The notes under the pieces: generated by a model
Database searches by the model: none
The model's input: the letters and a program-made list of their open reading frames with translations, nothing else
What the model was told of the DNA's origin: nothing
Position numbers and translations under genes: made by a program
In this document: positions 1 to 58,451 of the stretch, piece after piece
Layout: each line of letters begins with the position of its first letter
How positions within the stretch are numbered: position 1 is the stretch's first letter
DNA from: Candidatus Woesearchaeota archaeon
GTDB taxonomy: Archaea; Nanobdellota; Nanobdellia; Woesearchaeales; WAPJ01
NCBI GenBank assembly: GCA_047602765.1
Contig: JBLKOL010000003.1
Coordinates: 1-58,451, forward strand
DNA length: 58,451 nucleotides
Direction of reading: 5' to 3'

Positions 1-7
1 AAATAGA

Positions 8-31
8 TTCGCATAATGTATCTTATGCGAA
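8..31. repeat. Perfect 9-bp inverted repeat TTCGCATAA-N6-TTATGCGAA in a non-coding AT-rich stretch (operator or hairpin)
   Basis: Read directly at 8-16 and 23-31; function unknown. Confidence 0.45.
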
Positions 32-340
32 GGATACGAGTGATTTGACGACTAGCGTACGTGAGTGGGGATCTTGTGAGGGTCCGAATCGGTCGAATAC
101 GTTCGTTTCCCGCTTTTAGTGTGGATTTCGCTAGATTTGGGTGGTGTAGATGGTGTTTCGAGGCCGAACGTGTGTTTTGGTGTATACACGCATATTTAGC
201 ACATCGTATTAATGTGGCAAGTTATTATTGGGTTTGCTCGAATAATTTCGACACTGCTGCGTGTGCAAAGTATTGTATATATGATGAAATTTTTTAGTTG
301 GCGTGTGTTTGTGCCGAACCGATGTGTAAATCCCTTGGTT

Positions 341-1339
341 CTAGGGTGCATACTCTTCCTTGAACATCTTGAGCATGAGCAAGAAGTAGGAGAGTAAAAG
401 CGGTCCGACGACGATACCGATCAGGCCGAACGTCGGCACTCCGATGAACAGTCCTATGATCGTAACGAGCGGGTGGAGCTTGCCGAAGCGCCTCGTGAGC
501 GGGCCGCGGATGAAATTGTCGGCATTTCCGAAGAAAATCCCTGCGACGATAAGGATGATACCGACAGCCACCGAACCGGTGACCAGGTAGCCGGCGCCGA
601 ACACGCCGTAGATGAGCGTCACACCGACCAGCGGCAGGAACGAGAAGATCGCAGCGATCGCACCCCAGAAGAACGCTCCAGGAATAGAGAGTATCAGAAA
701 CATCGTAGTGAGCACGATCGCCTGCAGAATCGCGATGACGCCGGCAGTGAGAAGCGTTGCGTTCGTCACGAGCCTTACCTCATCGTAGAGTTTCGCTGAA
801 TGCTTCTTGCTGAACGGAGAGATTTCGATGAACTTGGAACGCACTTTATCGGCGTGGATGAGCAGGTAGTAGAACGTGAAGTAGAGGATCATGAACGAGA
901 TGAGCCCCTGACTGATCTGGCGTACCGCGGCTCCGAGCATGCTCCTGAGCCAGAGGACAACCTCGTCAACCCATTGTTCGAGGTTGAACTGTATCCCGAT
1001 TTGTTCAGCGAACACCGTGATGTTGGCTAGAAACGATTCGAGCACGTCAGGATTCTGAGCGAGGCGCGTGATCTCGTGGAAGAGCGTGTTCATCAAAAAC
1101 ACGAGCGGAACTATCACAGCAACGATAGAGAGAGCGATGATGATCACAGCGCTCGCAACCGGCGAGAGTTTGCGTGTATCGATGAGATATTGTTGCAACG
1201 GAGAGAAGAGGAAGAAGAAAATCACCGCTCCGAAGAGCGCTCCGATGAACGGCTGAAGCGCATACAGCAAGAAGATGCCGATCGCAGCGATCAGTACAAT
1301 CGCGAGAACCATCTTGAAAATCTCGGGTGGCTTCATCAT
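341..1339 (-). CDS. AI-2E/PerM family transporter
   Basis: 332 aa multi-TM protein; FLLYALQPFIGALFGA N-terminus, AIFSFLPLVG, DNFIRG and LHPLVTIIGLFIGVPTFGLIGIVVGPLL motifs typical of the family. Confidence 0.88.
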   Translation of the reverse strand: MMKPPEIFKMVLAIVLIAAIGIFLLYALQPFIGALFGAVIFFFLFSPLQQYLIDTRKLSPVASAVIIIALSIVAVIVPLVFLMNTLFHEITRLAQNPDVLESFLANITVFAEQIGIQFNLEQWVDEVVLWLRSMLGAAVRQISQGLISFMILYFTFYYLLIHADKVRSKFIEISPFSKKHSAKLYDEVRLVTNATLLTAGVIAILQAIVLTTMFLILSIPGAFFWGAIAAIFSFLPLVGVTLIYGVFGAGYLVTGSVAVGIILIVAGIFFGNADNFIRGPLTRRFGKLHPLVTIIGLFIGVPTFGLIGIVVGPLLLSYFLLMLKMFKEEYAP

Positions 1340-1597
1340 CCTATTCGAGTGTTCGGTCGGTTATATTCCTATCCATTAAGTAATTACTATATGCTATTTC
1401 TTAGCGAGTACTATAATGGTAGTGATTACATATCGTGCCGATTTGGAATGAGGAATATCTGCGATATGATGGAACGATATGCGCGTAATATGCTATGTAG
1501 TTTTGCGCTTCACGTGTATTGTGTGCGTGATTTGTGATGGTTATGTTTAATTATAGCGCAGAATATTCAAACCTCGAAAGCTCATAGAATCTGCGCA

Positions 1598-2821
1598 TCA
1601 CGCACCTTTTCGGAGTTGATCGCGTGCTTCGAGGGCTTGTATGACGCGCATGCAAGCGAGCGCATATGCCGCCTCTCGAAGCGATACCTTCTCTCGATCC
1701 GCATACGCGCGGACCCGATCATACGCGTGGATCATGCGCTTCGAGAGACGCTCGACAACGTCATCCTCATCCCAATAGAGGCCTTGACGGGACTGAACCC
1801 ACTCGAAGTACGAGACGACCACCCCGCCGGCGTTCGCGAGGATATCGGGGATGACAAGGATACCTCGCTCGGCGAGAACCTCATCGGCTTGAGGTGTTGT
1901 CGGACCGTTCGCAAGCTCGAGCACGATCGACGCACGAAGCTTCTGAGCCCGTGATGCGGTAAGCGTACCAGCGAGGGCTGCAGGAACCACGACATCGGCA
2001 TCGACAGCATAGATATCCTCAATGCCGCGAGATCCCGAGAGTCCGATGACCGAACCCGTCGTGCGCTTGTGCTCGTACGCCTCGAGAGGATCGATCGAAC
2101 CCATTATCGCGCCACGAGAATCGGAGACGGCCACGATCGAATGACCCGCTTCGGCGAGCAGACGAGCAGCATGGAATCCAGCATTACCATAGCCTTCGAT
2201 CGCGATCCGAGCCTTCGAAACACCCTTCTCTTCGAGCACGCGTAAGAGGATATCGACACCCCCTTTCGACGTCGAATACGACCGCCCCCTCGATCCTCCG
2301 AGAATCAGGTCTTTACCGGTGAAAGCACCAGCATGATAATCGCCGGAGAGCACTTGGTATTCGTCGAGCATCACGTTCATCAAACCCGGATTCGTATTCA
2401 CATCAGGAGCGGGAATATCAGTATCAGGACCGATCACGTGACGGAAGGCACGCACATACTCGCGTGCAACGCTCTTGAGATCTTGCATAGCATACCGCTT
2501 CGCATCGATACGCACACCACCCTTACCACCACCATACGGGAGCTCGAGCAGTGCGTTCTTGAGTGTCATGAGCGCCGAGAGCGCGACAACCTCATCCTCA
2601 TCGACATCCGGAGCGAAGCGGATGCCCCCTTTCGACGGACCGAGGGCGTGAGAGTGCTCCGAGCGGAACGCTTCGAAACGCTCGATACCCTTTTCGGTAT
2701 GGACGACGAGCTGAGCTTTCGTTACACGCTGAGGAGTGAGAAGCGCGGGAACCGCGTCGGCGCGGTCGATACGATTGAGCGTAGCGGTAATGAGCGAACG
2801 TACGGATTCGAGATCTGCCAT
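1598..2821 (-). CDS. gdhA: Glu/Leu/Phe/Val dehydrogenase (glutamate dehydrogenase)
   Basis: GPSKGGIRF, YGGGKGG, DIPAPDVNT, EGYGNAG, ELANGPTT and PDILANAGGVVVSYFEWVQ motifs. Confidence 0.95.
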   Translation of the reverse strand: MADLESVRSLITATLNRIDRADAVPALLTPQRVTKAQLVVHTEKGIERFEAFRSEHSHALGPSKGGIRFAPDVDEDEVVALSALMTLKNALLELPYGGGKGGVRIDAKRYAMQDLKSVAREYVRAFRHVIGPDTDIPAPDVNTNPGLMNVMLDEYQVLSGDYHAGAFTGKDLILGGSRGRSYSTSKGGVDILLRVLEEKGVSKARIAIEGYGNAGFHAARLLAEAGHSIVAVSDSRGAIMGSIDPLEAYEHKRTTGSVIGLSGSRGIEDIYAVDADVVVPAALAGTLTASRAQKLRASIVLELANGPTTPQADEVLAERGILVIPDILANAGGVVVSYFEWVQSRQGLYWDEDDVVERLSKRMIHAYDRVRAYADREKVSLREAAYALACMRVIQALEARDQLRKGA

Positions 2822-2844
2822 AGACCGGTAAGAGGAGACGCGCC

Positions 2845-2857
2845 GTTATAAGCGTTC
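2845..2857 (-). promoter_or_regulatory. BRE/TATA promoter of gdhA (GAACGC-TTATAAC)
   Basis: About 25 nt upstream of the ATG; similar AACGC/ATACGC-TTAWAA elements precede mscS, ndk, rpl7ae, the histone and tRNA-Met. Confidence 0.6.
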
Positions 2858-2873
2858 GGAACACATATTCTCA

Positions 2874-3566
2874 CTAGCCGACATAGAACATCTGGTTCTT
2901 CTCAGACATCGACTTAGCGCTCTTCGACTCTTTGAGGATGCGCTTGACGCGTTCTTCGAAGACCTTTGAGAGCTCTCGCAGCGCAGTAGCGTCCATACCC
3001 AGGTCGAACAGGCCGTTGAGCGTTTCGAGCAGTTGAGCGGCAGCCTCAGAATCGGGGATCGACACGTTCGCCTCACTGAAAATACCGACCGTACGATCCG
3101 GATAGCGCGAGAACACCTCAGCGCTCGTACCGAGGACCACACCCTCTTCGAGTCCCTCAGGAAGCGAGAGGCCCTCAGACGCCTTCTCATCCACGACGTA
3201 CGAGAACGTACGATGACCGTCCTCCATCGAACCGATCGATTCGAGAACGACGATACGAGCAGGATCGATATCCTCAATGACCGAAAAGAGTTCGTCGGAT
3301 GTTTCCGAATCGTTCGGCAACGGGATGAGCGCATGGATGTACACGATCGAACGACCTTCATCGAAATACGCCGACACCGGCCAGATCGGACGACCCTCGT
3401 GGATGGCGAGAAACGTCGAGGAGGCATCGTGGAGCGATAGGTGGCCGATCAAACGGGGCTTTGCGTGTTCGATAAGATGCTGAAGCGCGATCGAACCAGC
3501 CATACCGAAGCCAGGGAACCCTATGACGAGCGTCGGATGCTTCTTACCCAAAGAGCCGAGATCCAT
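2874..3566 (-). CDS. PAC2 family (proteasome assembly chaperone-like) protein
   Basis: LVIGFPGFGMAGSIALQHLIE N-terminus, PDSEAAAQLLETL..LF.L.MD...L.E motif, aromatic C-terminal tail QMFYVG. Confidence 0.85.
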   Translation of the reverse strand: MDLGSLGKKHPTLVIGFPGFGMAGSIALQHLIEHAKPRLIGHLSLHDASSTFLAIHEGRPIWPVSAYFDEGRSIVYIHALIPLPNDSETSDELFSVIEDIDPARIVVLESIGSMEDGHRTFSYVVDEKASEGLSLPEGLEEGVVLGTSAEVFSRYPDRTVGIFSEANVSIPDSEAAAQLLETLNGLFDLGMDATALRELSKVFEERVKRILKESKSAKSMSEKNQMFYVG

Positions 3567-3567
3567 C

Positions 3568-4233
3568 TTACTTCTTGCGCTTACGCTTCTTCGGCTTGGA
3601 TCCGATCCAACCCGTGATGAGATCGTGCACCTCGTCTTTCATACCGAAGCCGACCGCGATACCAACCGCCAGCGCAAAGGCGAGGGCGAACCCGAAGAGG
3701 ATGATCAGCAAAGCTTGTTGTATGAGCGCCGTATTCAAACCGACCTGGTCGAGCGCCATGATCGCCCCGAGCACGACAATCGCAACGAAGGCGACCGGAG
3801 CGAGGCGGTGGGCAACACCCTCACCGTGATCGATACGGATCTGGACCCAGCGACCGATCGCATAGAACACCATGAAGATGAGCAGCGCAGCGAGAACGCC
3901 CGGAATCCAGTACAATACGCTCGTGAGCGCACCCGCGATCAGATCCCATCCAAGACGCGTGAGCGCTTCGATCGAGAACGCGAGGATGATCGCGACCTCA
4001 GCGATGTCACCGAGCAGCTCAGAGACCTTGAGCTTACCGAAAATCTCACCGATGTGAAGGCGCGATACGAACTCGTCGAACTTGGCCCTTCTGAGGATGC
4101 CCATGACGATCCCTTTAACCAAGAACCCGAGCGCGATACCGAGCGTGATGAGCAGGAACGCGATAACGACGTTGACCAAGATCTGACTCCCAGCAACCGA
4201 GAGCCAATCCGCAATCCATGAAGCATACGACAT
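3568..4233 (-). CDS. CmpX-like membrane protein with MscS TM_helix repeats
   Basis: Repeated ILRRAKFDEF / YWIPGVLAALLIF segments, AFALAVGIAVGFG motif and basic tail; start reassigned to ATG 4233. Confidence 0.7.
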   Translation of the reverse strand: MSYASWIADWLSVAGSQILVNVVIAFLLITLGIALGFLVKGIVMGILRRAKFDEFVSRLHIGEIFGKLKVSELLGDIAEVAIILAFSIEALTRLGWDLIAGALTSVLYWIPGVLAALLIFMVFYAIGRWVQIRIDHGEGVAHRLAPVAFVAIVVLGAIMALDQVGLNTALIQQALLIILFGFALAFALAVGIAVGFGMKDEVHDLITGWIGSKPKKRKRKK

Positions 4234-4383
4234 TGGCAACCACCCCTTTCCCACGACTTCGTGGTGACTACGATCGTTTGAGACCGAACCGTATATAAAA
4301 TTATCTGAACTGTGGCAGTGAGCACAGCTCAAGATACCTCGCACAGTTCTCACATGAGCGATACGGTGTTAATGAGGCAACTA

Positions 4384-4956
4384 TTACAATTGCTTTTTGC
4401 GCCAAACAACGAGTGCTGCGCCCGCTATGATCGTGGTGATGAGAGCCAGCATGACAACAGCGAGCGTATCTTGTTGCTCTACTGAATCCTCCTCTACACG
4501 TGTATGCCCGCATTCGAACCCAAGGAACCGATGACAGTCGGAACATAATCGAGCACCGTCACAGTAATCCTCTTGGAAATGTGTGTACGATACGAGGCGG
4601 CCTTCATAGCGAATAGCAAGCGCCACGGCATCGGAAGGGAGCGGAATAGACAACCTGAAACGAGAAACGTCCGTTTGCGTGCGTTCAAGACGACCGTCTC
4701 GGTCCGTAATGATGCCAGCGCGTGGAGAATACTGGACTCTGCTCGCTATGGATCCTTGTGTGTTGGTGATTTCAAAGTCCCACACCTGTTCTGAACGGGA
4801 GAACGTGCTCGGAGGAGCATTAGCTAGGTACATCTCGAAAACCCTGATGTTCCCATCTGACCGGGCTTCGCCTTCGATCATCAGACTCTGGGAGCTGACG
4901 ATCGGCACCAGCGTTATCGAAACGAGCGCGATAAACACGATTCGTTCTAACCGCAT
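4384..4956 (-). CDS. Secreted protein with C-terminal TM anchor
   Basis: Hydrophobic signal peptide, Cys cluster, C-terminal TM followed by RKK; overlaps the stop of the upstream giant gene. Confidence 0.7.
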   Translation of the reverse strand: MRLERIVFIALVSITLVPIVSSQSLMIEGEARSDGNIRVFEMYLANAPPSTFSRSEQVWDFEITNTQGSIASRVQYSPRAGIITDRDGRLERTQTDVSRFRLSIPLPSDAVALAIRYEGRLVSYTHFQEDYCDGARLCSDCHRFLGFECGHTRVEEDSVEQQDTLAVVMLALITTIIAGAALVVWRKKQL

Positions 4957-7817
4957 GACTGTATCACGCTCCTCAGAGATGATTCTGAACGAATATGCTC
5001 ATAGCCCGCTGGTCCAAAGATGTTGTGAGGTGAGCAACGGTTCATGATGAACTCGTCGGTCTCAACCGCGCAGTCGTCTCGATTCACTCCTCGACACGCA
5101 TCGGCTCCAACAACATCACACGAAAGAAGCGAAAGACCAAGATTGAAGCCGATCTTTGTCATAATCGAATCAGCGACATCACGGACAGTAGAATACCTGC
5201 TGTCTAGATGAAGAAGGGGGTTACGAGAGAACAGATAGGGTGTGAGCGATGCAGTACCGTAACTCTCAGAGATCTCCCGCTTTTCCCACACGTTCAGCAT
5301 ACCGAGATCATTGAACATGATTCCGATGGCAAGATCCGCACGCCCGCCGACGTATTCGTCTGCGCATTGTTGTATCTCATCCATACATCGACTGTTCGAA
5401 TCGACCGTACGGTGCGGTTCGAGTGGATTTAATGGGCAGGATGGCGTATCGCAACGATCCACTGTTCTGAATCTGACCGAACGGCTCCGAACCATGGGAT
5501 CACACTCTCTGAGAGGGGTAGTGGCAAACAATCTCTGCTGTATGACGTAGGATAGTTCATCCAATACAGGCATCTCATCAGCCGAATAGTCTCCCAGCGG
5601 CACGAAGGCGACGTTAAACGTCGGATAGAAAATCGCTCCTTCAACCCGACACTCCCGCGTGGAAGGATCCCATGTCAAGCCCTCGCAACACCCTTGCTGA
5701 TCCGCTGCGACTTCTCCAGGTGCGGCACAGTATGCGCTACACATGAACTCTTCAGCATGTTGAGTGCAGAAACTGTTCCTCCCATACGCGTGAGGGATCC
5801 TACAATCATCTGAACTCATACAGTATGGAGTCTGCGCAGCGTGCGGTGTTGGACGTTCATCCGCCAAGAAACTGAAAAGGTAATCGCTCGGATGCTTCAA
5901 CCCAAACCTATTCGTGTATATTTCGTCCTCGAGAAACCCTGTATCGTGGTGTGCTCTGAAGCGCATGAAGTAGCGTCCCGTTTCCGCAGGGGTGTATTCG
6001 ACGATGTATTCATCTGCACTACCTTCACGATCCTCGACTTGGTGTCCGCTGCGTATCATCGGCACGATGTCAACACCAGCAGGACCGTCAATGATCGCAT
6101 CAACGCGGCTGATCTCGTACCCTGTGGCCTGTTCTTTGAGGTAGAGAACACGATCGATGGTCACCTGCATGAAGAACGGCTCGCGCGCATACATGCGAGG
6201 GGCCTCAGAGAAATCCGAGCTCGCGAGAGGACCCGCGCTGTGGTACGATACTTCGCCTATTCTGAACATCCTCAGGTTACGTATCCCCCCATCAGCAGGT
6301 CGTAGATCGATTTGCGCTGGGTCGATCGGTGGTTCCACCACGCGCACCGTAACCACTTGATCGTCGAAAAAGTAGTTGAGGCCCCTATGGCTCACGAGCA
6401 GTTTGAACTCATACTCCCCCGGACTGTCGAACGAGACGGTACTCGTATAGTGTCTTCCATGTTGAGTATCGTGCTCACGCCTAAGCTCGTGATCACACAC
6501 ATCACCCTCCGCAGTATAATGGCAGGCCAGAACGGTCGGCCGCTCAGGAACGTCTCCTCGGTGATCGTTTGGAAGAATCTCAGTGTTCAGCCTAGTGCTC
6601 AGAACGATTCCTTCACCTACCACTGCCTCGGATCGGTCTGCTCTAAAGAACAGTACTTCGGGAGTATCGTCAAAGTCTTCGATTGTAAGTGTTGCCTCAG
6701 TGTCAAGGATGTGTTCGGTTCCTTCATTATCGGTTATCGTGAACCTCACCGTGAACGTGCCAGGCCGCTCAGAAAACACGCCGTACAATGGGTGCCAAGA
6801 GTCGATCACGACGTCGTACCGGTGTCTTGTTCCCCCAATACCGCTAGGCCTCTCGTTCGTGGTATACTGGTCCAAATAGTGGGTTCCCACCCAGTACTCG
6901 TAGAACCCGGTGGGGCAGACATGATAGAGTACCGCTTCTTGTAAGACGTATCCTGATAAGATATAGATGAGCCCGCCATCATCCCTCGCCCTATCGAAGT
7001 GTCTAAACGGATTATACTGGGGAAGGGGCTTTGTGACCTCATCTACGCTCAGATCGCTGCACGGATGATAATTGGGCCCGAAAATCCTCGCCTTAGGGGT
7101 ATGCTCGAATCGTTCGTCAGGGACCGGAGAATCCAAGACGAGTGTGAGTACGATGGGCTCAGATGTGCTCGCTAAGAAATCCTGTTGTGATACTCGTGCA
7201 GGTCTGAAGAAGGAATCAACATCGAACCTGCTCGATCCAACCCGCTCATCGGAACCTGATTCCGCTCCAGGTCTGTGTGTCGTGTCTTCGGACTCTTGAG
7301 GGTATACGCGAAAGTCGTATCGGTAGTACTCTTCATGACGCATCCCTTCTTCATCTTCAGCTGTCAGGTCCATGTATGCGCTCCATTCATGGTACTCGCT
7401 GTGTTCGTGAGCCCCCGTGAACCGATCATAGTAGGGGAGTGTTGCGGTAATCGTGACTGTAGTGCCCTCCTGAACCCGTGTGATCGGTCGTTCGCGATCG
7501 ATATAATCAGCGTAGTAATTGAACCCTGTTGCCCTATTATAGAACCATACGTTCGTATGACCATAAACGACCGTGCGATCCTCGGTCGTCGAGCGAGCGG
7601 TGAATACCACATCCTGAGCGTACGAAGGGTTCGGTGAGACGCTCACCTCGTAGCGCCTTTCGCTCTCAGGCACAACCCGAAACACATAGTCGGATGCCTC
7701 CGAATCTGAAGGGTGCACGGTGAACTCTAGGTTTCGGTACTCTCTATACTTCTGTCCGGAGTCGTCGCGTTTGTCGATACGCAAATACGATCCAGTCGTT
7801 CGAATAGCGTTCGCCAC
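4947..7817 (-). CDS. C-terminal part of a large surface protein (Ig-like repeats, Cys-rich region, zincin-like C-terminal domain lacking HExxH); probably joined to 7744-9285 across a frameshift
   Basis: 956-aa ORF sharing the SPNPS..D.VF.A.S..TVTITATLP repeat with the upstream ORF; no signal peptide of its own. Confidence 0.75.
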   Translation of the reverse strand: MANAIRTTGSYLRIDKRDDSGQKYREYRNLEFTVHPSDSEASDYVFRVVPESERRYEVSVSPNPSYAQDVVFTARSTTEDRTVVYGHTNVWFYNRATGFNYYADYIDRERPITRVQEGTTVTITATLPYYDRFTGAHEHSEYHEWSAYMDLTAEDEEGMRHEEYYRYDFRVYPQESEDTTHRPGAESGSDERVGSSRFDVDSFFRPARVSQQDFLASTSEPIVLTLVLDSPVPDERFEHTPKARIFGPNYHPCSDLSVDEVTKPLPQYNPFRHFDRARDDGGLIYILSGYVLQEAVLYHVCPTGFYEYWVGTHYLDQYTTNERPSGIGGTRHRYDVVIDSWHPLYGVFSERPGTFTVRFTITDNEGTEHILDTEATLTIEDFDDTPEVLFFRADRSEAVVGEGIVLSTRLNTEILPNDHRGDVPERPTVLACHYTAEGDVCDHELRREHDTQHGRHYTSTVSFDSPGEYEFKLLVSHRGLNYFFDDQVVTVRVVEPPIDPAQIDLRPADGGIRNLRMFRIGEVSYHSAGPLASSDFSEAPRMYAREPFFMQVTIDRVLYLKEQATGYEISRVDAIIDGPAGVDIVPMIRSGHQVEDREGSADEYIVEYTPAETGRYFMRFRAHHDTGFLEDEIYTNRFGLKHPSDYLFSFLADERPTPHAAQTPYCMSSDDCRIPHAYGRNSFCTQHAEEFMCSAYCAAPGEVAADQQGCCEGLTWDPSTRECRVEGAIFYPTFNVAFVPLGDYSADEMPVLDELSYVIQQRLFATTPLRECDPMVRSRSVRFRTVDRCDTPSCPLNPLEPHRTVDSNSRCMDEIQQCADEYVGGRADLAIGIMFNDLGMLNVWEKREISESYGTASLTPYLFSRNPLLHLDSRYSTVRDVADSIMTKIGFNLGLSLLSCDVVGADACRGVNRDDCAVETDEFIMNRCSPHNIFGPAGYEHIRSESSLRSVIQSCG

Positions 7818-9285
7818 GAGACGGGTCGTGCGGACGTATTGAACGTTCTGCTGTTTGAGATTTCGGTAGTGTTGCGGTTATCGTGACCGTACCACCGTCT
7901 TGGATCGTTGATACGCGGCGATCACGATCCAAGAAATCAGCGTGCAAATCTAAACCAATAAGACTCTCGCTCGGCTGGGGTTGTGTGAATCGGCGGAATT
8001 GGACGTATGCCGATTCGATCGTGTGTTCCTCACTCGTCGATCGAGCGGTGAACACCAGATCGTCCTCGCCCGCAGAAGGCTCAGGAGGCGTGATGCTCAA
8101 CGTATACCCTCCATCATGTTCGAGAACCGTCCATTCGGTCGGCGACCTGCGTACGCCTGATGAGCGGATCTCGAAGGGTATCAGAGGATAACTGATCCAC
8201 CGAGTGCTCTCGGATCCGTATACCGCTTGAAGCCTCACCACCCACCCCTCATCGTGCCCCTTGGAGGCGAGCGGCTCGAACGGGATAACACCGCTGATCG
8301 TCGTGATTCCGTTGCTCTCAGTCACCCGCAACCGGTTCTCGCCGTAAAAATGCTGCGCGAACTCCTTGTACGGATGATCGGACAACAACCTACCTTCTCT
8401 TGAACGTGTTATGAGGGTATACGTTCCAGCGATATCGTTCACGTTATATACTTCAATCAGTACGTCATGGATCCTTCTGCTGTGACCGCTGATCGCCGTT
8501 TCAGCTACGAACGTGAGATCCGACCCATGAGAAGGGTTCGGAGTGATCGAAAAGAAGTACCCTCGATCATCCACATAGCACCTCTGCCCGCAATAGCGGT
8601 CAGGATCCCACGTATCCTCAGTCCAACCCTCACCTTCGATAAAGACATCCGGAAACTCCTCGGTGTACATCAGTCTGCAGTGAGCGACGCATGCGTTCGT
8701 CGAATCGAAGTCGAGGACGTATCCGTTCGAAACGTAGATCCGGCCATCCTCATCCGTACCGGTGAAGTAGATTTGAGGACGTGCTCCAACAGGGAGTCTC
8801 GACCATATTGGGACATCAATCCCGACTTCATAGACCTGATACCTTCCCCGATCAGTCTCGATCTCGTGTTGTTCCACACCTGCTGTTCGTCCCGTGAGGA
8901 TCGCAGCTGTAGGGCCGAAAGGAGCGGAGGCATACATGACGCCCTGAGTATCTTGGACTCCTGCTGGGTGAGCAGCAAAGGATTGAGGGGGTCCAGACCC
9001 CATGTCAAGTTTTGCCTGCACGTTGTGTAGACCTTCCGATACCTCAAGTATGACATGAAACCTGTTCTCACTGGTCTTTTGAATCTGTGGGGCTCTAAAC
9101 GCCTGAAAACTTGCCGTGAGCGATGGTCCAGCCGGCCCGGTTCCACCATCGACCACCGAATACATATCCAGCGTTCGTACGAACGACGCCATCTGACCGC
9201 TGAAGAGAATCACAACAACAACCAACACCACGATCACGATAATCGAGATGATCACGGCGTTAAGGGGCAGACCCTGACCTTTCAT
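7744..9285 (-). CDS. N-terminal part of a class III signal peptide (type IV pilin-like) surface protein
   Basis: MKG|QGLPLNAVIISIIVIVVLVVVVILF is a class III signal (K-G cleavage, Q at +1, hydrophobic stretch); start reassigned to ATG 9285. Confidence 0.8.
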   Translation of the reverse strand: MKGQGLPLNAVIISIIVIVVLVVVVILFSGQMASFVRTLDMYSVVDGGTGPAGPSLTASFQAFRAPQIQKTSENRFHVILEVSEGLHNVQAKLDMGSGPPQSFAAHPAGVQDTQGVMYASAPFGPTAAILTGRTAGVEQHEIETDRGRYQVYEVGIDVPIWSRLPVGARPQIYFTGTDEDGRIYVSNGYVLDFDSTNACVAHCRLMYTEEFPDVFIEGEGWTEDTWDPDRYCGQRCYVDDRGYFFSITPNPSHGSDLTFVAETAISGHSRRIHDVLIEVYNVNDIAGTYTLITRSREGRLLSDHPYKEFAQHFYGENRLRVTESNGITTISGVIPFEPLASKGHDEGWVVRLQAVYGSESTRWISYPLIPFEIRSSGVRRSPTEWTVLEHDGGYTLSITPPEPSAGEDDLVFTARSTSEEHTIESAYVQFRRFTQPQPSESLIGLDLHADFLDRDRRVSTIQDGGTVTITATLPKSQTAERSIRPHDPSRGERYSNDWIVFAYRQTRRLRTEV

Positions 9286-9425
9286 ACCGTGACCAGAGCA
9301 CACGGTGCTCATAAACCTTCGTGTTCGTACGAGAAGAATACGCCCCCGTAGTATTGGTCACCCAACGTACATGCTTCTCAGCGATGATGCGAAAGCTTTA
9401 TGTCCTCACACGCTCACGGACTCGC

Positions 9426-10172
9426 ATGGTAGGCTGGCTCATACTCGGAACCGTTATCTTCATACTGCTCATCGGACTCAAAGTCGTACACCAATACGAA
9501 CGAGGCGTCCTCTTCTTCCTCGGACGCTACCAAGGACTCATGAATCCGGGCCTCAGATTCGTCATACCCATCCTGCAGACGTGGAATAGGATCGACGTAC
9601 GCGTCATAGCCGTAGACGTACCCGACCAGGATTGCATCACCAAAGACAACATCTCAGTCAAAGCAGATGCGGTACTGTACTATAAGGTCTCGAACGCGAA
9701 GAGCGCGATCATCGAAGTACAGAACTACCACTACGCCGTATCACAGCTTTCACAGACGACGATGAGAGACGTTATCGGAGAAGTGACGCTCGACGAACTC
9801 CTCGCAGAACGCGATGGCGTCAGCAAACGCATACGACAGATCGTCGACAAAGCAACCGACCCGTGGGGTATCAAAGTCGAGAGCGTCGATCTCAAACACA
9901 TCGAACTCCCCTCGGATATGGTACGCGTTATGGCACGAGCCGCAGAAGCAGACCGTGAGAAGCGAGCGGTGATCATCAGAGCCGAAGGAGAACTCGAAGC
10001 AGCAAAGAACATGAGCGAAGCAGCACGCATCCTCTCGCTCCAAGGAGGAGCACTCCACCTGCGCACGCTCCAAACGCTCACCGAACTGAGCTCTGATAAG
10101 AGCAACACCGTCGTATTCGCCGTACCGCTCGAGATCCTCAAGGGCTTTGAGAATCTTGTGAAGAAGAAGTGA
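9426..10172 (+). CDS. SPFH/band 7 (stomatin-like) protein
   Basis: N-terminal TM, QYERGV.FFLGR, TKDNISV.AD, VDKATDPWGIKVESV and AEADREKRA motifs. Confidence 0.92.
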   Translation: MVGWLILGTVIFILLIGLKVVHQYERGVLFFLGRYQGLMNPGLRFVIPILQTWNRIDVRVIAVDVPDQDCITKDNISVKADAVLYYKVSNAKSAIIEVQNYHYAVSQLSQTTMRDVIGEVTLDELLAERDGVSKRIRQIVDKATDPWGIKVESVDLKHIELPSDMVRVMARAAEADREKRAVIIRAEGELEAAKNMSEAARILSLQGGALHLRTLQTLTELSSDKSNTVVFAVPLEILKGFENLVKKK

Positions 10173-10187
10173 CTACTCGGCATACAC

Positions 10188-10210
10188 CTCACCACGTACG
10201 AGTGGGTGAG
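10188..10210. terminator. Hairpin CTCACCAC-GTACGA-GTGG(G)TGAG between convergent SPFH and lonB genes
   Basis: Inverted repeat 15 nt after the SPFH stop; role inferred from position only. Confidence 0.3.
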
Positions 10211-10367
10211 TGCGGAATAGGAGTCTTTCGTCGTGTTGCGTACTTCGTTGTTGGAGCACACAGGGATCTGAAGCATGTGAGTGTTGAGCAATTAGGAGTC
10301 AGACTCTCGGTACACCGCTGAGAACTCAGCTTGGTGGTGCACAAACCAATCGTGTCGTGTGGTACTC

Positions 10368-12317
10368 TTACGACTTCTTACGGATCTGAGCGAGGACCTT
10401 GGTGTGGCCTTTCCAATCGATGACGTGTTCGAGGACCTCAACGATCGACTCGACCGGAACGACCTTGATACGCTTGAGACGTTCACGACCGATCACCAGA
10501 TCATTGAGGTTGCTCTTGGGAACGATGACATGCGAGACACCCGCATCGATCGCAGCCTCGACCTTCGCCGAAAGCCCTCCGATCGGAAGAACCTCGCCGC
10601 GGACGGAGAGCGAACCGGTCATCGCCCACTCCTGCTTGACCGGAACACCCTTGAGCGCGGAGATGATCGCCGTAGCTATGGCGACCGACGCAGAATCACC
10701 CTCGACACCCTCATACGTCTGGAGGAACTGGACGTACACATCCGAGGATTTGAGCTCGTCGCCGAAGAGCTTGCTGATGATCGCAGAGACATTGGTCACC
10801 GCTTCCTTGGCGATCTCACCGAGCCGACCGGTAGCGTTGATACGCATCTCCTTACCGCCTGCGGCGACCTCGGCTTCGATCGGCAGGATGATACCTGAAA
10901 GACCTGATTCTGAGCCCATCACCGCCAAGCCGTTCACCCGACCCACACGCTTACCCGACGTTACGATCACCTCGTACTGCTTCTTGCGTTCGATGTACTT
11001 GTCAGAGAGCTGCTGTTCGAGCGAACGAGCATAGTTCTTCGCACGCTCAACGTGCTCCGGAGTCACGAGCACAGCGCCCTCTTCGAGCGCGAGATCACCC
11101 GCAGCACGGATCAACCCTCCGAGCTCGCGAAGACGCAACGTCAAGTAATTCTTGCGCGAGGCGCGCTTACGCGACTCTTGCACGATAAGATCGACGCTCT
11201 TCTTCGAGAAATGAGGGATCCGACCGTCCTTGCGGACCTCTTGCGCGACGAACCGAGCGATACGCCAACGGTTCTCAGGAGTATCGGGCATCGTATCGTT
11301 CATGAGCACCTCATACCCGTACCCGCGGATACGCGAGCGTAGCGCCGGGTGCATCATCTTGATCGTCTCATAGTTACCCGCAGCGATGAGGATGAAACGG
11401 CACGGAACCGGCTCAGTACGCACCATAGCACCTGCCGAACGCTCAGACTGACCGGTGATCGGATACTTACCCTCCTGGATCGCCGTGAGCAACTCCTGCT
11501 GCGTCGTCTGGTGCAACGTTGAGATCTCATCGATGAAGAGCACGCCTAGGTGCGCCTTGTGGATCATACCCGCCATGACGCGCTCGTGAGCCGGAGTACC
11601 AAGACCGCCGGATTGGAACGGATCGTGCAAGACGTCACCGAGCAGAGCACCGGCATGCGAACCCGTCGCATCATAGAACGGAGCCTGATCGTTATCAGCG
11701 TTATCAACGATGAGCTTTGGCATCTGAACGCGCGGCTGCGTACGGCGCATCACGTTCGAATACAACGCGAACAACCCTACGGCGAGCACGGCAGACACGG
11801 TGAAGGCGAAGAGCATGATCGCACCGATGAGCAGCGAACCACCCTCGATCGTATACGAATAGTAGTCGAAGATCCAGCGGCCCACAAGCGAGAGACCGAG
11901 CATAACGATGATCATGATCCAGATGTTCCCCATCGGATTCTGCGTCATCGTAGAACGCGCCTTGGAGACGAGCTGGCGTCCTTGCCCCTTGGCTACTTGA
12001 GCGATGATCGGTGTGTTCTCATCGTTCTGGTTCGGATACGAGAGGATATCGACAAGCTTCTCCTCAGGAAGCAGTTGCGCGAGAGCGAGTCCGAGCATGC
12101 TCTTGCCCGTACCCGGCTCTCCGATGAGCAGGACGTGACGACGCTGCTGAGCCGCCTTGCGGATGACTTCCACGCCGTGCTCCTGACCGATCACCTGATC
12201 GATCGTCGAATCGGACACGTCGATCTGAGCCGTCGAATCGAAGGCCTTCGAAGAACCTTTCTTGGGACTCTTGCTGCTCGCATCAACTCGACTCACCCGT
12301 TTGATCTGCATGGGCAC
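10368..12317 (-). CDS. lonB: Archaeal membrane-anchored ATP-dependent protease LonB
   Basis: Walker [11 protein letters not shown] insertion in the AAA+ domain, Walker B LFIDEI, GDSAS catalytic Ser and downstream Lys. Confidence 0.96.
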
Positions 12318-12334
12318 GCGTCACCAGGAGGGGT

Positions 12335-13420
12335 TTATAAACTTTCTACGAATCCGTTATGATCCGGCATCGGATCAGGGAGCCGTTGCGGATCGAGGAT
12401 CCAGCCCTGATCGCGCAAGGCCGCCACCTGCTTGCGGTGTTCAACACCGATCTTGCCCACATAGAGTTCTGAGAGGTCGTGGCTGCGCAGGTATTCGCGC
12501 ACCGTATAGAATCCCTGGAGGTAGACGTGATCCTTGATGAGCCCGCCACCGCGATACGCCCGGAACGAGATATCGAAGGACTGCGAATCCGTCAATCCGA
12601 ACTCGTCACGCAACCGGCGGCACGAATCAGCCATCGACAACCCGCGCAGGACGTTCTCGACGGCGATCACACGAAGCGCATACTGGCGGAGCGTAAACTC
12701 GGAGATCGTCCCGAGCGAGACCTCCGTATACACGGCGATACCTTCCTCGGTCTCATAGTATCCTGCAAGCCCCACACCGAGCAATGAGAACGGCTGGACA
12801 CGACCGTTCTCAGCACGCAAGACGTGGACACCGACCTCATGAGCGATGAGCCGATGCGCATGGTCCGGAGCGAACCGCTTATGCCTCGGGATCCGGATCA
12901 TACGCTCCGAGTGGACGACCGCCGTGATCTCACGATCATCGAGCGAAACCGACCAGTCATCAAGACCGTACGAGGTGAGCGCCTCGCTCAACTGCGACTC
13001 GACGACCGACGCGTCAACGAGCGAATCAGGACGCCGGGACGGATCAGGACTCTTCAGGATACGATGAGCGCTCTTTACCGTATCAGACTCGAGACCCCCA
13101 TAGAGGGCGAGCGAGATATCCTTCAAACGAGGCGTTCCGATCGCATCAGAGAGCTCGATCTTGAGTTCGAGGGCTGTGAGCATCGGCTCGATCACCGAAC
13201 GCAACAGATCCGAGAGACCTTGCACGAGGATACGAGCCTCCTCGAGCAGTCGACGCGCATCCGAACGATCAGGACGCTGAGCATACTCGAAGGCTGGAAT
13301 GTCACCGTACTCGACGAAGGAGAGCTTCACATCACGCTTATTGAGCGGGGAGACGAGGGTGATCGGATTGACAAGGTACTCGATACGCTCGATAAGGCCG
13401 GTCAGACGCTCGATGGACAT
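12335..13420 (-). CDS. DUF1704 / MATCAP-like (QEGLA-motif) gluzincin carboxypeptidase
   Basis: AHEVGVH (HExxxH), ETEEGIA, GGLIKDHVYLQG and LYVGKI motifs; start reassigned to ATG 13420 (the ORF-track extension overlaps mscS). Confidence 0.85.
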   Translation of the reverse strand: MSIERLTGLIERIEYLVNPITLVSPLNKRDVKLSFVEYGDIPAFEYAQRPDRSDARRLLEEARILVQGLSDLLRSVIEPMLTALELKIELSDAIGTPRLKDISLALYGGLESDTVKSAHRILKSPDPSRRPDSLVDASVVESQLSEALTSYGLDDWSVSLDDREITAVVHSERMIRIPRHKRFAPDHAHRLIAHEVGVHVLRAENGRVQPFSLLGVGLAGYYETEEGIAVYTEVSLGTISEFTLRQYALRVIAVENVLRGLSMADSCRRLRDEFGLTDSQSFDISFRAYRGGGLIKDHVYLQGFYTVREYLRSHDLSELYVGKIGVEHRKQVAALRDQGWILDPQRLPDPMPDHNGFVESL

Positions 13421-13440
13421 GGTCGCGAAGCGTTCGACGA

Positions 13441-13473
13441 GCTTAAAAATGAATCGTCCGATACGCTTATAAC
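13441..13473. promoter_or_regulatory. Back-to-back TATA boxes for the DUF1704 gene (-) and the mscS-rimK operon (+)
   Basis: ATACGC-TTATAAC at 13461-13473 is ~27 nt before 13500; TTTTTAAG on the minus strand at 13442-13449 is ~22-29 nt before 13420. Confidence 0.55.
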
Positions 13474-13499
13474 GGCATCTCAAGTCCGAAGTCTCGCTC

Positions 13500-14942
13500 A
13501 TGGTACTCTCAACCGAACTCTTCGGAGCGTTCACCATCGCAGAAGCCGGCATCGCGCTCCTCATATTCGCAGGGTCCATACTCATCGCGCGAGGCATCGG
13601 ACTCTTCATACGCAAACTCGCACGAGCCTTCGACCGCGAGAGCAGCATCACGCTCGCAAAGACAACGAGCCTCTTCGAAGTAGGCATCATACTCATAGGA
13701 TTCCTCATAGCCCTCTCGGTCATACGCATCGAATTCGCAACGTCCCTGTGGACGAGGCTCGTGAGCATCGTACCCGAACTGCTCGTCTTCATCATCGTAT
13801 TCTACCTCGCCTACGTGTTCTTCTCGCTCATGCTCGACCTGCTCAAGAGCATCGTACTCTCAGCAGGAGCAGGATACCTCAAAGAATTCGACATCTCACG
13901 GAACGCCGTACACGCAGCGTTCTTCATAGCAAAATTCTTCGTCGTCATATTCTTCGCGAGCGTAGCATTGCGCTTCGCACGCGTCGACCTCCCATTGCTC
14001 GACGTAGTACTCGTAGCCTGTGTCTACGCTTCGATCGCAGCGCTCGTAGGCATCGCCTTCTACGCGTTCAAAGACTACGCAGCCAACATGCTCCTCTCAT
14101 CATACATCTCACGCAACGTCATACGCGTAGGACAGAAAGTACGCTACGACGGCAAGAGCGGGGAAGTGAGCGCGATCACCTCACACGGAACGATCATCAC
14201 GCTCGACACAGGATACAACGCGATCATACCCAACAGCCGCATCGTACGCGACCCGGTCGTTGTGAAGAGAGTCGAATCCGACCTGTCAGGACTCGACAAC
14301 CTCGCACGAGAATACACCGTGACGCTCAGCTCTGATTCGGGAATCGCGATCCTCGAAATGGTACTCGGCATCTTCGACGTACACAAGAAACGCGACGACG
14401 TCAAAGACGCGCTCAAAGCCAAAGACGACAGTCCCGACTCGGAGATACGAGCGCTCGCACGAGCTGCAAACACGCTGAGCAGCCAAGACGTGAAAGGAGC
14501 GTTCGTAGAATACAACCAACTCTACCACTTCCGACAAGAGATGAAGAGCTGGCTCACCGAAGAAGCCCTCATCGTCGTACACTACCAAGGGAAAGATGAG
14601 AAACACCCGCGCTACCGACTCATCGTAGGCGTCGAAGGAGACGAATTCATCACGCTCGACACGAGCAAGAACGGAGCCACCCAAGTCATCAACGCCTCAT
14701 CCCTTGAAAAGAGCCTCATCGACCGTACGAGCAGGAAAGGATACCTCATCTTCGCGAAACGAGGAAGCCCCGCCTACTGGCGTATCACCGAAAAACTCTT
14801 CTACGGTGATGTGAGCGCATACCAGAGCATCAGCAAGAGCTTCGAACGCTACCTCAAGAAAGTACTGCGCAAGAGCCGCGTCGTAAACACCTTCCTCTCA
14901 CCACACGTACAGGATAGGATCACACGCAAAGGTGAGCGCTAA
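13500..14942 (+). CDS. MscS-family mechanosensitive channel fused to a catalytically dead C39-like peptidase domain
   Basis: About 5 TM helices, MscS beta-domain (KDYAANMLL..IRVGQKVRYDGKSGEV..IPNSRI), then SGIAILEMVL..LARAANTL..PRYRLIVG..TLD..G matching the C39 pattern with Cys to Ser and His to Arg. Confidence 0.8.
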   Translation: MVLSTELFGAFTIAEAGIALLIFAGSILIARGIGLFIRKLARAFDRESSITLAKTTSLFEVGIILIGFLIALSVIRIEFATSLWTRLVSIVPELLVFIIVFYLAYVFFSLMLDLLKSIVLSAGAGYLKEFDISRNAVHAAFFIAKFFVVIFFASVALRFARVDLPLLDVVLVACVYASIAALVGIAFYAFKDYAANMLLSSYISRNVIRVGQKVRYDGKSGEVSAITSHGTIITLDTGYNAIIPNSRIVRDPVVVKRVESDLSGLDNLAREYTVTLSSDSGIAILEMVLGIFDVHKKRDDVKDALKAKDDSPDSEIRALARAANTLSSQDVKGAFVEYNQLYHFRQEMKSWLTEEALIVVHYQGKDEKHPRYRLIVGVEGDEFITLDTSKNGATQVINASSLEKSLIDRTSRKGYLIFAKRGSPAYWRITEKLFYGDVSAYQSISKSFERYLKKVLRKSRVVNTFLSPHVQDRITRKGER

Positions 14943-15761
14943 GTGCGCATCGCGCTCATCGGAGAATCCGAACACGACATCTTCACACGGCTCTCGAGCA
15001 TGATCGAAGCCGACTATATACCCGTATCCGAACTCGGATTGAGCACCGTAGGAGGCAAGAGCGGCATCGACCGCAACGCCAAAGGCCTACTCGACTACGA
15101 TGCTGTGTTCTTGCAGGTCGACGCACGACTCATGCTCTTCGTAGAACCGCTCCTCGACGAACTCGCCGAGAACGGAATCGCATGCCAGGTCAAACCCACG
15201 GCATTCAACATCCTCGCCAACAAACCCTACACGTTCGTGAGCCTCGCGAGCCGCTCGATCCCCATCCCCAAGATGCGATCCGTCGCGAGCGGAAGCGCCA
15301 TCGAAACCGCCATCGAAGGACTCGAATACCCGTTGCTCATCGAAGCATTCCGCGACCTGGACCGCACGCAGACGATGATCCTCACCGACAAACAGAGCCT
15401 CTACCCATTCCTCAGATCCATACCCTTCCAATACAACCTGATCATGATCCAAGAACTCCTCCAAGACACGCTCACCGAGAGCATCGTCATAGCAGACGAA
15501 GTGTTCAGCATGAGACATACGTGGAACGCAGAACGCCTCGAACACAACGCCAAAGCACAAAGTGTACGCATACGATCAGAAGAACGCCAGATCGCCATAG
15601 ACGCGACCCGCGCCCTGGGCATCGACATCGCACGCGTCAAGATGATCCAAGGACGCGTCATCAGCGTCGACCCGATCATACACGCCGACCGCTTCGAAAA
15701 GGTCCTCGGAATCGACATCGCATCGCACATCGCAGCATACTTCGTGGAGAAGACCGCATGA
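14943..15761 (+). CDS. Degenerate RimK-like ATP-grasp protein (probable pseudo-ligase)
   Basis: RimK layout (NK, PIP, YPL, IQE, ALGIDIA) but ATP-binding Lys replaced by Glu, no Gly-rich loop, GVD to RVK and ExN to SVD. Confidence 0.75.
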   Translation: MRIALIGESEHDIFTRLSSMIEADYIPVSELGLSTVGGKSGIDRNAKGLLDYDAVFLQVDARLMLFVEPLLDELAENGIACQVKPTAFNILANKPYTFVSLASRSIPIPKMRSVASGSAIETAIEGLEYPLLIEAFRDLDRTQTMILTDKQSLYPFLRSIPFQYNLIMIQELLQDTLTESIVIADEVFSMRHTWNAERLEHNAKAQSVRIRSEERQIAIDATRALGIDIARVKMIQGRVISVDPIIHADRFEKVLGIDIASHIAAYFVEKTA

Positions 15762-16633
15762 AACTGTGCATCGTAACTCAGGAGAGCAACGCTCCTCGCA
15801 AGAAAGAGTACATCGCCTCAGGAAAGAAATACTTCACCCAGGTCCTCGGCGTGAGCCTCAACCAACTACGCGTCGAAGCCGGTGAAGAGAAGCCGACCGT
15901 CATGTACAAGAACACCGACCTCTCAACGTTCGACGTCGTATTCTTCAGAGCACACAGCCAGAGCCTCCCCTTCAGCGAGATGGTCCTCGACATCCTCGAA
16001 TCGAACGGCGTGTACGTACCCAACTCGATCGACGGATTACAGATGACGTGCCACAAGTACCACTCGGTGATGCGCGTCGCACGCATCGGCGTAGCCGTAC
16101 CCGACACGAGCCTTGCCATCACACCCGAAGCAGCACTCCAGTACAGCGAGCGATTCGGATTCCCGCTCATCCTCAAACTGCTGCGCGGATTCGGAGGCCG
16201 CGGCGTCATGATGATACGGACCAAGGACGAGCTCAAACCCATCCTCGACACGATCAGCGTATTCGACGAATTCCTCTCGAGCCAAAAATACGTACCCAAC
16301 GCGGGAGAAGACCTGAGAACCTACGTGATCGGAGATGAGGTCATCGGCATCAAACGCAAGGGAGCCGAGAACGAATGGCGAGCCAACGTATCGACCGGAG
16401 GAACCGCAACGTTCATCGAAGTGCCCGAAGCGCTCAAAGAGACGAGCAGGCGCATCGCACAACTCATCGGACTCGAGATCGCCGGCATAGACTTCATAGA
16501 ATCGGAAGGAGACTACGTATTCATAGAAGCCAATTTCACCGCAGGATACCTACCGACCATGTTCGGAACCGAACTCCTCGACAAGATGATGGAATACCTC
16601 TACCACGAAACCGTCGAACGCGCAAAACAATAA
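15758..16633 (+). CDS. RimK family alpha-L-glutamate ligase (ATP-grasp)
   Basis: FPLILK..GFGGRGV, QKYVP..DLR, WRANVSTGG, AGIDF and IEAN motifs intact; ATGA overlap with the previous gene. Confidence 0.9.
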   Translation: MKLCIVTQESNAPRKKEYIASGKKYFTQVLGVSLNQLRVEAGEEKPTVMYKNTDLSTFDVVFFRAHSQSLPFSEMVLDILESNGVYVPNSIDGLQMTCHKYHSVMRVARIGVAVPDTSLAITPEAALQYSERFGFPLILKLLRGFGGRGVMMIRTKDELKPILDTISVFDEFLSSQKYVPNAGEDLRTYVIGDEVIGIKRKGAENEWRANVSTGGTATFIEVPEALKETSRRIAQLIGLEIAGIDFIESEGDYVFIEANFTAGYLPTMFGTELLDKMMEYLYHETVERAKQ

Positions 16634-16645
16634 AAGCGAGCGAAC

Positions 16646-18295
16646 GTGCCGACGGACATGCGCGACACGTTCAGACGACTCCTCGAACACCACCCTGACT
16701 TGGACGGAGTAGATGTTGAGAGCCTCATCGAAGAACCCAAAGACCCCTCCCACGGAGACCTCGCATTCCCCTGCTATACGCTCGCACAGAAACTACGCCA
16801 GTCACCGCAGCAGATCGCACAGCGACTCGCAACCGAACTCACATCTGAAGAGGTAGCATTGGAAGCCCTCGGAGCATACGTGAACGCACGGTTCTCAGAT
16901 GCGATCATCGCACGAGCAGGACTCGCCACACAGGCTCTACAGGTCGTGTCTGGTCGTATCCTCATCGAATACAGCCAGCCGAACACGAACAAACCGCTCC
17001 ACATCGGACACATGCGCAACATGATCCTCGGAACCGCGCTCATCAACGTGCTCGAACGAGCAGGAGCAGACGTGATCCCCGTAGTACTCTACAACGATCG
17101 GGGCATCGCCATATGCCGGTCCATGCTCGCATACCAACGCTACGGCGGCTCAGAAACACCGGATTCGACAGGAGAGAAAGCAGATCACTTCGTCGGACGA
17201 TACTATCGGATGTACGCCGAGAAAGCAGACGAGGACCCGACGCTCGACGAAGCAGCGCGTGAGATGCTCAGAAGATGGGAAGCTGGCGAACCCGAGGTAC
17301 GCGCATTGTGGAAGCAGATGAACGAGTGGGCCGTCGCAGGATTCCGAGAAACCTTCGAACACTTCTCACTGCGCTACGAGAAAGAATACTACGAGTCAGA
17401 TGTCTACGAGCGCGGGGTTCGGATCGTCACCGATGCGGTCGGAACCGCAGATGTACGCGAAGAAGACGGAGCGATCATCTACACGCGCGAAGACGGAAAC
17501 GACTACACGTTGTTGCGCGAGGACGGGACAGCGCTCTACATCACCCAAGACATCGCGCTCCTCACAGAACGAGCCGAAACGTACGAGCCGGACGAGATCA
17601 TCTACGTCGTAGCGAAAGAACAAGCATACCACTTCCAAACGCTCTTCGAACTCGCACGACGACTCAACCTCGCCGATGCACGGCTCGAACACTACGCCTA
17701 CGGACTCGTAACCCTCCCCGAAGGGAAGATGAGCTCACGAGCCGGACGCGTTGTTATGGCAGACGACCTGCTCGGGGAAACGATCGAGAGAGCCCGACGA
17801 GAAGTGAGCGCGCGCAGCGACGTAGAAGACCTCGAACACCGCGCACGCACGATCGCCTTCGGAGCACTCGCTTTCTTCATGCTCAAACAGAACCCGATGG
17901 ACGACCTCGTATACGACGAGAACGCAGCCATGCGATTCGAAGGAGAGAGCGGACCGTACGTACAATACACGTATGCACGTATCCGCTCGATCCTACGCGC
18001 GACACCGGCACACGCAGAAGCAGCATGGGACGGACTCGAAGCAGAAGAGCGGAGCCTGCTCAAACACCTCAGCCGCTACCCGAACATCCTCGAAGAAGCC
18101 GCACGACGAAAAGAACCCTCGCGCATCGCCCACTACCTGCTCTCACTCGCACAGACCTACAACAGTTTCTACCACGCATGCAAAGTAGCCGGAAGCGAAC
18201 ACGAAGCACGACGGATCGTGCTCTGTGAGCGTACGAGCACGACGCTCAAAGACGGCTTAGGACTGCTCGGAATCGGCGTACTCGAGGAGATGTAG
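16646..18295 (+). CDS. argS: Arginine--tRNA ligase
   Basis: EYSQPNTNKPLHIGHMRN, GKMSSR and GPYVQYTYARI motifs. Confidence 0.97.
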   Translation: MPTDMRDTFRRLLEHHPDLDGVDVESLIEEPKDPSHGDLAFPCYTLAQKLRQSPQQIAQRLATELTSEEVALEALGAYVNARFSDAIIARAGLATQALQVVSGRILIEYSQPNTNKPLHIGHMRNMILGTALINVLERAGADVIPVVLYNDRGIAICRSMLAYQRYGGSETPDSTGEKADHFVGRYYRMYAEKADEDPTLDEAAREMLRRWEAGEPEVRALWKQMNEWAVAGFRETFEHFSLRYEKEYYESDVYERGVRIVTDAVGTADVREEDGAIIYTREDGNDYTLLREDGTALYITQDIALLTERAETYEPDEIIYVVAKEQAYHFQTLFELARRLNLADARLEHYAYGLVTLPEGKMSSRAGRVVMADDLLGETIERARREVSARSDVEDLEHRARTIAFGALAFFMLKQNPMDDLVYDENAAMRFEGESGPYVQYTYARIRSILRATPAHAEAAWDGLEAEERSLLKHLSRYPNILEEAARRKEPSRIAHYLLSLAQTYNSFYHACKVAGSEHEARRIVLCERTSTTLKDGLGLLGIGVLEEM

Positions 18296-18982
18296 ATGCG
18301 CATCACCGTATTCTCAGCACACCCGGACGACGCGGAATTCGCCATGGGAGGAGTGCTGCTCATGCTCTCGAAAGCCCACGACGTGACGAACGTGATCCTC
18401 ACCCGCGGAGAAGCAGGCACCCACGGAACACCCGCGCAACGAGAGGAAGAAGGATACCACGCTGGACGGATTGGAGGATACGACGTACGCTTCCTCAACC
18501 ACAAAGACACACGCATTGAAGACTCTACGAAGAGCATCGAAGAACTCGCACTCGTCATACGAGAACTCCAGCCACGCGTCATATTCACGCCCTACCATAC
18601 GAACAACGGACCGCACACGGACGGACGAGCACACCACGACCACTCAGCACTCGGACAGATCGTGCGCAAAGCAGCACGGATCGCCAAATTCAAGAACGCA
18701 CCGATCAGAGAAGTAGCACACGCAGCTGAGCGGATCATCTACTACATGGTACCACGACGCGTCGAGCCGAGCTTCACCGTAGACGTGAGCAGCACCATAG
18801 ACGAACTACCAGCCCTGTGGAAGGCACACGAGAGCCAAACCGCTTTGAAGAGCGGAGCGATCATCGACTATCTGCTCGCAGAACGACGAGCCGTAGGACA
18901 CTCGTGTGGCGTTGAATACGCCGAAGCGTTCATCACCGAACCCCTCGTACTCACCATACACGGATTCTTACCGGAAGAATAA
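18296..18982 (+). CDS. PIG-L/LmbE family deacetylase (BshB1/MshB-like)
   Basis: AHPDDAEF, LTRGEAG and HHDH motifs; abuts the argS stop. Confidence 0.9.
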   Translation: MRITVFSAHPDDAEFAMGGVLLMLSKAHDVTNVILTRGEAGTHGTPAQREEEGYHAGRIGGYDVRFLNHKDTRIEDSTKSIEELALVIRELQPRVIFTPYHTNNGPHTDGRAHHDHSALGQIVRKAARIAKFKNAPIREVAHAAERIIYYMVPRRVEPSFTVDVSSTIDELPALWKAHESQTALKSGAIIDYLLAERRAVGHSCGVEYAEAFITEPLVLTIHGFLPEE

Positions 18983-19030
18983 CGGAGTTACCACGGTGGG
19001 AGAGAAAAAGCACGCGAACACCCACCGCGT

Positions 19031-19336
19031 ATGCTCGAAGACGTCGTAACACGCATCGGAACCGCAGCGTTCGTGAGCACAACCGTAGGACTGAGCCTCA
19101 ATACAGGAGAACCGCGATACCTCATCGGAGCCGCCATCGGAATCCCAACCGCCGTGTTCCTCGGAGGACTCGTACCCGCAGATATCGGCGTACCCCTCGG
19201 AACCGCATACCTCGCCGGACTCGCAACCTACGCGGCCACGAGCCTCACAGGAAAGCCATCGCGTGATGTGGAACACCTCACGACATCAGTAGCCCTTTTG
19301 AGCGGAGCTGCCGCAACCGTCATCCGATACGTTTAA
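19031..19336 (+). CDS. Small hydrophobic membrane protein
   Basis: 101 aa, almost entirely hydrophobic, codon style matches the flanking + genes. Confidence 0.5.
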   Translation: MLEDVVTRIGTAAFVSTTVGLSLNTGEPRYLIGAAIGIPTAVFLGGLVPADIGVPLGTAYLAGLATYAATSLTGKPSRDVEHLTTSVALLSGAAATVIRYV

Positions 19337-19363
19337 AACAAGACCGCGTCGTTCCACGACTAG

Positions 19364-19438
19364 GCCCCTGTGGTGTAGTCCGGCCTATCATCTCGGGCTT
19401 TCGACCCGAGGACTCGGGTTCGAATCCCGGCGGGGGCA
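19364..19438 (+). tRNA. tRNA-Glu(TTC)
   Basis: Cloverleaf folded by hand: GCCCCTG/CGGGGGC acceptor, TCGGG-CTTTCGA-CCCGA anticodon arm, TTCGAAT T-loop; TTTAAAA ~25 nt upstream. Confidence 0.97.
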
Positions 19439-19679
19439 ATGGGTGACTGGGTTCAATTCCCACCCCCCTTTTTCTTGTTGTTTGGTTTGTCTCTTGCTTC
19501 TGAAATGGTTCTTCGTAGAGAAACGCTTCTCGCTCTTCCTTCGAATCGAAGACGGTGTTGCCCTTCGCAAACATCTTGCTCGATATCTTGCCCAAGAACG
19601 AAATCAACACGGTGAGCCTCACAGGCACGTAACGAGCGAGTCCATGCTTTGGGTATTTAGAATGGCCGAGTACCGTGTA

Positions 19680-20825
19680 CTACCTTCTTCTGATGTTCTC
19701 GTGGTACAGCACGTGATGCAGCAGTTTCTTGAGGTCTTCATCGTCGCGTTTCTTCGCGAGTTTCGTTCTGCTCATGTACGCTTCGAAGCAGCCGTTCTTG
19801 AGCACGAGCAGTGGGAGTTTGTGCTTGAGCAACATCCAGTTGACGATCATACGCGTCGTTCTGCTGTTCCCGTCATTGAATGGATGGATGCTTTGGAGTC
19901 CGTTGTGGATCCGTCCCAGCTCTTGAACGCATCGTTCTTTCGTCATTATCGATGCGAGGAACGCACAGTAATCGCTCATCTTCCTAGGTACGTCTTCGGG
20001 TGGTGCGGTTGTGAAGTGCGGGTTGCCTTGTATCGTGTTCTGTGCTTTCTTGTACTTCCCCGCGCCTCGATGTAGGCTGAAGAGGACCATCTTGTTGAGG
20101 TCTCGAATATGCTCTGGCGTGATCTCTTCTGTGAGGTTCTCTAAGACGTAATGCATCGCTTCGTTGAGGTTCTTCACCATCTGGATATCGTTTTTCGGTT
20201 TGTCAGGGTAGATATCGTTCAAGATGATGTCTTTCGTCTCTCCTGGTGTAACGGTGCTTCCTTCGAGCTGTGCTGATCCTGAGAGGAAATCGAAGACCTT
20301 CTCGTCGAAGGGGTTGATGTGCTCTTCGGGTAGCCGCAGCAATTCACCCTCTAGGGGGATAAACGGTATCTGTTGCAGAGGGGTTTCATCATTGTTGAGC
20401 GCGAGTATCTCGTTGAAGAGCGTGTGCTCAAGGACGACTCCTCGTCGTGGACGAAGCTGTGTCAGGAGGATGAATTGATGCTCTTCGAAGAACGTGAGTT
20501 TCTTGGTCATATCCTGGTTTCCCTGAAGCTTTGCAGGGCGCATATAGGGCGCGTTACGGAAGAGTTCTCTTACGATCGTGCTCGTGTTCTTTGCGAGAAA
20601 GAGATTGTAATCAAGACCGTTCTTCAACGAGTATCTGATGATGGTGAAGATGTGCTCAGATCGCTCAGTCCTTCGTGGGATGAACTGTGTTCCTCTCTTT
20701 TCGAGCAAGCCTTCTTTGACGAGGGAGTCGAGCTGCGCATAGACGCGTCCGGTGAACGGCAGATCTTTAGCGGCGCATGGCGCGTGTTCGATTACCGCTG
20801 CAAAGACATCATACATCGTCGGCAT
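19680..20825 (-). CDS. Class II Fic-domain AMPylase with N-terminal wHTH
   Basis: HPFNDGNSRTTR Fic motif, inhibitory SAQLEG motif; start reassigned to ATG 20825. Confidence 0.9.
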   Translation of the reverse strand: MPTMYDVFAAVIEHAPCAAKDLPFTGRVYAQLDSLVKEGLLEKRGTQFIPRRTERSEHIFTIIRYSLKNGLDYNLFLAKNTSTIVRELFRNAPYMRPAKLQGNQDMTKKLTFFEEHQFILLTQLRPRRGVVLEHTLFNEILALNNDETPLQQIPFIPLEGELLRLPEEHINPFDEKVFDFLSGSAQLEGSTVTPGETKDIILNDIYPDKPKNDIQMVKNLNEAMHYVLENLTEEITPEHIRDLNKMVLFSLHRGAGKYKKAQNTIQGNPHFTTAPPEDVPRKMSDYCAFLASIMTKERCVQELGRIHNGLQSIHPFNDGNSRTTRMIVNWMLLKHKLPLLVLKNGCFEAYMSRTKLAKKRDDEDLKKLLHHVLYHENIRRR

Positions 20826-21475
20826 GGGTCGTCGCACCACACAGCAGTATATAAAATGAACGATTGTTGTAGTATAATTACATTCGCGCTTAATATAAAG
20901 AGGTGGTCGTCTTGTATGATTACGCAATACTGTAACTTGGGTACAAAATAACTTAATTACCATATATGTTGGGTGATGATCACGCGAACGCTACCCAGCA
21001 CGTTTCGCCCTCGTCTTCCGATACATGCCAGCACTCACGCCGACTGGCCCTGCAGCTCGCGCTACACGAACGATCCATCTGTGCCGCGTTCCAACGCGTA
21101 CGTCCCGATGGCACGAGGAAATCCAGCGCACAGACTAACGCAAAAGCCATCCAAAGCGTACGTTGCACCAATGCGGCTGGTACGAACCACCAGAGATCAA
21201 ATCCTCTTTTCGAATCATGAGCGCTTGTTCAGACTGGAACGACACACGACTTCACCGCAAGCATGTGAACGAAGGACTCGTACCAACAGATACGAATATC
21301 GATGAAGTGGATTCTGTGTTGATACTCGGTTGTAGGAGAACCCTTACGATTCGCGACCACGGCTGTAGAACACTGCAGATCTTCGCCGTGAAAGGAGTAT
21401 GCACAACACGAAGATCACTACACCAGCACGCCGTTCATGTTCCACTACACACCACACGCATTCATCTACACCGCA

Positions 21476-22213
21476 TCACACTTCGAAGGCTCTCACATAC
21501 TCCTCGACCCCATCACAGAAGGAGAGGGTCTCTTCATCCGTAGGAGGAGTATCTGCGAATGATCGTCTAAGACGCATGGTATGGTGGATGATGTGCATTT
21601 CTCCGGCAAAGAACGATTCGAGACGGCACCTGCCGGGATGGAACTCGAAGCCGCGCATCTGAGCTTCGACCCGTACGAGCTCTATGATGAGCTTGTAGAA
21701 ATTGTGGATCGACGTCAGATAGGTTCCAGTACGAATACGCTCGATCGAATCACGCACTTGAGAGATCACGAAACGAGCTTCTTGTGCAAGCGACATCGGC
21801 GCTGCGAATCGCGTGTAGTCGAAGCGCTCACCCCACACAACCTCGTAGAACGCAAGCCTCTGAACGAGGCGCGGAGCCGAAATGATGGACTGAACGACAG
21901 TCTTCGACGCTCCTCCTCGCAAGAAGTCGAGATCGAAGCAGCGCAGGCGGGCTTCGAACCCTGCGCAGACACCGTCTCGCTCCTCCTCAAGCCGTTCATT
22001 CACACAGTCTTCAAGAGCATAGTCGAAACTCGACTCGACGATCCCGAAGAAATCGATATCGCTGCAGCGAGTGCGCTCCTCTCGAGATAGTATCGTACCG
22101 ACGAGTATGAGACTGAGCAAGCCCTTATGCTCAAGCACCTCCACGATCATCGACGAGATCGCTCGAACGGCTCGCTCAATAACCGCATCCTCGCCCCCGT
22201 TTTTCGCAGACAT
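21476..22213 (-). CDS. Pol-beta superfamily nucleotidyltransferase with helical C-terminal domain
   Basis: LVGT..(x9)..SDIDF motif; start reassigned to ATG 22213. Confidence 0.75.
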   Translation of the reverse strand: MSAKNGGEDAVIERAVRAISSMIVEVLEHKGLLSLILVGTILSREERTRCSDIDFFGIVESSFDYALEDCVNERLEEERDGVCAGFEARLRCFDLDFLRGGASKTVVQSIISAPRLVQRLAFYEVVWGERFDYTRFAAPMSLAQEARFVISQVRDSIERIRTGTYLTSIHNFYKLIIELVRVEAQMRGFEFHPGRCRLESFFAGEMHIIHHTMRLRRSFADTPPTDEETLSFCDGVEEYVRAFEV

Positions 22214-22332
22214 GAGGCTCCGACCCGCACGCACTTTATAAATGCGCGGAGGTGTCTACATACGTACCGGGACTGTACCGCTCGCCCTTCATCCATAGAA
22301 ACCTCCAAATACCCGTACACGATCGAAGACGT

Positions 22333-22791
22333 ATGACCGAATGCATCTTCTGCAAGATCGTCGAAGGATCAGCACCATGCCATCGTATCTGGGAGGATGA
22401 CGAGCACCTAGCCTTTCTCTCGATCCATCCGAACACACCCGGCTTTTCGGTCGTCATACCCAAACACCACTATCCAAGCTATGCCTTCGCACTCCCTGAT
22501 GACGTGCTCCACGCGCTCATAGCAGCTTCCAAGAAGGTCGCATTGCGCATCGATGCCGCCTTCGAAGACGTAGGACGCACCGGATTGATCCTCGAAGGAT
22601 TCGGCGTCGACCACGTACATGCGAAACTCGTGCCCATGCACGGAACAGCGATCGAGGAGTGGAAGCGATTCGCATCGAACATCGATACGTACTTCGAGCG
22701 CTACGAAGGATACCTCTCTTCACATGACTCGAGAAGGGCTGACGATGCTGAGCTCGAACGCATCGCGCGGCTCATACGGTCCAAGGCGTGA
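22333..22791 (+). CDS. HIT family hydrolase, variant triad
   Basis: CIFCKI, AFLSIHP..PG..VVIPKHH; HIT motif reads HVHAK followed by PMH. Confidence 0.88.
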   Translation: MTECIFCKIVEGSAPCHRIWEDDEHLAFLSIHPNTPGFSVVIPKHHYPSYAFALPDDVLHALIAASKKVALRIDAAFEDVGRTGLILEGFGVDHVHAKLVPMHGTAIEEWKRFASNIDTYFERYEGYLSSHDSRRADDAELERIARLIRSKA

Positions 22792-22910
22792 AAATAGATC
22801 AACATCAGCTCCGTGTAGAGCGTTCATGATACTCAATAGCGCGAACACCGCACGTGCGGGAACGCGTCGCGAGTAACACTTATATATTGGCGCTCATCAA
22901 TCTCAAATCC

Positions 22911-23174
22911 ATGGATGCCCTAGTGCTCTTCAAAGCACTCAGCGACGAGACACGATACAAGATCCTGAGCATCCTCCTCGAAGAGGACCGCTGTGTCTGC
23001 GAGCTCGTGCCGATGGTCAACAAGAGCCAGCCGACCGTATCGATACACCTCAAAGCGCTCGAATCCAAAGGCATCGTGAGCAAACGACGTGAAGGACGCA
23101 AGATCATCTACTCGCTCGCAGAGCCGAAGATCAGAACGCTCATCGAACACGCCATACAACCGGTGATAGCATGA
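22911..23174 (+). CDS. ArsR/SmtB family transcriptional regulator
   Basis: FKALSDETRYKIL, CVCEL, SQPTVSIHLKAL and G.V..RREGR..IYSL motifs; TATATAT ~25 nt upstream. Confidence 0.93.
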   Translation: MDALVLFKALSDETRYKILSILLEEDRCVCELVPMVNKSQPTVSIHLKALESKGIVSKRREGRKIIYSLAEPKIRTLIEHAIQPVIA

Positions 23175-24502
23175 ACAGAACCCTCCTCGTACTCCTCGCA
23201 CTCATACTCATCGCATCGGTTCCGAGCGTCGAAGCAGACGCGCCTGATGAAATCGTCATGCACTACTTCTGGGGTGAAGGATGCCCGTTCTGCGAGATGC
23301 AAAAACCCTACAACCAACGATTGCTCGACGACCACCCCTACCTGACCATCGAATCGTACGAAGTGTACCGGTCAGCAGAGAACCAGCGGATCTTCCAAGA
23401 GATGGCCGCTGAACACGGCGTACAAGCCAGAGGCGTCCCGATGACCTTTATCGAAGGCTACCACTGGTCCGGATTCACCGAACGGCACTACCGTGAGATG
23501 AACGATACAATCACACGGCTCGCACAGAACCTGACCGTTGAACGACCAGACACCGATTCGATTATCACCCTCCCGTTCATCGGAGACGTCGACCTCGCAG
23601 ACTCATCATTGTTCGTCACCACCATTGCCATCGCATTCATAGACGGATTCAACCCGTGCTCGCTCTGGCTCTTGACATTCCTGCTCGGAATCCTGCTCCT
23701 CACCAAGTCACGACGTAAGATGATCATCATCGGAGGAACGTTCCTCTTCGTCACCGCAACCGCCTACGGAGCGTTCATCGCTGGCCTGTTCAGCGTATTC
23801 CAATACACGGCGATGATCGCACCCATACGCTACATCGTCGGAACCATCGCCCTCATATTCGCAGCCGTAAACATCAAAGACTTCTTCTGGTACAAGAAAG
23901 GCATCTCGTTCACGATCAGCGACGAACACAAACCGGGACTGTTCAAGAAGATGCGCGGCATCATGAGACCCGGACAGAGCACCGGGAGCATGATCGCAGC
24001 AACCGCGTTCCTCGCTCTGGGAGTAACCCTCATCGAGCTTCCGTGCACCGCGGGATTCCCCGTCCTCTGGAGCAGCCTCGTAGCGCTCCAAGAACCCGGA
24101 TTCGTAGGATTCCTCTCACTGCTCGCCGTCTACATCCTCATCTACCTCGGCATCGAGATCGTCATACTCGTATCGGCAATCGTAACGCTCAACAAACTCG
24201 TATTCACCGAACACCACGGACGCGTGCTCAAGCTCTTCGGAGGCATGATTATGCTCTTTTTGGCCATCGGATTCGTGTTCGCCTACGAATTCATGAACAC
24301 GATCAACGGAATGCTCACCCTTATGGGAGGAGCCATACTCGCAAGCCTGCTCGTATACATCGCACACAGGAGCCTTGCGAAACCGGTACTCCCACACGAA
24401 GAGCGTAGAGCGTCCGAACCACAGGCCAAAGACGATGCTACCGAAGCGGACTCATCCGAAACAGACGAAATCGAAGAAGATACGAAGCGGAGGGAAAAGT
24501 GA
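23171..24502 (+). CDS. Exported thioredoxin-like (CPFC) domain fused to a CcdA/DsbD-like membrane domain
   Basis: Signal peptide, FWGEGCPFC, then multi-TM domain with DGFNPCS and ELPCTAG Pro-Cys motifs. Confidence 0.85.
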   Translation: MNRTLLVLLALILIASVPSVEADAPDEIVMHYFWGEGCPFCEMQKPYNQRLLDDHPYLTIESYEVYRSAENQRIFQEMAAEHGVQARGVPMTFIEGYHWSGFTERHYREMNDTITRLAQNLTVERPDTDSIITLPFIGDVDLADSSLFVTTIAIAFIDGFNPCSLWLLTFLLGILLLTKSRRKMIIIGGTFLFVTATAYGAFIAGLFSVFQYTAMIAPIRYIVGTIALIFAAVNIKDFFWYKKGISFTISDEHKPGLFKKMRGIMRPGQSTGSMIAATAFLALGVTLIELPCTAGFPVLWSSLVALQEPGFVGFLSLLAVYILIYLGIEIVILVSAIVTLNKLVFTEHHGRVLKLFGGMIMLFLAIGFVFAYEFMNTINGMLTLMGGAILASLLVYIAHRSLAKPVLPHEERRASEPQAKDDATEADSSETDEIEEDTKRREK

Positions 24503-24864
24503 TGGACTACCCAGATGGATTGCGCTACGATGAGAAGTACTCGTGGGTGCGCAAAGAAGGAGACGCATACGAAGTCGGCATCACCAAGGCAAGCGCAGAG
24601 GAAGGAGACGAATTCGTCTTCATACAACTCCCCGAGGTAGGGAAGAAACTCTCCAAAGGAGGCACGTACGTGTCCGTTGAGAGCTCGAAATCGAGCGGAC
24701 ACATACCCTCGCCGCTGAGTGGAACCGTCGTCGAAGTCAACGAAGCCCTCTTCGATGACCCATCACTCATCAACCACGATCCGTACGGATCGTGGATCAT
24801 GCGCATCGAAGCCGAAGCCTCAGACTACGAATCCCTGCTCAGAGCAGACGAACGCCGCGGATGA
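24499..24864 (+). CDS. gcvH: Glycine cleavage H-like lipoyl carrier protein (orphan)
   Basis: YSWVR..VGIT, VESSKSS with the lipoyl-Lys, SPLSGTVVEVNEAL..P.LIN.DPYG.W motifs. Confidence 0.9.
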   Translation: MMDYPDGLRYDEKYSWVRKEGDAYEVGITKASAEEGDEFVFIQLPEVGKKLSKGGTYVSVESSKSSGHIPSPLSGTVVEVNEALFDDPSLINHDPYGSWIMRIEAEASDYESLLRADERRG

Positions 24865-26156
24865 GGGTCGTCATCATCGGAGGAGGAAGCGCAGGAACAA
24901 GCGCAGCGTTCGAATTGCGCAAACGCTCGAAAGATATCGAGATCACCATCCTTGAGAAGAGCCCGTACCCCGAATACTCGCCCTGCGCGCTTCCGTACGT
25001 CCTCTCAGGCGAGATAGGATCGTTCGATGACATCTTCATCTTCTCACCCGAAGACTACGAACGAGAGGGCATCACGCTCGTCAACAAGGCGAACGTCGAA
25101 GGGATCGACAGAGCCGAGAAGCACGTGAACGCCGTAGTCGACGCAGCCGCTGAAGACTACCCGTACGATGCGCTCATCATCGCCACGGGAAGCGAACCAC
25201 ACATCCCCTTCCCCATACGCGGACCGTACCATACACTCAGATCCCTCGATGATGCGAAAACGCTCGACCGCGTACTCGAATCAGGACGACGACTCGCCGT
25301 CGTAGGAGCAGGACTCATCGGACTCGAAGCTGCACACGCCGGAATCGAGAGAGGCATGGACGTATCCGTATACGAAGCGCACGAGCGCATCCTCGCAGGA
25401 CTCTTCGATGCGGATATGGAACGCAGGATCACAAGCGCACTCGGAATCGACATCGCGACCGGTGTGAGAGTCTTAGAGGCAGACGGCCAACTCACGCTCG
25501 AAGATAAGAACGTACCGTACGATGTGCTCCTCATCGCCACAGGACTCACACCCGATACCAGGCTCGCACGAGACGCAGGACTCGACGTGGAACACGGAAT
25601 CATCGTAGACTTAGAGCACCGAACCTCGGATCCTTCGATCTACGCCGTCGGAGACTGCTGCGAGATCGAACACCTCTTCGGAGCGCGCAGAACCGACATG
25701 CTCGGAACCCTCGCCTTCCAAGCAGCACCACTCATCGCAGGCAGCATCCTCAACGAACCCGCAGACGCACGACCCACGCTTGGAGCCGCCATCTCACGGA
25801 TCGGACCACACACGTTCGCATCGAGCGGACTCACGCTCGAAGGCGCACGAGCCCTCGGAATCGAAGCCGTCGGAGCACTCATACGAGGAACCACGCGTTC
25901 AGAGTACTATCCGGGCGAGTACCCGATGAGCGTCAAACTCGTCGCACGAGACGATGGCGTGATCATCGGAGGACAGATCCTCGGACGAGAAGACGTCGCC
26001 GGACGCATCAACCTCATCAGCCTCGCCATCAGCCACGAACACACCGCAGCAGAGCTCGCACGACTCGAAACCGTATACAACCCGGCGAGCGCACCCATCC
26101 ACGAACCGATCAGCATCGCAGCACAGATGCTCACCAAGAAGCTGAAGAAACCATGA
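24861..26156 (+). CDS. CoA-disulfide reductase / NADH oxidase family flavoprotein
   Basis: GGGSAG FAD motif, single redox Cys in YSPCALPY, GAGLIGLE..E NADH site, IYAVGDC and C-terminal YNPASAP dimerisation motif. Confidence 0.88.
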   Translation: MRVVIIGGGSAGTSAAFELRKRSKDIEITILEKSPYPEYSPCALPYVLSGEIGSFDDIFIFSPEDYEREGITLVNKANVEGIDRAEKHVNAVVDAAAEDYPYDALIIATGSEPHIPFPIRGPYHTLRSLDDAKTLDRVLESGRRLAVVGAGLIGLEAAHAGIERGMDVSVYEAHERILAGLFDADMERRITSALGIDIATGVRVLEADGQLTLEDKNVPYDVLLIATGLTPDTRLARDAGLDVEHGIIVDLEHRTSDPSIYAVGDCCEIEHLFGARRTDMLGTLAFQAAPLIAGSILNEPADARPTLGAAISRIGPHTFASSGLTLEGARALGIEAVGALIRGTTRSEYYPGEYPMSVKLVARDDGVIIGGQILGREDVAGRINLISLAISHEHTAAELARLETVYNPASAPIHEPISIAAQMLTKKLKKP

Positions 26157-26911
26157 GAGGACGACTCATACACGGACCCGAAGACCTACGCGGACCCATG
26201 CACATGGCCATCGACGACGTACTCGCACGAAGAGTCGGACGAGGATCAGAACCCGTCCTGAGATGGTATGCGTGGAGCGAGCCAGAGATCGCCATCGGAT
26301 ACTTCCAATCCATACGCGACGAAGTAGACCTCAACGCATGCGAACAAGACGACATACGCGTATTCAGACGCATGAGCGGCGGCGGAGCCGTCTACAAAGA
26401 CCCGCACGGAGAGATCAACTACACGATCCTCATCCCCGAACGAGCAGAACTCGCGAGCATCCTCGAATCATACCAGGTGATCTGCACACCGATCATCACG
26501 GCGCTCAAAAGCCTCGGTATAGATGCCGAATTCGCCGGAATCAACGACATCACCGTCGCAGGCAAGAAGATCTCAGGAAACGCACAGACGCGCATCCACG
26601 GAGCCATACTCCAACACGGAACGATCCTCGTAGACTTCAACCCTCAGCTCATGGCACGCTACCTGCGTTTCTCGAAAGCCAAACTCTCAGACAAACAGGT
26701 CGAAGGAATGGCAGAACGCGTCACCACACTCACAACACTCATACCAGGGATCAGCGCAGAACAGGTCATGGACGAGATCAGCACGTCGTTCTCAGACTAC
26801 CTGGGGATCGCATTCGAAGAGAGCACGATCAGCGAAGAAGAATACGCAGCAGCTGAGACGCTCGCAGCTCAGCAGTACGATACCGAAGCGTGGAACAGGT
26901 GGCGCTCATGA
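26153..26911 (+). CDS. lplA: Lipoate-protein ligase A catalytic subunit
   Basis: MAIDDVL, RRMSGGGAVY, GKKISGNAQ and QHGTIL motifs. Confidence 0.92.
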   Translation: MRGRLIHGPEDLRGPMHMAIDDVLARRVGRGSEPVLRWYAWSEPEIAIGYFQSIRDEVDLNACEQDDIRVFRRMSGGGAVYKDPHGEINYTILIPERAELASILESYQVICTPIITALKSLGIDAEFAGINDITVAGKKISGNAQTRIHGAILQHGTILVDFNPQLMARYLRFSKAKLSDKQVEGMAERVTTLTTLIPGISAEQVMDEISTSFSDYLGIAFEESTISEEEYAAAETLAAQQYDTEAWNRWRS

Positions 26912-27165
26912 TCGAAAAAGAACACAAGGTACCCGGAGGGAAGCTCGTACGGATACGCGCAACGATCGAAGAAGGGACGATCAGTACGATCGAGATCCAC
27001 GGAGACTTCTTCTTACACCCCGAAGCTACGATCGCCGCGATCGAAGAGGCGCTCATCGGAGTTAGGGTTGACGAGGTTGCGGACACCGTCAGAGACACGC
27101 TCGAAACACACAACGCGCAGCTCATCGGATGCAGCCCTCAAGACATCCAAAGAACACTCGAATGA
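26908..27165 (+). CDS. Lipoate-protein ligase C-terminal accessory subunit (LplB-type, split ligase)
   Basis: KVPGGKLVR..I.GDFFLHPE..I..IEEAL.G motif; ATGA overlap with lplA. Confidence 0.88.
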   Translation: MIEKEHKVPGGKLVRIRATIEEGTISTIEIHGDFFLHPEATIAAIEEALIGVRVDEVADTVRDTLETHNAQLIGCSPQDIQRTLE

Positions 27166-27725
27166 AAGCCGCACTCATACTCATAGGACTCCTCGTGCTC
27201 ACAGGATGCTCGAGCGAACCCGAACACTACACGATCGCAGCATGCCGAACGATGGCAGCACTCATCGGACCCGTATCGAGCGATACGATCACGATCGAAA
27301 CTGTGGAATCGAGCGCACACGCCTTCACCGACGTACGCGAAGGACGCGCGCACGCAGCGCTCACCGGCAGACCACCCATAGAAGGAGAATCGTTCGGATA
27401 CCGAACGAGAACCGTACGCAAAGGATCAACCCTCCTCGCTGAGGATTCACGCGTGGAACTTGTAGAAGACCTGAGCGAACTCGACGTAGCCATCTGCATC
27501 GACGACTACCCTGAAGGAGTCATAAGACCCCTCCCCTGCGAGTCATACCCCGACGAGACGACCCATCGGATCGTAGACTGGGAGTCATGGAAGGGAGAGC
27601 CCTTCGTCAGAGTCATCGATGGAGAACACCACAGCCTGCTCTTCAGAGGAGTATACCTCACCGGATTCGAAGGCCTCGACGAACTCGAAGCATTCATCAC
27701 CACACGCTTGGAGGAACACACATGA
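27162..27725 (+). CDS. Lipoprotein with periplasmic-binding-protein-like fold
   Basis: Lipobox LTGC, IAACRT and AF..V.EG.A.AALTGR pattern; ATGA overlap. Confidence 0.65.
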   Translation: MKAALILIGLLVLTGCSSEPEHYTIAACRTMAALIGPVSSDTITIETVESSAHAFTDVREGRAHAALTGRPPIEGESFGYRTRTVRKGSTLLAEDSRVELVEDLSELDVAICIDDYPEGVIRPLPCESYPDETTHRIVDWESWKGEPFVRVIDGEHHSLLFRGVYLTGFEGLDELEAFITTRLEEHT

Positions 27726-27901
27726 AGATCAGAGCCGGTCGAGATACCCTGTACTGGCCTGATGAACGCGCGCGAACCAGGCGTTCATATTGATAAGCGC
27801 GCTATCGTACTCATCTTCTGAAACGAGTCCTCGTAACAGATGTCACCGTGCTCGTCATCCACGATCCGAATACCGTTCGCTCGTCGTGGGTAGCTAGGCC
27901 T

Positions 27902-28471
27902 CTACGGCGTGCTCTGAAAGCTCATCGCCCTCAGAGAATCAGCGAACAGATACACCGCAAAGCCGACGAGAGGCCACGCAAACGCACCGAGCACGAAGAG
28001 AAAGAAGAACGTGAACGGAGCGAAATACCGCGCCTCGAACGCAGCCTGCCGACGAAGCGCTCGGTGATCAGCGAACGAAGCACGCAAGAGCGTCTTTATG
28101 ATCGTGAAGAGGAGCGTCGCACCGAGCAGCGCGAACCCACCACCCTCGGACGCATAGAGAAGGAAGAAGAGAATAGACACGATGAACGGGAGAATAAGGC
28201 TCAAACCGAGCACGAACGCATCGAACACGGGATTCGAACCGTGAGAAGGCTCATCGATCGGAACACTGTACTCAGTGATATCGACGATCGAGAGCATACC
28301 ATCACCCGTCATGAGCCGACGTACAAAGACGCCTACAAGCAGAAGACAGGCAGCGAACAGATCGGCAAGCACGAAGAGGAGAAGCACCACCACAGGCCAG
28401 TCGAACACCACGGCAAGAGAGAACACCGCAAGATTCAGCAGCCACACACCGTAGCGCTTCACCGCATCCAT
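27902..28471 (-). CDS. Hypothetical integral membrane protein
   Basis: 189 aa with several TM segments. Confidence 0.6.
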   Translation of the reverse strand: MDAVKRYGVWLLNLAVFSLAVVFDWPVVVLLLFVLADLFAACLLLVGVFVRRLMTGDGMLSIVDITEYSVPIDEPSHGSNPVFDAFVLGLSLILPFIVSILFFLLYASEGGGFALLGATLLFTIIKTLLRASFADHRALRRQAAFEARYFAPFTFFFLFVLGAFAWPLVGFAVYLFADSLRAMSFQSTP

Positions 28472-28527
28472 ACCTGTTCAAACGTAACCGAAGCGTTCTT
28501 AAGCGCTTTTACAGCATCCGAATCTAC

Positions 28528-28652
28528 GCCGAGGTCGCATAACCTGGTATTGCGGCGGTCTCGAAATCTCAAACTCCGTTTGAGGAGCTCGAACGGAGAG
28601 TTCGAGCAAACCGCTCCCTTTGGGATTGGGGGTTCGAATCCCTCCCTCGGCG
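28528..28652 (+). tRNA. tRNA-Ser(CGA) with a 43-nt intron at 37/38 (28566-28608)
   Basis: GCCGAGG/CCTCGGC acceptor, G73, long variable arm, GCGGT/ACCGC stem restored after splicing, CTCG/CGAG central helix with CA|A bulge. Confidence 0.92.
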
Positions 28653-28665
28653 TGTTTCTCGTACC

Positions 28666-30180
28666 TCAACCGGTCGGAACCGGACCGATGTGCCACGGAA
28701 CGCTCGAATCATCTTCAGACTCTGAGCCTTCCCCAGACTCCTCAGAATCGCCGGTAGGCATTAGGCCGAGGTAGGCCTGGGCGTTCGCATGACCGAGCTC
28801 AGCGAGTTCCTCAACGTACGATCGAGCCGTACGATCAGTGAGGTCCTCGAGCCCGAGGGCCTCGCGTACGTGATCGCCGATCGCACGCGTATCAGAACCC
28901 GAAACGTAAGGGGTGTCGAGCATCGCCGCGAGACGATTGAGACGAGCAGCCTTGCGCTCCATACCCATCCGGGCCACGCCGCTCAGGCGTCGTCCTTGGG
29001 TCGGCGTCTCACTCGTACGATCCGAATAGTCCTTTCGAGCGAGGTAAGCATGGCCGAAGGCGAGCGTCGCGTTACCGTGTCGGGTGTTCTTGAGCGCGCG
29101 TTGAGGATCGGACAACGCTCGGTCTTGACGGTGGGCGTGACCCTGGCGTCGAGCGAGGTATCCTCCGACCGCTCCTGCAGTGGCGAGTACGCCTGCAGAG
29201 AGACCGGCGACGATCCATTCCAACGTCGACGCACTACGCGGCGATTCTCCTTCGGATGGGGGAACCGGAGCATCGTCTTCGGGGTCTGCAGGAGTAGGTT
29301 CGTACTCTGGCAACCCTTTGACATCATCACTTCCATTCAAGGGGGCGGGCGTTCTATTCTGTTCGTCCGAAGAGTCCGGCTCAGCACTCCAATCCGCAGG
29401 ACGTTCTCGAGGTCCGTAGAGCGGATCGGAGTGTCCCAACACCGTGCGGTCGAACTCGAACAGCAGGCGAGGGTCCGTATCAGCAGGATACGCAGGCTCC
29501 GCTCCATCAGGCGTATCGGGATCTGATGGACGGCTCTCTGGATCCGGCAGGGCCTGAGGATCGGAGACTGCGCGAGCGGCTACAAGATTATCGAGGGATC
29601 GTACCGACACGGTTTCGCCGCGGGCAAGAAAATGAGGGCTTACAGAGCCATCTTCGCAATACCGTGCCTCGTTGTATCTCCTCCCAGGATGCTGAGCATA
29701 CCAGTCGCTCACAAGGCATTTACCGTTCTCTTCAGCAATCGCTTCGGTAGCCTCTATGAGTGCCTTATTCCGAGCGGGCTGATCTGTGGGGAGGTGGTCG
29801 GCGAGGTAGTCTTCAGCGATACGCCAGAGCGAGTTAGGGCCGTCGACACCGGCTCGATACACACGAGCCTCGTCATCGTTGAGCACGTGTTCGTGGACCG
29901 TCTGCTGCACGGGAGGCGTGTAGGACTCGGCAAGTGCACGTCCCCCGTAGAGACTGCCTACCGTGAGCGCAACCGTGGCCAGAGTCCCCGCCAGGATTTT
30001 TGTGATGCGGTTCCACAACCCGGGTTTGCGATTCGAAGCGAACGCACCACGACGTTCTTCGAGGCGATCAGGCGAGATGCCCCAGTCAACAGCGCCCCAC
30101 TCCCTGCCTGGTGATGGTGATGTGCGCTCGTACGAACGCGTCGGTGGAGGTCTGCTTGAGAATCCCGGCGTGTACACCAT
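28666..30180 (-). CDS. Two-TM membrane protein with an extracellular LysM-like domain and acidic Pro-rich linker
   Basis: VYRAG..G..SLWRIAEDYL..IAEENG..FL..GETVSV fits the LysM pattern, between two TM segments; start 30180 or 30198. Confidence 0.65.
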   Translation of the reverse strand: MVYTPGFSSRPPPTRSYERTSPSPGREWGAVDWGISPDRLEERRGAFASNRKPGLWNRITKILAGTLATVALTVGSLYGGRALAESYTPPVQQTVHEHVLNDDEARVYRAGVDGPNSLWRIAEDYLADHLPTDQPARNKALIEATEAIAEENGKCLVSDWYAQHPGRRYNEARYCEDGSVSPHFLARGETVSVRSLDNLVAARAVSDPQALPDPESRPSDPDTPDGAEPAYPADTDPRLLFEFDRTVLGHSDPLYGPRERPADWSAEPDSSDEQNRTPAPLNGSDDVKGLPEYEPTPADPEDDAPVPPSEGESPRSASTLEWIVAGLSAGVLATAGAVGGYLARRQGHAHRQDRALSDPQRALKNTRHGNATLAFGHAYLARKDYSDRTSETPTQGRRLSGVARMGMERKAARLNRLAAMLDTPYVSGSDTRAIGDHVREALGLEDLTDRTARSYVEELAELGHANAQAYLGLMPTGDSEESGEGSESEDDSSVPWHIGPVPTG

Positions 30181-30384
30181 GGGGTACAGGGGATTCACTT
30201 ATTCAAATACTCTTCGAGAATGGTAACAGAAGATTTCCGAAAACCGTTTTCGAACTGAAGAGGTGAGGCAACCGCCCCCAACTGTATACACTGTAGTTAT
30301 GAGTGTTTAAGAGCCTTGCTCGGTAAGCGTAGTAAATCGTATACCCTGTGTTCGTTCCGCTCGGATACGTCCTTCGGACGTAAG

Positions 30385-30636
30385 TCAGTATGTGACTACG
30401 GGCAGAGCGTACTGGTCAGCACCGATACGTGGTTCGAGGTCCTCGGATACGAATCCTTCTTCGACGAGCTCACCGAGGCCTTTGGACACGATTCCGAGTT
30501 TCGGATGTGAGCCCACACGCAATGCGGACGGAAGCGCTGGAGCGATCACGTCAGCGACCTGCCCTAACGTCATGCCTTGGTATGGTGTTGGTGAGACGTC
30601 ATAGAGAGCCCTGAGCAGAGTGTCGTTGATCGACAT
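30385..30636 (-). CDS. Small winged-helix-like protein
   Basis: 83 aa, GMTLGQVA..IVSKGLGELVEEGFV pattern. Confidence 0.5.
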   Translation of the reverse strand: MSINDTLLRALYDVSPTPYQGMTLGQVADVIAPALPSALRVGSHPKLGIVSKGLGELVEEGFVSEDLEPRIGADQYALPVVTY

Positions 30637-30679
30637 ACACTGAGGGTGTGAAAGGAAGAGAAAAAGGTTCGGGAACGGT

Positions 30680-30988
30680 TTACTCGAGCATCTCGATCTC
30701 GATGTTGAGCCCCTCGGGGATCTGGACGCGCATGACGAGGCGCAGGGCGCGCTCGTCCATGGCCAGGTCGATGAGGCGCTTGTGGATCCGCATCTCGAAG
30801 CGGTCCCACGTCGCCTTGCCATCGCCACAGGGCGACTTTCGCGTCGTGATCTTGAGGCGTTTGGTCGGAAGCGGGATCGGACCAGCCATCTCGACACCGG
30901 TCTTCTCTGCGATCTCGGCGATCTCACCGCACACCGCGTTGACCTTGTCGATGTCCGTCGACGCTATCTTGATCCTCGCTTTCGACAT
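30680..30988 (-). CDS. rps10: 30S ribosomal protein S10 (uS10)
   Basis: [32 protein letters not shown]. Confidence 0.98.
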
Positions 30989-30998
30989 GGTAGAGCCC

Positions 30999-32282
30999 TT
31001 AGATGTTCTTCTTCACGAGATCGATGCACATGCCTGCAGCCACGGTCGAACCCGAATCGCGGATCGCGAAGCGCGAGAGCTGCGGGATCTCCGACTGCTT
31101 CTCGAGCACGACGGCCTGCACGGGGCGTACCTTGACGATCGCCACATCTCCGTTGCGCACGAAGTCCGGATTCTCAGCCATGACCTCGCCCGTAGCCGGG
31201 TTGATCTTCTTGACGATCTCGGTGATCGTACAGGCGACCTGGGCCGTGTGGATGTGGAATACCGGCGTGTAGCCGACCGTCATGACCGTCGGGTGGTTGA
31301 GCACGACGATCTGAGCCGTGAACTCCTGAGCAACGGTAGGCGGGCTATCAGGTGTTCCGAAGACGTCACCACGGGCGATGTCCTTCTTACCGATACCACG
31401 CACGTTGAACCCGATGTTCGAACCCGGGCGGGCCTGCTGGACCTGCTCGTGGTGCATCTCGATCGACTTGACCTCACCGTTCACACCCTTACCTTCACGG
31501 CCGGGCATCGCGGTGATCTTCATACCGACCTTGAGAACGCCGGTCTCGACACGGCCGACCGGAACGACTCCGATACCCGTGATGTTATACACATCCTGAA
31601 TCGGCAGGCGCATCGGGAGGTCGACGGGTCGCTCGGGTTCTTCGAGCTTGTCGAGGGCTTCGAGGAGCGTCGGACCATTGTACCATCCGAGGTTATCTCC
31701 CTTCTTGACCGAATTGTCGCCCTTGAGCGAGGCAAGCGGGATGAAGGGGACCTCATCGGGCTTGTAACCGACAGTCTTGAGCAGCTTGGAGACGTCCTCC
31801 TTCGTCTTGGTATAGGCGTCTTCAGCGTAGTCGCGCATGTCCATCTTGTTGACCGCGACGATGAGCTTCTGGACTCCGAGCGTACGGGCGAGGAAGACGT
31901 GCTCTTTGGTCTGAGCCATCACACCATCCGTAGCGGCTACGACGAGCACAGCGGCATCAGCCTGTGAGGCTCCAGTGATCATGTTCTTGACGAAGTCACG
32001 GTGGCCCGGAGCGTCGATGATCGTGAAATCACGGTGTTCAGACTCGAACTTCTTGTGAGCGAGATCGATGGTGACTCCGCGCTCCTGCTCCTCTTTGAGA
32101 TTGTCCATGACGAAGGCGAACTCGAAGCCCGCCTTGCCGAGCTCCTTGGCCTTCTCCTGGAGCTTGCGCATCGCCTGTTCGGGGATGTTACCTGAGTCGA
32201 AGAGCAGCCTTCCGACGGTGGTCGACTTACCGTGGTCGACGTGACCGATGAAGACAACATTCATGTGGGGTTTTTCTGCCAT
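30999..32282 (-). CDS. tuf: Elongation factor 1-alpha
   Basis: [29 protein letters not shown] and NKMD motifs. Confidence 0.99.
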
Positions 32283-32384
32283 TATGTTGTACCTCTACGT
32301 TTGTTAGTGTGAATAACGACTCAGGGCCACTTCGAGGGTTTATAAGTGTTGCTTCTCGGGGTCCTCGGAACACGTCGGAGCCAC

Positions 32385-32996
32385 TCAGGGTTCGGTACGA
32401 TCCAGGCCGTTCCCGAGGTTGTTGAACCACTCGAAGAACGCTTCAGGATCCGTGAACACGCGAACGGACGCGGTGCCATGGTGGGCTGTTCGCTCGAACG
32501 ACGGATTCCATTCTTGATCGAGCCATTGCTTCTCTTTAGGGCTCCGAGTGAAATAGAATCTCATGTGCGAAGCAGTGGAACGCATGGCAGCCTCTGTAGC
32601 TTGGGAATCGGAGAACGCTTCGTCGTTCAGGTAGGCGTAGCGGAACGTCAAATCATCGCCGAATCGCTCGGTCGCAGCTCGTCTGGCGATCCGAACGAGG
32701 CTGTCTGAGCCATCGGTCTGCGAACGTGCACGGGCGAGTGCCGGGTAGAACGCCGGGTTGATCACGCCACCGTCGTGTGCGAACGTGCGCAGGATATCGG
32801 CGTCGGCATCGGTCCCGAGCCGCGAGGCCAGATCGGCGATCGACTCGTGCGGCGCTCCGAGCATCCTGACCATGGCGAGCTCTTTCTGAGCGAATTCGAG
32901 CCCTCCGAACTTGAGTAGATATTCGTTGACGCTGAGTTGAGGGCTGTCATGCACCGCTGCGCGGTACTTGTCAAGCGAGGGATGCGAACATTTCAT
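32385..32996 (-). CDS. Hypothetical protein inserted between EF-2 and EF-1alpha
   Basis: 203-aa ORF with its own TTTTTATA box ~25 nt upstream. Confidence 0.6.
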   Translation of the reverse strand: MKCSHPSLDKYRAAVHDSPQLSVNEYLLKFGGLEFAQKELAMVRMLGAPHESIADLASRLGTDADADILRTFAHDGGVINPAFYPALARARSQTDGSDSLVRIARRAATERFGDDLTFRYAYLNDEAFSDSQATEAAMRSTASHMRFYFTRSPKEKQWLDQEWNPSFERTAHHGTASVRVFTDPEAFFEWFNNLGNGLDRTEP

Positions 32997-33068
32997 GTTG
33001 TCACTAGGAAGTAATATCGGTATAAAAATTTGACGTATAGAGAGACACGAACCGTTTTCGAAACCAAC

Positions 33069-35249
33069 CTACTCGTTCTCACCGAGGCCCTTGCGCTGGC
33101 GGATCTGCTTGACGACCTGCGCCTGGAGCTCGAAGGGCAGCTGCTCGTAGAGCTGGTCGATGACGAACTGCGAGCCGCGACCGCCCGTAGCCGAGCGCAG
33201 ATCGCCGGTGAGTCCGAAGGACTCGGCGACCGGCATCTTCGCCTTCGTCTGCGAGAGATAGTCATCCTGGTGCATGTCGAGCAATTGTCCACGGCGGTTG
33301 CTGATCAGCTTTGAGATCTCACCGACGTAGTCGATCGGCGCGTCGAACTCATTGATGAGCACCGGCTCGAGGATGATCGGCTTAGCCTGCATCATCGCAC
33401 CGCGGATACCCTCGCGGACCGCCGGATACACCTGGGCGGGACCGCGGTGGATCGCATCTTCGTGGAGCTTGACATCGGTGATCGTCACCTTGATCTTCAT
33501 GCACGGCTCACGAGCGAGCGGACCGTTGTTCATCACGTCCTCGAACGAGTCGAGGATGAGCTCGATCACCTCGTTCATGTAGACGATACCTTTCGTACCG
33601 TCCACGATCAGATTGCCGTTGAAGACGTCACGGACGCGTTTGGCCTCGTCACGATCCATACCGACCTTGATGAGCTCTTCGATGTTCTTATCATCCTTCT
33701 TCTTGATACGGCCTTGAGTGACATTCCCTTCCTTGATCGCCTTGGCGATCGCATCGTCAAGGGGTTCGACGGTGAAGTAGAACTTGTTGTGCTTGTTCGG
33801 ACTCTTACCTTCGAACGCCTCGGGCGAACGTGCTTGCACCGTCTCGCGGAAGACAACGACCGGAGGAGACGTCTTGACCTCGACGTTCTTCTCAGACTTG
33901 ATACGGTTCTCGATGACCTCGAGATGGAGCTCTCCCATACCACTGATAAGATGTTCTCCAGTCTCCTCGTTGATCTGGATGACGATCGTCGGATCCTCCT
34001 TGTTCACCTGCCGCAATACTTCAACGAGCTTGGGCAGATCAGACGGACGAGCAGCCTCGATCGCCTTGGTCACGACCGGATCGAAGATGTGCTTGATACC
34101 CTCGAACGCGGTGAAATCAGGCTTGCTCGAAACCGTCTCACCGGAAAAGACATCCTTGAGACCGACGATACCGATGATGTTACCCGGATACGCAACGTCG
34201 ATGAGCTCGCGTTTGGGTCCATTATAGACAGAGAGCTGCTGGATGCGTACCTTACGGTTCCCACCGATCAAGTAGACTTCCTGACCTTGGGTGAGCGTAC
34301 CTGAGAAGATACGACCAGCGGCGATCTCGCCCGCGTGCTTGTCTACGACGATCTTCGTACACACGAAGGCAGCAGCACCCTCGGGATCGCATGAGACGAG
34401 CGCACGACCCTCAGGTGATTCGTCCTCACCACGCCAGATCTTGGGGATACGATACGCCTGTGCAACGGCTGGAGCAGGATGGTGGCGGATGACCGAGTCA
34501 AGGACGATCCCGTGGAGCGGAGCGCTCTTGGCGAGCTCTTTGACCTTCGAATCATCATCGGACTGGTAGGCTGCGATGATGTCTGCGAACGTGATGCTCC
34601 TGGCCTGCATGTAGGGAACCGAAAGCGCCCAATTGTGGAACGCAGAGCCGAACATGACCGAACCGTCAGCGACGTTCACCTTCCACTTCTCCTTATACTC
34701 GTCTTCAGCGATCTGGCTGATGAGCCGGTTGATGTTCGTGATCTGCTTCATGAACGACTGCTGCATCTGCTCAGGCGTGAGCTTGAGCTCCTTGATGAGA
34801 CGATCCACCTTGTTGATGAAGAGAATCGGACGCACGCGTTCCTTGAGCGCCTGGCGCAACACCGTTTCGGTCTGCGGCATCGTACCTTCGACCGCACAGG
34901 TGAGCACGATCGTGCCGTCGATCGCACGCATCGCACGCGTCACGTCACCGCCGAAATCGACGTGTCCGGGCGTATCGATCAGGTTGATGAGATACTCCTT
35001 GCCGTTGAGCTCGTGGACCATCGAAACGTTCGCCGCATCGATCGTGATACCACGCTCAGCCTCGTCCTCATGGAAGTCGAGCGCACGCTGCTTACCCGCG
35101 AGCTCACCTGAGACCATGCCGGCTCCGAACATGAGGTTGTCGGAGAACGTCGTCTTACCGTGGTCGATGTGTGCTGAGGTGCCGATGTTACGGATCCGTT
35201 CAGGATCCTTCATGAGACGCTTGATCTTGTCTATCTGTTTCTCTGCCAT
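33069..35249 (-). CDS. fusA: Elongation factor 2
   Basis: AHIDHGKTT, DTPGHVDF, NKVD and diphthamide loop HEDAIHRG. Confidence 0.99.
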   Translation of the reverse strand: MAEKQIDKIKRLMKDPERIRNIGTSAHIDHGKTTFSDNLMFGAGMVSGELAGKQRALDFHEDEAERGITIDAANVSMVHELNGKEYLINLIDTPGHVDFGGDVTRAMRAIDGTIVLTCAVEGTMPQTETVLRQALKERVRPILFINKVDRLIKELKLTPEQMQQSFMKQITNINRLISQIAEDEYKEKWKVNVADGSVMFGSAFHNWALSVPYMQARSITFADIIAAYQSDDDSKVKELAKSAPLHGIVLDSVIRHHPAPAVAQAYRIPKIWRGEDESPEGRALVSCDPEGAAAFVCTKIVVDKHAGEIAAGRIFSGTLTQGQEVYLIGGNRKVRIQQLSVYNGPKRELIDVAYPGNIIGIVGLKDVFSGETVSSKPDFTAFEGIKHIFDPVVTKAIEAARPSDLPKLVEVLRQVNKEDPTIVIQINEETGEHLISGMGELHLEVIENRIKSEKNVEVKTSPPVVVFRETVQARSPEAFEGKSPNKHNKFYFTVEPLDDAIAKAIKEGNVTQGRIKKKDDKNIEELIKVGMDRDEAKRVRDVFNGNLIVDGTKGIVYMNEVIELILDSFEDVMNNGPLAREPCMKIKVTITDVKLHEDAIHRGPAQVYPAVREGIRGAMMQAKPIILEPVLINEFDAPIDYVGEISKLISNRRGQLLDMHQDDYLSQTKAKMPVAESFGLTGDLRSATGGRGSQFVIDQLYEQLPFELQAQVVKQIRQRKGLGENE

Positions 35250-35258
35250 ACTGCTTAC

Positions 35259-35741
35259 CTATTCGAGGATGTGGACGTCGTGAACGCTCTTGTACGAGTG
35301 GAGATCTTCGGGTTCGAACCAGAGCGCGATCTCACGCTTCGCATCCGCTTCGTTCGCGGACGCGTGGATCAGGTTCTTCACACCGATACCTTTCGAATCC
35401 GCATACCCGTATGATACGTGCGCATAGTCACCACGGATCGTACCTGGAGCAGCGCCTTTGGGTTCGGTCGAGCCGACCATCTTGCGCACGCCTTCGATCG
35501 CATTGACGCCTTCAAGAACGAAGGCGACGACCGGACCGGTACGCAGGAACGTGTCAAGACCCTTGAAGAAGGGCTTCTCAGCGTGCTCCGCGTAGTGCTT
35601 CTTGGAATGTTCAGCGTCGACCCATTTCATCTTGAGACCGACGATCTTGAAACCGGCGTTCTCAAAACGCGTGAGTATCTGACCTGAGATCTGGCGTTGG
35701 ACCGCATCCGGCTTGAGCATTACGAACGTTCTTTCGATCAT
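35259..35741 (-). CDS. ndk: Nucleoside diphosphate kinase
   Basis: ERTFVMLKPDAVQR, PGTIRGDY and NLIHAS (phospho-His) motifs. Confidence 0.97.
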   Translation of the reverse strand: MIERTFVMLKPDAVQRQISGQILTRFENAGFKIVGLKMKWVDAEHSKKHYAEHAEKPFFKGLDTFLRTGPVVAFVLEGVNAIEGVRKMVGSTEPKGAAPGTIRGDYAHVSYGYADSKGIGVKNLIHASANEADAKREIALWFEPEDLHSYKSVHDVHILE

Positions 35742-35802
35742 GATGATTACCTCGTGTCTTTCGAGCATAAGGTTGGGTTTATAAGCGTTGCTCGTCGGGA
35801 TA

Positions 35803-36618
35803 TCAGTGTTCGACCGAACGACGGATGCGTTCGAGACGTTCGAGACGCACAGGCGCTCCGACCGATGACGCATACAGGTTCCAGAAGAGCCGGGTCAACC
35901 AGACGATCCACTCGCGATCCTCGAAGCGGTAGAACAAGAAGTACTCTCCTCCGAGCTCGTTCGTCTTACCAGAACCGATGCGCTGTTCTTTGAGACGCAT
36001 GATCCTATCATCGATGATCGCAGCACGCAGCGGATGCTCGCAGTGACGGATCTCAAGGCGATCGGCGAAACGCCTGCTCAATGAGAGCGCCTCGCGGATC
36101 GTCGCCTCACTCTCGACATCCACACGGCAGAGCACCTTGACGTTCACACCCCGCTCGAGGATCGACTCGAACGCGTCGTAGAGTCCGCTGTTGAGCAGGC
36201 TCAGATTCCCCGAGTAGAAGAGGACCTGTTCGCGGGCGTTCGCAAGCTCAGCTGAAAACTCTGCGAGATCAGCCGATTCATTGCGGTGGAAGATGACCTG
36301 CGCATCCGCGAACTGGTAGATGTCGAACGGAGAGAAATCGTTCTTCGTCCGACCCGAACGGATACGCGCCTCGAGCATCTGTTGTGAGGCCGTAGCTGAC
36401 GCGCGTTCGATACCCGCCCAGTACACGATCTTGAGCGCTCCTTGCGTGCCTTTACGGAACGTTTTGACCTCGAGCGTACCGTACTCAGCCTTGATCTGCT
36501 CGACGTAACGAGCCGCCGTCCTCCAGTTGCGTCCTAGAAACTGCGCGAGTTCTTGCATCGAACGCGGCTCTTGGGATACGAAGGATTCGATCCTGCGACG
36601 ATCATCGTTGGAGAACAT
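35803..36618 (-). CDS. TrmB-like regulator (wHTH plus PLD-like effector domain)
   Basis: N-terminal HTH (SMQELAQFLGRNWRTAARYV); C-terminal V.VL.R..LEIRH..LRAAIID pattern. Confidence 0.65.
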   Translation of the reverse strand: MFSNDDRRRIESFVSQEPRSMQELAQFLGRNWRTAARYVEQIKAEYGTLEVKTFRKGTQGALKIVYWAGIERASATASQQMLEARIRSGRTKNDFSPFDIYQFADAQVIFHRNESADLAEFSAELANAREQVLFYSGNLSLLNSGLYDAFESILERGVNVKVLCRVDVESEATIREALSLSRRFADRLEIRHCEHPLRAAIIDDRIMRLKEQRIGSGKTNELGGEYFLFYRFEDREWIVWLTRLFWNLYASSVGAPVRLERLERIRRSVEH

Positions 36619-36724
36619 GATCCTTCAGAGGAAGCGGGACGGGTTTAAACATTTGGATAGTACAACGCTAATGACAGACGAACACAACGAATAACCAATA
36701 CGAATACAACTCTTATACAACGCT

Positions 36725-37351
36725 ATGGCATCTTCACCAGGACGGAACTGGAAGAAACCGCTCAACACCGGACTCGCCCCGATCGACGAGTACCTCAGAT
36801 GTGCGGAAGAAGAACGCATCAAGGCAGAGATAGCACTGCGTAACGCACTCCTCACGATCGAAAACGCACGAGCGCTCGACGAGAGGTTCTACGCGGATGC
36901 ACACGGCAAGTTCTACACGCACGATCTGACGCTCGCTCAGAGCGTTGGGCACGAACGCGTACCGGTCATCTCATACGGACCACGCGATCTCATCAGCGAC
37001 GATATACTCGAACGCTACCCGACGCTCGGCTCACTGCTCACCTCTCGGCCTGGAAGGCTCGAATCGGTCACGATCGAAGAAGAACGCCTCGTCCTCGGAA
37101 TCCCCATGCTCGAAGATGACCTGTTCGTAGACGCCCGATGCTACCTCGACGAGCGGGCGGTGATCCTCACGATGAAACAAGAAGCGTACCTGCTCAGAAA
37201 CGGAGAGCGCCACACGGTTACGAGCGTACGCCACGGACTCCCGCTCGAGGCGATCTCAGATTACCTCATCGCACAAGGCACACCGAACCATCTCATCGAC
37301 GAAGCGCTTACACTCATCGAGAGAAGACGTGAACGAACACCGGCAGGATAA
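36725..37351 (+). CDS. Hypothetical protein
   Basis: 208-aa ORF filling the gap, host-like codon style. Confidence 0.6.
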   Translation: MASSPGRNWKKPLNTGLAPIDEYLRCAEEERIKAEIALRNALLTIENARALDERFYADAHGKFYTHDLTLAQSVGHERVPVISYGPRDLISDDILERYPTLGSLLTSRPGRLESVTIEEERLVLGIPMLEDDLFVDARCYLDERAVILTMKQEAYLLRNGERHTVTSVRHGLPLEAISDYLIAQGTPNHLIDEALTLIERRRERTPAG

Positions 37352-37372
37352 GAAAACGATTTTCTCAGAGCA

Positions 37373-37567
37373 CTACTTGTGCTCTTTGGCCTTGACCTCG
37401 AAGAACTCCTTGGTCCACCGCGTACGACGCGGCACGCGCTTGAGAACCATCATGTTCTTCTCGGCCTTGCGGTTCTTGAAGTAGTAGACCTTTCCCGTCT
37501 TCGTCACGTACATGATGCCCGTGCCGCGCGGAATCGGATCTCCTGAGAACGAACAGCGCACCATCAT
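37373..37567 (-). CDS. rpl24e: 50S ribosomal protein L24e
   Basis: CSFSG..I..GTGIMYV..G.VYYF..K..KN..R..RWT. Confidence 0.95.
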
Positions 37568-37821
37568 TTCCGCCCCCGACCCATCTGACGGGCCTCGATC
37601 TCGGTTTCTCGGAGCATGAGGATGTCGCCGACACGAACCGGACCCTTCACGTTGCGCCTGAGGATCTTGTTCTGATCGCGTCCTCCAAGAACCTTGCAGC
37701 GGACCTGCGTCGCTTCGCCACGCGTACCGGTACGTCCGATGACTTCTTCGACGCGCGCAGGCACGGCTTCGGAGAAGGACACGCCGCTGCGCTCTTCGGT
37801 CTTCTTCTGTTCTCGTGCCAT
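37564..37821 (-). CDS. rps28e: 30S ribosomal protein S28e
   Basis: [50 protein letters not shown]. Confidence 0.97.
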
Positions 37822-37822
37822 A

Positions 37823-38140
37823 CTACTCGCTCGTGAGCTCCTTGAGGATGCTCTCGCCATCTCCGAGTTCGATGACCGCGATCGCAGCCGTCGAAACCTC
37901 AAGACCAGCCGCTACGCCTAAGTCAGCCTTGAGCGGGACCTCGAAACAAGGGATCCCCTTCTCCTTGGCGAGCATCGGGATGTGGAGCACGATCTCCTTA
38001 GGTGATGCGTCGGATGCATAGATGACGGCCTTGGCCGTCGCACGTTCGAGCGCCTTGGTCGCCTCGTTCGTACCCTTCTTGATCTTACCTGATTTCTTCA
38101 CTGCCTCGACGAGTTCGAGGACCTGATCGCTTTCTACCAT
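37823..38140 (-). CDS. rpl7ae: 50S ribosomal protein L7Ae
   Basis: [29 protein letters not shown] and LG.AAGLEV..A motifs. Confidence 0.97.
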
Positions 38141-38165
38141 GTATGAACCTCCACAAAGAACAACG

Positions 38166-38191
38166 CTGCTCGAGCGGTGCTCTCATTGCAG
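38166..38191 (-). promoter_or_regulatory. Kink-turn in the rpl7ae 5' leader (L7Ae autoregulation element)
   Basis: Minus strand CTGC-AAT-GA-GAGC-ACC-GCTC-GA-GCAG: C-stem, 3-nt bulge, tandem GA pairs, NC stem; lies between the TATA (38213-38220) and the RBS. Confidence 0.85.
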
Positions 38192-38243
38192 ACCGAGGAG
38201 GGGATGAGACCCGTTTATAAGCGTGTTGGTGGGTGTGTTCTCG

Positions 38244-38747
38244 TTATCCGTAGGATCGCAGGTCGCGTTCCTCCATGCGTGGAGAGGCCCATGCACGGTC
38301 TATGGTGTTCTGGATGTCACCGAAGAGCTCACTGAGCGTACCCAAACGCAGTGCTACGATTTCGCGCACCGCTCGCGCGAGGAGCTCATCGTCATGGGTC
38401 ATGTTCGCATACTGACCCATCCGATGGTAGCGTGCGAGCACGTCCATGTGCGCGGTGATACGAGCCTTGAGTTCGTCGCTGAGCGCATCTGACTCTCGAA
38501 CCATGAGCATACTCTGAGGATTGGGGACGAGCAGTCCGTGGAAGAACGAATACCATTCGAACGCCGTATCGTACACTATCTTGCCGATCTGTCCCTGTGG
38601 CTTGGTGGACACGTACCCTTGTGAGCGCAGATGGTCAACGAGGAAAAAAACGGTTTCGAACGTCTCGACATCACAGTCGATGCCGAACGCAACGTGTACA
38701 CGTGCTATCGTTTCACGTGCTTCTTCGATACTCAGCGATCTATACAT
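38244..38747 (-). CDS. Hypothetical helical protein coupled to the histone gene
   Basis: 167 aa; ATG 38747 overlaps the histone stop by 8 nt. Confidence 0.65.
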   Translation of the reverse strand: MYRSLSIEEARETIARVHVAFGIDCDVETFETVFFLVDHLRSQGYVSTKPQGQIGKIVYDTAFEWYSFFHGLLVPNPQSMLMVRESDALSDELKARITAHMDVLARYHRMGQYANMTHDDELLARAVREIVALRLGTLSELFGDIQNTIDRAWASPRMEERDLRSYG

Positions 38748-38922
38748 CCTTGGCCATGATCGTCTTACGGCCGTTCGCACGCGCACGCGCGATCGCACGC
38801 TTGACGAGCTCTTGCACTTCGTCGTTGAGCGAGTCTGCGAAGTCGGATGCGACGCTCATGTTCTCGCCTGCAGCTTGTACTACGAAATCCTTTACCTTTG
38901 CTTTCACGATCAGATTCGTCAT
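38740..38922 (-). CDS. Short histone-fold protein (DUF1931-like / face-to-face-type histone)
   Basis: 60 aa; LIVKAKVKDFV..SVASDF..L..V..LVKRA..RA.ANGRKTIMAKDV with terminal RxTxxxxD and no alpha3 helix. Confidence 0.85.
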   Translation of the reverse strand: MTNLIVKAKVKDFVVQAAGENMSVASDFADSLNDEVQELVKRAIARARANGRKTIMAKDV

Positions 38923-38977
38923 AGTGGTTCACCCAAGAGAGGCGCGGGAGGACTCGTTTTTAAGCGTTCTCCTTGAT

Positions 38978-40645
38978 TCACGGATGCGCATACCAGAGAA
39001 CCGTACGATCAGCCTCGTGCGCATCGACACGACAGAATCCGAAGCGTTCGAGTTGGACGATCGAACCGACCGGCTCCGAAGAGATCGAGGACTCGATGCA
39101 ACCGTGCGTTGTAGAGCCGTCAGGCATCACGATTTCGCACGAGCGGTGATCGTGAGCAGAAAGCCAATTGATGATCGCAGTACCGCCTTTGGCTCTGAAT
39201 TCAGCGATCGAATCAGAGACGAGGCAATATGATGAGCCCGATGCCTCGATGTTCCCTGCTTCTATGAGGCGGAAGAAACCGAGCTTCGCATCATCTGATC
39301 GGATGAGGAACGAGCCTGACGCTTCGAGTACGCGGTCGCTCTCTTCGAGTTCGGGGTGGGATTTGAGGCGTACGATACGCGGCTCGTAGCCTTCGACCGT
39401 GATCTTGAGAGGATCGTAGACGAACGAATAGCGCTTCGCAGCGCGATCGACATGACGACGGTTGTATTTTGCGAGCATCTTCTCATCGACACGCGTCTGC
39501 GTCGGCGAGAGCCCAACCTCGCGAGCGATGTCACGGAAGGTCGCGGCTACGAACCCGCGGCGCCTCATCGCCTTGAGCGTCGCTAATCGCGGGTCATCCC
39601 ACCCGCTGAATACGCCTGATGCAACGCCTTCGCGGATCGCACGTCCCGACGTCTCCTTGCCCTCGATACGGAAGCGACCGTACTGGTAGACACGAGCCTT
39701 GGGCAGTCCGAGCCTCTCTCGAAGAACACCCTGGAGCTCTGCGCGCATCTCTCCGAACGCATTATCACGGATGATGTGCGTGATGCCCTCACGACCATCC
39801 ATGACGACGTTCACCAAGTCGTAGAGGGGCCACACGCGGTACGAATCGCCACAACGGTAGTGCGACGCCGTACTGATACGCGCCAAGACAGGATCGCGCA
39901 TCGCAGCGTTCTTATGCTCCATATCACCGGCGAGCCGGATGACGACCTCACCAGGATCATACACACCCGAGCGCATGTTCTCGAACTCGAGCAGGTGATC
40001 AGAAGAAGACTTATCGCGGCACCCGCAGCGGACACCGTCCCGCCGCATCTGAGACATCGAATCGCGATCGCAGAAACACGCATACGCATCACCCTGCTCG
40101 ACGAGCCGTGTGATCGCCGCATAGAACTCATCCATGTGCTCGGATGCGAAGGACGTGACATCCGGCGCAATGCCGAGGTATTCGATGTCTTCAAGGATAG
40201 CGGTTACGAACTCCTCGCGGGCCAGTTGCGGATTCGTGTCTTCGAAGCGCCAGACCACCGACCCCTCGTAGCGTTCGGCATAGATCGTATTGATGTACGA
40301 GTGCAACGCGTGTCCGACGTGAAGCGGCTTGCTCGGTTCAGGAGCGATACGCACGCAGAAGGGACCATCCACTTCGAGCGCGACCATCTCCTTGGTCGTA
40401 TCCTTCTCGACGTACTCGACGCCGAGACGCTCAGCTTCAGCACGGATCGCTGGAGCATCGAATGTACGGTAGCCTTCGGCGATCGCAGCGATACGCTCGC
40501 GCACCTCGCCCATGACCGGTTTGAGTTCGGACGCGTGCTCTTTCATGATCGCTCCGAAGACCGGCTTCTCGTTGATCACGCCGTTCTTGAGCGCGGTATA
40601 GATGATCTCGCGACGGATGGCTTCTTCAACCTGTTCTGGTATCAT
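38978..40645 (-). CDS. gltX: Glutamate--tRNA ligase (archaeal type)
   Basis: RIAPEPSKPLHVGH, RFEDTNP, RDPVLARI, WPLYD and GWDDPRL.TL motifs. Confidence 0.96.
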   Translation of the reverse strand: MIPEQVEEAIRREIIYTALKNGVINEKPVFGAIMKEHASELKPVMGEVRERIAAIAEGYRTFDAPAIRAEAERLGVEYVEKDTTKEMVALEVDGPFCVRIAPEPSKPLHVGHALHSYINTIYAERYEGSVVWRFEDTNPQLAREEFVTAILEDIEYLGIAPDVTSFASEHMDEFYAAITRLVEQGDAYACFCDRDSMSQMRRDGVRCGCRDKSSSDHLLEFENMRSGVYDPGEVVIRLAGDMEHKNAAMRDPVLARISTASHYRCGDSYRVWPLYDLVNVVMDGREGITHIIRDNAFGEMRAELQGVLRERLGLPKARVYQYGRFRIEGKETSGRAIREGVASGVFSGWDDPRLATLKAMRRRGFVAATFRDIAREVGLSPTQTRVDEKMLAKYNRRHVDRAAKRYSFVYDPLKITVEGYEPRIVRLKSHPELEESDRVLEASGSFLIRSDDAKLGFFRLIEAGNIEASGSSYCLVSDSIAEFRAKGGTAIINWLSAHDHRSCEIVMPDGSTTHGCIESSISSEPVGSIVQLERFGFCRVDAHEADRTVLWYAHP

Positions 40646-40974
40646 AGAGGTATCCCCAGGAGCGCTTTGAGATCGGACGAAGGCTCCCATCGTTTCTCGA
40701 ACGTGAGTTCGAGCTCGACATCACCAACACCAGGCGCTGCTCCGACCTTGGCTTTGACCTCGTCGATGAGTTCAGGACCGTACGGGCAGAAGGGTGTGGT
40801 GAGTGTCATCAGGATGTGTACGGAACCCGTATCGATCGTGATCGCTCTGATGAGCTCGAGCGTGTAGATGTCAACGTGAAGTTCGGGATCATCGATCGAC
40901 TCGAGCGCTTCTACGACCTCGCGCGAGAGCTGCGCATCATCGCTTACGATCGTCGGCTCGAACTTCATAGGCAT
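40642..40974 (-). CDS. DUF59 / MIP18-type Fe-S assembly protein
   Basis: I.DPELHVDI..L.LI and MTLTTPFCP motifs. Confidence 0.9.
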   Translation of the reverse strand: MPMKFEPTIVSDDAQLSREVVEALESIDDPELHVDIYTLELIRAITIDTGSVHILMTLTTPFCPYGPELIDEVKAKVGAAPGVGDVELELTFEKRWEPSSDLKALLGIPL

Positions 40975-40978
40975 CGGG

Positions 40979-41431
40979 TTAGGATGCGGTTCTTATGCGT
41001 TGTGTTCGATACAGATCAGGAGCGATGGGTGTGAGGACGAATCGATGATCCTCGAAACAACCGACCGCCTCAGGAGCGATCCAGTGCAACCCCTGAGGAG
41101 CACGCTCGGCAAGCGCGAAGACGATGGCATCGAGGTCTTCGTTGATGCGCGGGTCGAAGAACCCCGTACTGATGCTCGCATCCCAAGCGCGAGCAGATGT
41201 GAATACGGTGTGAGCATCGGCACGGACGTACCGTGCGCTCCGTGGAGCCACGAGCACAGGCTCCGTATCGACGCCGAGGTACGATTGTGCAGGGCTTGCG
41301 AGCGCTTCACGGGCTAAGCCACCCCACTTACCCGGACCGAGCTCGATCACATGCGCATCGCAACAGAGCGACGCGAGCACTCTGCGTGCGCTCGGGTTGT
41401 TGAGGATCACATACCGGTATTCGACGAACAT
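40979..41431 (-). CDS. Small class I SAM-dependent methyltransferase-like protein
   Basis: IELGPG, GVD and ADA motifs I-III. Confidence 0.6.
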   Translation of the reverse strand: MFVEYRYVILNNPSARRVLASLCCDAHVIELGPGKWGGLAREALASPAQSYLGVDTEPVLVAPRSARYVRADAHTVFTSARAWDASISTGFFDPRINEDLDAIVFALAERAPQGLHWIAPEAVGCFEDHRFVLTPIAPDLYRTQRIRTAS

Positions 41432-41445
41432 AGCGCATCAGGACG

Positions 41446-41519
41446 TGGACTGGCGGGGATTTGAACCCCGGGCCTCACCGCTGCCAGCGGCGCGTTCTAC
41501 CGAGCTGAACTACCAGCCC
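41446..41519 (-). tRNA. tRNA-Ala(GGC)
   Basis: GGGCTGG/CCAGTCC acceptor with G3:U70, CGCCG-CTGGCAG-CGGTG anticodon arm. Confidence 0.97.
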
Positions 41520-41563
41520 ACAGAGACGGCGGAACCTCGAACTCTTCTTAAACGTTGTTGCGC

Positions 41564-42760
41564 TCAGCGTGGTGCGAAGAAGGAGCTCGCTTGTTGAGCC
41601 GCAACGCGATTGATGTCCCTGCGACCGTTCTCCGTGGGTTCGAGTTGTTGCGCGATCCAATCGTAGAGTTCGGGGTTCTTATGGATCATCACATAGAGGA
41701 GTCCTAGAGTCTCGTCGTTCGCTTCGGGAGCTCGCTGTGCGAGGTCGACGATCCTGAGTGCATGGTCCCTGGCGTCTTGAAGCGATGAATAGCTCGACAG
41801 GTGTTCGATCAGGGACGAACCTTCTTTCACGTACCACGCGCTGTGCGGACCGACCGAACTGCGTACCTTCTCGATGAACGGTTCGGAAAAGTCCTCGGCA
41901 AAGACGTTTCGAGCGTGGTCCTGTCCGGCTGTATAGGCGAGCAGGAGCGATGCTGCATCCACGTCGAATCCATGGGAGGAGAGATATGCAGCCATATACG
42001 TGATCATCGTGCCTGCTGCGAGCGCGCTCTCGTACGCATCTTCGAGATCGAGGCTTTCAAAATCATCCGGGATTATCGAGGCGAGGGAGAGCATCCGGCG
42101 TGCTCCCGGGGATCCTACGAACGCTCCTTCGAACCGCTCACGTTCTTCCTTCGTTAGAAGAGTATCGTAGTCTCGTATCGTCCTCCAACGGTTCTGTGCG
42201 ATATCAGGCCAGCGTTCGCCGAACTGCCTCTCGAAGTACGAACGCGCTTCACCTGCTTGTTCGAGAACACTGTGAAGACTACCTGGTTTAACATGATGAT
42301 GACCCCGAGGAGCGTTCGGGTCATCAGTCGCATAACCGAACGGCGTGAGGATCCGACCCCCTTCGGACTCGAGGATGCTGATCGTCGCAAGCATCGCAGG
42401 AGGGACGCCCATGACGGCTCCGGCCCGCTCGTAGGCTTCGATGTCGTCTCGGGTGAGGTGTGCGAGCGAAGTTACGGCCTTGAACGAGAGTTCAGGCGAA
42501 AGCTCGGAGGAGGACGCATGCGAACTACTGATGATAGATTCGAGCGTTTCACCCGCCGTACGTTCGGCTTGGCTGATATGTGGAGTGGGAAACGGATCTT
42601 CGCGCTGCTCGACACTTGGAGGTTGTCGGAGGTGTCCGAGCATTCCTTGCGGGATGTGCTCTTGTACGTATCCGTCGATGAACGGCAGGGCGAGGAGTCC
42701 TGAGATTACTCCGGCGATCCCTTTCTGACGCCATGATCCATACGACTTACGAACAGACAT
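41564..42760 (-). CDS. Membrane-anchored lytic transglycosylase (SLT/lysozyme-like) domain protein
   Basis: N-terminal anchor; AG..GVPPAMLATISILES (catalytic Glu), SPGARRMLSL (degenerate motif II), G..YMA.YL and LLAYTAG (AYNAG motif). Confidence 0.7.
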   Translation of the reverse strand: MSVRKSYGSWRQKGIAGVISGLLALPFIDGYVQEHIPQGMLGHLRQPPSVEQREDPFPTPHISQAERTAGETLESIISSSHASSSELSPELSFKAVTSLAHLTRDDIEAYERAGAVMGVPPAMLATISILESEGGRILTPFGYATDDPNAPRGHHHVKPGSLHSVLEQAGEARSYFERQFGERWPDIAQNRWRTIRDYDTLLTKEERERFEGAFVGSPGARRMLSLASIIPDDFESLDLEDAYESALAAGTMITYMAAYLSSHGFDVDAASLLLAYTAGQDHARNVFAEDFSEPFIEKVRSSVGPHSAWYVKEGSSLIEHLSSYSSLQDARDHALRIVDLAQRAPEANDETLGLLYVMIHKNPELYDWIAQQLEPTENGRRDINRVAAQQASSFFAPR

Positions 42761-42852
42761 AATGTTACTACTGCATAGTGAATATATAAGGATTGTGGTG
42801 TTCTCCGTGGTTCAACCGCAACCGTTTAAAAACATCGTTCCTGAGCAGACCC

Positions 42853-43260
42853 ATGGCATCCGTCTTCACCAAGATCATCAACGGCGAACTCCCAGCCCAG
42901 ATACTCTACGAAGACGAGCGGTTCATCGCCATACTCGACATCAACCCCGTGAACCACGGACATGCGCTCGTCATCACCAAAGACGAAGTACCCGACTTCG
43001 AAACGCTTGACCCCGAACTCCTCGGACCGCTCTTTACCACCGTACAACACGTCGCACGCGCAGTCGTCAGAGGAACGAACGCCCAGGGGTTCAACGTCAT
43101 GACGAGCAACGGATCCGCAGCAGGACAGGAGATCGAACACCTCCACGTCCACATCATTCCACGCTTCGAAGGAGACGGATTCACTCACTGGAAGAGCGGG
43201 GCGTACGAAGACTCCGAAGAGATGGAACGCGTCGGAGCAGCCATCAGGAACGCGATCTGA
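42853..43260 (+). CDS. HIT family hydrolase (canonical)
   Basis: VFTKII.GE.PA..LYED, DINP..GH.LVI and HLHVHIIPR motifs. Confidence 0.95.
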   Translation: MASVFTKIINGELPAQILYEDERFIAILDINPVNHGHALVITKDEVPDFETLDPELLGPLFTTVQHVARAVVRGTNAQGFNVMTSNGSAAGQEIEHLHVHIIPRFEGDGFTHWKSGAYEDSEEMERVGAAIRNAI

Positions 43261-46200
43261 AGACCATCGCCACAGCGAGCATCGCACCAACGAAGAGGGC
43301 GAGCATCACCGGGAGCTCCATGCGAGGACTCATCGATACTTCCTCGAGCGAATCGTCCACAGGAACGGGGTCCGTCGGCTCGATGTAGATCGAACGATCC
43401 CCCACCAGCACCTCTTCAGGAGCCGACTCAACAGGATCATCACGACCAGATTCGAGTTGTGATCGGACCTCTTCTTCAGGCAGGGCCTCGGGCTCTTCGA
43501 CCTCAGCCGGCACAGGACGGAACGAACCACCAGACCTACCGGAGCCTCCTCGTGACCGCGCAGGAGAATCAGGTTCAGAAGCTGCTTCAACCACCTCTAC
43601 AGAGACGGTGAGAACCACTTCATTCCCGAGCAGATCGAACACCGCATACGACCCCTCATCAGCATGAGCGAGGATTACCGACGTGTTCAGAGAACTGTTG
43701 AACCCGAGACCGGGAATCGTGATCGGTGTGAGATCCTCGAACAAAATCGTAACCTGCGAAGGATCATCGCTGCCGAGCGTTATGGGAACCATGCGAGGAG
43801 GCTTCGTATCGACGAGCACACCGGTCGGTTGATCGATACCCACGCGATTACCCGCATGGTCCTCAAGCTCGAATACGAGCAGAACATCTTCGGATTCGAA
43901 TCCAGAAACTGCCGTGCAGAGAACCTCCCACACAGAACCGGTACCTGAGACTTCACAATCGAGCGCTTCTGAAGACACGTTCGCTGATGCGAGTTCCTCA
44001 GAAGCCTCGAATACGAAGGTAACCGAGCCGTTCACACCGAGCACCGACGCATTCGAATCGAACGAGACGATCCAAGGAACAACCGCATCCAAACGAACCG
44101 ATGGGAGCACAGCCCGATTCCCCGCACGATCAGAGAGGTCGTGGAGGAGGACGAGTGACTCGTCGAAACTCGCATTCGAAGACGCATACTCGACAAAGAG
44201 CGTACGATCATCGAGCCAGGACGATGTTGCAACGACGAGAGCCTCATCGGGAAACACCAAGAAGTTGCGATGCGTATCCATATCCTTATCGAAGACGATA
44301 TCGAATGAACCAAACGCAGAAAGAAGAGAAGGAAGAGAACCGACGGGAGGCGTGGTATCGACCGATACGCCCGTATCGATAGCAACAGTAGCACTGTTTC
44401 CCGCAATATCTTCGAGTACTATGGTGAGCAGCGCGTCTTGCGTATCTGCACCAGACACAGCTGAACACATAATCTCTCCATCCAAGCCCTCAACAGACGA
44501 ATCACATATGAGTTCGTCAGAAGAAGCGTCCACCGATGCGAGTTCCTCAGAAGACACGAACGAGAACGCAACCGAGCCGTTCACACCGAGCACCGACGCA
44601 TTCGAATCGAACGAGACGATCCAAGGAACAACCGCATCCAAACGAACCGATGGGAGCACAGCCCGATTCCCCGCACGATCAGAGAGGTCGTGGAGGAGGA
44701 CGAGTGACTCGTCGAAACTCGCATTCGAAGACGCATACTCGACAAAGAGCGTACGATCATCGAGCCACGAAACGTTAGAAGACACCAGAGCAGCATCAGG
44801 GAACACAACCGAAGACAACGCAGTATCCATATCCTTATCGAAGACGATAGCGAACGAACCAAACGCAGAAAGAAGAGAAGGAAGAGAACCGACAGGCACC
44901 GAGGCGTCAACAGATACTCCGGTTCCGATATCCTCTTGATTCGTGTTCCCAGCAACATCCTCAAGCACGAGCGAGAGCACAGCATTCTCAGACACCGCAT
45001 CCTGGAGCGCCACGCACACCACCTCACCAGCGAGACCACTCAGTGAAATCGTGCAGTCGAGCGCGTCTGAAAACACGTTCACCGATGCGAGTTCCTCAGA
45101 AGCCTCGAATACGAAGCCTACCGAGCCGTTCACACCGAGCACCGACGCATTCGAATCGAACGAGACGATTGTAGGAACAACCGCATCCAAACGAACCGAG
45201 GGAATCAGGGCAGGATTGCCAGCACGGTCAGCCGCATCATGATCGAGGAGTACCACGTCATCGAAACTTGCGTTCGCAGCACTATACATGACCATGAGCG
45301 TGCGATCATCGAGCCAGGACGTCGTCGCATCGACAAGCGCAGCATCAGGAAACGAAACCGTAGCTAGAGCTGTATCCATGGGCTCGTCGAACACGATCTC
45401 GAACGAGCCGGCAGCGGGAATCACGTCAGCAAGCGTTCCTTGAGGGGGAATCGTATCGAACGAGTACTCGTTCCACACTTCGATAGTGCGGTCACCGAAA
45501 GACGCAGAGACGGTTTCGATGGATCCCCCATCGCTCGGACCGTTCACGGTACGGTTGAACACATAATACCCATCCGAGCGCGGAACTTCGATCACGAGCG
45601 AATCAGACTCCGCTTGCGCTTCGATCGAAACCGTGATCAACTCAGGAGCGTAAGAGAAGATCTCGATCCGAGCCTCGTACTCACCGGCTGGGAGCAGGGT
45701 TCGATCGGTATCGTACGTTATGCGAGCATCCGCAAGCTTGAACAACTGCTCTTCGGTCTTCGAAACTCCGAAGTCGGTATCGAGATAGGCGAAGAAGACG
45801 TACGCTCCCGAAGGACCCTCGCCGATCACCGTCCAGTTGAGCGAACACGAGTCACCATCATCGAGCGCGCACGACTGGGGATTATCAGAAGATGTCCAGA
45901 AGGGACGAGCACCAGGAGTCGTCGGCACCACACCCTTGCGCGATGCAGGATCATCGAGATGAAGCGAAGGATACGAGCGAAGCGACGAGTCACTGACCGA
46001 ACCTGACGCTGAGAGCATGAGTCTGAGCGCTTCAGGAGCGAGCGTACGCGCATAGCGTTCCTCCCAGAATCCTGAGAGAAGAAGCGCAGAACCAGCACCG
46101 TGAGGAGCGGCCATCGACGTACCGCTGCGGGCGAGGAACGCGCCATCCTTGTCAGAAGACGTGATGAATATCCCCGGAGCGAAAAGAACCCCGGTGTCCC

Positions 46201-47509
46201 GCGCGCTAAGCGATGCGATATTCGCACCATCAAGGGCACCCACCGCCACCGCGTGAGGAGCACAGGCCGGAGATGAGACTCCCAGATACGGTTGGTGTTG
46301 ATTGTAGTAGTTCCCTGCAGCAGCGAACACCGCGATGCCAGCCTCATGTGCGTTGGCGACCGCCTGCGCTTCAGGTAGGATATCGCACGAACCATGGTAG
46401 ACGCGATTCGTACCCAGGCTCATGACGATGGCTCTGATGTCGTAGACATCGCGCATCTGAGTACAGTATTCTATTCCTTCGATGACTTGATCGATCGAAC
46501 CCCTCCCACGGTTATCGAGCACGCGGACCGCGACGATCGAAACAGAAGGTGCGACACCGCGATACTGAGCGTCGCGAGAAGCGACGATACCCGCAACGTG
46601 CGTACCGTGTCCGTATCCGTCGAACGGATCAGCATCGTCATCGACGAAATCGTATCCTCCGATAACCACGTCGCACGAAGCATCATTGATATCGCTCGTG
46701 CGCGCACACCCCCCCAAAGCAGGATGCGTATAGTCGACGCCCGAATCGATCACACACACCGACCCTGAACCGAACGACTCAGACCAATAGGCCGACGTAC
46801 CGATCGATGCTACCGATTCGTCGAGCATCGCGAACACTTCGAGATTCGCGAACACCGCCACAGAAGGTTCACGAGGTGCGGAACGTCCGATACGATCCCG
46901 TACCTGTTCAGGAACAGAGCGAAGAGAACTCACACGGTCAAGCGCCTCACGCACACGCGTCACCTCGCGACCCTCATCGCTCACGACGATCACCATATCA
47001 TCATCATCGAGCGAGCGCACCTGCGGGTCGATGTACGGATCGAGCGTTACGATCACCTCACCGCACGGGCCTCCGTCGCACGAGACGTTAACGTACGCCT
47101 CGAACGTAGAACCGAGCGGACCCTCGGAGCGATTCAACGAGAAGTTCGAAGAGAGCACGCCGCGCTCGACAAGCTTGATGGTGTACGGTCCAGACGTATC
47201 ACCCTCGACGCGAGCCGTGAGCGTCTCGGAACGACCCGCACTCCACCTCGCATACGCATCCGTCGTGAACGAGCGTCGATCACGATCAGACCTGATGAAC
47301 ACGTTCGAGCCGCGCAGCACCGAGAGTTCGACATCCACCGAATCGCTCGAAACGAACAGTTCGTAGTCTCGCCCCTCCACCACTTCAAACGGATGCAGAG
47401 CGCTCGAACCATCCAACTCCCCCGAGATCTCGATTCCGGACTCGAGCGCCGAGACTGCACTGACGAACACGGCGAAGAGCACGAAGAGGATACCGAAGCG
47501 CATCATCAC
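43244..47509 (-). CDS. Cell-surface subtilisin-like S8 protease with Ig-like repeats and C-terminal TM anchor
   Basis: Signal peptide, VIDSG / HGTHVAG / SGTSMAAPH triad, D.AGN repeats, C-terminal TM. Confidence 0.93.
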   Translation of the reverse strand: MMMRFGILFVLFAVFVSAVSALESGIEISGELDGSSALHPFEVVEGRDYELFVSSDSVDVELSVLRGSNVFIRSDRDRRSFTTDAYARWSAGRSETLTARVEGDTSGPYTIKLVERGVLSSNFSLNRSEGPLGSTFEAYVNVSCDGGPCGEVIVTLDPYIDPQVRSLDDDDMVIVVSDEGREVTRVREALDRVSSLRSVPEQVRDRIGRSAPREPSVAVFANLEVFAMLDESVASIGTSAYWSESFGSGSVCVIDSGVDYTHPALGGCARTSDINDASCDVVIGGYDFVDDDADPFDGYGHGTHVAGIVASRDAQYRGVAPSVSIVAVRVLDNRGRGSIDQVIEGIEYCTQMRDVYDIRAIVMSLGTNRVYHGSCDILPEAQAVANAHEAGIAVFAAAGNYYNQHQPYLGVSSPACAPHAVAVGALDGANIASLSARDTGVLFAPGIFITSSDKDGAFLARSGTSMAAPHGAGSALLLSGFWEERYARTLAPEALRLMLSASGSVSDSSLRSYPSLHLDDPASRKGVVPTTPGARPFWTSSDNPQSCALDDGDSCSLNWTVIGEGPSGAYVFFAYLDTDFGVSKTEEQLFKLADARITYDTDRTLLPAGEYEARIEIFSYAPELITVSIEAQAESDSLVIEVPRSDGYYVFNRTVNGPSDGGSIETVSASFGDRTIEVWNEYSFDTIPPQGTLADVIPAAGSFEIVFDEPMDTALATVSFPDAALVDATTSWLDDRTLMVMYSAANASFDDVVLLDHDAADRAGNPALIPSVRLDAVVPTIVSFDSNASVLGVNGSVGFVFEASEELASVNVFSDALDCTISLSGLAGEVVCVALQDAVSENAVLSLVLEDVAGNTNQEDIGTGVSVDASVPVGSLPSLLSAFGSFAIVFDKDMDTALSSVVFPDAALVSSNVSWLDDRTLFVEYASSNASFDESLVLLHDLSDRAGNRAVLPSVRLDAVVPWIVSFDSNASVLGVNGSVAFSFVSSEELASVDASSDELICDSSVEGLDGEIMCSAVSGADTQDALLTIVLEDIAGNSATVAIDTGVSVDTTPPVGSLPSLLSAFGSFDIVFDKDMDTHRNFLVFPDEALVVATSSWLDDRTLFVEYASSNASFDESLVLLHDLSDRAGNRAVLPSVRLDAVVPWIVSFDSNASVLGVNGSVTFVFEASEELASANVSSEALDCEVSGTGSVWEVLCTAVSGFESEDVLLVFELEDHAGNRVGIDQPTGVLVDTKPPRMVPITLGSDDPSQVTILFEDLTPITIPGLGFNSSLNTSVILAHADEGSYAVFDLLGNEVVLTVSVEVVEAASEPDSPARSRGGSGRSGGSFRPVPAEVEEPEALPEEEVRSQLESGRDDPVESAPEEVLVGDRSIYIEPTDPVPVDDSLEEVSMSPRMELPVMLALFVGAMLAVAMVFRSRS
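43811..45457 (-). repeat. Three tandem 549-bp (183-aa) repeats in the S8 protease
   Basis: Unit-start Asp codons at 45457, 44908, 44359 and 43810 (exact 549 spacing); 44021-44218 is identical to 44570-44767. Confidence 0.92.
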
Positions 47510-47586
47510 AGAGTGGTTACAACTGGACTTTATGAACCTTGAGGATGCGATACGCTTAAAACCACTCCTGGCGCCTCGCAGCGTGC

Positions 47587-47701
47587 GCCGGCGTAGCTCA
47601 GTTCGGTTAGAGCGCCAGACTCATAAGAATGAGTGAAGAGCCGAAAGGCGATGACCATCTCGGAAATCTGGAGGTCGCGGGTTCAGATCCCGTCGCCGGC
47701 A
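47587..47701 (+). tRNA. Elongator tRNA-Met(CAT) with a 40-nt intron at 37/38 (47626-47665)
   Basis: GCCGGCG/CGCCGGC acceptor, CCAGA/TCTGG stem restored after splicing, AA|A 3' bulge; ATACGC-TTAAAAC promoter upstream. Confidence 0.9.
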
Positions 47702-47724
47702 TAAACCGATTCGCGGAGGAGAAG

Positions 47725-47958
47725 ATGGAACACGACACAGACGAATACGAACTCGACGAAGACCTCGAAGACGACAAGCCGTGGGAGACGTTCACCATCA
47801 GCGAAGACGCATGGACCGAAGTGTGGAAACAGGTCCAGCACGTCAATATCGACGCTGAAACGATCGCCGACCTCTTCAACGGGGTCTTTCCGGACGGAAC
47901 CCAGGCAGCAAAAGCATACGCCTGCTTCCTCGTGCTCAGCGACGAGTTCGACGAATAA
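47725..47958 (+). CDS. Small highly acidic protein
   Basis: 77 aa, GGAGGAG RBS, Asp/Glu-rich. Confidence 0.6.
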   Translation: MEHDTDEYELDEDLEDDKPWETFTISEDAWTEVWKQVQHVNIDAETIADLFNGVFPDGTQAAKAYACFLVLSDEFDE

Positions 47959-48016
47959 CCCCAAACCTATTCTCTATATACAAGGATTAGTAAAGAGATC
48001 CACCGGCTCCGAGGCG

Positions 48017-48436
48017 ATGAACGTCACGCGACTCTTCTACTACACAACGGACGAAACCGCATACGATGCTGCCACGATTCACAGTACGCTCGTTGAGAAC
48101 GCAAGAACCGCAGATAGACGTAAACCACAGATCGTCCTCTCCCGCATCGGGCCCGATGATCTATCAGCTTACGAGCTCTACCTCGCCCACCAAGGCGCCC
48201 TTTCAGCCACCCCAACGCATTGGGCTGAAATCGACCCTCACAGCATACCTCGCAATTCAGAGACCGGCTTATACCATGCAGAGAACGACCGGAACAATCA
48301 ACATATCGTGCGGATACCTGAACGCGAAACGCTCTGCGTTCGCATCGTAGACTTCGGAGCCTTCAATTGCGGGGACCGACCGAAATCAGATTGGGATCCG
48401 GTACGCAAACTGAGAGAATTCGGCTACATAGATTAG
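48017..48436 (+). CDS. Hypothetical protein
   Basis: 139-aa ORF with TATA-like TCTATATA upstream. Confidence 0.5.
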   Translation: MNVTRLFYYTTDETAYDAATIHSTLVENARTADRRKPQIVLSRIGPDDLSAYELYLAHQGALSATPTHWAEIDPHSIPRNSETGLYHAENDRNNQHIVRIPERETLCVRIVDFGAFNCGDRPKSDWDPVRKLREFGYID

Positions 48437-48573
48437 CGTTCAACCATACTCGCTCGGCAACGAACGGTATACGACACAGACAGTGCTCTCAAGCAGGCTG
48501 CGGGACACTCCGCTCGCTAATCCAATCCGTAGGCGATCCCATGGGTACGCAGACCGCAATAGCATACGTTCGG

Positions 48574-48912
48574 CTATCTACCGTAGGAATCGATAGGAAT
48601 CCTGTATGTCTTCGGCCTGTTTGTCTTCAGATCAGAATATAGATCTGTGCGCAGCCGGACGAGCAGTTCCTCATCCGATCCTCCATCATCGGTTCTCCTC
48701 GAGAGGAACTGAATGAGCGAAGCATGTGGACCGAAGCGCAACACGTCGTCGAGGAGACTTTCGAAGACATCAGATCTTCCAACACTATCGAGATAGAAGG
48801 CAACACCGTCTCGAGCTGCCGACGCCCACGATTCACGATCCGGAAATGCTGAGAACGATAGGGCGCTCGCAAACCTGTGGCTCGTAGGATCAGACAGATG
48901 TTTTGTCGTCAT
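48574..48912 (-). CDS. Hypothetical protein
   Basis: 112-aa ORF divergent from tRNA-Ser(GGA). Confidence 0.45.
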   Translation of the reverse strand: MTTKHLSDPTSHRFASALSFSAFPDRESWASAARDGVAFYLDSVGRSDVFESLLDDVLRFGPHASLIQFLSRRTDDGGSDEELLVRLRTDLYSDLKTNRPKTYRIPIDSYGR

Positions 48913-48990
48913 TATTGAGGTGTAGCATAAACGCCTTAATTAGTCTTCGGTCCGAGAGTTTATAAGCAGATTCACTGACCGAAGCGAAGA

Positions 48991-49073
48991 GCCGAGATCG
49001 CATAACCTGGTATTGCGCAAGCCTGGAAAGCTTGTCCCATAAGGGATTGTGGGTTCAAATCCCACTCTCGGCG
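48991..49073 (+). tRNA. tRNA-Ser(GGA)
   Basis: GCCGAGA/TCTCGGC acceptor, CAAGC-CTGGAAA-GCTTG anticodon arm, long variable arm, G73. Confidence 0.97.
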
Positions 49074-49074
49074 T

Positions 49075-49671
49075 ATGATCAGAGGAGCAGAAGCGATCGT
49101 CACATTCGAAGACGGACTCGTACGCAAACGTCGCGTACGCAAAGGATACCGAGACGAGCGCATCGATGAGAAACTCATCACGCAACGCACGCGGACCGAA
49201 GCTGCGATACTCCAACGCCTCGAAGGCATCAGAGGAGTACCACGACTCGTCAGCGTCGAAGGATCAGACCTTCTCATAGAGCGCATCGAGGCCGAACCGT
49301 ATGCGGGGCAGCCGATCGCACGAGCACTCGCACAACTCATACACGACGTCCACGAACGAGGCGTCACCCACGCAGACGTCTCGCCCAAGAACATTCTTGT
49401 CTTGGAACAGGTCTACCTCATCGACTACGGGCTCTCATCGTTCTCGGATCGCATCGAAGATCGTGCATACGATCTGTTCATGACACATGAGACGTTCAGC
49501 GCATACGCAGGATTCGCAGAAGAACTCATCAGCGCCTACCGCGAACTCCTCGAAGATCCAAGCCCGTTCGACGAGCGCATCGAGCGCATCGGAACGAGAG
49601 GAAGACACAAGAAGAAAGGGTTTACTCAGCCGCGACGCCCTTCGTACGAGGAACCTCACGTACGATCTTGA
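49075..49671 (+). CDS. bud32: KEOPS kinase Bud32 (stand-alone)
   Basis: RGAEA, KRR..K.YR..ID..L..RTR.EA, HAD.SPKN, LIDYGLS and ED.A.DL motifs. Confidence 0.9.
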
Positions 49672-49846
49672 GCGGGATCACGCCCTTCTCGAACTCGAGC
49701 TGTGCGATGAGCAGCGGAGAATACCTGATCCTCTCAAGGTCATCTTCAGTGAGCTTGACGAGGTACGGTGCTCCCATCGCGATCTGCAAGGCACGGGCTC
49801 CGATGATACGCGCGCGTTCGTAGCGCGTATACGTCGTGTCTTCCAT
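49622..49846 (-). CDS. rpo6: RNA polymerase subunit Rpo6 (RpoK)
   Basis: [29 protein letters not shown]. Confidence 0.96.
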
Positions 49847-49847
49847 C

Positions 49848-50633
49848 TCACTTCACCTTGAGCGCCTTGCGATACACGTCTGCTACGGCCCGAGCCTTCT
49901 CAAGAGAGTCTGCGATCTCCTCGGGAGTGAGGCCTCCATCGCCTCCCTTCTGCAGGGCGCAGAGCAAACCGTCGTCTTGGAATCCGATCGAAAGACGCGC
50001 CTGCACGCCGCGCTCCTCCTCATACCCTGGATCGGTCACAATGTGATCGCCGATCTTATACGCCGTTACGAGAATCGGACTCGACGAGAGCTCGAGCGGA
50101 TCCGTGTGCGTCTTGTAGTCGACCACACCGTCCTTGAGTCCGGGCATGCGCGCGTCCATGAGCGCTGCGATCGCAGCGAGCGAAGCCGCATCGAGCAGGT
50201 TCCCATCATCGTTGATCGGAACGATGTCGATGATCACGCTCCAGACCTGTTCTGCAGGCGTGATGCACAGCGACTTGAGATCGAGGGCTTCTCCTTCACG
50301 GATCGTACGGTCGACGAGCCTGCTGATCTCGATCGCCCAATCGCTCGGAGGACCCGATTCGAAGTCCGGAGAGGCCATGGGCGTGAGCTCGGCGTTCACC
50401 ATCAGGTTCCCCCTATCCGGAGTGTCCGGATACGGCTTCTCGGTCTGCATCTTCACACCAGCATAGACGATGGTTCCGCCAAGAGTGACGCGTGCTGACC
50501 CTTCGGCGTTCTTCGAAACTCCTCGTTCGATGACGACCGAACGTACATCTTTGAGCGCGCGACCGTCGAAATGCAATCCCTTCGAATAGTACCGTTTGAG
50601 CGAATCGGTGAGCTGCTTGTCGTATGTCATCAC
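49848..50633 (-). CDS. rrp42: Exosome subunit Rrp42
   Basis: RNase PH fold; AEGSARV.LG.T, PYPDTPD.G and DDGNL.DA motifs. Confidence 0.95.
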
Positions 50634-51340
50634 TCACCACCTCCATACTTGTTTCTGAGCGCTTCGCGCTGTATCTCGTTGATCGTGAAGAGGGCTTCAC
50701 GAGCGAGGTTGACCCCTTCGACCACGAGTGTGGGATCGAGGTGTCCGTCCATCTGCAGGAGCGTCACCTGGTTGAGGTTGGGGAGCATGGCGATCGGCAT
50801 GTCAGCGACGCCTCCCTCACCGTCATAATCCTCTTCTTCTTTGGTAAGGTCGACGACGAGCTTATCTCCGACACGACCGACCGCGATCGCAGCCGGAAGG
50901 CCCTTCATCGTGATACCCGCATCTGCGAGCGCGATCGCAGCCGCACAAATACCTGCTGCACGCGTACCCGCATCCGTCTGCGGGAGTTCGATGAACACAT
51001 CCACGACGGCGTTGGGGAAGTCTTCGAGATTGAGCGCCGGAAGCAGCGCCTGCTGCGTCACCCAGCTGATCTCCTTACTCCTCCTCGACGTACCTGGACG
51101 GACGCGGTCGCCCGAACCTGAGAACGGCATCATGTTGTACTTGCACCGCAAGATCCCCTTCTTCGGGTCCTGCATGAACTTGGGGAAGAGGTTGCGCGGA
51201 CCGTACACCGCAGCGTACGCCTCGGTTCCTCCGATGCGGAAGTATCCCGAACCGTCGGCTCGCGGGATCACACCTGCCTTCGCTTCGATCGGACGCATCT
51301 CGCTCACTGCCCGACCATCATATCTCTTCGAATAACTCAT
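50630..51340 (-). CDS. rrp41: Exosome subunit Rrp41
   Basis: RYDGR..EMRP, ADGSGY, YGPR, RRSKEIS and DAGTR motifs. Confidence 0.96.
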   Translation of the reverse strand: MSYSKRYDGRAVSEMRPIEAKAGVIPRADGSGYFRIGGTEAYAAVYGPRNLFPKFMQDPKKGILRCKYNMMPFSGSGDRVRPGTSRRSKEISWVTQQALLPALNLEDFPNAVVDVFIELPQTDAGTRAAGICAAAIALADAGITMKGLPAAIAVGRVGDKLVVDLTKEEEDYDGEGGVADMPIAMLPNLNQVTLLQMDGHLDPTLVVEGVNLAREALFTINEIQREALRNKYGGGE

Positions 51341-52050
51341 CGCTTCTCACCTTCCTCTTTAGGTATCGGACCGAGCCGCTCGGTCAGGAACGTCTCGACC
51401 TGTTCGGTCAGACCGCTCCGGTGTGCATTGCTCTCGATCATACGGACGGCTTCGATCACCACGATCTCCTTCTCAGGCTCGCCGTCGACCCATACGAGTC
51501 CGTTCTGACCGACGACGATCTGGCATCCCGAGGCTCGTTTGAGCATCGAGACCATCGAACCGTTCTTTCCGATGATCCGCGGAACCTTGACCGGAGAGAC
51601 TTCGATGATCCGGCCTCCGGTGAGCTTTCTCAACCCGGGTCCTCGCATCGTAAGGTCGACGAGGTTCTGGCTCGTCACGTTACTGATGCGGCAGGCGATG
51701 TAATCGTCGAACGTATAGAACTGGGTGAGGTCTGCTCCGCGCGGGATGAAGTTGTTGCTCGCATCCCTGAGCGGGAGCAAGGCCGAATACGCCGAGTTGA
51801 TCTCCACCCGCCATCCCGACATGATGATGTCGACGACCTTGCCGATGATCATATCGTTCTTCGCCGGAAGGTATCCTCCGGCCACCGGCGTGATCTTGAG
51901 CAGCCTTCCCTTAAGCGTGAGCAGGCCGAGCATAGTTGCGATGATGTCTTCTCCTCGACGCATCGTACCGTCACCAGGCAGGAAGTCCATCCCTTCAGCG
52001 ACCACCTCTCCGGGCGTTACGATCGTCTTCTCTTCTTTGAGTAATCCCAT
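51337..52050 (-). CDS. rrp4: Exosome subunit Rrp4
   Basis: VTPGEV, S1 domain, KH motif VPRIIGKNGSM, GQNG.VW. Confidence 0.95.
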   Translation of the reverse strand: MGLLKEEKTIVTPGEVVAEGMDFLPGDGTMRRGEDIIATMLGLLTLKGRLLKITPVAGGYLPAKNDMIIGKVVDIIMSGWRVEINSAYSALLPLRDASNNFIPRGADLTQFYTFDDYIACRISNVTSQNLVDLTMRGPGLRKLTGGRIIEVSPVKVPRIIGKNGSMVSMLKRASGCQIVVGQNGLVWVDGEPEKEIVVIEAVRMIESNAHRSGLTEQVETFLTERLGPIPKEEGEKR

Positions 52051-52055
52051 ATGTC

Positions 52056-52757
52056 TCACTTCGTTTCGTGAATGTCGATGTCTCCGCTCGTCGCGTCGTT
52101 GAGCTTCGTATAGAGCTCGTCGCGCATCCCCGCAGGGATCTCGAGCGTGAGGGTGAGCGAGCCTTGTGCTCCCCACTCTTGGTTCTTGATGTCTCCGAGG
52201 CGTCCTGCGATACCGAGCACCTTGCCCGAATGCTGAGGAGCCATCGTGATGGTGAACGTTTTGACCGATACCTTGATCGGAAGCACGCTGCGGATCGCAT
52301 CGATCGCATCAGCCACGTTCTTCTCCACCGGTACGGATTCTCGGATGCGGAACTTCACCTCTTCGAGAGCCGCTTCGATCCGAGCCGTCGGATGCGGGTT
52401 ATCGGTGCGCGGGTCGACGCCGCGGCGTGTGATCGCATCGATCACCTTGCGTTCCATGCGTTCTTTGATGAGCGCACGTTGTTCTGCTGAGAGCTGTACC
52501 TCTCCGTCCTCGATGATCCTACGTGCGACCTCTTGAGCATCAGCCGTCTGAAAGACGCGCACAAGATCCGATTCCTTCGCATGCTCACCGCTCTGCGCAT
52601 CCGTATAGACGTCAGGAGCGGTGAGGATGTCCTCGACATCAACCGTGCCGGTTTCGAGGTATTCAAAGGCCTTCTGAGGGTCGACGATGACCTCAAAGGT
52701 GGTTCCATCACGCTTGAGGCGTGCGAGCGTGATCGCGAGTCTCTCACCCATACGCAT
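52056..52757 (-). CDS. Ribosome maturation factor SBDS
   Basis: FEVIVDP, GEVQL.AEQR, DPRT..PHP..RIE.A and IPAG motifs. Confidence 0.95.
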   Translation of the reverse strand: MRMGERLAITLARLKRDGTTFEVIVDPQKAFEYLETGTVDVEDILTAPDVYTDAQSGEHAKESDLVRVFQTADAQEVARRIIEDGEVQLSAEQRALIKERMERKVIDAITRRGVDPRTDNPHPTARIEAALEEVKFRIRESVPVEKNVADAIDAIRSVLPIKVSVKTFTITMAPQHSGKVLGIAGRLGDIKNQEWGAQGSLTLTLEIPAGMRDELYTKLNDATSGDIDIHETK

Positions 52758-53473
52758 CACTTCGCAAGGCGTTCGAGCAATGCTCTCTCGACCTGTTCGA
52801 AGCGCTTCGAATCCGACGGGATCGTCGCAGCATCGACGCGGTCGATCGAGAAGTCCTTATCGAGAACCTCTTTGAGTCCTTGGATGGCGAGCGCGATCGC
52901 ATCGTCACGCGAAATCCCTTCCTTGTAGCGTTCGTGGAGCAGCGGCTTGACCTTCGTCTCGCCCTCGCCGATGACCGTCGCCTTGTATTCGAAGTAGATG
53001 CCCGTAGGATCCGTCTCGAAAAGGCGCGGCGTATCATCGACGCCGGCTATGAGCAGCGAGACACCGAACGGACGGTAGCCTCCGGACTGCGTCGTCATCT
53101 GCTGCAGGTCGGCGATGTCACGCACGACGGATACGACGTCGATCGGAGCATCGTAGGTCACGCGGTTCTGTTGTGCGCGTACCATCGCTCGGTCCATGAG
53201 GATGCGACCGTCGGATACGATGCCCGAGGCTGCTCCAGCGATGTGATCGTCGATCTTAAAGATCTTCTCGACCGAGGTCGACACCATAAGCGGGTCAAGG
53301 ACTCGTTTGTCGGTGATAAGCAGCACACCGCCATCGTAGACGATGCCGATCACCGTCGAACCCTGCTTTACGGTCTTCTTCGCGTATTCCACTTGGAGGA
53401 GTCGTCCGTCCGGGCTGAACATCGTGATCGCCCGGTCGTACCCCATCATCTGATGTTGCATCGGTTGGCTCAT
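52757..53473 (-). CDS. psmA: Proteasome alpha subunit
   Basis: GYDRAITMFSPDGRLLQVEYA and RPFGVSLL motifs; start 53473 (an upstream GTG at 53527 is possible). Confidence 0.97.
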   Translation of the reverse strand: MSQPMQHQMMGYDRAITMFSPDGRLLQVEYAKKTVKQGSTVIGIVYDGGVLLITDKRVLDPLMVSTSVEKIFKIDDHIAGAASGIVSDGRILMDRAMVRAQQNRVTYDAPIDVVSVVRDIADLQQMTTQSGGYRPFGVSLLIAGVDDTPRLFETDPTGIYFEYKATVIGEGETKVKPLLHERYKEGISRDDAIALAIQGLKEVLDKDFSIDRVDAATIPSDSKRFEQVERALLERLAK

Positions 53474-53631
53474 TGGTATCCCACCGAGAAGCACGATTTC
53501 AACGCTCGCCTTCTCTCTCGTTAGCACCGCGGGTCAAGGGTTCGTTTAAATAGTTTGTGCGGGGATCGTTCTCGATCTTCGTTCATCGCTTCTTCGAGCC
53601 GTACGTCCCGAAATTCGTTCGTAAGGTGCGT

Positions 53632-53925
53632 TCACGCGTCTGTGAGCGCTGAGCGCAGCTTCTCGAGCGTTCCCGATACGCGCGCGATACCATAGGCTCC
53701 TTCGAGCGTTGAGACCACAACACGGAGGCGTGCGAGTTCGCTCTTCTCCACCCGGATGACGAGTCCCGAACGTTCTTCGACGAGCACGAGGCGTGCAGCG
53801 CCCACACCTACGGATCCGAAGAGTTCAGCGTAGCGCTCGGTGATCCGCGCGTAGACCGAACGGTCAGCGTCAGGCACGAAGGCATAGCGAGGCGTGTCTT
53901 TGAGCGTCGGAGGGATCGGTCTCAT
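53632..53925 (-). CDS. RNase P protein Pop5/Rpp14
   Basis: PTLK..PRY, .LFG..G and VSGTLEKL motifs; canonical position upstream of psmA. Confidence 0.8.
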   Translation of the reverse strand: MRPIPPTLKDTPRYAFVPDADRSVYARITERYAELFGSVGVGAARLVLVEERSGLVIRVEKSELARLRVVVSTLEGAYGIARVSGTLEKLRSALTDA

Positions 53926-53946
53926 ACACACCGTGGAGAGAGCAAT

Positions 53947-53955
53947 CTTTAAAAA
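53947..53955. promoter_or_regulatory. Single TTTAAAAA box centred between divergent pop5 and rps7
   Basis: About 22-24 nt from both ATGs; reads as a TATA box on both strands. Confidence 0.5.
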
Positions 53956-53978
53956 CACGTTGGAGCGCCTCGAACGCC

Positions 53979-54575
53979 ATGTCACTCAAAGCGTTCAACC
54001 GATGGAACGTCGAAGCCGTCCAGATCGCCGATCCAGGCATCAAACCGTACATCAACCTCGAACCACGCGTCGTCCCCAAGACCGGAGCGCGCTATTCGGG
54101 TCAGAAGTTCCACAAGTCGAACGCATTCATCGTCGAACGCTTCATCAACAAGATCATGGTCGCCGGCCATAAAGGTAAGAGCCACACGTTCAGCTCAGGC
54201 CACAACACGGGCAAGGCGAGTAAGGCGTACGATACGATGGAACGCGTCCTTGAGATCGTTGAGAAACGCACCGGTCAGAACCCGATCACGGTCCTCGTGC
54301 TCGCCATCGAACGAGCCGCTCCGCGAGAAGAGGTCATCTCGATCGAATACGGCGGAGCACGATATCCCAAAGCCGTCGAATGCGCACCGCAACGACGCAT
54401 CGACATCGCCCTGCGCTACATGACGCAGGCGGGCATGCAAAAGTCCTTCAGAACCAAAATCACGCTCGAGAACGCGCTCGCAGACGAGATCATAGCGGCC
54501 TACGAAGGCTCGCAGAACTCGCTCGCGATCAGCCGTAAGCTCGAAGTCGAACGACAAGCGGACTCATCGAGATAA
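53979..54575 (+). CDS. rps7: 30S ribosomal protein S7 (uS7)
   Basis: IVERFINK, NPI.VLV.AIE.AAPREE, AV..APQRR.DIALR and LADEII.A motifs. Confidence 0.97.
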   Translation: MSLKAFNRWNVEAVQIADPGIKPYINLEPRVVPKTGARYSGQKFHKSNAFIVERFINKIMVAGHKGKSHTFSSGHNTGKASKAYDTMERVLEIVEKRTGQNPITVLVLAIERAAPREEVISIEYGGARYPKAVECAPQRRIDIALRYMTQAGMQKSFRTKITLENALADEIIAAYEGSQNSLAISRKLEVERQADSSR

Positions 54576-54679
54576 GCTCGATCGTCGAGACGCGTGCAGT
54601 ACCGTTCTACTCCTCCCACAGGGGACGGGAATCCTATGATCCCCTGTACCGTCTCGCTGAACGGATGCTCTGAGAATCC

Positions 54680-55153
54680 TCACGCTCTGCGGCGAGCGAA
54701 CCGATCGGAGAAGAAGATGAAGGCGAGCAGACCGAGGCCGAGGACGACGAGCGAACCTCCGAGGAGCGGGTTCGACTCGAAGAGCGGCGGCTCACCGATC
54801 ACGATCTCGAGCGCATCAGTCATACCCGCTTCGGGAACGAACACGCGAAGATCATACGAGCCCGAAGCTAATCCTGGAAGCGTGAGGATCGTCGTAGGAG
54901 CACGATCGAGCGTGAGCTGGTAGCTCACCGAACCACCGGTGATCGAAACGACAGCCGGCTCATCAGGAATCGTGCGGTTCACCGGCTCGATGACCGTGAT
55001 CGCGAGTCGGATCGGCTCATCTGCACGTGGCAGTCCATCGAGGAACGAGGCTTGGACCTGGAATTGCCCGGCACGAGAATCGAGCGTGATCATCGTCGAA
55101 GCGGACAGTACGAATACGAGCAGCAGCAGTGATACCGGTCTGGCGAGTACCAT
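54680..55153 (-). CDS. Secreted Ig-like protein with C-terminal TM anchor
   Basis: Signal peptide, beta-rich body (GSYDLRV), TM followed by RRR. Confidence 0.65.
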   Translation of the reverse strand: MVLARPVSLLLLVFVLSASTMITLDSRAGQFQVQASFLDGLPRADEPIRLAITVIEPVNRTIPDEPAVVSITGGSVSYQLTLDRAPTTILTLPGLASGSYDLRVFVPEAGMTDALEIVIGEPPLFESNPLLGGSLVVLGLGLLAFIFFSDRFARRRA

Positions 55154-55154
55154 A

Positions 55155-55228
55155 TGAGCCTGCTGGGATTCGAACCCAGGTCAACCGGTCCGAAGCCGGT
55201 TACACTATCCAGACTATGCTACAGGCCC
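55155..55228 (-). tRNA. tRNA-Arg(TCG)
   Basis: GGGCCTG/CAGGCTC acceptor, ACCGG-CTTCGGA-CCGGT anticodon arm, TTCGAAT T-loop. Confidence 0.96.
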
Positions 55229-55276
55229 TTAGACGAGGTTCACATGCTCGGTTTAAAACAGAATCGTAACGGGGCG

Positions 55277-55633
55277 CTAGACGAGAGGAAGATCGCCGGT
55301 CACCGGCTCGAGCTCATCCGCATCAGAAGGCCCGATCGCGATGCACGTCGTCGTACCAGCCGCCACGACGGTACGCCCCGCATCCTTGACGAGCACCGTC
55401 GGAAGATCCCGGTCCTCAGCGGCTCGTTTGATCGCGAGCAGGTGCTTCTCATCCTCAGCCCAGACGGCGACCTTCTTCTGGCCGATCACGAGCCACTCCT
55501 TGAACGCAGGCGTAGAACGCGTCTTCATCGTGATCGAAACCGCGGCATGCGCGGCTTGAACGGCGAGCTTTCCCTTCGGCAGCTTGAGATCACGCCGGAT
55601 GACGATGACGAGTTGAGGCTCGATAGACGGCAT
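55277..55633 (-). CDS. pth2: Peptidyl-tRNA hydrolase Pth2
   Basis: RRDLKLPKGKLAVQAAHA, GQKKVAV and DAGRT.V..GT.T.I.IGP motifs. Confidence 0.96.
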   Translation of the reverse strand: MPSIEPQLVIVIRRDLKLPKGKLAVQAAHAAVSITMKTRSTPAFKEWLVIGQKKVAVWAEDEKHLLAIKRAAEDRDLPTVLVKDAGRTVVAAGTTTCIAIGPSDADELEPVTGDLPLV

Positions 55634-55672
55634 ACCACTCTCAGAGCATCTTGTGGTTAAAAATGGAATGGG

Positions 55673-56218
55673 TTAGGCATCCATCTGGAGCACGGCGATC
55701 TTCTCTTTGAGGAACTCGATCGTACGCGTGTTATCCTGCTGGTTGAGGAGCTGACCGCACTCATGGCACTTGTACCCGTTCTCGACCGCATCATCGAAGT
55801 CGAGACGGCAGCACCCAGAGGGACACATGAAGAAGTGACCCTTGTGCTTCTCCTCGCGCTCGAGACGGTAGCTGAAGTGCTCGAGCTTCTCGGCACGCAG
55901 CTTCTCGAGAACCGCACGGATGTCTTGCTTTCTGAACGTCCAGTAGCTGATGTACCAGCCCTTCTTGCGATCCTTCTTGCGCCGGTAGACGGCAAGACCG
56001 TAATTGTGGAGGCGGTAGAGCATCTGGCGTACTCTGGCGATCTCCATGCCGAGCGCATCGGCGATGTGGAACTCGGATACGAGCGGCGTCTCACCGATGA
56101 ACTCGACGATCGGAACCGCTTCTTGTCCGGCGAGGGCTTCGACGATCTCGTGCACCTTCTTCTTGGTGAGGCGTAGCTTTGCCGGGTTGATCTCATAGAG
56201 GATGGCTTCTTGCATCAT
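55673..56218 (-). CDS. tfe: Transcription factor E alpha
   Basis: wHTH (EFHIAD.LG..I..VRQMLY.L), KKD..GWY.SYW, Zn ribbon CPSGC..CHECG. Confidence 0.93.
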   Translation of the reverse strand: MMQEAILYEINPAKLRLTKKKVHEIVEALAGQEAVPIVEFIGETPLVSEFHIADALGMEIARVRQMLYRLHNYGLAVYRRKKDRKKGWYISYWTFRKQDIRAVLEKLRAEKLEHFSYRLEREEKHKGHFFMCPSGCCRLDFDDAVENGYKCHECGQLLNQQDNTRTIEFLKEKIAVLQMDA

Positions 56219-56226
56219 TGGTTTCA

Positions 56227-56289
56227 CCTGAGGTGCCCAACCCCCCAACGGGTCCGGGCTGCGTCGCGAGAACGCACTACCACCTTAGG
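56227..56289 (-). promoter_or_regulatory. Multi-stem structured tfe 5' leader overlapping the RBS
   Basis: CCTAAGGTG/CACCTCAGG closing stem, TGCGT/ACGCA and GCCC/GGGC inner stems; TATA at ~56298-56305. Confidence 0.5.
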
Positions 56290-56386
56290 TTTCGAGCCTT
56301 TATAACCCTTACGGAATCTTCGTTACCTTCGAGTAGTACAAACCAAACCAGTAGACGATACCGTATACTCACGAACGGTTGGAAAG

Positions 56387-56460
56387 TGGGCCCGAGGAGA
56401 TTCGAACTCCCGACCACTCGATTATCAGTCGAGCACTCCACCAGGCTAAGCTACGGGCCC
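56387..56460 (-). tRNA. tRNA-Ile(GAT)
   Basis: GGGCCCG/CGGGCCC acceptor, CTCGA-CTGATAA-TCGAG anticodon arm. Confidence 0.97.
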
Positions 56461-56475
56461 GTGAACCGGTTTGAG

Positions 56476-56548
56476 CGCCCTCGACCAGACTTGAACTGGT
56501 GACCTTGCGGTTAACAGCCGCACGCTCTACCTACTAAGCTACGAGGGC
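56476..56548 (-). tRNA. tRNA-Asn(GTT)
   Basis: GCCCTCG/CGAGGGC acceptor, TGCGG-CTGTTAA-CCGCA anticodon arm; 15 nt upstream of tRNA-Ile. Confidence 0.97.
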
Positions 56549-56648
56549 ATAGCATTAACAGAGGTTCAGAACGCCTTAAAAGGTTTGTGCGGAGCGTCCG
56601 ACCAACATAAGTGAAAGGTTCATTAAGAGCAAGCCAACAGAACAGCGC

Positions 56649-57776
56649 ATGGATCGTCTGATCATCGGAACGTATGCGTTTCTCACCAAGATCCACCTGC
56701 TCGAACTCAAAGAGAAGATCACACGACCCTACACGTACGTACGCGACCACTACGACCACATCCTCATACCCTACGATGAGACGACACGCATCAAAGTCGC
56801 CCAAGACGGACTCATCTACATCGACACGACGGACTTCACACGAACACCCGAAGAGTGGCACGACATCCTCAGACGCGAAGTCCTCGAACACCTCGTCAGC
56901 GACGATGACGAGACGTTCTTCAAAACCATGCTCCTCACCAAGAGACCGTCGATCATCCTCATCACCAAAGACGGCACGAAGGCCTTCGAGAGATACAACC
57001 GAGCACGTGACTACACGATCAGAACACGCTTCGTCACCAAACACTACGGACAAGGGCTCGTCGTCTACGAACGCCTCACGCTCAAAGGCACGAAACGCGA
57101 GGAACTCATCGAAACGCAGCTCTTCTTCGCAGACTACCAAGAACTCGCACGAAGCCTGCTCAATCACAACCAAGAACTCTGGGACGAAGTGACCACATCT
57201 CGACGACGCGAACAGTTCCGCTTCAAAGAGATACCGCTCATGATCAGCAGCCTCATCGAGCACAAACGACGTGTTACGACCGCGATGATGACGATCGAAC
57301 AGATCGACGAATTCCTCGCACGACGCGCCGACACGTGCACGATCCAACGCGAACTCACCGCACTCAAACTCTACGATTTCGATGAGCTCAGAGCCCTCAC
57401 GCGCTATGTCAAGAGTCAGTATGAGGCGACCCAAGAACACATCTCATCGACGATCACGCTCACCGAAGACCTCTACAAAGAGAACGAACAGAAAGAACTC
57501 AACATCCTCCAAGTCATCTTCGCCGTAGGAACGATCGCAGCAATCGTGAGCCTCGGAGCCATGCCCGGAGCCACGCTCTTGCTCGAGATCACCGGAAACA
57601 CGGTAAGCGGAGACCTCATCTCGTTCAGCACGAACGACATGATCTTCTGGACGGCGATCAGCATCGTCATCGGAGTCGTCCTCTTCATAGCGCTCAACTA
57701 CTTCTTCCTCTCAGCGAAGAAACTGCGCATCGTAAGTCTCATCAAGAAGCGAGACGAACCGAAGGATCACGAGTAA
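56649..57776 (+). CDS. CorA-like architecture protein (soluble helical domain plus two C-terminal TMs)
   Basis: Long helical region ending LN.LQVIFAVG..SLGAMPG, then a second TM; no canonical GMN. Confidence 0.55.
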   Translation: MDRLIIGTYAFLTKIHLLELKEKITRPYTYVRDHYDHILIPYDETTRIKVAQDGLIYIDTTDFTRTPEEWHDILRREVLEHLVSDDDETFFKTMLLTKRPSIILITKDGTKAFERYNRARDYTIRTRFVTKHYGQGLVVYERLTLKGTKREELIETQLFFADYQELARSLLNHNQELWDEVTTSRRREQFRFKEIPLMISSLIEHKRRVTTAMMTIEQIDEFLARRADTCTIQRELTALKLYDFDELRALTRYVKSQYEATQEHISSTITLTEDLYKENEQKELNILQVIFAVGTIAAIVSLGAMPGATLLLEITGNTVSGDLISFSTNDMIFWTAISIVIGVVLFIALNYFFLSAKKLRIVSLIKKRDEPKDHE

Positions 57777-58096
57777 CCGAAGCGACGCTCGTAGTTCTTG
57801 TGGTCGAACCACTCAATAACCAGACTGATCACGATCGAGTCGCCAGCTTGCACCGAGTAGATCAATCGCCATCCGTTCGGCAGATCATGCTTCCACACGT
57901 TGCGGATGCCCCGTGACGCGTACGGTTTCGGGATGATCCGCTTGGGGATCTGAACACCGCAGAACGCGTTCGCTTCAAGCGCATCGAGAGCACCAGTAAT
58001 CGAACCATAGAGCCTTCGATTGGCATCATCGCCCTCTCGAAGCGATTCGTACGCCCGCTTCGTCCTCGCATCGAAGAACCTGACCTGCGATCTCAT
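57767..58096 (-). CDS. RelE/ParE-like toxin
   Basis: NVWKHDLPNGWRLIYSV..VIEWFDHKNYERRF pattern; ATGA-coupled to the upstream small gene. Confidence 0.7.
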   Translation of the reverse strand: MRSQVRFFDARTKRAYESLREGDDANRRLYGSITGALDALEANAFCGVQIPKRIIPKPYASRGIRNVWKHDLPNGWRLIYSVQAGDSIVISLVIEWFDHKNYERRFGYS

Positions 58097-58350
58097 CGGG
58101 GCACGCCAAGGTTCCCTCGATCGACGACCTCAGGATAGTAGATCCACCCGATCTTCCCCCGAGCGTCAATCGATATCTTACGCGAAGCGAGCAAGTAGTC
58201 GATCGTTACTTTGAACGTTTGATACATCATCCGCTTGGGCAACGAACGCCAAAGTTCAGCGCGCCGGAACGCTCCATCATGCTCTTTGATGAACGCTTCG
58301 ACCATGAGCACCGTGTCGAGACGCGGATACCGAACAGCTCGAACCATCAT
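58093..58350 (-). CDS. Putative antitoxin (small wHTH-like protein)
   Basis: YPRLDTVLMVE..ELWRSLPK.MMYQTF..IDYL..KI motif; antitoxin position upstream of the toxin. Confidence 0.6.
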   Translation of the reverse strand: MMVRAVRYPRLDTVLMVEAFIKEHDGAFRRAELWRSLPKRMMYQTFKVTIDYLLASRKISIDARGKIGWIYYPEVVDRGNLGVPR

Positions 58351-58451
58351 ATCAGTTGATACACTTCTCTTTATGTGTGTTTCGAACGGAAACGCAATTC
58401 ATATCCATTCGTAGTCGCTCACCGCGGGCCTTCCGGATCACGAGCCACACG

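Follow-up and report, generated by a model that had tools for sequence, protein, structure and literature searches.

The locus considered here raises the question of why a Candidatus Woesearchaeota archaeon should encode a MATCAP-like carboxypeptidase back to back with an MscS-type membrane protein and two RimK-type ligases. It lies on contig JBLKOL010000003.1, in a stretch of 58,451 nt (hereafter the window), and its four genes proved to be real and correctly identified when their open reading frames and domains were checked. The first, on the minus strand (nt. 12335–13420), encodes a cytoplasmic MATCAP/DUF1704 zinc carboxypeptidase of 361 a.a. (PF08014), with the start set at MSIERL (the mechanical ORF extends to nt. 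13795). Divergent to it on the plus strand runs an operon comprising a gene for an MscS-type protein fused to a C39-like domain (nt. 13500–14942), the RimK-A pseudo-ligase (nt. 14943–15761, 272 a.a., PF08443), and the RimK-B ligase (nt. 15758–16633, 291 a.a., TIGR00768). The operon is translationally coupled; the GTG start of RimK-A immediately follows the TAA stop of the fusion gene, and an ATGA overlap joins RimK-B to RimK-A. Reading the 79 bp between the two transcription units directly (nt. 13421–13499, a putative divergent promoter spacer), we noted two TATA-like boxes, TTAAAAA (nt. 13443–13449, 23–29 nt from the MATCAP ATG) serving the minus-strand MATCAP gene and TTATAA (nt. 13467–13472, 28–33 nt from the fusion ATG) serving the operon, a spacing that fits short-leader or leaderless archaeal transcripts. 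The layout given in an earlier note on this DNA, a carboxypeptidase divergent from a coupled operon with a 79-bp gap and two TATA-like boxes, is thus borne out by the sequence.

The peptidase matches PF08014 in Pfam at 8.7e-54 (183 bits) and scores 200 bits against TIGR02421, under the 339-bit equivalog cut-off. Its catalytic motifs, HEVGVH (H194, E195, H199) and EEG (E226), are intact, with H194, E195, H199, E226, and G227 invariant among 20 MATCAP homologues. The best fold match in the PDB for its AF2 model (pLDDT 93) was human apo MATCAP (7z5g; probability 1.0, TM 0.54–0.60), the two proteins sharing ~21% identity.

The membrane part of the fusion (nt. 13500–14258, plus strand, residues 1–253), assigned using PF00924 and Foldseek, comprises about five helices, including TM3a/b, followed by a beta-domain. 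The MscS beta-domain model PF00924 gives 19.2 bits for this protein, below the 20.2 cut-off, and 27.1 bits for the homologue in locus L026. Despite the low score, the MscS identity proposed earlier is supported by a profile of the fusion family, which matches canonical MscS genes in ~230 further DPANN genomes (E 1e-16 to 1e-29; aligned stretch, profile positions ~80–265), and by Foldseek, which returned MscK, MscS, and YnaI at probability 1.0 for the AF2 model (pLDDT 88 in the MscS-family part). The place of the MscS alpha-beta cage domain is taken by a C39 papain-like domain (residues ~260–430), recognized via Foldseek, where it matches the peptidase domains of PCAT1 and ComA (TMt 0.64–0.72), and via the Pfam domains PF13529 and PF03412 present in fusion homologues. 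Together with the strongly conserved basic C-terminal helix that follows it (SKSFERYLKKVLRKSR), this domain occupies nt. 14278–14942 of the plus strand. It is catalytically dead in this genome, with S280 in place of Cys and R371 in place of His, and D387 retained. In its passage on these genes the earlier note does not mention this C-terminal half of the fusion or the two substitutions. Of 47 family members, 32 retain the catalytic Cys and 32 the catalytic His; in the remainder, to which the window clade, the sister genus (G003), and the L026 type belong, both residues are substituted. No evident signal peptide was found in any of the four proteins which, with the C39-like domain following the cytoplasmic MscS beta-domain, indicates that all parts face the cytoplasm.

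Both ligase-type proteins match PF08443 (RimK-A, 6e-9; RimK-B, 2.2e-27). Aligned to Pseudomonas RimK (7qyr), RimK-A has lost the Gly-rich loop, the R.N..GG and E.N motifs, and the metal ligands, the metal-binding Asp being replaced by Lys (VKM); in the window clade the ATP-binding Lys is also lost (IEAF). The description of this protein as a dead RimK therefore stands. The same catalytic losses, including the change of the conserved Asp to Lys or Arg, recur in 12 of 12 sequences compared, which argues for an old, selected, non-catalytic partner rather than decay, and the RimK-A gene invariably sits between those of the fusion and RimK-B. The catalytic motifs of RimK-B are all canonical for a RimK-family ATP-grasp ligase, and it scores 155 bits against TIGR00768 (cut-off 143), in agreement with the earlier prediction of an active RimK. 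It passes only this general RimK-family cut-off and does not reach the equivalog thresholds for MptN, LysX, RimK-S6, and CofF. Its best PDB match is 7qyr (5e-29), and L-glutamate is the most likely amino-acid donor that we predict for it.

The trio is complete, in the order fusion, RimK-A, and RimK-B, in each of the 12 independent loci whose length allows it to be seen, with proteins at 29–36% identity across loci. These loci come from Iainarchaeota (including AR10), further archaeal MAGs, Nanohalalkaliarchaeum, and the sister genus G003, such that at least three DPANN lineages carry the trio. Judged by gene order, the conserved unit is this three-gene operon, and MATCAP is not a fixed member. 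A hydrolase of the metallo-amidohydrolase kind lies beside the trio in each of the 12 loci with both flanks available, namely MATCAP in the window, L014, L033, and L026; an FGase in L015, L018, L019, L025, and G003; an M20 enzyme in L020 (within the operon), L022, and L024; and, in addition to MATCAP, an AstE/AspA enzyme in L026. For the MATCAP of G000 and the FGase of G003, each a single-copy gene in a genome of ~1 Mb, we estimate chance adjacency at ~2 in 1000 per genome. On this synteny, MATCAP fills a putative interchangeable hydrolase slot, held by an FGase in the sister genus and by M20 or AstE/AspA enzymes elsewhere. The four families, exemplified by HutG, CPG2/LysK, AstE, and MATCAP/TMCP, split N-acyl-amino-acid or C-terminal amide bonds, often to Glu. 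Since the slot hydrolases cut the very bond that RimK forms, namely an amide to a residue at the C-terminus, as a rule an acidic one, their presence supports a logic of ligation and trimming.

We consider it about an even chance that the locus is a membrane-anchored ligate-and-trim cassette, most likely one by which tails of glutamate, or short chains of it, are attached and taken off at the membrane. In this model RimK-B would probably pair with RimK-A in a hetero-oligomer, docked on a heptameric ring that the pseudo-peptidase domains form beneath the channel, and would spend ATP on joining L-glutamate through an alpha linkage to a carboxylate, candidate acceptors being free Glu, oligo-Glu, or an acidic C-terminal tail. 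MATCAP would take the C-terminal residues off again, and the MscS module may couple this cycle to membrane tension, so that the cell could turn osmotically active glutamate into inert oligo- or poly-glutamate and back, or gate glutamate release. The osmotic link is predicted from MscS homology and bacterial analogy, and is weakened by the lack, in the fusion, of the cage domain that defines MscS architecture. The ligate-and-trim reading is itself weakened by the fact that most MscS-C39 fusions in the order of the window organism stand alone without RimK, so that the fusion has a function independent of the ligases. A writer and eraser tied to an MscS-type protein, as proposed in the earlier note, is supported insofar as the trio is conserved with a hydrolase beside every sufficiently flanked locus; MATCAP as the dedicated eraser is not.

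That note had staked its reading on MATCAP and RimK being co-located in related genomes, and in most of them they are not; MATCAP is missing from 10 of 14 independent trio loci. The adjacency may then be incidental, with only the three-gene operon a real unit and MATCAP a general cytoplasmic carboxypeptidase in one narrow clade, which we regard as unlikely. Most DPANN MATCAP genes do stand alone amid unrelated housekeeping genes (an observation that also counts against ligation and trimming), and MATCAP and the fusion are unlinked in G105 and G209. The divergent arrangement is kept in L014 and L033, with a spacer of 79 bp in the former and 89 bp in the latter; however, the entire neighbourhood is syntenic there, and since Lon, ArgRS, and PIG-L are retained on the flanks as well, this alone proves nothing. 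Against mere coincidence, the RimK cluster of a second lineage (Nanohalalkaliarchaeum, L026; 28% identity) also contains MATCAP, and this MATCAP groups with the window clade in a tree, albeit on a long branch with weak support (82/91). MATCAP and FGase are also distributed in a complementary manner, with MATCAP and no FGase in G000 and an in-operon FGase and no MATCAP in G003 of the same family; one bacterial locus joins two MATCAP proteins, an FGase, and a RimK, and a DUF1704 gene is induced at low salt with its neighbouring ATP-grasp gene (PMC10308900). In another reading, the protein-tail glutamylation of the earlier note, RimK-B might polyglutamylate the C-terminus of a specific cellular protein, much as RimK acts on S6 in bacteria, and MATCAP deglutamylate it, with the fusion as regulator or scaffold only. 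RimK/RimB are a proven protein writer/eraser pair (PMC11957791), Pseudomonas RimK is the closest solved relative of RimK-B, and the MATCAP/TMCP enzymes of eukaryotes shorten acidic tails of proteins and act as deglutamylases (PMC10499314). We nonetheless find protein tails an improbable substrate, as no candidate target protein was found, the fusion proteins show no conservation at their C-termini, and RimK-B is far below the S6-ligase equivalog cut-off (92.6 vs. 331 bits). In addition, bS6 is a bacterial protein. Nothing at the locus shows a protein target or the tubulin-code-like cycle previously suggested; the FGase and AstE/AspA partners, classically small-molecule N-acyl-Glu amidohydrolases, point to small N-acyl-glutamate or oligo-Glu products as at least as likely as a protein target.

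The fold of the C39-like domain, closest to the leader peptidases of the PCAT1, ComA, and AMS transporters, and the Cys and His kept in most of the family would suit RiPP/bacteriocin-type peptide maturation and export, with C39 cleaving off a double-glycine leader, RimK modifying the peptide, and the MscS-like pore serving for its export. The operon nevertheless persists where C39 is dead (this genome, G003, and L026), genes are packed too tightly in the window and in the AR10 locus L022 to leave room for a precursor-peptide gene, and RimK-type ligases add C-terminal residues and form no macrocycles; PADLOC gave no convincing match at the locus, the only marginal one being the fusion (E 4e-4), and we deem this highly unlikely. 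Cofactor or carrier chemistry, where RimK-B as a CofF, MptN, LysX, or ArgX-type enzyme glutamylates F420 or methanopterin or loads LysW, is suggested by its next-best NCBIfam models (MptN 129, LysX 120, and CofF 64 bits) and by the M20 enzyme in some trio loci, as an M20 enzyme (LysK) partners LysX in LysW pathways. None of the three comes near its equivalog cut-off (350, 275.6, and 300 bits, respectively), and LysW and CofE/F420 ligase, both detected in control genomes, were not found in the 69%-complete assembly; this reading is largely refuted and barely credible. The absence of F420, methanopterin, and LysW partners claimed previously accordingly holds for LysW and CofE in that assembly. 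Two further arguments for glutamate chemistry carried less weight, in that the appeal to GdhA rests on local synteny only and the four proteins, at pI 5.1–9.4, are not strikingly acidic.

Returning to ligation and trimming, Pseudomonas RimBK and RloABC are the nearest analogues that have been studied, and the DPANN cassette is an undescribed archaeal counterpart of these bacterial systems. RloABC governs hypo-osmotic tolerance through three components, an ATP-grasp protein, a membrane protein whose papain-clan domain is inactive, and a peptidase that cleaves polyE; loss of the ligase or membrane protein suppresses the growth failure of the peptidase mutant in hypo-osmotic medium (PMC12239564). 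The cassette likewise combines a cytoplasmic RimK-like ATP-grasp ligase, an integral membrane protein bearing a dead papain-clan domain, and a peptidase, and the hypo-osmotic phenotype matches its MscS-type module. However, none of the non-ligase parts are orthologous; the membrane part is MscS-like rather than 7TM, the papain-like domain is a cytoplasmic C39-type rather than a periplasmic transglutaminase, the peptidase is a cytoplasmic zinc carboxypeptidase (FGase, M20, or AstE in other lineages) rather than a secreted aspartic endopeptidase, the obligatory pseudo-ligase is found only in the cassette, and the hosts are archaeal and gammaproteobacterial, respectively. With the RimABK system of Pseudomonas and E. 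coli (PMC11957791, PMC4741518), the cassette shares a RimK-family ligase with intact motifs and a dedicated ligation-reversing hydrolase encoded alongside. RimK and RimB write and erase poly-alpha-Glu (PMC11957791), with RimK making both S6 tails and free poly-alpha-Glu (PMC11957791, PMC4741518). Neither a retropepsin RimB nor an EAL-domain RimA was seen at the locus, and the membrane fusion and pseudo-ligase have no counterpart in RimABK. To our knowledge, archaea also lack bS6.

The eukaryotic tubulin tail cycle (TTL/TTLL with MATCAP/TMCP1-2; PMC10499314) similarly pairs a PF08014 peptidase (HExxxH and EEG motifs, 7z5g fold) with an ATP-grasp ligase adding C-terminal residues, although the ligase is TTL-type rather than RimK-type, the cassette has no tubulin-like target, and the prokaryotic MATCAP is interchangeable with unrelated amidohydrolases. 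In proteobacterial QEGLA (TIGR02421)/ATP-grasp pairs, a DUF1704 gene also adjoins an ATP-grasp ligase gene; however, the window MATCAP is under the TIGR02421 cut-off and the bacterial ligase is of another subfamily. The pairing of TIGR02421 with TIGR02291 is presumably written into the TIGRFAM descriptions and is reportedly discussed by Iyer et al. 2009. Low salt induces three genes of Photobacterium damselae 27–52 fold, namely a QEGLA/DUF1704 gene, the gene next to it in number (annotated GshB, a glutathione synthase and thus of an ATP-grasp family), and rimK (PMC10308900). The TM3a/b and beta-domain of the fusion are homologous to those of canonical MscS channels (E. coli MscS, YnaI, and MscK). 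MscS-type channels release glutamate, and MscCG of Corynebacterium is a dedicated glutamate exporter; unlike these, the fusion has the C39-like domain and basic helix instead of an alpha-beta cage and C-terminal barrel.

The four genes described at this locus in the earlier note are real, with the open reading frames, divergent layout and coupling all found in the window sequence. The MATCAP gene, encoding a DUF1704 zinc carboxypeptidase (361 a.a; PF08014, 8.7e-54), occupies nt. 12335–13420 of the reverse strand, with its start (MSIERL) at nt. 13420, and is divergent from an operon of three forward-strand genes. The first of these encodes a fusion membrane protein (nt. 13500–14942, 480 a.a) and is followed immediately 3′ of its TAA stop codon by the GTG start of RimK-A (from nt. 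14943, 272 a.a), which is joined to RimK-B (from nt. 15758, 291 a.a) by an ATGA overlap. The spacer between MATCAP and the operon is exactly 79 bp and reads as containing TATA-like TTAAAAA and TTATAA boxes 23–33 nt from the respective start codons, distances that would fit archaeal short-leader promoters. Just past MATCAP lie an SPFH/stomatin-like ORF (nt. 9321–10172) and a membrane-inserted LonB protease (nt. 10368–12317). A Lon gene also neighbors MATCAP in the two loci with the same arrangement as the window (L014 and L033), with glutamate dehydrogenase 3–4 genes beyond in those relatives, a neighborhood that is probably plain synteny.

A pattern scan over 185,579 species genomes, together with identity look-ups, recovered 14 independent loci encoding the fusion protein and both RimK proteins (hereafter the trio). 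The order fusion, RimK-A, RimK-B was seen in all 12 loci of sufficient length, while the contig of another (L017) ends inside RimK-A. Carriers of the trio comprise Iainarchaeota (including the complete AR10 genome), further archaeal metagenome-assembled genomes, Nanohalalkaliarchaeum, the window clade, and its sister genus, represented by genome G003.

The fusion protein scored 19.2 bits against PF00924, slightly below the cut-off of 20.2, with its Nanohalalkaliarchaeum homologue above the cut-off at 27.1 bits. Over positions ~80–265, the profile of the fusion family matched the ordinary MscS genes of about 230 additional DPANN genomes (E-values of 1e-16 to 1e-29). An AF2 model computed from 47 sequences reached a pLDDT of 88, and Foldseek matched the N-terminal half to MscK, MscS, and YnaI with a probability of 1.0. 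The TM3a/b pore helix and beta-domain of MscS are present in the protein; PF21082 was not matched, and the MscS alpha-beta cage domain and C-terminal beta-barrel are missing. Past the beta-domain (residues ~206–253), the chain instead forms a C39-like domain and C-terminal helices, a half for which Foldseek returned leader-peptidase domains of PCAT1/ComA/AMS transporters (PCAT1 7n87, ComA 3k8u and 5xe8, and 6mpz; TMt 0.64–0.72), and homologues bear MS_channel, Peptidase_C39 (PF03412), and C39_2 (PF13529) domains. Based on these profile and fold matches, the fusion is an MscS TM3/beta-domain core with a C39 domain in place of the alpha-beta cage, and we regard it as a putative MscS-type channel.

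The C39 site in the window clade reads S280 for the catalytic Cys and R371 for the His, and is also dead in G003 and in the Nanohalalkaliarchaeum type. Across the family, Cys is retained in 32 of the 47 members and His likewise in 32 of 47, with both replaced together in the remainder. Full-length fusions were present in 20 of the 401 genomes sampled from the phylum of the window (~5%), most of them encoded alone among unrelated neighbors and retaining an active C39 site. As most fusions occur without RimK, the RimK-linked form represents a subfamily and the fusion itself must have a ligase-independent role. Most fusions, including those of loci L029–L032, have an intact Gln/Cys/His/Asp site, and these stand-alone proteins look like a family of cysteine peptidases tethered to a channel that has yet to be described, with a RimK-independent function. 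Outside the channel core, conservation is highest in a basic C-terminal helix of the window protein and its homologues (SKSFERYLKKxLRxxR; nt. 14818–14942 in the window). Its K446, E449, L452, and R457 do not vary between the window, Iainarchaeota, and Nanohalalkaliarchaeum sequences, and the helix could serve to bind either the membrane or an acidic polymer. We rejected the C-terminus of the fusion as the target of ligation, given that the tails vary among homologues.

RimK-B scored 155.2 bits against TIGR00768 (cut-off 143.4), has complete catalytic motifs (K..GFGGRGV, D.R, EWRANVSTGG, IDF, and EAN), and aligns with the Pseudomonas RimK (7qyr) at 5e-29 with every motif present. It missed the cut-offs of the 30S S6--L-glutamate ligase (NF007764; 92.6 bits, cut-off 331), bS6 being a bacterial protein, as well as those of LysX/ArgX (TIGR02144; 120.1 bits, cut-off 275.6), MptN (NF040720; 129 bits, cut-off 350), and CofF (TIGR04443; 64.3 bits, cut-off 300). 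Neither LysW (TIGR01206; detected in four control genomes) nor CofE (PF01996) was found in the 69% complete assembly of the window's genome. With all equivalog cut-offs missed and neither LysW nor CofE present in that assembly, cofactor or LysW chemistry for RimK-B is essentially excluded.

RimK-A retains a recognizable RimK fold (PF08443, 36 bits, 6e-9) and lacks the ATP-binding Lys, the Gly-rich loop, R.N..GG, and the Asp/Glu/Asn metal ligands, reading IEAF/RDLDRTQT, ERLEHNAKA, VKM, and SVD. When the motifs of both proteins were compared between the window and orthologues from 11 other loci, RimK-B was intact in every locus and RimK-A was degenerate in all 12 sequences, with the same losses and with Lys or Arg consistently in place of the metal-binding Asp (VKM, VKI, or VRL). 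These shared losses therefore indicate that RimK-A is an old, selected pseudo-ligase.

The MATCAP protein matched PF08014 at 183.3 bits (cut-off 27) over profile positions 10–352 of 365. Its zinc motifs, HEVGVH (H194, E195, and H199) and TEEGIA (E226 and G227), are invariant across 20 homologues, the family being defined by HExxxH and a downstream third ligand in EEG/QEGLA (PMC10499314). A sequence search against PDB chains gave no match at E ≤ 0.01; human MATCAP was recovered by fold search only, where the AF2 model (pLDDT 93) returned human apo MATCAP (7z5g) as its top four matches (probability 1.0, TM 0.54–0.60), with M32 carboxypeptidases next. Against the QEGLA equivalog TIGR02421, the protein scored 199.7 bits, under the cut-off of 338.65, which by this measure makes it a relative of that proteobacterial equivalog and not a member. 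It is a predicted carboxypeptidase for acidic C-terminal tails.

A fixed partnership of MATCAP and RimK was not borne out, as the MATCAP gene is rare and mostly unlinked in relatives. It occurred in only 7 of 41 relatives; in six of these, compared at the order level, RimK and MATCAP are on separate contigs, except in G017, where they share one and lie 5 kb apart. Its neighbors in those relatives are proteasome, AsnC-type, and PEP-utilising genes, and two more archaeal MATCAPs were found among housekeeping genes. Among the 20 fusion-bearing genomes, only three carry MATCAP, unlinked in two of the three.

Wherever both flanks of a trio locus could be inspected, however, a metallo-amidohydrolase is encoded alongside, where the neighborhoods of search-retrieved loci were annotated solely by ORF listing and Pfam. 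An FGase lies directly 3′ of RimK-B in L015, L018, L019, and G003, and next to a third RimK in L025; an M20 enzyme lies inside the operon in L020, and next to a third RimK in L022 (AR10) and L024. In Nanohalalkaliarchaeum (L026), a MATCAP with 28% identity sits within an enlarged RimK cluster, adjoining an AstE/AspA-type enzyme; phylogenetically it falls with the window clade, though weakly supported and on a long branch. The window's genome contains MATCAP and no FGase, whereas G003, of the same family, contains an FGase overlapping RimK-B and no MATCAP. The MATCAP, FGase, M20, and AstE/AspA families all hydrolyze the amide that attaches a C-terminal amino acid, typically an acidic one, and this is the bond that RimK makes. 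In our reading, the eraser slot is interchangeable and MATCAP is its occupant at this locus. That four unrelated hydrolases alternate in the slot limits the product to an amide whose C-terminal residue is probably glutamyl.

The third RimK of the Iainarchaeota-type loci (L020, L022, L024, and L025) is divergent from the fusion and adjoins the M20 or FGase gene. This subtype is catalytically intact (GKRG.., NWKKN, GIDLA, and E.NR.PG) and may form, with the M20 or FGase, a second ligase/hydrolase pair in the same locus. The Nanohalalkaliarchaeum cluster (L026:11055–17712) comprises the fusion, RimK-A, RimK-B, an opposite-strand third RimK, MATCAP, a fourth RimK, and the AstE/AspA-like enzyme, which is fused to a biotin/lipoyl-like domain. 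We did consider whether a dead C39 site goes with MATCAP, as in a peptidase replacement, and rejected this, given the C39 site of G003 is also dead and an FGase is used instead. A 366-a.a ORF immediately 3′ of the in-operon FGase in G003 (L037:3143–4243) was likewise rejected as a diverged MATCAP, having no Pfam match and no MATCAP similarity.

Bacteria already provide the logic of a ligase, a trimmer, and a membrane pseudo-enzyme; what is new here is the set of parts and the connection to a mechanosensor. Predicted ATP-grasp/peptidase contexts were reportedly described by Iyer et al. in 2009. RimK produces free poly-alpha-Glu as well as S6 tails, both of which RimB removes (PMC11957791). In P. 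aeruginosa, a pathway required in hypo-osmotic medium, RloABC, combines polyE-cleaving peptidases with an ATP-grasp ligase and a membrane protein whose papain-clan domain is inactive, and glutamate/polyglutamate homeostasis was raised by the authors as a possibility (PMC12239564). Its membrane component is a 7TM protein with an inactive transglutaminase and its peptidase is secreted and retropepsin-like, whereas the membrane protein and peptidase of our cassette come from other families, leaving the ligase alone as homologous; the cassette is thus an analogue, and not a member, of RloABC. In Photobacterium damselae at 1% versus 3% NaCl, induction of 27–52 fold was recorded for rimK, for a QEGLA/DUF1704 gene, and for the gene numbered directly after the latter, whose annotation is glutathione synthase GshB, ATP-grasp family (PMC10308900). 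Our literature search found no paper on the MscS-C39 fusion or the RimK pseudo-ligase pair.

The gene content, coupling, conservation, pseudo-enzyme states, and cytoplasmic orientation of all parts are established features of the cassette. In the mechanism we propose, RimK-B would add alpha-Glu to free Glu, oligo-Glu, or an acidic tail while seated on the pseudo-peptidase ring with its non-catalytic partner RimK-A, the hydrolase would take it off again, and the MscS module would link this cycle of ligation and trimming to membrane tension. Taken furthest, the cassette would be a glutamate 'osmostat' coupled to tension, in which the pseudo-peptidase ring of a heptameric MscS-type sensor recruits a RimK-A/B hetero-oligomer, although we consider this full version rather unlikely. 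Upon membrane stretch, glutamate, the main cytoplasmic osmolyte, would be converted into osmotically inert oligo- or poly-alpha-glutamate rather than lost, or would exit through the pore; as osmolarity rises, the neighboring hydrolase would free glutamate again.

Several other explanations were weighed. A protein-tail cycle resembling the tubulin code, as put forward in the earlier note, is possible but lacks a target. The adjacency of MATCAP could be incidental; L014 and L033 share the window arrangement, yet share Lon, ArgRS, and PIG-L too. A RiPP/export system is unlikely because no precursor gene is present, the loci being packed too tightly for a small one, and the C39 domain is dead in the window. 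Anti-phage defense was also rejected, as PADLOC gave no convincing match, its sole match being a marginal one of the fusion to PDC-M18A (E 4e-4, 17.8 bits).

If true, the osmostat would save solutes where emergency release valves lose them, which would suit DPANN cells unable to resynthesize their losses. In bacteria, the characterization of paired ligases and peptidases that add and remove glutamate tails has only recently begun (RimBK, 2016–2025; RloABC, 2025). The archaeal cassette unites the same chemistry with a recognizable mechanosensor and an obligatory pseudo-ligase, offers a compact, soluble protein set to probe RimK-type products and their effect on osmotic tolerance, and shows a prokaryotic relative of MATCAP alongside a ligase, a setting like that of the eukaryotic tubulin tail cycle.

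MATCAP domains were also noted in two further settings. On a 6.9-Mb bacterial chromosome (L036), two long MATCAP-domain proteins (632 and 679 a.a), an FGase, and a RimK are encoded within 15 kb, which also holds FHA, PP2C, and DAC (diadenylate cyclase) genes; this combination speaks for a functional link of MATCAP to RimK. In genome G029 (L012:4227–9094), MATCAP follows, on the same strand, two PEP-utilising mobile domain proteins (893 and 353 a.a), which may be another ATP-dependent partner of MATCAP.

Follow-up and report, generated by a model that had tools for sequence, protein, structure and literature searches.

A C39-fold pseudo-peptidase on an MscS-type membrane protein beside a RimK gene pair in a Woesearchaeota archaeon

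The stretch of Candidatus Woesearchaeota DNA that we analysed (58,451 nucleotides; hereafter the window) carries a gene in which a C39-type papain-fold domain and a conserved basic tail stand where the alpha/beta cytoplasmic domain of an MscS-type membrane protein belongs. It is well supported that residues 256–420 of the product adopt this fold with the catalytic Cys changed to Ser and the catalytic His changed to Arg, and thus form a pseudo-peptidase. Considering all the evidence, the best explanation is a maintained pseudo-peptidase on an MscS-type protein that serves as a groove-binding tether in a RimK glutamate module, a reading that we regard as probable, if only moderately so.

The open reading frame (positions 13500–14942, forward strand) encodes 480 amino acids followed by a TAA stop, is intact and has equal length in close relatives; with the alignments and the structural model, it is confirmed as a real gene with fused MscS-like and C39-like parts. 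Single-sequence Pfam and NCBIfam searches with the window protein returned one sub-threshold beta-domain match (MS_channel_2nd, residues 206–253, E = 1.4e-3, 19.2 bits against a cut-off of 20.2) and nothing else, and phmmer against the PDB gave 0 matches, so the result rests on relatives and models. Four short metatranscriptome contigs from related strains touch the locus, one of them inside the gene (14505–14642), too thin a record to take transcription of the locus as established. Locus DNA recurs in metagenomes from soda lakes, salt lakes and lake water.

The fusion family comprises about 50 clusters at 50% identity, chiefly from DPANN archaea, and most of its members are catalytically intact. 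Automatic annotation has named such proteins 'C39 family peptidase' (NCBI) or 'small-conductance mechanosensitive channel' (JGI). A sequence-only reading of the window had not recognised the fusion as a described architecture; this stands in that MscS channels and C39 peptidases are each well studied and, in the literature covered, which included a papain-superfamily review, we found no paper joining the two, and falls short in that the combination is already present in databases, mostly in catalytically intact form, apparently without a published description.

The MscS-type membrane half

The membrane part (residues 1–205; 13500–14114, forward strand), delimited by hydropathy scan, model helices, family profile and Foldseek, contains five hydrophobic helices (residues about 12–35, 55–76, 90–117, 135–158 and 165–190; hydropathy scan and model). 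The fifth, together with an FKDYAAN hinge, is the counterpart of MscS TM3a/TM3b in the profile comparison with Escherichia coli MscS. It leads into the beta-domain (residues 206–255; 14115–14264, forward strand), placed by PF00924 (206–253) and by profile alignment to the PDB, so that the MscS-family trait of a pore-lining TM3 helix followed by a beta-domain is present by both profile and Foldseek. PF00924 matched 40 of the 50 family members (best, 5.3e-11); the 50-sequence family profile aligned with E. coli MscS (2vv5) at E = 5e-15, covering TM1–2 and TM3 plus the beta-domain (query 173–255); and Foldseek placed the N-terminal half on MscK, MscS and YnaI with a probability of 1.0.

Homology to E. 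coli MscS, YnaI and MscK thus extends over TM1–TM3 and the beta-domain, whereas the fusion, known here from sequence and monomer models, has five transmembrane helices, different residues at the gate positions and a peptidase fold with a basic helical tail in place of the PF21082 domain and C-terminal barrel. A normal MscS alpha/beta cage was rejected: PF21082 (the MscS alpha/beta third domain) was found in 0 of 50 family members at E ≤ 0.01, whereas two ordinary MscS paralogues that this genome encodes do match it (1.4e-14 and 3.4e-12), and the region models as a C39 fold. Some MscS-family proteins are known to have variant cytoplasmic parts or to lack them—miniature TcMscS (9bgq and related structures) was among the matches, and bCNG is a ligand-domain fusion.

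The C39-like domain and its lost active site

The domain that follows the beta-domain (residues 256–420; 14265–14759, forward strand) was defined by alignment to intact relatives, Foldseek and dN/dS. Relatives at 30–36% identity carry the pattern Q...CGPA...GHY...D, whereas the corresponding segments of the window protein read SSDSGIA (residues 277–283) and PRYRL (residues 370–374). The catalytic nucleophile is absent, as S280 (TCG, 14337–14339, forward strand) stands where 37 of 37 intact relatives have Cys, and so is the catalytic His, with R371 (CGC, 14610–14612, forward strand) in a column that is His in all 37. The conserved Gln upstream of the nucleophile, which is the oxyanion-hole position in C39 enzymes, is replaced by T275 (14322–14324, forward strand); the third-position Asp is retained as D387 (14658–14660, forward strand; ≥90% of the whole family).

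Pfam C39 models did not detect the window protein's own domain, but matched many family members (Peptidase_C39_2 in 33 of 50, Peptidase_C39 in 31 of 50), for example relative P0007 (PF13529, 5.8e-14; PF03412, 2e-8). A domain-only AlphaFold model (pLDDT 80.7, pTM 0.79) shares its papain-type fold with the C39 domains of ComA (3k8u, target TM-score, TMt, 0.72), LahT150 (6mpz, 0.71) and the PCAT1 peptidase domain PEP (7n87, 0.67), all at a Foldseek probability of 1.0, as were the papain-like CdiA-CT toxin (8ssm, TMt 0.71) and PeiR (8z4n, E = 4e-6). Against the solved C39 domains, the window domain has 12–16% identity and differs in its Ser and Arg at the nucleophile and His positions. The best solved-structure profile match of the peptidase part was Nostoc Alr0975, a phytochelatin-synthase-like protein (E = 1.3e-4, query 270–425) that acts on gamma-Glu peptides and is soluble and catalytic, unlike the membrane-bound dead domain; Pfam Phytochelatin touched 16 of 50 family members, more weakly than the C39_2 and C39 models. 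The agreement of alignment, profiles and fold matches on a C39-like part is far beyond chance.

The dead domain evolves at a dN/dS of 0.17–0.24, equal to that of the transmembrane part, and the reading frame is intact in all relatives; a decaying, pseudogene-like domain was therefore rejected, and purifying selection indicates a maintained pseudo-peptidase rather than a remnant in decay. S280, a basic residue at 371 (Arg in 7 of 7 sampled members, Lys in genome G003) and D387 are conserved across the deep clade. Near the former active site, D279 and R373 are further features of the window subclade; judging from the sequence, these could close the pocket internally, and Arg371 may merely pair with Asp387 as a salt bridge.

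The C-terminal extension (residues 421–480; 14760–14939, forward strand), characterized by composition, dN/dS and a motif survey, is basic (14 Lys and Arg against 5 Asp and Glu) and is the most constrained region of the protein (dN/dS 0.05–0.12), with R428, Y435 and Y441 conserved at ≥90%. The W(K/R)P motif that most family members have close to their C-terminus is missing from it, and Foldseek of the domain model gave no structural match for it past the C39 core.

In the family tree, the Ser/Arg state has one origin (clade support 100, nested among intact Q-C-H-D clades), with a single ancestral change of Gln/Cys/His to Thr(Ala)/Ser/Arg(Lys) in the window lineage. Cys and His were lost independently at least four times in the family, and the residues that replaced them vary (E/N, T/N, R/S, S/E and M/R). 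The four pseudo-peptidase lineages—the window clade, P0019/L041, P0052/L042 and a Nanohaloarchaeal clade (L014/L043)—are all adjacent to RimK genes.

The sequence-only reading had proposed an MscS beta-domain followed by a C39/papain-like pattern with Ser at the nucleophile and Arg at the His position, and this was borne out by Foldseek, the family profiles, the Pfam matches of relatives and the two alignment columns. Its suggestion that the cytoplasmic cage had been replaced agrees with the distribution of PF21082, and the model resembles ComA, PCAT1 and LahT150 rather than a normal MscS cage or an unrelated fold. The selection data and the retention of Ser and a basic residue across the deep clade likewise agree with its view of the domain as a non-catalytic module.

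The RimK pair and its hydrolases

As first cistron, the fusion gene opens a tightly packed module and is followed by a dead and then a live RimK gene. The GTG start of a RimK-like pseudo-ligase (272 amino acids; 14943–15761, forward strand; Pfam RimK, E = 6.4e-9) abuts the stop codon of the fusion gene with 0 nt between, and the ATG of an intact RimK-family alpha-L-glutamate ligase (291 amino acids; 15758–16633, forward strand; Pfam RimK, E = 2.2e-27; NCBIfam TIGR00768 rimK_fam, 153.9 bits against a cut-off of 143.4) overlaps the preceding stop (ATGA). Aligned with its intact paralogue, the pseudo-ligase shows neither the Gly-rich loop nor the R-x-N..GG motif, nor the E-x-N metal motif. These two genes are the only RimK matches in the genome.

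Divergent from the fusion gene lies a gene for a MATCAP/DUF1704-family metallopeptidase (361 amino acids with an HEVGVH motif; 12335–13420, reverse strand; Pfam MATCAP, E = 1.9e-53). Its start at 13420 agrees with 361-amino-acid genes at three related loci (L001, L003 and L004), it occupies the same position in all close relatives, and its product is a candidate for the trimming hydrolase of the module in the window lineage. The 79-bp intergenic region between the divergent genes (13421–13499), read from the sequence, contains two TATA-like A/T-rich elements, TTAAAAAT at 13443–13450 and TTATAA at 13467–13472, each about 25–30 nt away from the start codon of one gene; these are putative promoters of both genes.

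The operon order is kept across about 30–97% identity, and the dead RimK follows the fusion in most RimK-linked loci. The hydrolase partner, presumably of a kind that acts on glutamate or acidic tails, is swappable: MATCAP in the window lineage (no FGase was found in its own genome), and FGase, a RimB-like retropepsin or M29 in relatives, with RimB-like retropepsins adjoining the module in L041 and L044. At locus L046, a soluble intact C39 protein heads the dead-RimK/live-RimK pair, and this connects the C39 domain directly with the two ligase genes. LonB, ArgRS and a PIG-L/BshB1-like gene were rejected as parts of the system, given that their synteny is confined to the close clade. An invariable link between the fusion and RimK was also rejected—all six stand-alone fusion genes examined, which belong to the largest intact clade, are catalytically intact and have no RimK genes alongside, indicating that the fusion has a function independent of the ligase pair. 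Conversely, all of the losses of catalysis (at least four) lie in RimK-linked lineages and none is stand-alone, which suggests that the partner genes matter to the role of the dead domain.

To our knowledge, Archaea lack bacterial ribosomal protein S6, the known RimK acceptor (C-terminal Glu). The channel's own C-terminus is an unlikely acceptor because its terminal residue varies in the clade (R, Q, K or P), and was rejected for the window clade on this ground and the loss of W(K/R)P.

A proposed tether in a glutamate module

We propose that the live RimK, assisted non-catalytically by its dead paralogue, would make alpha-linked glutamate oligomers or tails, which the neighbouring hydrolase would trim. 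The C39 domain of intact relatives might cut or transfer the same RimK product; in the window protein, groove binding alone would be left, and the dead domain could tether the ligase, its product or its substrate at the cytoplasmic mouth of the MscS-type channel. Occupancy by acidic peptides might modulate the channel, or the arrangement might co-locate glutamate polymerisation and release, and osmotic or glutamate-pool control would fit a soda-lake or salt-lake archaeon. Direct binding of carboxylates by Arg371 is the least secure step of this proposal. The sequence-only reading had ventured that an Arg in the pocket could bind carboxylates such as poly-Glu tails and render the channel ligand- or modification-gated; the RimK and MATCAP context from which this idea arose proved to be conserved in relatives, while poly-Glu binding by Arg371 and such gating are no more than possible. 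A more specific version is a product-gated osmotic valve, in which seven dead domains and basic tails would form the vestibule of a heptamer and act as receptors for RimK-made, MATCAP-trimmed oligo-glutamate. We think this version improbable; if true, polymerisation and depolymerisation of the cell's main anionic osmolyte would be directly coupled to the opening of a release channel, a mode of osmoregulation and of MscS gating without earlier description.

Of the alternatives, the one that fares best, although we still judge it unlikely, is that the C39 fold has become purely structural, building a vestibule or oligomer interface with R/K371 and D387 paired and no role in ligand binding or gating. 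The domain sits at the place of the MscS alpha/beta domain and has been retained through independent losses with differing replacement residues, and D387, Y372, W351, E347 and G414-Y415 are kept in active and dead members alike, as would fit fold or interface residues. However, each loss is RimK-linked, with none in the stand-alone clade, and Ser at the nucleophile position has been kept strictly over more than 1.7 substitutions per site in the tree, which a pure scaffold does not need.

It is rather doubtful that the MscS-like part conducts nothing and instead serves to localise the RimK ligase complex, as an anchor in the membrane or as a sensor of tension. The sub-threshold Pfam score of the window protein's beta-domain would agree with this, as would the gate, where, in our reading of the profile alignment, L105 and L109 of E. 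coli MscS align with G184 and Y188. The genome also has three canonical MscS genes that can serve as the valve, so there is no need for the fusion protein to act as a safety valve. Against a mere anchor, the MscS homology spans TM1–TM3 and the beta-domain, and within the N-terminal half conservation is highest in the pore helix, hinge and beta-domain (invariant Y188, F190-K191-D192-Y193, N196, G211 and P244-N245 in alignment A1), with a beta-domain dN/dS of about 0.19.

Less probable again is that the domain is still an enzyme, with Ser280, Arg/Lys371 and Asp387 forming an unconventional serine hydrolase or acyl-transferase that acts on the RimK product. Cys to Ser is a conservative nucleophile swap, the Asp, G281, A283 and a basic residue (R or K) are conserved, other peptidase families, such as those of Lon, LexA and signal peptidase, use Ser-Lys dyads for catalysis, and CtaG was among the structural matches, papain-fold proteins being capable of acting as ligases or transferases. 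Yet the conserved Gln has given way to Thr or Ala, all seven sampled members have Arg, a poor general base, Pfam C39 models fail to recognise the domain, and a Ser/Arg pair is not known to us from any enzyme of the papain clan.

Very unlikely is a peptide-export machine in the manner of PCAT or HlyB, with cargo docked on the C39(-like) domain and leaving through the MscS-like pore: although the C39 domains of transporters (PCAT1, ComA and LahT150) gave the best structural matches and the active/inactive split parallels PCAT and HlyB (the dead version resembling the HlyB CLD), the module has no precursor-peptide gene or double-Gly leader candidate between its 0-nt or overlapping junctions, its conserved partners are ligases and carboxypeptidase-type hydrolases rather than cargo, and we know of no polypeptide translocation by MscS pores.

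The tether reading has parallels in known systems. In ABC exporters, as in the MscS fusion, a C39 domain lies on the cytoplasmic side of a membrane transport protein; here, in contrast, the domain is joined to an MscS-type channel, on the C-terminal side of the membrane part, and there is no double-glycine cargo gene. The HlyB CLD binds substrate without peptidase activity (PMC11026475), and the fusion family, with catalytic members and nucleophile-less ones that keep the domain, resembles this case by analogy only. In Pseudomonas, RimB trims the Glu tails made by RimK, according to PMC11957791 as cited in PMC11957051. There, a peptidase that trims Glu tails accompanies the RimK-type ATP-grasp ligase; in the archaeal module, a candidate for such a peptidase does. 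In tolerance of hypo-osmotic conditions, RloB, an inactive transglutaminase fused to seven transmembrane helices, acts together with a RimK-like ATP-grasp protein (PMC11957051); it is likewise a membrane protein with an inactive papain-superfamily domain, and the Rlo phenotype is hypo-osmotic sensitivity. The resemblance is architectural and not one of sequence membership—neither the window protein nor its 50 relatives had RloB-type Pfam matches (7TM_transglut or Transglut_i_TM)—and the dead domain of RloB is periplasmic, whereas that of the fusion follows a cytoplasmic beta-domain. Unlike RloABC and RimABK, the archaeal module has a dead and live ligase pair and, here, a MATCAP-type hydrolase.

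The module may provide an archaeal parallel to two bacterial systems that are still poorly understood, RimK/RimB and RloABC, of which RloABC has been linked to hypo-osmotic stress. Since intact and dead versions occur in the same operon frame, with at least four losses beside RimK, a non-catalytic role of the dead domain, for instance as a receptor for peptides of the glutamate type or as a tether that holds them, is directly testable. DPANN genomes are minimal, and the conserved investment of three to four genes in this module suggests an important physiological function.

Fusion of an MscS-type core with a C39-fold domain

Searched as a single sequence, the protein encoded by the intact 480-codon ORF at 13500–14942 (+) gave just a sub-threshold match to the MscS beta-domain (residues 206–253, E 1.4e-3) and no match to a peptidase domain. 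A word-indexed search retrieved six close relatives (69–97% identity) and three distant ones (30–36%); the latter carry the precomputed Pfam domains MS_channel and Peptidase_C39_2/C39, and one is named 'C39 family peptidase' by NCBI. An exhaustive profile search yielded 52 clusters below 1e-30, approximately 48 of them full length (455–545 aa). Among the 50 aligned members, 40 matched the MscS beta-domain, 33 Peptidase_C39_2, 31 Peptidase_C39 and 16 Phytochelatin (Pfam), and none matched the third MscS domain. As two ordinary MscS paralogues from this genome did match that domain (PF21082), it would have shown up in the fusion if present. The family profile matched E. coli MscS (E 5e-15; TM1–2 and TM3 plus the beta-domain) and the Nostoc phytochelatin-synthase-like protein Alr0975 (E 1.3e-4; residues 270–425). 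The genome (0.96 Mb, 69% complete) contains five MscS-type genes, including C38:13392-13589, C14:40015-40212, C17:16033-16242 and C18:33204-33389; one of the five encodes a miniature, cage-less MscS of 198 aa that stops directly behind the beta-domain.

In the AlphaFold model of the whole protein (pLDDT 86), five long helices are followed by the beta-domain, then by an alpha/beta domain (262–420) and terminal helices. Foldseek matched its N-terminal half to MscK, MscS and YnaI and its C-terminal domain to papain-type C39 structures. A domain-only model (residues 256–480; pLDDT 80.7, pTM 0.79) matched ComA (3k8u, TMt 0.72), LahT150 (6mpz, 0.71), CdiA-CT (8ssm, TMt 0.71), PCAT1 (7n87, 0.67) and PeiR (8z4n, E 4e-6), all five with probability 1.0 and an r.m.s.d. 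of 3–4 Å over ~155 columns. These matches bear out the sequence-only reading, which had proposed a C39-like domain in place of the cage, as the region models as neither a normal MscS alpha/beta cage nor an unrelated fold. Hydropathy analysis revealed five transmembrane segments with a Lys/Arg-rich loop after TM1, consistent with an N-out, C-in topology; the C39-like domain, located after the beta-domain, would be cytoplasmic by comparison with MscS structures. The same reading had not recognised the fusion as a described architecture: we found no paper describing an MscS–C39 fusion, although databases already hold ~50 clusters of it under automatic names.

Loss of catalytic residues and maintenance of the domain

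Alignment with the distant relatives places SSDSGIA exactly against (Y/F/N)CGPA and PRYRL against GHYVL, confirming Ser (S280) at the nucleophile position and Arg (R371) at the His position; Thr (T275) replaces the Gln found five residues before the Cys of the relatives. In a maximum-likelihood tree of 50 members, the protein forms one clade with P0002, P0004, P0005, P0006, P0012 and P0015 (support 100), nested among members that keep Gln, Cys, His and Asp. Ser and Arg occur in 7/7 members of this clade, and Ser and Lys are found in an additional member, encoded by a genome from the same family (G003). The tree implies no fewer than four losses of Cys/His (in this clade, P0019, P0052 and an eight-member clade). 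Intact and dead members alike conserve, among others, G281, A283, E347, W351, Y372 and D387, as well as G414-Y415, R428, Y435 and Y441. Against relatives at 84% and 72% identity, dN/dS was 0.17 and 0.24 in the C39-like domain, the same as in the transmembrane part, and 0.05 and 0.12 in the basic tail; given these low values, the domain is maintained by selection after the loss of its catalytic residues. Near the C terminus, and often at its very end, ~45/56 family members carry the motif (E/D)K(V/I)xR(V/L/I)W(K/R)P, beyond which intact RimK-linked members have 10–50 Lys/Glu-rich residues. The window subclade has lost this motif and ends in ...RITRKGER (equivalent position 14895–14939).

The RimK-type ligase operon

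The fusion gene heads an operon of RimK-type ligases. The opposite strand upstream of it encodes an archaeal LonB (10368–12317, −) and a MATCAP/DUF1704 metallopeptidase (12335–13420, −; Pfam E 1.9e-53, HEVGVH motif). The 79-bp gap between MATCAP and the fusion gene contains two TATA-like A/T boxes (13443–13450 and 13467–13472), putative promoter elements, each ~25–30 nt from one or other of the start codons; this spacing points to transcripts of MATCAP and of the channel operon that are leaderless or nearly so. Downstream, the GTG start of a degenerate RimK-like gene (14943–15761, +) directly abuts the TAA of the fusion gene, and an intact RimK-family ligase gene follows (15758–16633, +; TIGR00768, 153.9 bits versus a cut-off of 143.4). 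The latter starts at ATG 15758, not 15764, and overlaps the TGA of the degenerate gene (ATGA, 15758–15761); these abutting and overlapping junctions suggest translational coupling of the three genes. An ArgRS gene and a PIG-L-family gene follow the pair, and a 427-aa Fic/DOC-domain protein is encoded a few kilobases downstream (19680–20963, −; Pfam E 8.3e-16). The DNA recurs in lake-water, soda-lake, salt-lake and alkali-sediment metagenomes, and only four metatranscriptome contigs, all short, touch the locus.

In all clades aligned, neither the Gly-rich loop nor the R-x-N..GG and E-x-N motifs are present in the first ligase; judged by these losses, the gene at 14943–15761 is a predicted pseudo-ligase. 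A fusion gene followed by a dead and then a live RimK occurs in the close clade (L001, L003, L004), P0015 (L017, L018) and G003, in Nanohaloarchaeota-type loci (L014, L015, L043) and P0019 (L041), and, with an intact C39 domain, in Iainarchaeota, archaeon GW2011_AR10 and other DPANN loci (L002, L005–L013, L045). Lineages with intact and with dead C39 domains share this dead paralogue ahead of the live ligase, which implies that the pair is ancestral to the module. P0022 and P0052 have one live RimK directly after the fusion. In the window's genome, the only two RimK matches are those of this operon. At another locus (L046), a soluble intact C39 protein (4732–5442; 236 aa) homologous to the domain of the fusion (E 3.9e-44) heads its own dead/live RimK pair and adjoins a full fusion gene, indicating that C39 domain and ligase pair belong together as a unit in the absence of the channel as well. 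In six genomes belonging to the same order, the fusion is intact and no RimK gene lies within ~5 kb of it, the RimK genes of these genomes being located elsewhere; the ligase link is thus widespread without being universal. Each of the four dead lineages has the ligase link, and all six stand-alone genes examined are intact.

The hydrolase beside the module varies between loci: FGase (L002, L006, L007, L013, L017, L040, L045), MATCAP (window clade and L014), M29 (several loci) or a RimB-like retropepsin (PF05618; L041:1461-1847 and L044:3348-3713). The fusion heads its ligase operon, which is accompanied by a predicted acidic-tail or Glu-type hydrolase, and the two RimB-like genes connect the archaeal module with the RimK/RimB system of bacteria, which adds and trims glutamate. 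No FGase was found in the window's genome; its archaeal MATCAP, homologous to the tubulin tyrosine carboxypeptidase of eukaryotes, fills the slot of FGase in related operons.

Possible roles of the dead domain

RimK enzymes are described as producing alpha-Glu oligomers or tails (PMC11957051). The live RimK would make such products, the accompanying hydrolase would trim them and the C39 domain of intact relatives may act on the same product; the dead domain would retain binding and link this chemistry to the channel. Two systems offer analogies for a non-catalytic role: the C39-like domain of HlyB, which is inactive yet essential and binds substrate (PMC11026475), and RloB, a 7TM protein bearing a papain-superfamily domain that is likewise inactive; in hypo-osmotic tolerance, RloB has a RimK-like ATP-grasp protein and Glu-cleaving retropepsins as its partners (PMC11957051). 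The earlier proposal that the Arg could bind carboxylates such as poly-Glu tails is supported as far as the conservation of a basic residue at position 371 and no further; an R371–D387 salt bridge would be an equally simple explanation. Ligand gating of the channel and a cage built from peptidase domains are hypotheses. The fusion gives an MscS-family protein a cytoplasmic domain new to that family, and it places a C39-like pseudo-peptidase on a membrane protein other than an ABC transporter.

Follow-up and report, generated by a model that had tools for sequence, protein, structure and literature searches.

The stretch of DNA analyzed here (the window, 58,451 nucleotides in all) is contig JBLKOL010000003.1, positions 1 to 58,451, from a Candidatus Woesearchaeota archaeon (GCA_047602765.1). 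Between positions 22911 and 27725 on its forward strand lie seven open reading frames, which encode an ArsR-type repressor, a membrane protein with an exported thiol domain (here called TrxMem), a GcvH protein, a flavoprotein, the lipoate-protein ligase subunits LplA and LplB, and a surface lipoprotein. All six junctions are 4-nt start/stop overlaps, with ATGA at 23171, 24861, 26153, 26908, and 27162 and GTGA at 24499. An alternative GcvH start, the ATG at 24502, retains the overlap with the TrxMem stop codon. No terminator-like site was found on the forward strand within the seven-gene unit, and the organization of the genes as one translationally coupled unit is supported. A TATA-box-like TTATATA was read from the sequence at 22881..22887 on the forward strand, about 24 nt 5' of the ArsR ATG (22911), a position that suggests a leaderless archaeal transcript. 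The genes, overlaps, and motifs reported by a first-pass annotation of this DNA were all confirmed.

TrxMem (23171..24502, forward strand, 443 amino acids) combines an exported Grx/Trx-fold domain with a two-Cys membrane domain. A signal peptide (residues 1 to 23) is followed by the Grx/Trx-fold domain (about residues 27 to 122), for which Trx-fold matches were found, and then by about seven transmembrane helices and a charged C-terminal tail. The active-site residues C38 and C41 (C38-P-F-C41, in GCPFC; codons 23282..23293) are invariant in 22 homologues. The same is true of two Pro-Cys motifs in the membrane domain (residues 140 to 405; 23588..24385), FNPC163 (Cys codon 23657-23659) and LPC292 (24044-24046), so that TrxMem carries the paired Pro-Cys motifs characteristic of DsbD/CcdA proteins. 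In the AF2 model (pLDDT 77), the helices break at 160-161 and 294, at the Pro-Cys sites.

The label "CcdA," given to this membrane domain in the first-pass annotation, could not be upheld as a family assignment. The window TrxMem did not match PF02683 (DsbD_TM), PF13386 (DsbD_2), or the NCBIfam CcdA/DsbD models even at E<=10, and DsbD_2 was weakly touched by only 2 of the 22 homologues (best E, 0.007). Alignment with archaeal CcdA by hhalign gave a probability of 5.9% and an E of 0.0064, collinear over 193 columns and with both Pro-Cys motifs aligned. Foldseek returned nothing significant, the best TM score in its list being that of CcdA 5vkv (0.35/0.39, below 0.5). Three TrxMem paralogs (G056:C112, G018:C2, and G051:C5), on the other hand, matched both TrxMem (E, 5e-28 to 6e-17) and PF02683 above its cut-off. 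Judged from these comparisons, kinship of the membrane domain with DsbD/CcdA is remote and transitive via paralogs.

The GcvH protein (24499..24864, forward strand, 121 amino acids) was assigned by GCV_H (PF01597, 1.8e-33) and NF002270 (120 bits; cut-off, 117). Its lipoyl-Lys64 (codon 24688-24690), in VESSK within the motif ESSKSSGH, is invariant. The GcvH proteins encoded next to TrxMem group together (92/91), apart from those linked to the glycine cleavage system (GCS) and with the signature E[AS]VKWSGH around the lipoyl lysine. The ligase is of the bipartite type, with an LplA-B_cat domain and a separate C-terminal-domain subunit: LplA (26153..26911; PF21948, 7e-52) is the catalytic subunit, scoring 188 bits with LplA_large, under the 480-bit exception cut-off, and LplB (26908..27165; NF053749, 74.5 bits; cut-off, 65) is the accessory subunit, both on the forward strand.

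The flavoprotein (24861..26156, forward strand, 431 amino acids; Pyr_redox_2, 1.6e-52) has a dimerization domain and a single active-site cysteine, Cys42 (YSPCALPY; codon 24984-24986), which is invariant in cassette homologues, including those of CPR bacteria. It thus falls into the CoADR/NADH oxidase/NADH peroxidase class of FAD/NAD(P)H enzymes, at scores below the CoADR equivalog cut-offs (models TIGR03385 and NF007123; 245.7 versus 578.8 bits and 231.3 versus 458). The best PDB relatives were NADH oxidases and CoA(-persulfide) reductases. Homologues of this protein reduce O2, CoA disulfide, or persulfides, with no known case of lipoyl reduction, which counts against a lipoyl-based redox relay.

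The two outer genes encode a regulator and a candidate target. ArsR (22911..23174, forward strand; HTH_5, 7.4e-17; NF033788, 91.5 bits; cut-off, 55) shows the HTH_5 fold and, in helix 3, the Cys-X-Cys sensing motif (CVC, in DRCVCEL) of ArsR/SmtB metalloregulators. The lipoprotein (27162..27725, forward strand, 187 amino acids; lipobox LTGC, Cys16) belongs to an unnamed family; a family search gave no match, and three close homologues were found. Cys28 (codon 27243-27245) is invariant, the one non-lipobox cysteine of which this holds, and homologous proteins sit after LplB or before TrxMem in DPANN and CPR cassettes.

The first-pass annotation had proposed a neighborhood survey across DPANN and CPR, and this survey bore out the link between TrxMem and GcvH. 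A phylum sample of 401 genomes contained 53 GcvH-like genes, of which 34, in 32 genomes, come directly after a TrxMem gene on the same strand, at gaps of 15 to 179 nt. Adjacency to TrxMem is seen for 29 of 32 cassette-type GcvH genes versus 1 of 15 of the canonical type. All 37 genomes with a TrxMem of the close subfamily (at least 220 bits) have GcvH, versus 14 of the remaining 364. TrxMem also directly adjoins GcvH in seven further families within the order of the source organism. The same arrangement, with the order TrxMem, GcvH, a free Grx-like lipoprotein, flavoprotein, LipA, LplA, and LplB, occurs in CPR bacteria and in "Bacilli" MAGs. By these comparisons, the combination of TrxMem, GcvH, flavoprotein, and LplA/B is strongly conserved, in many DPANN families as well as in CPR bacteria. 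Counting against a relay, GcvH is not a neighbor of TrxMem at 74 of the best 80 loci with bacterial homologues.

For the source genome, which is 69% complete, the results were mixed. The first-pass annotation had noted that GcvP, GcvT, Lpd, and 2-oxoacid dehydrogenase genes were missing from the operon; this holds for the operon only, since E1a, E1b, E2, and a canonical Lpd (CLNHGC) are encoded on contig C34 (95043-100121) of the same genome. Outside the operon, the genome also encodes a true TrxR and a CcdA of canonical type, whereas GcvT, GcvP, and LipA were not found in the 69% recovered. The suggestion that this GcvH is not the GCS component therefore stood, and GcvT was likewise found in none of the 8 cassette genomes searched for it. 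The suggestion that lipoylated GcvH replaces thioredoxin did not stand: with PDH, Lpd, TrxR, and CcdA in the genome, GcvH is neither the sole lipoyl protein nor a stand-in for a missing thioredoxin system. It follows, counting against a relay, that thioredoxin could feed TrxMem and that LplA/B and GcvH could serve PDH as well. The canonical Lpd could also recycle lipoyl-GcvH.

Such a genome would also be compatible with ordinary lipoate salvage, in which GcvH lipoylated by LplA/B relays the lipoyl group to the E2 of PDH, as in Bacillus and Staphylococcus, the Nox-type enzyme recycles NAD+ for PDH, and TrxMem and the lipoprotein are unrelated neighbors. The GcvH of Firmicutes acts as a lipoyl relay according to the literature; the source genome encodes both Lpd and a PDH complex, no LipA was found in it, and its second LplA-like gene, near PDH, is weak and divergent. 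However, E2 is absent from 30 of the 32 cassette genomes, and of the 75 genomes with E2 in the 401-genome sample, most have no GcvH match, so that E2 lipoylation in the phylum does not require GcvH. A LipL-type amidotransferase was not detected (LplA scored 22 bits with the LipL model, whose cut-off is 400), and salvage leaves the adjacency of TrxMem and GcvH unexplained. We regard it as highly improbable. Since the cassette genomes almost always lack the GCS and E2, the cassette GcvH is probably neither a glycine-cleavage nor a lipoyl-relay component, and in those without E2 and GcvT lipoate appears to serve it alone.

A dedicated lipoyl protein might also act within the cytoplasm, as an antioxidant or thiol-repair module in which electrons pass from NAD(P)H through the flavoprotein to lipoyl-GcvH and on to peroxides, sulfenic acids, or AhpD-type proteins. 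TrxMem would then be one client of several, or a co-regulated parallel system, and not the dedicated acceptor. Such a module would be similar to the Lpd-DlaT-AhpD-AhpC relay of Mycobacterium tuberculosis or to GcvH-L of Staphylococcus aureus. The relative G004 fits this reading and counts against a relay in that it has Lpd, GcvH, LipA, LplA, and LplB but TrxMem nowhere in the genome; that its Lpd, a canonical one, takes the place of the flavoprotein counts in favor of a relay. AhpD-like CxxC genes occur within some cassettes (L104 and L136), Nox-class enzymes are typical of oxidative stress, and GcvH-L of Staphylococcus aureus is protective against oxidative stress (PMC12440151). Against this, the order of TrxMem followed by GcvH is essentially fixed across the 32 genomes, at the gaps of 15 to 179 nt given above, and the close TrxMem subfamily was never seen without GcvH in the sample (37/37), which would be unexpected for a mere co-regulated neighbor. 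We therefore consider a purely cytoplasmic role unlikely.

If TrxMem is the partner of GcvH, electrons might also flow inward. In a quinone-free counterpart of DsbA/DsbB, exported proteins would be oxidized by the CPFC site, electrons would pass through the membrane Cys pair to oxidized lipoyl-GcvH, and the Nox-type flavoprotein would reoxidize dihydrolipoyl-GcvH with O2 or NAD+. Quinones are generally missing from CPR and DPANN organisms. Oxidizing DsbL/DsbA-type proteins have active sites similar to the exported CPFC/CPHC motif, which counts against reductant export, and the RGVP cis-Pro loop seen in the homologue alignment is also DsbL/DsbA-like. Among solved structures, O2-reducing NADH oxidases come closest to the flavoprotein, and the physiological reaction of Lpd is the oxidation of dihydrolipoyl groups. 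However, transfer from a DsbA-like couple to the lipoyl group (potential, about -290 mV) would be strongly uphill, and CPHC also occurs in low-potential archaeal Grx-like thioredoxins. Distant TrxMem paralogs (L124 and L125) have genes for a cytoplasmic glutaredoxin and a TrxR-like protein on their flanks, a parallel triad in which a carrier, an NAD(P)H flavoprotein, and a membrane protein are again combined, and this pairing with reductive donors argues for reductant export. The same direction is indicated by the AhpD-like partners and by the remote kinship with DsbD/CcdA. The genomic context thus favors reductive flow, and oxidative flow seems distinctly unlikely.

The CVC motif of ArsR raises a further possibility, the handling of arsenic or soft metals. 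Dihydrolipoyl-GcvH, with its vicinal dithiol, would act as a chaperone or decoy that binds As(III) or some other thiophilic metal(loid), and the Cys-lined TrxMem with its exported CxxC domain would pass the bound species on or sequester it, under an As(III)-type ArsR. The affinity of arsenite for dihydrolipoyl groups is classical knowledge, and ArsM, ArsC, and ArsP genes adjoin related cassettes and TrxMem paralogs (L103, L106, L125, and L152). However, the regulator at the head of many cassettes is of another kind (a membrane-tethered wHTH in 8 loci, two-component systems in CPR), genes for ars efflux or methylation are missing from the window operon, and a dedicated NAD(P)H flavoprotein suits redox cycling more than metal binding. 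Such a role is very improbable.

Our preferred reading, to which we give an even chance on comparative genomics, is that the operon specifies a redox module that is built on a lipoyl protein, complete in itself, and connected to a membrane thiol-disulfide transporter. Direct observations are the gene structure, the family assignments, the phyletic pattern, and the fact that the TrxMem-GcvH gene pair is both tightly and widely conserved; from them we infer the electron-transfer steps, the flavoprotein substrate, the role of the lipoprotein as a target, and induction under stress from arsenic, thiols, or sulfide. LplA and LplB, whose enzyme families are clear, would load scavenged lipoate onto Lys64 of the dedicated GcvH paralog. 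The single-Cys42 Nox/CoADR-class flavoprotein would keep lipoyl-GcvH reduced with NAD(P)H, a step to which Lpd could add. From the cytoplasm, dihydrolipoyl-GcvH would then reduce C163 and C292 in the DsbD/CcdA-like domain, and this pair would reduce the fused exported CPFC Grx-like domain, which would pass electrons to extracytoplasmic thiol targets. Candidates for such targets are the surface protein that is conserved with the cassette and has one invariant Cys, and the free lipid-anchored copy of the Grx-like domain found in relatives. ArsR, through its CVC site, would turn the unit on under thiol-reactive stress, for example from arsenite. The interpretation put forward in the first-pass annotation is thus, as far as gene content and context can tell, partly supported.

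Many ultra-small archaea and bacteria without other use for lipoate have this pairing of a lipoyl carrier with a membrane thiol protein, and its recurrence points to an undescribed membrane thiol redox transfer. A literature search found no published account of such a TrxMem-GcvH lipoyl system. The association of TrxMem, GcvH, flavoprotein, and lipoate ligase points to an undescribed route by which thiol redox power may cross the membrane.

DsbD, CcdA, and ScsB relay electrons from cytoplasmic thioredoxin through two membrane cysteines to an exported Trx-fold protein. Like them, TrxMem has two invariant Pro-Cys motifs, in the first helix of each half, and an exported Trx-fold CxxC domain; its distant paralogs reach the Pfam DsbD_TM cut-off, and some adjoin TrxR and glutaredoxin. 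Unlike them, the window TrxMem has no Pfam or NCBIfam match and weak profile and structure similarity, an extra seventh helix, a highly conserved cytoplasmic loop (NIKDYFWYKKGxSFTISDKHKP), and genetic coupling to lipoyl-GcvH and a Nox-class flavoprotein instead of thioredoxin. Bryk and colleagues are said to have described in 2002 a peroxidase relay of Mycobacterium tuberculosis that runs through Lpd, DlaT (SucB), AhpD, and AhpC. There, as proposed here, a protein-bound dihydrolipoyl group recycled by an NADH-flavoprotein reduces a CxxC protein, and AhpD-like genes occur in some cassettes. However, that relay uses a dehydrogenase-complex E2 as carrier and a canonical Lpd as reductase, and all of its parts are cytoplasmic, whereas the window operon has a stand-alone GcvH, a single-Cys Nox/CoADR-class flavoprotein, and a linked membrane protein with an exported domain. 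The stress-linked GcvH-L/LplA2/SirTM/macrodomain operon of Staphylococcus and Streptococcus (PMC4518038, PMC12440151) likewise pairs a second, non-GCS GcvH with its own lipoate ligase. None of the seven operon products is a sirtuin-type ADP-ribosyltransferase or a macrodomain protein, and the S. aureus operon, unlike that in the window, has neither a membrane thiol protein nor a Nox-class flavoprotein. The LbpA lipoate-binding proteins of the sHdr sulfur-oxidation system (PMC6067878) are also GcvH-like lipoyl carriers outside glycine cleavage that are encoded with dedicated lipoylation enzymes. No sHdr gene was found among the operon products or conserved cassette neighbors, and no Tus or Dsr gene in the operon. 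The sHdr-LbpA system serves sulfane sulfur oxidation, whereas the operon described here presumably serves a thiol-disulfide relay, and the partners of the two carriers differ.

The operon at 22911-27725 (+) consists of seven ORFs encoding, in order, ArsR, TrxMem, GcvH, a Nox/CoADR-class flavoprotein, LplA, LplB, and a lipoprotein. Every start shares four bases with the preceding stop (ATGA at 23171, 24861, 26153, 26908, and 27162; GTGA at 24499), and with overlaps present at all six junctions, the coupling of the seven genes described in the first-pass annotation was borne out. An alternative start of GcvH, ATG 24502, keeps the stop overlap. A scan of the unit found no terminator-like site on the + strand. 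Because a TATA-like TTATATA lies approximately 24 nt 5' of ATG 22911, a leaderless transcript of the archaeal type is suggested; a scan 5' of ArsR found no inverted repeat for an operator, and a sigma-70 promoter scan found none, as expected for an archaeal host. Profile searches identified an ArsR/SmtB repressor (motif DRCVCEL), GcvH (GCV_H, 1.8e-33) with Lys64 within VESSK, a flavoprotein of the Nox/CoADR class (Pyr_redox_2, 1.6e-52; 245.7 bits to the CoADR equivalog model, below its cut-off of 578.8), LplA as the catalytic subunit, and LplB above its family cut-off. TrxMem (443 aa) and the 187-aa lipoprotein encoded at 27162-27725 matched no Pfam or NCBIfam family in these searches, and a homologue search with the lipoprotein returned only three close relatives, all without a name. 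Two long Rfam tRNA matches in the window, one of 125 nt just 3' of the operon (28528-28652, +) and one of 115 nt (47587-47701, +), are absent from the ARAGORN output and most likely represent archaeal tRNA genes with introns.

TrxMem (23171-24502, +) starts with a signal peptide, followed by an exported domain with C38-P-F-C41 and approximately seven transmembrane helices. The exported domain is predicted to adopt a Trx/Grx fold, because pLDDT exceeded 90 in the AF2 model and Foldseek matched it to thioredoxins. F33, W34, C38, C41, C163 (DGFNPCS), and C292 (ELPCTAGFP) were invariant in 22 diverse homologues, as was the cytoplasmic loop NIKDYFWYKKGxSFTISDKHKP, and the helix breaks of the AF2 model fell exactly on both Pro-Cys motifs. 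The window protein had no Pfam match even at E<=10, and a weak DsbD_2 match was obtained for only 2 of the 22 membrane domains. Alignment of the membrane domain with archaeal CcdA by hhalign gave a probability of 5.9%, collinear over 193 columns with both Cys in register. With Foldseek, the membrane-only model gave nothing significant (best TM-score, 0.35/0.39 to CcdA 5vkv) and the whole model gave matches confined to the thioredoxin domain; the membrane-domain profile found nothing among PDB sequences. Related genomes encode distant paralogs that score against TrxMem at 1e-16 to 1e-28 and also pass the curated threshold of PF02683 (DsbD_TM). Membership in CcdA/DsbD has weak direct evidence, and its best support is transitive, via these paralogs. 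Since the direct matches are weak while the paralogs link TrxMem to PF02683, we tentatively regard the membrane portion as an unclassified, deeply branching lineage within the DsbD/CcdA superfamily and not as CcdA. The relation to the CcdA domain proposed at first is remote and transitive, with no direct Pfam or NCBIfam match of the window protein. The family is large, with more than 1149 proteins and more than 577 genome loci as lower bounds, and is spread over Woesearchaeota, CPR, Chloroflexota, Bipolaricaulota, Thermotogae, and several Proteobacteria. In bacteria, TrxMem genes mostly lack an adjoining GcvH (74 of the best 80 loci).

The pairing of TrxMem with GcvH is a real and conserved arrangement. 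Among 61 genomes of the order, the two genes lie directly beside each other in 8, which belong to eight families and include the present genome, usually together with the flavoprotein and LplA/B. Further cassette members occur in relatives: LipA, a wHTH regulator tethered to the membrane, an AhpD-like protein with CxxC, homologues of the window's lipoprotein, and the exported Grx-like domain as a separate protein with a lipid anchor. ArsM, ArsC, and ArsP neighbours also occur in relatives; together with the CVC motif of ArsR, they suggest arsenic or soft-metal handling, which ranks third among the rival readings and which we regard as improbable. For the phylum, 401 genomes were searched with a cassette-GcvH profile and a membrane-domain profile, and the coordinates were then compared. 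Of 53 GcvH-like genes, 34 (in 32 genomes) followed a same-strand TrxMem at a distance of 15 to 179 nt, and the order was always TrxMem then GcvH. Adjacency to TrxMem was found for 29 of 32 cassette-type GcvH and 1 of 15 canonical-type GcvH, and every one of the 37 genomes whose TrxMem was close (>=220 bits) had a GcvH somewhere, versus 14 of the 364 others. The co-occurrence of GcvH and TrxMem, which the first-pass annotation had left to a neighbourhood survey, is conserved across many DPANN families and is also seen in CPR.

The cassette gene order is shared by a 1.3-Mb Moranbacteria contig, another Patescibacteria MAG, and two "Bacilli" MAGs; across domains it reads surface Cys-protein, TrxMem, GcvH (KWSGH), Grx-like lipoprotein, DUF169, flavoprotein (same Cys), LipA, LplA, LplB. 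The DUF169 (PF02596) protein is found in both CPR cassettes, L150 (8846-9604) and L152 (8585-9343), where it separates the Grx-like lipoprotein from the flavoprotein or LplA. Separately, ArsR-led clusters with Thioredoxin_3 (a small redox-active disulfide protein), an ArsP_1 permease, a DsbD_2-type CcdA, a CxxC lipoprotein, and ArsM were observed in L152 (1-3305) and in L125 (G033:C1:1914-8321), a locus with a distant TrxMem paralog. They adjoin TrxMem paralogs or the cassette, and this "thiol/arsenic island" recurs in DPANN and CPR.

In a maximum-likelihood tree, a branch (92/91) separated the 12 TrxMem-adjacent GcvH from the GcvP/T-linked GcvH. The motif that follows the lipoyl Lys is KWSGH in cassette GcvH, KSSGH in the window, and KSVSD in canonical GcvH. 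GcvT was detected in none of the 8 cassette genomes tested versus all 4 genomes with GcvH beside GcvP/T. On these grounds, and with neither GcvP nor GcvT found in its own genome at 69% completeness, a role of this GcvH as the H protein of the glycine cleavage system was rejected. E2 (PF00198) was present in 75 of the 401 sample genomes, yet in 2 of the 32 cassette genomes, one of which is the present one, and the majority of E2-bearing genomes had no GcvH match. Therefore, in the sampled phylum, GcvH is not required to relay lipoyl groups to E2, and it is the sole recognisable lipoyl protein in most cassette genomes. The relay to E2 was rejected as a general explanation and could at most apply to the present genome. 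The same count contradicts, as a general explanation, plain lipoate salvage for PDH, the 2-oxoacid dehydrogenase complex; this fourth-ranked reading appears slightly less probable still than arsenic handling. A short (approximately 100 aa) GcvH-like family was also observed directly 3' of TrxMem-like genes at L109 (G023:C23), L115 (G022:C4), G238:C4, G125:C38, and G410:C113, with Glu at the lipoyl-Lys position in the L115 copy (VESMEGT).

The present genome (0.96 Mb, 69% complete), in which the window forms contig C8, encodes an acidic proteome and tRNAs with introns, and its nearest public relatives are labelled Woesearchaeota. LipA, GcvP/T, and AhpD were not found in this 69% complete genome, which answers the check for gcvP/gcvT raised in the first-pass annotation. 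The absence of Lpd and 2-oxoacid dehydrogenase noted there applies to the operon only. Outside the window, at C34:95043-100121 (-), lies a complete PDH-type operon comprising E1a (TIGR03181, 445 bits), E1b, an E2 that contains a lipoyl domain, and a canonical Lpd (TIGR01350, 514 bits, CLNHGC), here in a DPANN-like genome of roughly 1 Mb. An ORF of 291 aa with weak similarity to LplA (C34:84155-85057) is located 10 kb from the PDH genes. Judged from translations, C34:86132-93306 (+) encodes an apparent cytoplasmic [NiFe]-hydrogenase; its sulfhydrogenase-like subunits have 265, 272, and 424 aa, and maturation genes resembling HypA/HypB come after them. A canonical CcdA and a true TrxR (361 bits, above the cut-off) are also encoded in this genome. 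Given the PDH and Lpd, LplA/B probably lipoylate E2 here as well, and Lpd could also act on lipoyl-GcvH. TrxR is likewise present in 60 of 61 relatives, and the idea that GcvH takes over from an absent thioredoxin system was dropped. At C18:29753-30646, a flavoprotein resembling TrxR (TIGR01292, 119.6 bits, below the cut-off) was observed; its open frame spans 476 aa and includes approximately 170 additional N-terminal residues, glutaredoxin-like by eye.

In the proposed mechanism, electrons would pass from NAD(P)H to the FAD/Cys42 flavoprotein, then to lipoyl-K64 of GcvH, from there to C292/C163 of TrxMem, and across to the exported C38/C41, which would reduce surface thiols. Two loci with distant TrxMem paralogs, L124 and L125, encode next to them a 77- to 80-aa cytoplasmic glutaredoxin (PF00462, 5e-18, CPFC) and a TrxR-like flavoprotein, which gives a second triad made up of a small carrier, an NAD(P)H flavoprotein, and a membrane protein; the TM3-TM4 cytoplasmic loop of these paralogs is unlike that of the GcvH-linked subfamily. 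AhpD-like proteins are members of some cassettes, and AhpD is reduced by a lipoyl protein in Mycobacterium tuberculosis. In genome G004, the position of the flavoprotein next to GcvH, LipA, and LplAB is taken by a canonical Lpd, suggesting that the flavoprotein cycles the lipoyl group. On these three grounds, export of reducing power is favoured, and the reverse, an oxidative flow in quinone-less cells, ranks second among the rivals and seems unlikely. Slightly ahead of it, though also unlikely, is a mainly cytoplasmic lipoyl antioxidant module. Strict one-to-one dependence between TrxMem and GcvH is weakened, because most bacterial TrxMem lack GcvH, G004 has the GcvH module without TrxMem, and the exported CPFC/CPHC motif looks DsbA/DsbL-like. 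As far as gene content and motifs can tell, lipoyl-GcvH feeding a TrxMem relay is plausible, with about even chances of being right. We hold with rather less confidence the wider reading that a dedicated lipoyl-GcvH, recycled by a single-Cys Nox/CoADR-like flavoprotein, may be the obligate cytoplasmic partner of this unclassified deep DsbD/CcdA branch, that most cassette-bearing DPANN and CPR may keep lipoate ligation, often with LipA, solely for the relay, and that the cassette may have spread between domains as one unit.

If true, lipoyl proteins would gain a third role, as thioredoxin-like electron carriers that supply a membrane relay, besides acyl/aminomethyl carriage and sulfur oxidation. 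This would explain the orphan GcvH, LplA/B, and LipA genes kept by many ultra-small archaea and bacteria without glycine cleavage and 2-oxoacid dehydrogenases. TrxMem would be a new, large membrane-protein family with no Pfam model, probably controlling the cell-surface thiol chemistry of episymbiotic microbes. With four or five proteins, the system is small enough for direct reconstitution. A full-text literature search returned no paper that connects GcvH or lipoyl proteins with proteins of the CcdA/DsbD type, and the cassette, best classed as a DsbD/CcdA-type relay with a lipoyl-protein partner, is apparently undescribed. Its closest published systems are the DsbD/CcdA relays and the mycobacterial Lpd-DlaT-AhpD-AhpC relay, together with GcvH-L/SirTM (PMC12440151, PMC4518038) and LbpA/sHdr (PMC6067878).

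Follow-up and report, generated by a model that had tools for sequence, protein, structure and literature searches.

A predicted membrane-anchored, strongly diverged SLT-like protein encoded in a conserved genomic slot of a Woesearchaeota archaeon

MltE (also called EmtA) of E. coli is a membrane-bound, endo-type lytic transglycosylase of family 1. In archaea, murein-like lytic transglycosylases of Woesearchaeota and Pacearchaeota have been proposed to act against bacterial walls (Castelle 2021, PMC8204110, with reference to Rinke 2013 and Castelle 2015), and GH23 genes with a possible use against bacterial walls have also been described (Vigneron 2022, PMC9723730). In addition, peptidoglycan hydrolases of other archaea are reported to kill bacteria in experiments, as stated by the title of a further paper that also cites the Woesearchaeota genes (PMC12352652). 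Both the presence of SLTs in DPANN archaea and the hypothesis of their action on bacterial walls are already published, and SLTs are common in the order to which the genome studied here belongs, in such a way that a Pfam-significant SLT domain was detected in 95 of 151 sampled genomes, often with several per genome. The first-pass annotation of the locus had presented an SLT in an archaeon as a surprise, which is an overstatement given this frequency. What is particular to the protein described here, P0001, is its divergence beyond the curated models, the change of a Gln to His in its motif II, and the fixed genomic slot of its gene.

Genomic setting and start of the P0001 gene

The window analyzed is a stretch of 58,451 nucleotides (GCA_047602765.1, JBLKOL010000003.1:1-58451) from a genome of 0.96 Mb, assembled in 50 contigs and 69% complete, of a very large archaeal order with genome sizes of 0.6-2.7 Mb. 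As found in the ORF list and its translation, the minus strand encodes at 41564..42760 (stop codon included) a 398-aa ORF, P0001, that has homologues on syntenic archaeal contigs and is a real gene. An archaeal TATA-like box, TTATATAT, is located at 42782..42789 on the same minus strand, from -29 to -22 with respect to the ATG; its function is putative, and its position suggests that the P0001 mRNA could be leaderless or near-leaderless. A mirror TTTAAA is found about as far ahead of an ATG that lies inside the divergent HIT gene (around 42853) and probably represents its true start, and a search upstream of P0001 for a sigma-70-type or bacterial promoter found none. The layout is that of two divergent archaeal near-leaderless genes, supporting the annotated start of P0001.

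On the other side, positions 41445-41519 of the same strand hold a tRNA-Ala(GGC) gene, separated from the stop codon by 44 nt, in agreement with the adjacency reported in the first-pass annotation. Beyond it there are a 150-aa ORF without a family match, an FeS-assembly gene (PF01883) and the gene for an archaeal-type GluRS, and EF2 is also part of this context. In the relatives, where the contigs are long enough, the same core order of HIT, the P0001-like gene, FeS-assembly and GluRS was observed. In these syntenic relatives GluRS is followed by L7Ae, S28e, L24e, NDK and EF2, and the opposite flank carries exosome subunits, SBDS and proteasome alpha. The synteny was seen in independent metagenome assemblies, on contigs of 31.6 kb and 33 kb with archaeal core genes aboard, and on one of the relatives' contigs two paralogues, P0006 and P0004, are arranged in tandem.

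Because the relatives occupy the same HIT-to-GluRS slot on archaeal contigs, the P0001 gene is, as judged from gene order, native to the archaeon and vertically inherited. The identical gene order in independent assemblies rules out an assembly chimera, and also substantiates the archaeal, DPANN-sized origin first attributed to the contig. The combination of conserved synteny and genome-typical GC (0.56-0.58 around P0001, compared to a genome mean of 0.566) rules out that the gene was recently acquired by horizontal transfer or belongs to an island linked to the tRNA, and the adjacency of tRNA-Ala shows no sign of integration. A nanohaloarchaeon or other salt-in halophile as the source was also rejected, from a median pI of 5.9 and a (D+E)/(K+R) ratio of 1.15.

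Evidence for an SLT/GEWL-like fold

A phmmer search that exhaustively covered 1.84 billion representative proteins detected just five relatives of P0001, with E-values from 4e-67 to 3e-22 and identities of 29-43%; in the six-member alignment and profile built with P0001 and these relatives (A1), pairwise identities are 26-42%. A word-indexed homologue search, run with sequence and with profile, returned P0001 itself and one already-known family member, and nothing more, and P0001 itself was not found in 60 related genomes in which it was sought. Single-sequence searches of Pfam, NCBIfam and PDB with P0001 returned no match even at an E-value of 10, nor did those with any other family member, and P0001 falls short of the gathering score of the curated SLT model (PF01464 / GH23).

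The relationship with SLTs became visible with profiles. When the family profile was run against the PDB sequences, the best five matches were all MltE/EmtA, located at the catalytic-Glu motif, with E-values of 0.19-0.28. Against around 300 genomes of the order, it gave one weak match, to a protein of genome G038 whose own Pfam SLT score lies above the threshold (26 bits vs 21.3); the E-value of this match, 2.5e-4 per genome, corresponds over 301 genomes to an expectation of about 0.075. The hhalign comparison of A1 with 25 SLT domains of the same order gave a P of 0.0012, with residues 102-288 aligned in a co-linear way that pairs ES with ES, GA.GLMQLMP with PRGHHHVKP, NI.AG..Y with ALAAGTMITY, and AAYNAG with LAYTAG. 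The score of this alignment, 29.2, was not reached by any of 150 column-shuffled SLT profiles (11.5 +/- 2.2, maximum 19.7) nor by any of 150 shuffled query profiles (11.7 +/- 2.0, maximum 18.4), and the reversed SLT profile scored 16.9. The real score is around 8 sd above the shuffle null, and the motif matches exceed chance.

A viral profile annotated as transglycosylase, phrog_4067, matched two of the six family members (best E-value 1.8e-4) and, weakly, residues 238-322 of P0001. An HMM derived from the SLTs of the order placed P0001 third among the 871 ORFs of its own genome, with a non-significant E-value of 0.54, and hhalign comparisons of the family with single SLT proteins, namely the syntenic copy of the sister genus (G003) and the one encoded in its own genome (C47), were not significant. 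The identity between P0001 and its Pfam-positive relatives is about 14-15%, with around 120 alignable columns in the SLT domain.

The AlphaFold prediction from the P0001 sequence alone was unusable (pLDDT 40), and that generated from a 10-sequence MSA was an all-helical model with a pLDDT of 75.6 and a pTM of 0.71. When this model was compared with the PDB by Foldseek, the top 13 matches were MltE, with probabilities of up to 1.00 and target TM scores of 0.39-0.55; g-type lysozymes, MltF and MltC ranked next, and the top viral match (BFVD) was a GEWL-like protein. All the E-values in both libraries were 0.09 or higher, and the folding MSA held four true SLTs, in such a way that the model may be pulled toward the SLT fold.

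It could be argued from such Foldseek values, from the lack of significant single-sequence or Pfam matches and from the modest statistics of every single bridge that P0001 is not a relative of SLTs at all, but a lineage-specific helical anchored protein with chance motifs and an SLT-biased model. We regard this as very unlikely, as four independent libraries and methods lead to the same family, the same residues and the same order, the shuffle-calibrated hhalign score stands far above its null, and the residues that are invariant in the family are the hallmark residues of SLTs. Moreover, a true SLT is found in the syntenic slot of a sister genus: the G003 protein is Pfam-positive, 388 aa long, and located between HIT and GluRS, and it carries a twin-arginine-type signal (RRDFLIK). 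This convergent evidence makes an SLT/GEWL fold in P0001 very probable, and upholds the lysozyme-like SLT fold with a conserved catalytic Glu that was originally proposed, on which profile, hhalign and Foldseek data coincide. P0001 is a probable member of the family-1 lytic transglycosylases, formally unproven because it does not reach the curated model and because its motif II is equivocal.

Domain anatomy and active-site motifs

The protein starts with a signal-anchor or transmembrane helix at residues 11-35 (42656..42730, minus strand), present in all the family members. Its core, residues 14-32, has a Kyte-Doolittle value of 1.63 over 19 residues and is preceded by basic residues; thus, hydropathy and the modelled helix 11-35 both back the N-terminal anchor of the first-pass annotation. 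It is followed by a linker at residues 36-88 (42497..42655, minus strand) that is probably disordered, with pLDDT values below 50 at positions 44-70 and 79-84, poorly conserved and of variable length. The SLT/GEWL-like catalytic core, supported by hhalign, Foldseek, BFVD and phrog_4067, spans residues 89-322 (41795..42496, minus strand). After motif II, and ahead of the helix that leads to motif III, it is interrupted by around 78 inserted residues of helical character, 163-240 (42041..42274, minus strand), detected as an hhalign gap and modelled with helices within 159-229. This insertion contains the invariant residues W192, R222 and L226, and a comparable one is present in Pfam-positive SLTs of the same order. 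Finally, residues 323-398 (41567..41794, minus strand) form a family-specific C-terminal extension, as deduced from the alignments, with helices at 327-395 and pLDDT values of around 82-94 over most of positions 323-390, decreasing to around 62 at the C-terminal tail. No family match was found for this extension, and neither the short paralogue P0004 nor the Pfam-positive relatives have it.

Residues E131, G134, P151, G153, L162, Y276, G279, W309 and Y310 are invariant in the six members of A1, and E131, Y276, G279 and Y310 stay invariant when four Pfam-positive SLTs of the order are added to generate a joint 10-sequence alignment (A4). Motif I, SILESEG (residues 128-134; 42359..42379, minus strand), carries the putative general acid Glu131 in the segment that the family profile aligns with the Glu motif of MltE/EmtA. 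This Glu matches the invariant E-S of the 25 SLT domains of the order and closes the helix 121-131 of the model, supporting the assignment of ILES (residues 129-132) as motif I with its catalytic Glu; position 132 is Ser in five members and Thr in the sixth. Motif III, LLAYTAG (residues 273-279; 41924..41944, minus strand), is of the AYNxG type and aligns with AAYNAG of SLTs, the Asn being replaced by Thr or Val across the family within the A-Y-T-A-G of positions 275-279. With Y276 and G279 invariant, the LAYTAG assignment (274-279) was also correct. A motif IV-like AWYV is found at residues 308-311 (41828..41839, minus strand), in which W309-Y310-V311 resembles the ET..YV tail of the SLT domains of the order, and Y310 may be the counterpart of Y192 of MltE.

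Motif II had to be re-assigned. The first-pass annotation had placed it at SPGARRML (residues 217-224), which is wrong: R222 is the only conserved residue, G219 varies, and the segment sits 85 residues past the catalytic Glu, inside the insertion. The hhalign data point instead to PRGHHHVKPGSL, residues 151-162 (42275..42310, minus strand), as the equivalent of GA.GLMQLMP.T with its Gln changed to His156, a placement that is tentative because pLDDT is low at positions 144-155. The candidate segment PRGHHHVKP (151-159) follows the pattern P151-x-G153-x-x-H156-V-x-P159-x-x-L162, with H156, V157 and P159 each present in five of the six members; in the remaining one the position of the canonical Gln is occupied by Ala. 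Such an alteration of the sugar-binding motif makes possible either a changed substrate or an altered binding of the canonical one.

A degenerate motif II, together with the extreme drift of the sequence, would also suit a catalytically dead or very weak glycan binder with an SLT fold, which could act as an adhesin to the bacterial wall or its fragments without cutting them, a role for which a membrane tether and a long linker are appropriate. However, Glu131 is maintained in six proteins with only 26-42% identity, both tandem paralogues included, which would be unexpected if catalysis had been lost and argues for a working general acid; Ser/Thr132, Y276 and Y310 are likewise retained. For this, we consider a dead binder quite unlikely.

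Proposed function and comparison with known systems

The catalytic activity, the topology and, above all, the substrate of P0001 are what we infer from these data. Through the anchor and the flexible linker of around 50 residues, the helical lobe with the active site would be displayed on the cell exterior. There Glu131, which closes the ILES helix, would serve as general acid/base in the cleavage of a beta-1,4-linked N-acetyl-hexosamine glycan located in a groove lined by the altered motif II (G153...H156-V-x-P159), Tyr276/Gly279 of AYTAG, and Trp309/Tyr310. The likeliest substrate would be the MurNAc-GlcNAc backbone of bacterial peptidoglycan, which the archaeon could encounter as wall debris or on bacteria that live nearby or serve as its hosts, in line with what has been proposed for the SLTs of Woesearchaeota and Pacearchaeota. 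A bacterial host or prey for this archaeon is plausible. We give about an even chance to the whole reading of P0001 as an anchored, extracytoplasmic and strongly diverged SLT/GH23 enzyme whose likeliest substrate is bacterial peptidoglycan.

Murein as the target is favoured by the rest of the genome. A second anchored SLT (C47) is recognized by Pfam with 24.5 bits, a multi-pass membrane protein of 1,181 aa combines a Peptidase_M23 domain (3e-18) with an SLT-like tail, and Mur ligase and SEDS genes were sought without finding any, this last point being weak evidence because the genome is just 69% complete. A role as autolysin for its own murein was rejected for the lack of these same genes, with the same weakness.

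The altered motif II, the insertion, the C-terminal extension of about 75 residues and the housekeeping neighbourhood favour, by contrast, another glycan. The fold and its active Glu could have been repurposed for a non-murein polymer, the candidates being a polysaccharide or glycoprotein glycan of the archaeon's own envelope (in housekeeping remodelling), a polymer similar to chitin, or, if the host is an archaeon, its wall. Present in a single copy and inherited vertically, the gene is surrounded by translation and housekeeping genes, away from any pilus or "weapon" locus, and murein could be covered by the more canonical SLT and the M23-SLT fusion. Furthermore, GH23/GEWL folds accept chitin oligomers, as indicated by the PDB titles of MltE with chitopentaose and of cod g-type lysozyme with NAG oligomers. 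We consider such repurposing a serious but rather unlikely possibility, since no candidate for the alternative polymer was identified in the genome, all the remaining hallmark residues of SLTs are kept, and the relative in the same slot, that of G003, has a fully canonical motif II. A more specific version, in which an SLT-derived protein would have moved off murein and been domesticated for a glycan of its own envelope or of an archaeal partner, fixed beside GluRS and provided with the extra lobe and the extension, is unlikely; if true, this would be the first lytic transglycosylase fold of bacterial type to have been domesticated for the envelope biology of an archaeon.

Returning to peptidoglycan as the preferred substrate, if P0001 does cut it, the protein would represent one more constitutively placed tool for the proposed archaeon-on-bacterium lifestyle. 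Should the change in motif II correspond to a new substrate, P0001 would offer a small and tractable protein for studying a role of the SLT fold without murein. Neither outcome overturns current views, as the general phenomenon is published. Regarding annotation, sequence searches of Pfam, NCBIfam and PDB miss this small family as a whole, and only synteny, the comparison of profiles with profiles and a model built from an MSA brought it to light, which means that the number of murein-type hydrolases in DPANN archaea is underestimated by standard annotation.

We compared P0001 with the known systems, among which E. coli MltE (PDB 2y8p, 3t36, 4hjv and 6ghy) is the best match both by profile and by fold. 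Both are single-domain, membrane-tethered and extracytoplasmic proteins (as a prediction in the case of P0001), and share the E-S with the catalytic Glu, an AYNxG-type motif and a C-terminal Tyr motif. Whereas MltE is a lipoprotein of around 200 aa with a canonical GLMQ, P0001 is 398 aa long and has a signal or transmembrane anchor, a probably disordered linker, the additional insertion and extension, and a His for the Gln of motif II, and it is invisible to the Pfam SLT model. Goose-type lysozymes (PDB 3gxk and 3mgw) and the phage GEWL-like/phrog_4067 proteins show the same helical fold with weaker matches to P0001. GEWLs are hydrolases with additional acidic residues, and sequence and model do not decide between hydrolysis and 1,6-anhydro products for P0001.

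Closer in size are the anchored "long-insert" SLTs of the order, found in G003 (388 aa), G038 (327 aa), G155 (360 aa) and G033 (378 aa), which have, as P0001 does, an N-terminal signal or anchor, around 100 residues ahead of motif I and around 140 residues from motif I to motif III. Their motif II is still canonical (AGAxGxxQ) and all of them are Pfam-positive, neither of which applies to P0001, and they do not have its C-terminal extension; their identity to it is in the low range given above for Pfam-positive relatives.

With the murein-like lytic transglycosylase proteins of DPANN archaea (fam00969, PMC8204110; GH23, PMC9723730), P0001 shares the SLT type and the predicted exported or surface location, probably together with a small DPANN genome as its source, and the role proposed for them, binding or degradation of the bacterial wall, is the same. 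However, the fam00969-type proteins reach up to around 3,000 aa and can be annotated with standard models, whereas P0001 is a Pfam-invisible, single-domain protein of 398 aa that, unlike those large proteins, is encoded in a conserved housekeeping neighbourhood.

Gene slot and neighbourhood of the SLT-like gene

The gene order HIT, SLT-like gene, FeS-assembly gene and GluRS is conserved among relatives, though not universally, as in G002, a genome from a different genus of the same family, the place next to GluRS is taken by the gene for a 385-aa exported protein (locus L045, contig C25, 3082-4239, minus strand), with neither the FeS-assembly gene nor HIT present there. In another relative (loci L005/L007; ENA ERZ23510489 NODE_690), a tandem duplication has produced paralogues of 410 aa and 358 aa (L007 6700-7932 and 8001-9077), the shorter one lacking the C-terminal extension, and both retaining the putative catalytic Glu, motif III and the WYV residues.

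In the window, an ORF of 150 aa (40979-41431, minus strand) with no Pfam match separates tRNA-Ala from the FeS-assembly gene. Its counterpart is absent from the same place in the syntenic contig L002, so that it may be lineage-specific, or else not a gene.

On the other side, the HIT gene stands between the SLT-like gene and that of a 1,421-aa surface protein (43244-47509, minus strand), and for this reason the two are probably not co-transcribed. A Peptidase_S8 subtilase domain (E 2e-33) was recognised in this surface protein, which also carries three near-identical repeats, each about 190 aa long, as well as a signal or anchor and, at its C-terminus, a transmembrane helix.

The divergent promoter region

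The SLT-like gene and HIT diverge from a region of around 92 bp (42761-42852) in which each gene has a TATA-like box of its own, that of the SLT-like gene reading TTATATAT and that of HIT TTTAAA. Both boxes lie approximately 22-29 nt 5' of the respective start codon, a spacing that suggests leaderless transcripts for the two genes. The listed HIT start, a TTG at 42793, is probably wrong, and an ATG at around 42853 fits better.

SLT domains elsewhere in the genome and the order

In the Pfam survey of 151 sampled genomes of the order, many SLT proteins were matched in two separate pieces, covering model positions of about 2-57 and 50-105, a pattern indicating that DPANN SLTs commonly carry an insertion separating motif II from motif III. 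Domains of this kind may be truncated or omitted by standard annotation.

The genome holding the window encodes, outside it, a second membrane-anchored SLT protein of 467 aa (contig C47, 12320-13723, plus strand), which scores above the Pfam threshold (24.5 bits). A long linker rich in Pro, Thr and Glu precedes its SLT domain, and inspection of the protein by eye found no obvious AYNxG motif. Another protein encoded beyond the window, of 1,181 aa (contig C23, 29069-32614, plus strand), has a multi-pass membrane block at its N-terminus together with a Peptidase_M23 domain (E 3e-18), and its C-terminal part, not called by Pfam, is SLT-like (QENRF...GMMQIQ...GYNGWG). This protein looks like a membrane carrier bearing a two-enzyme murein hydrolase.
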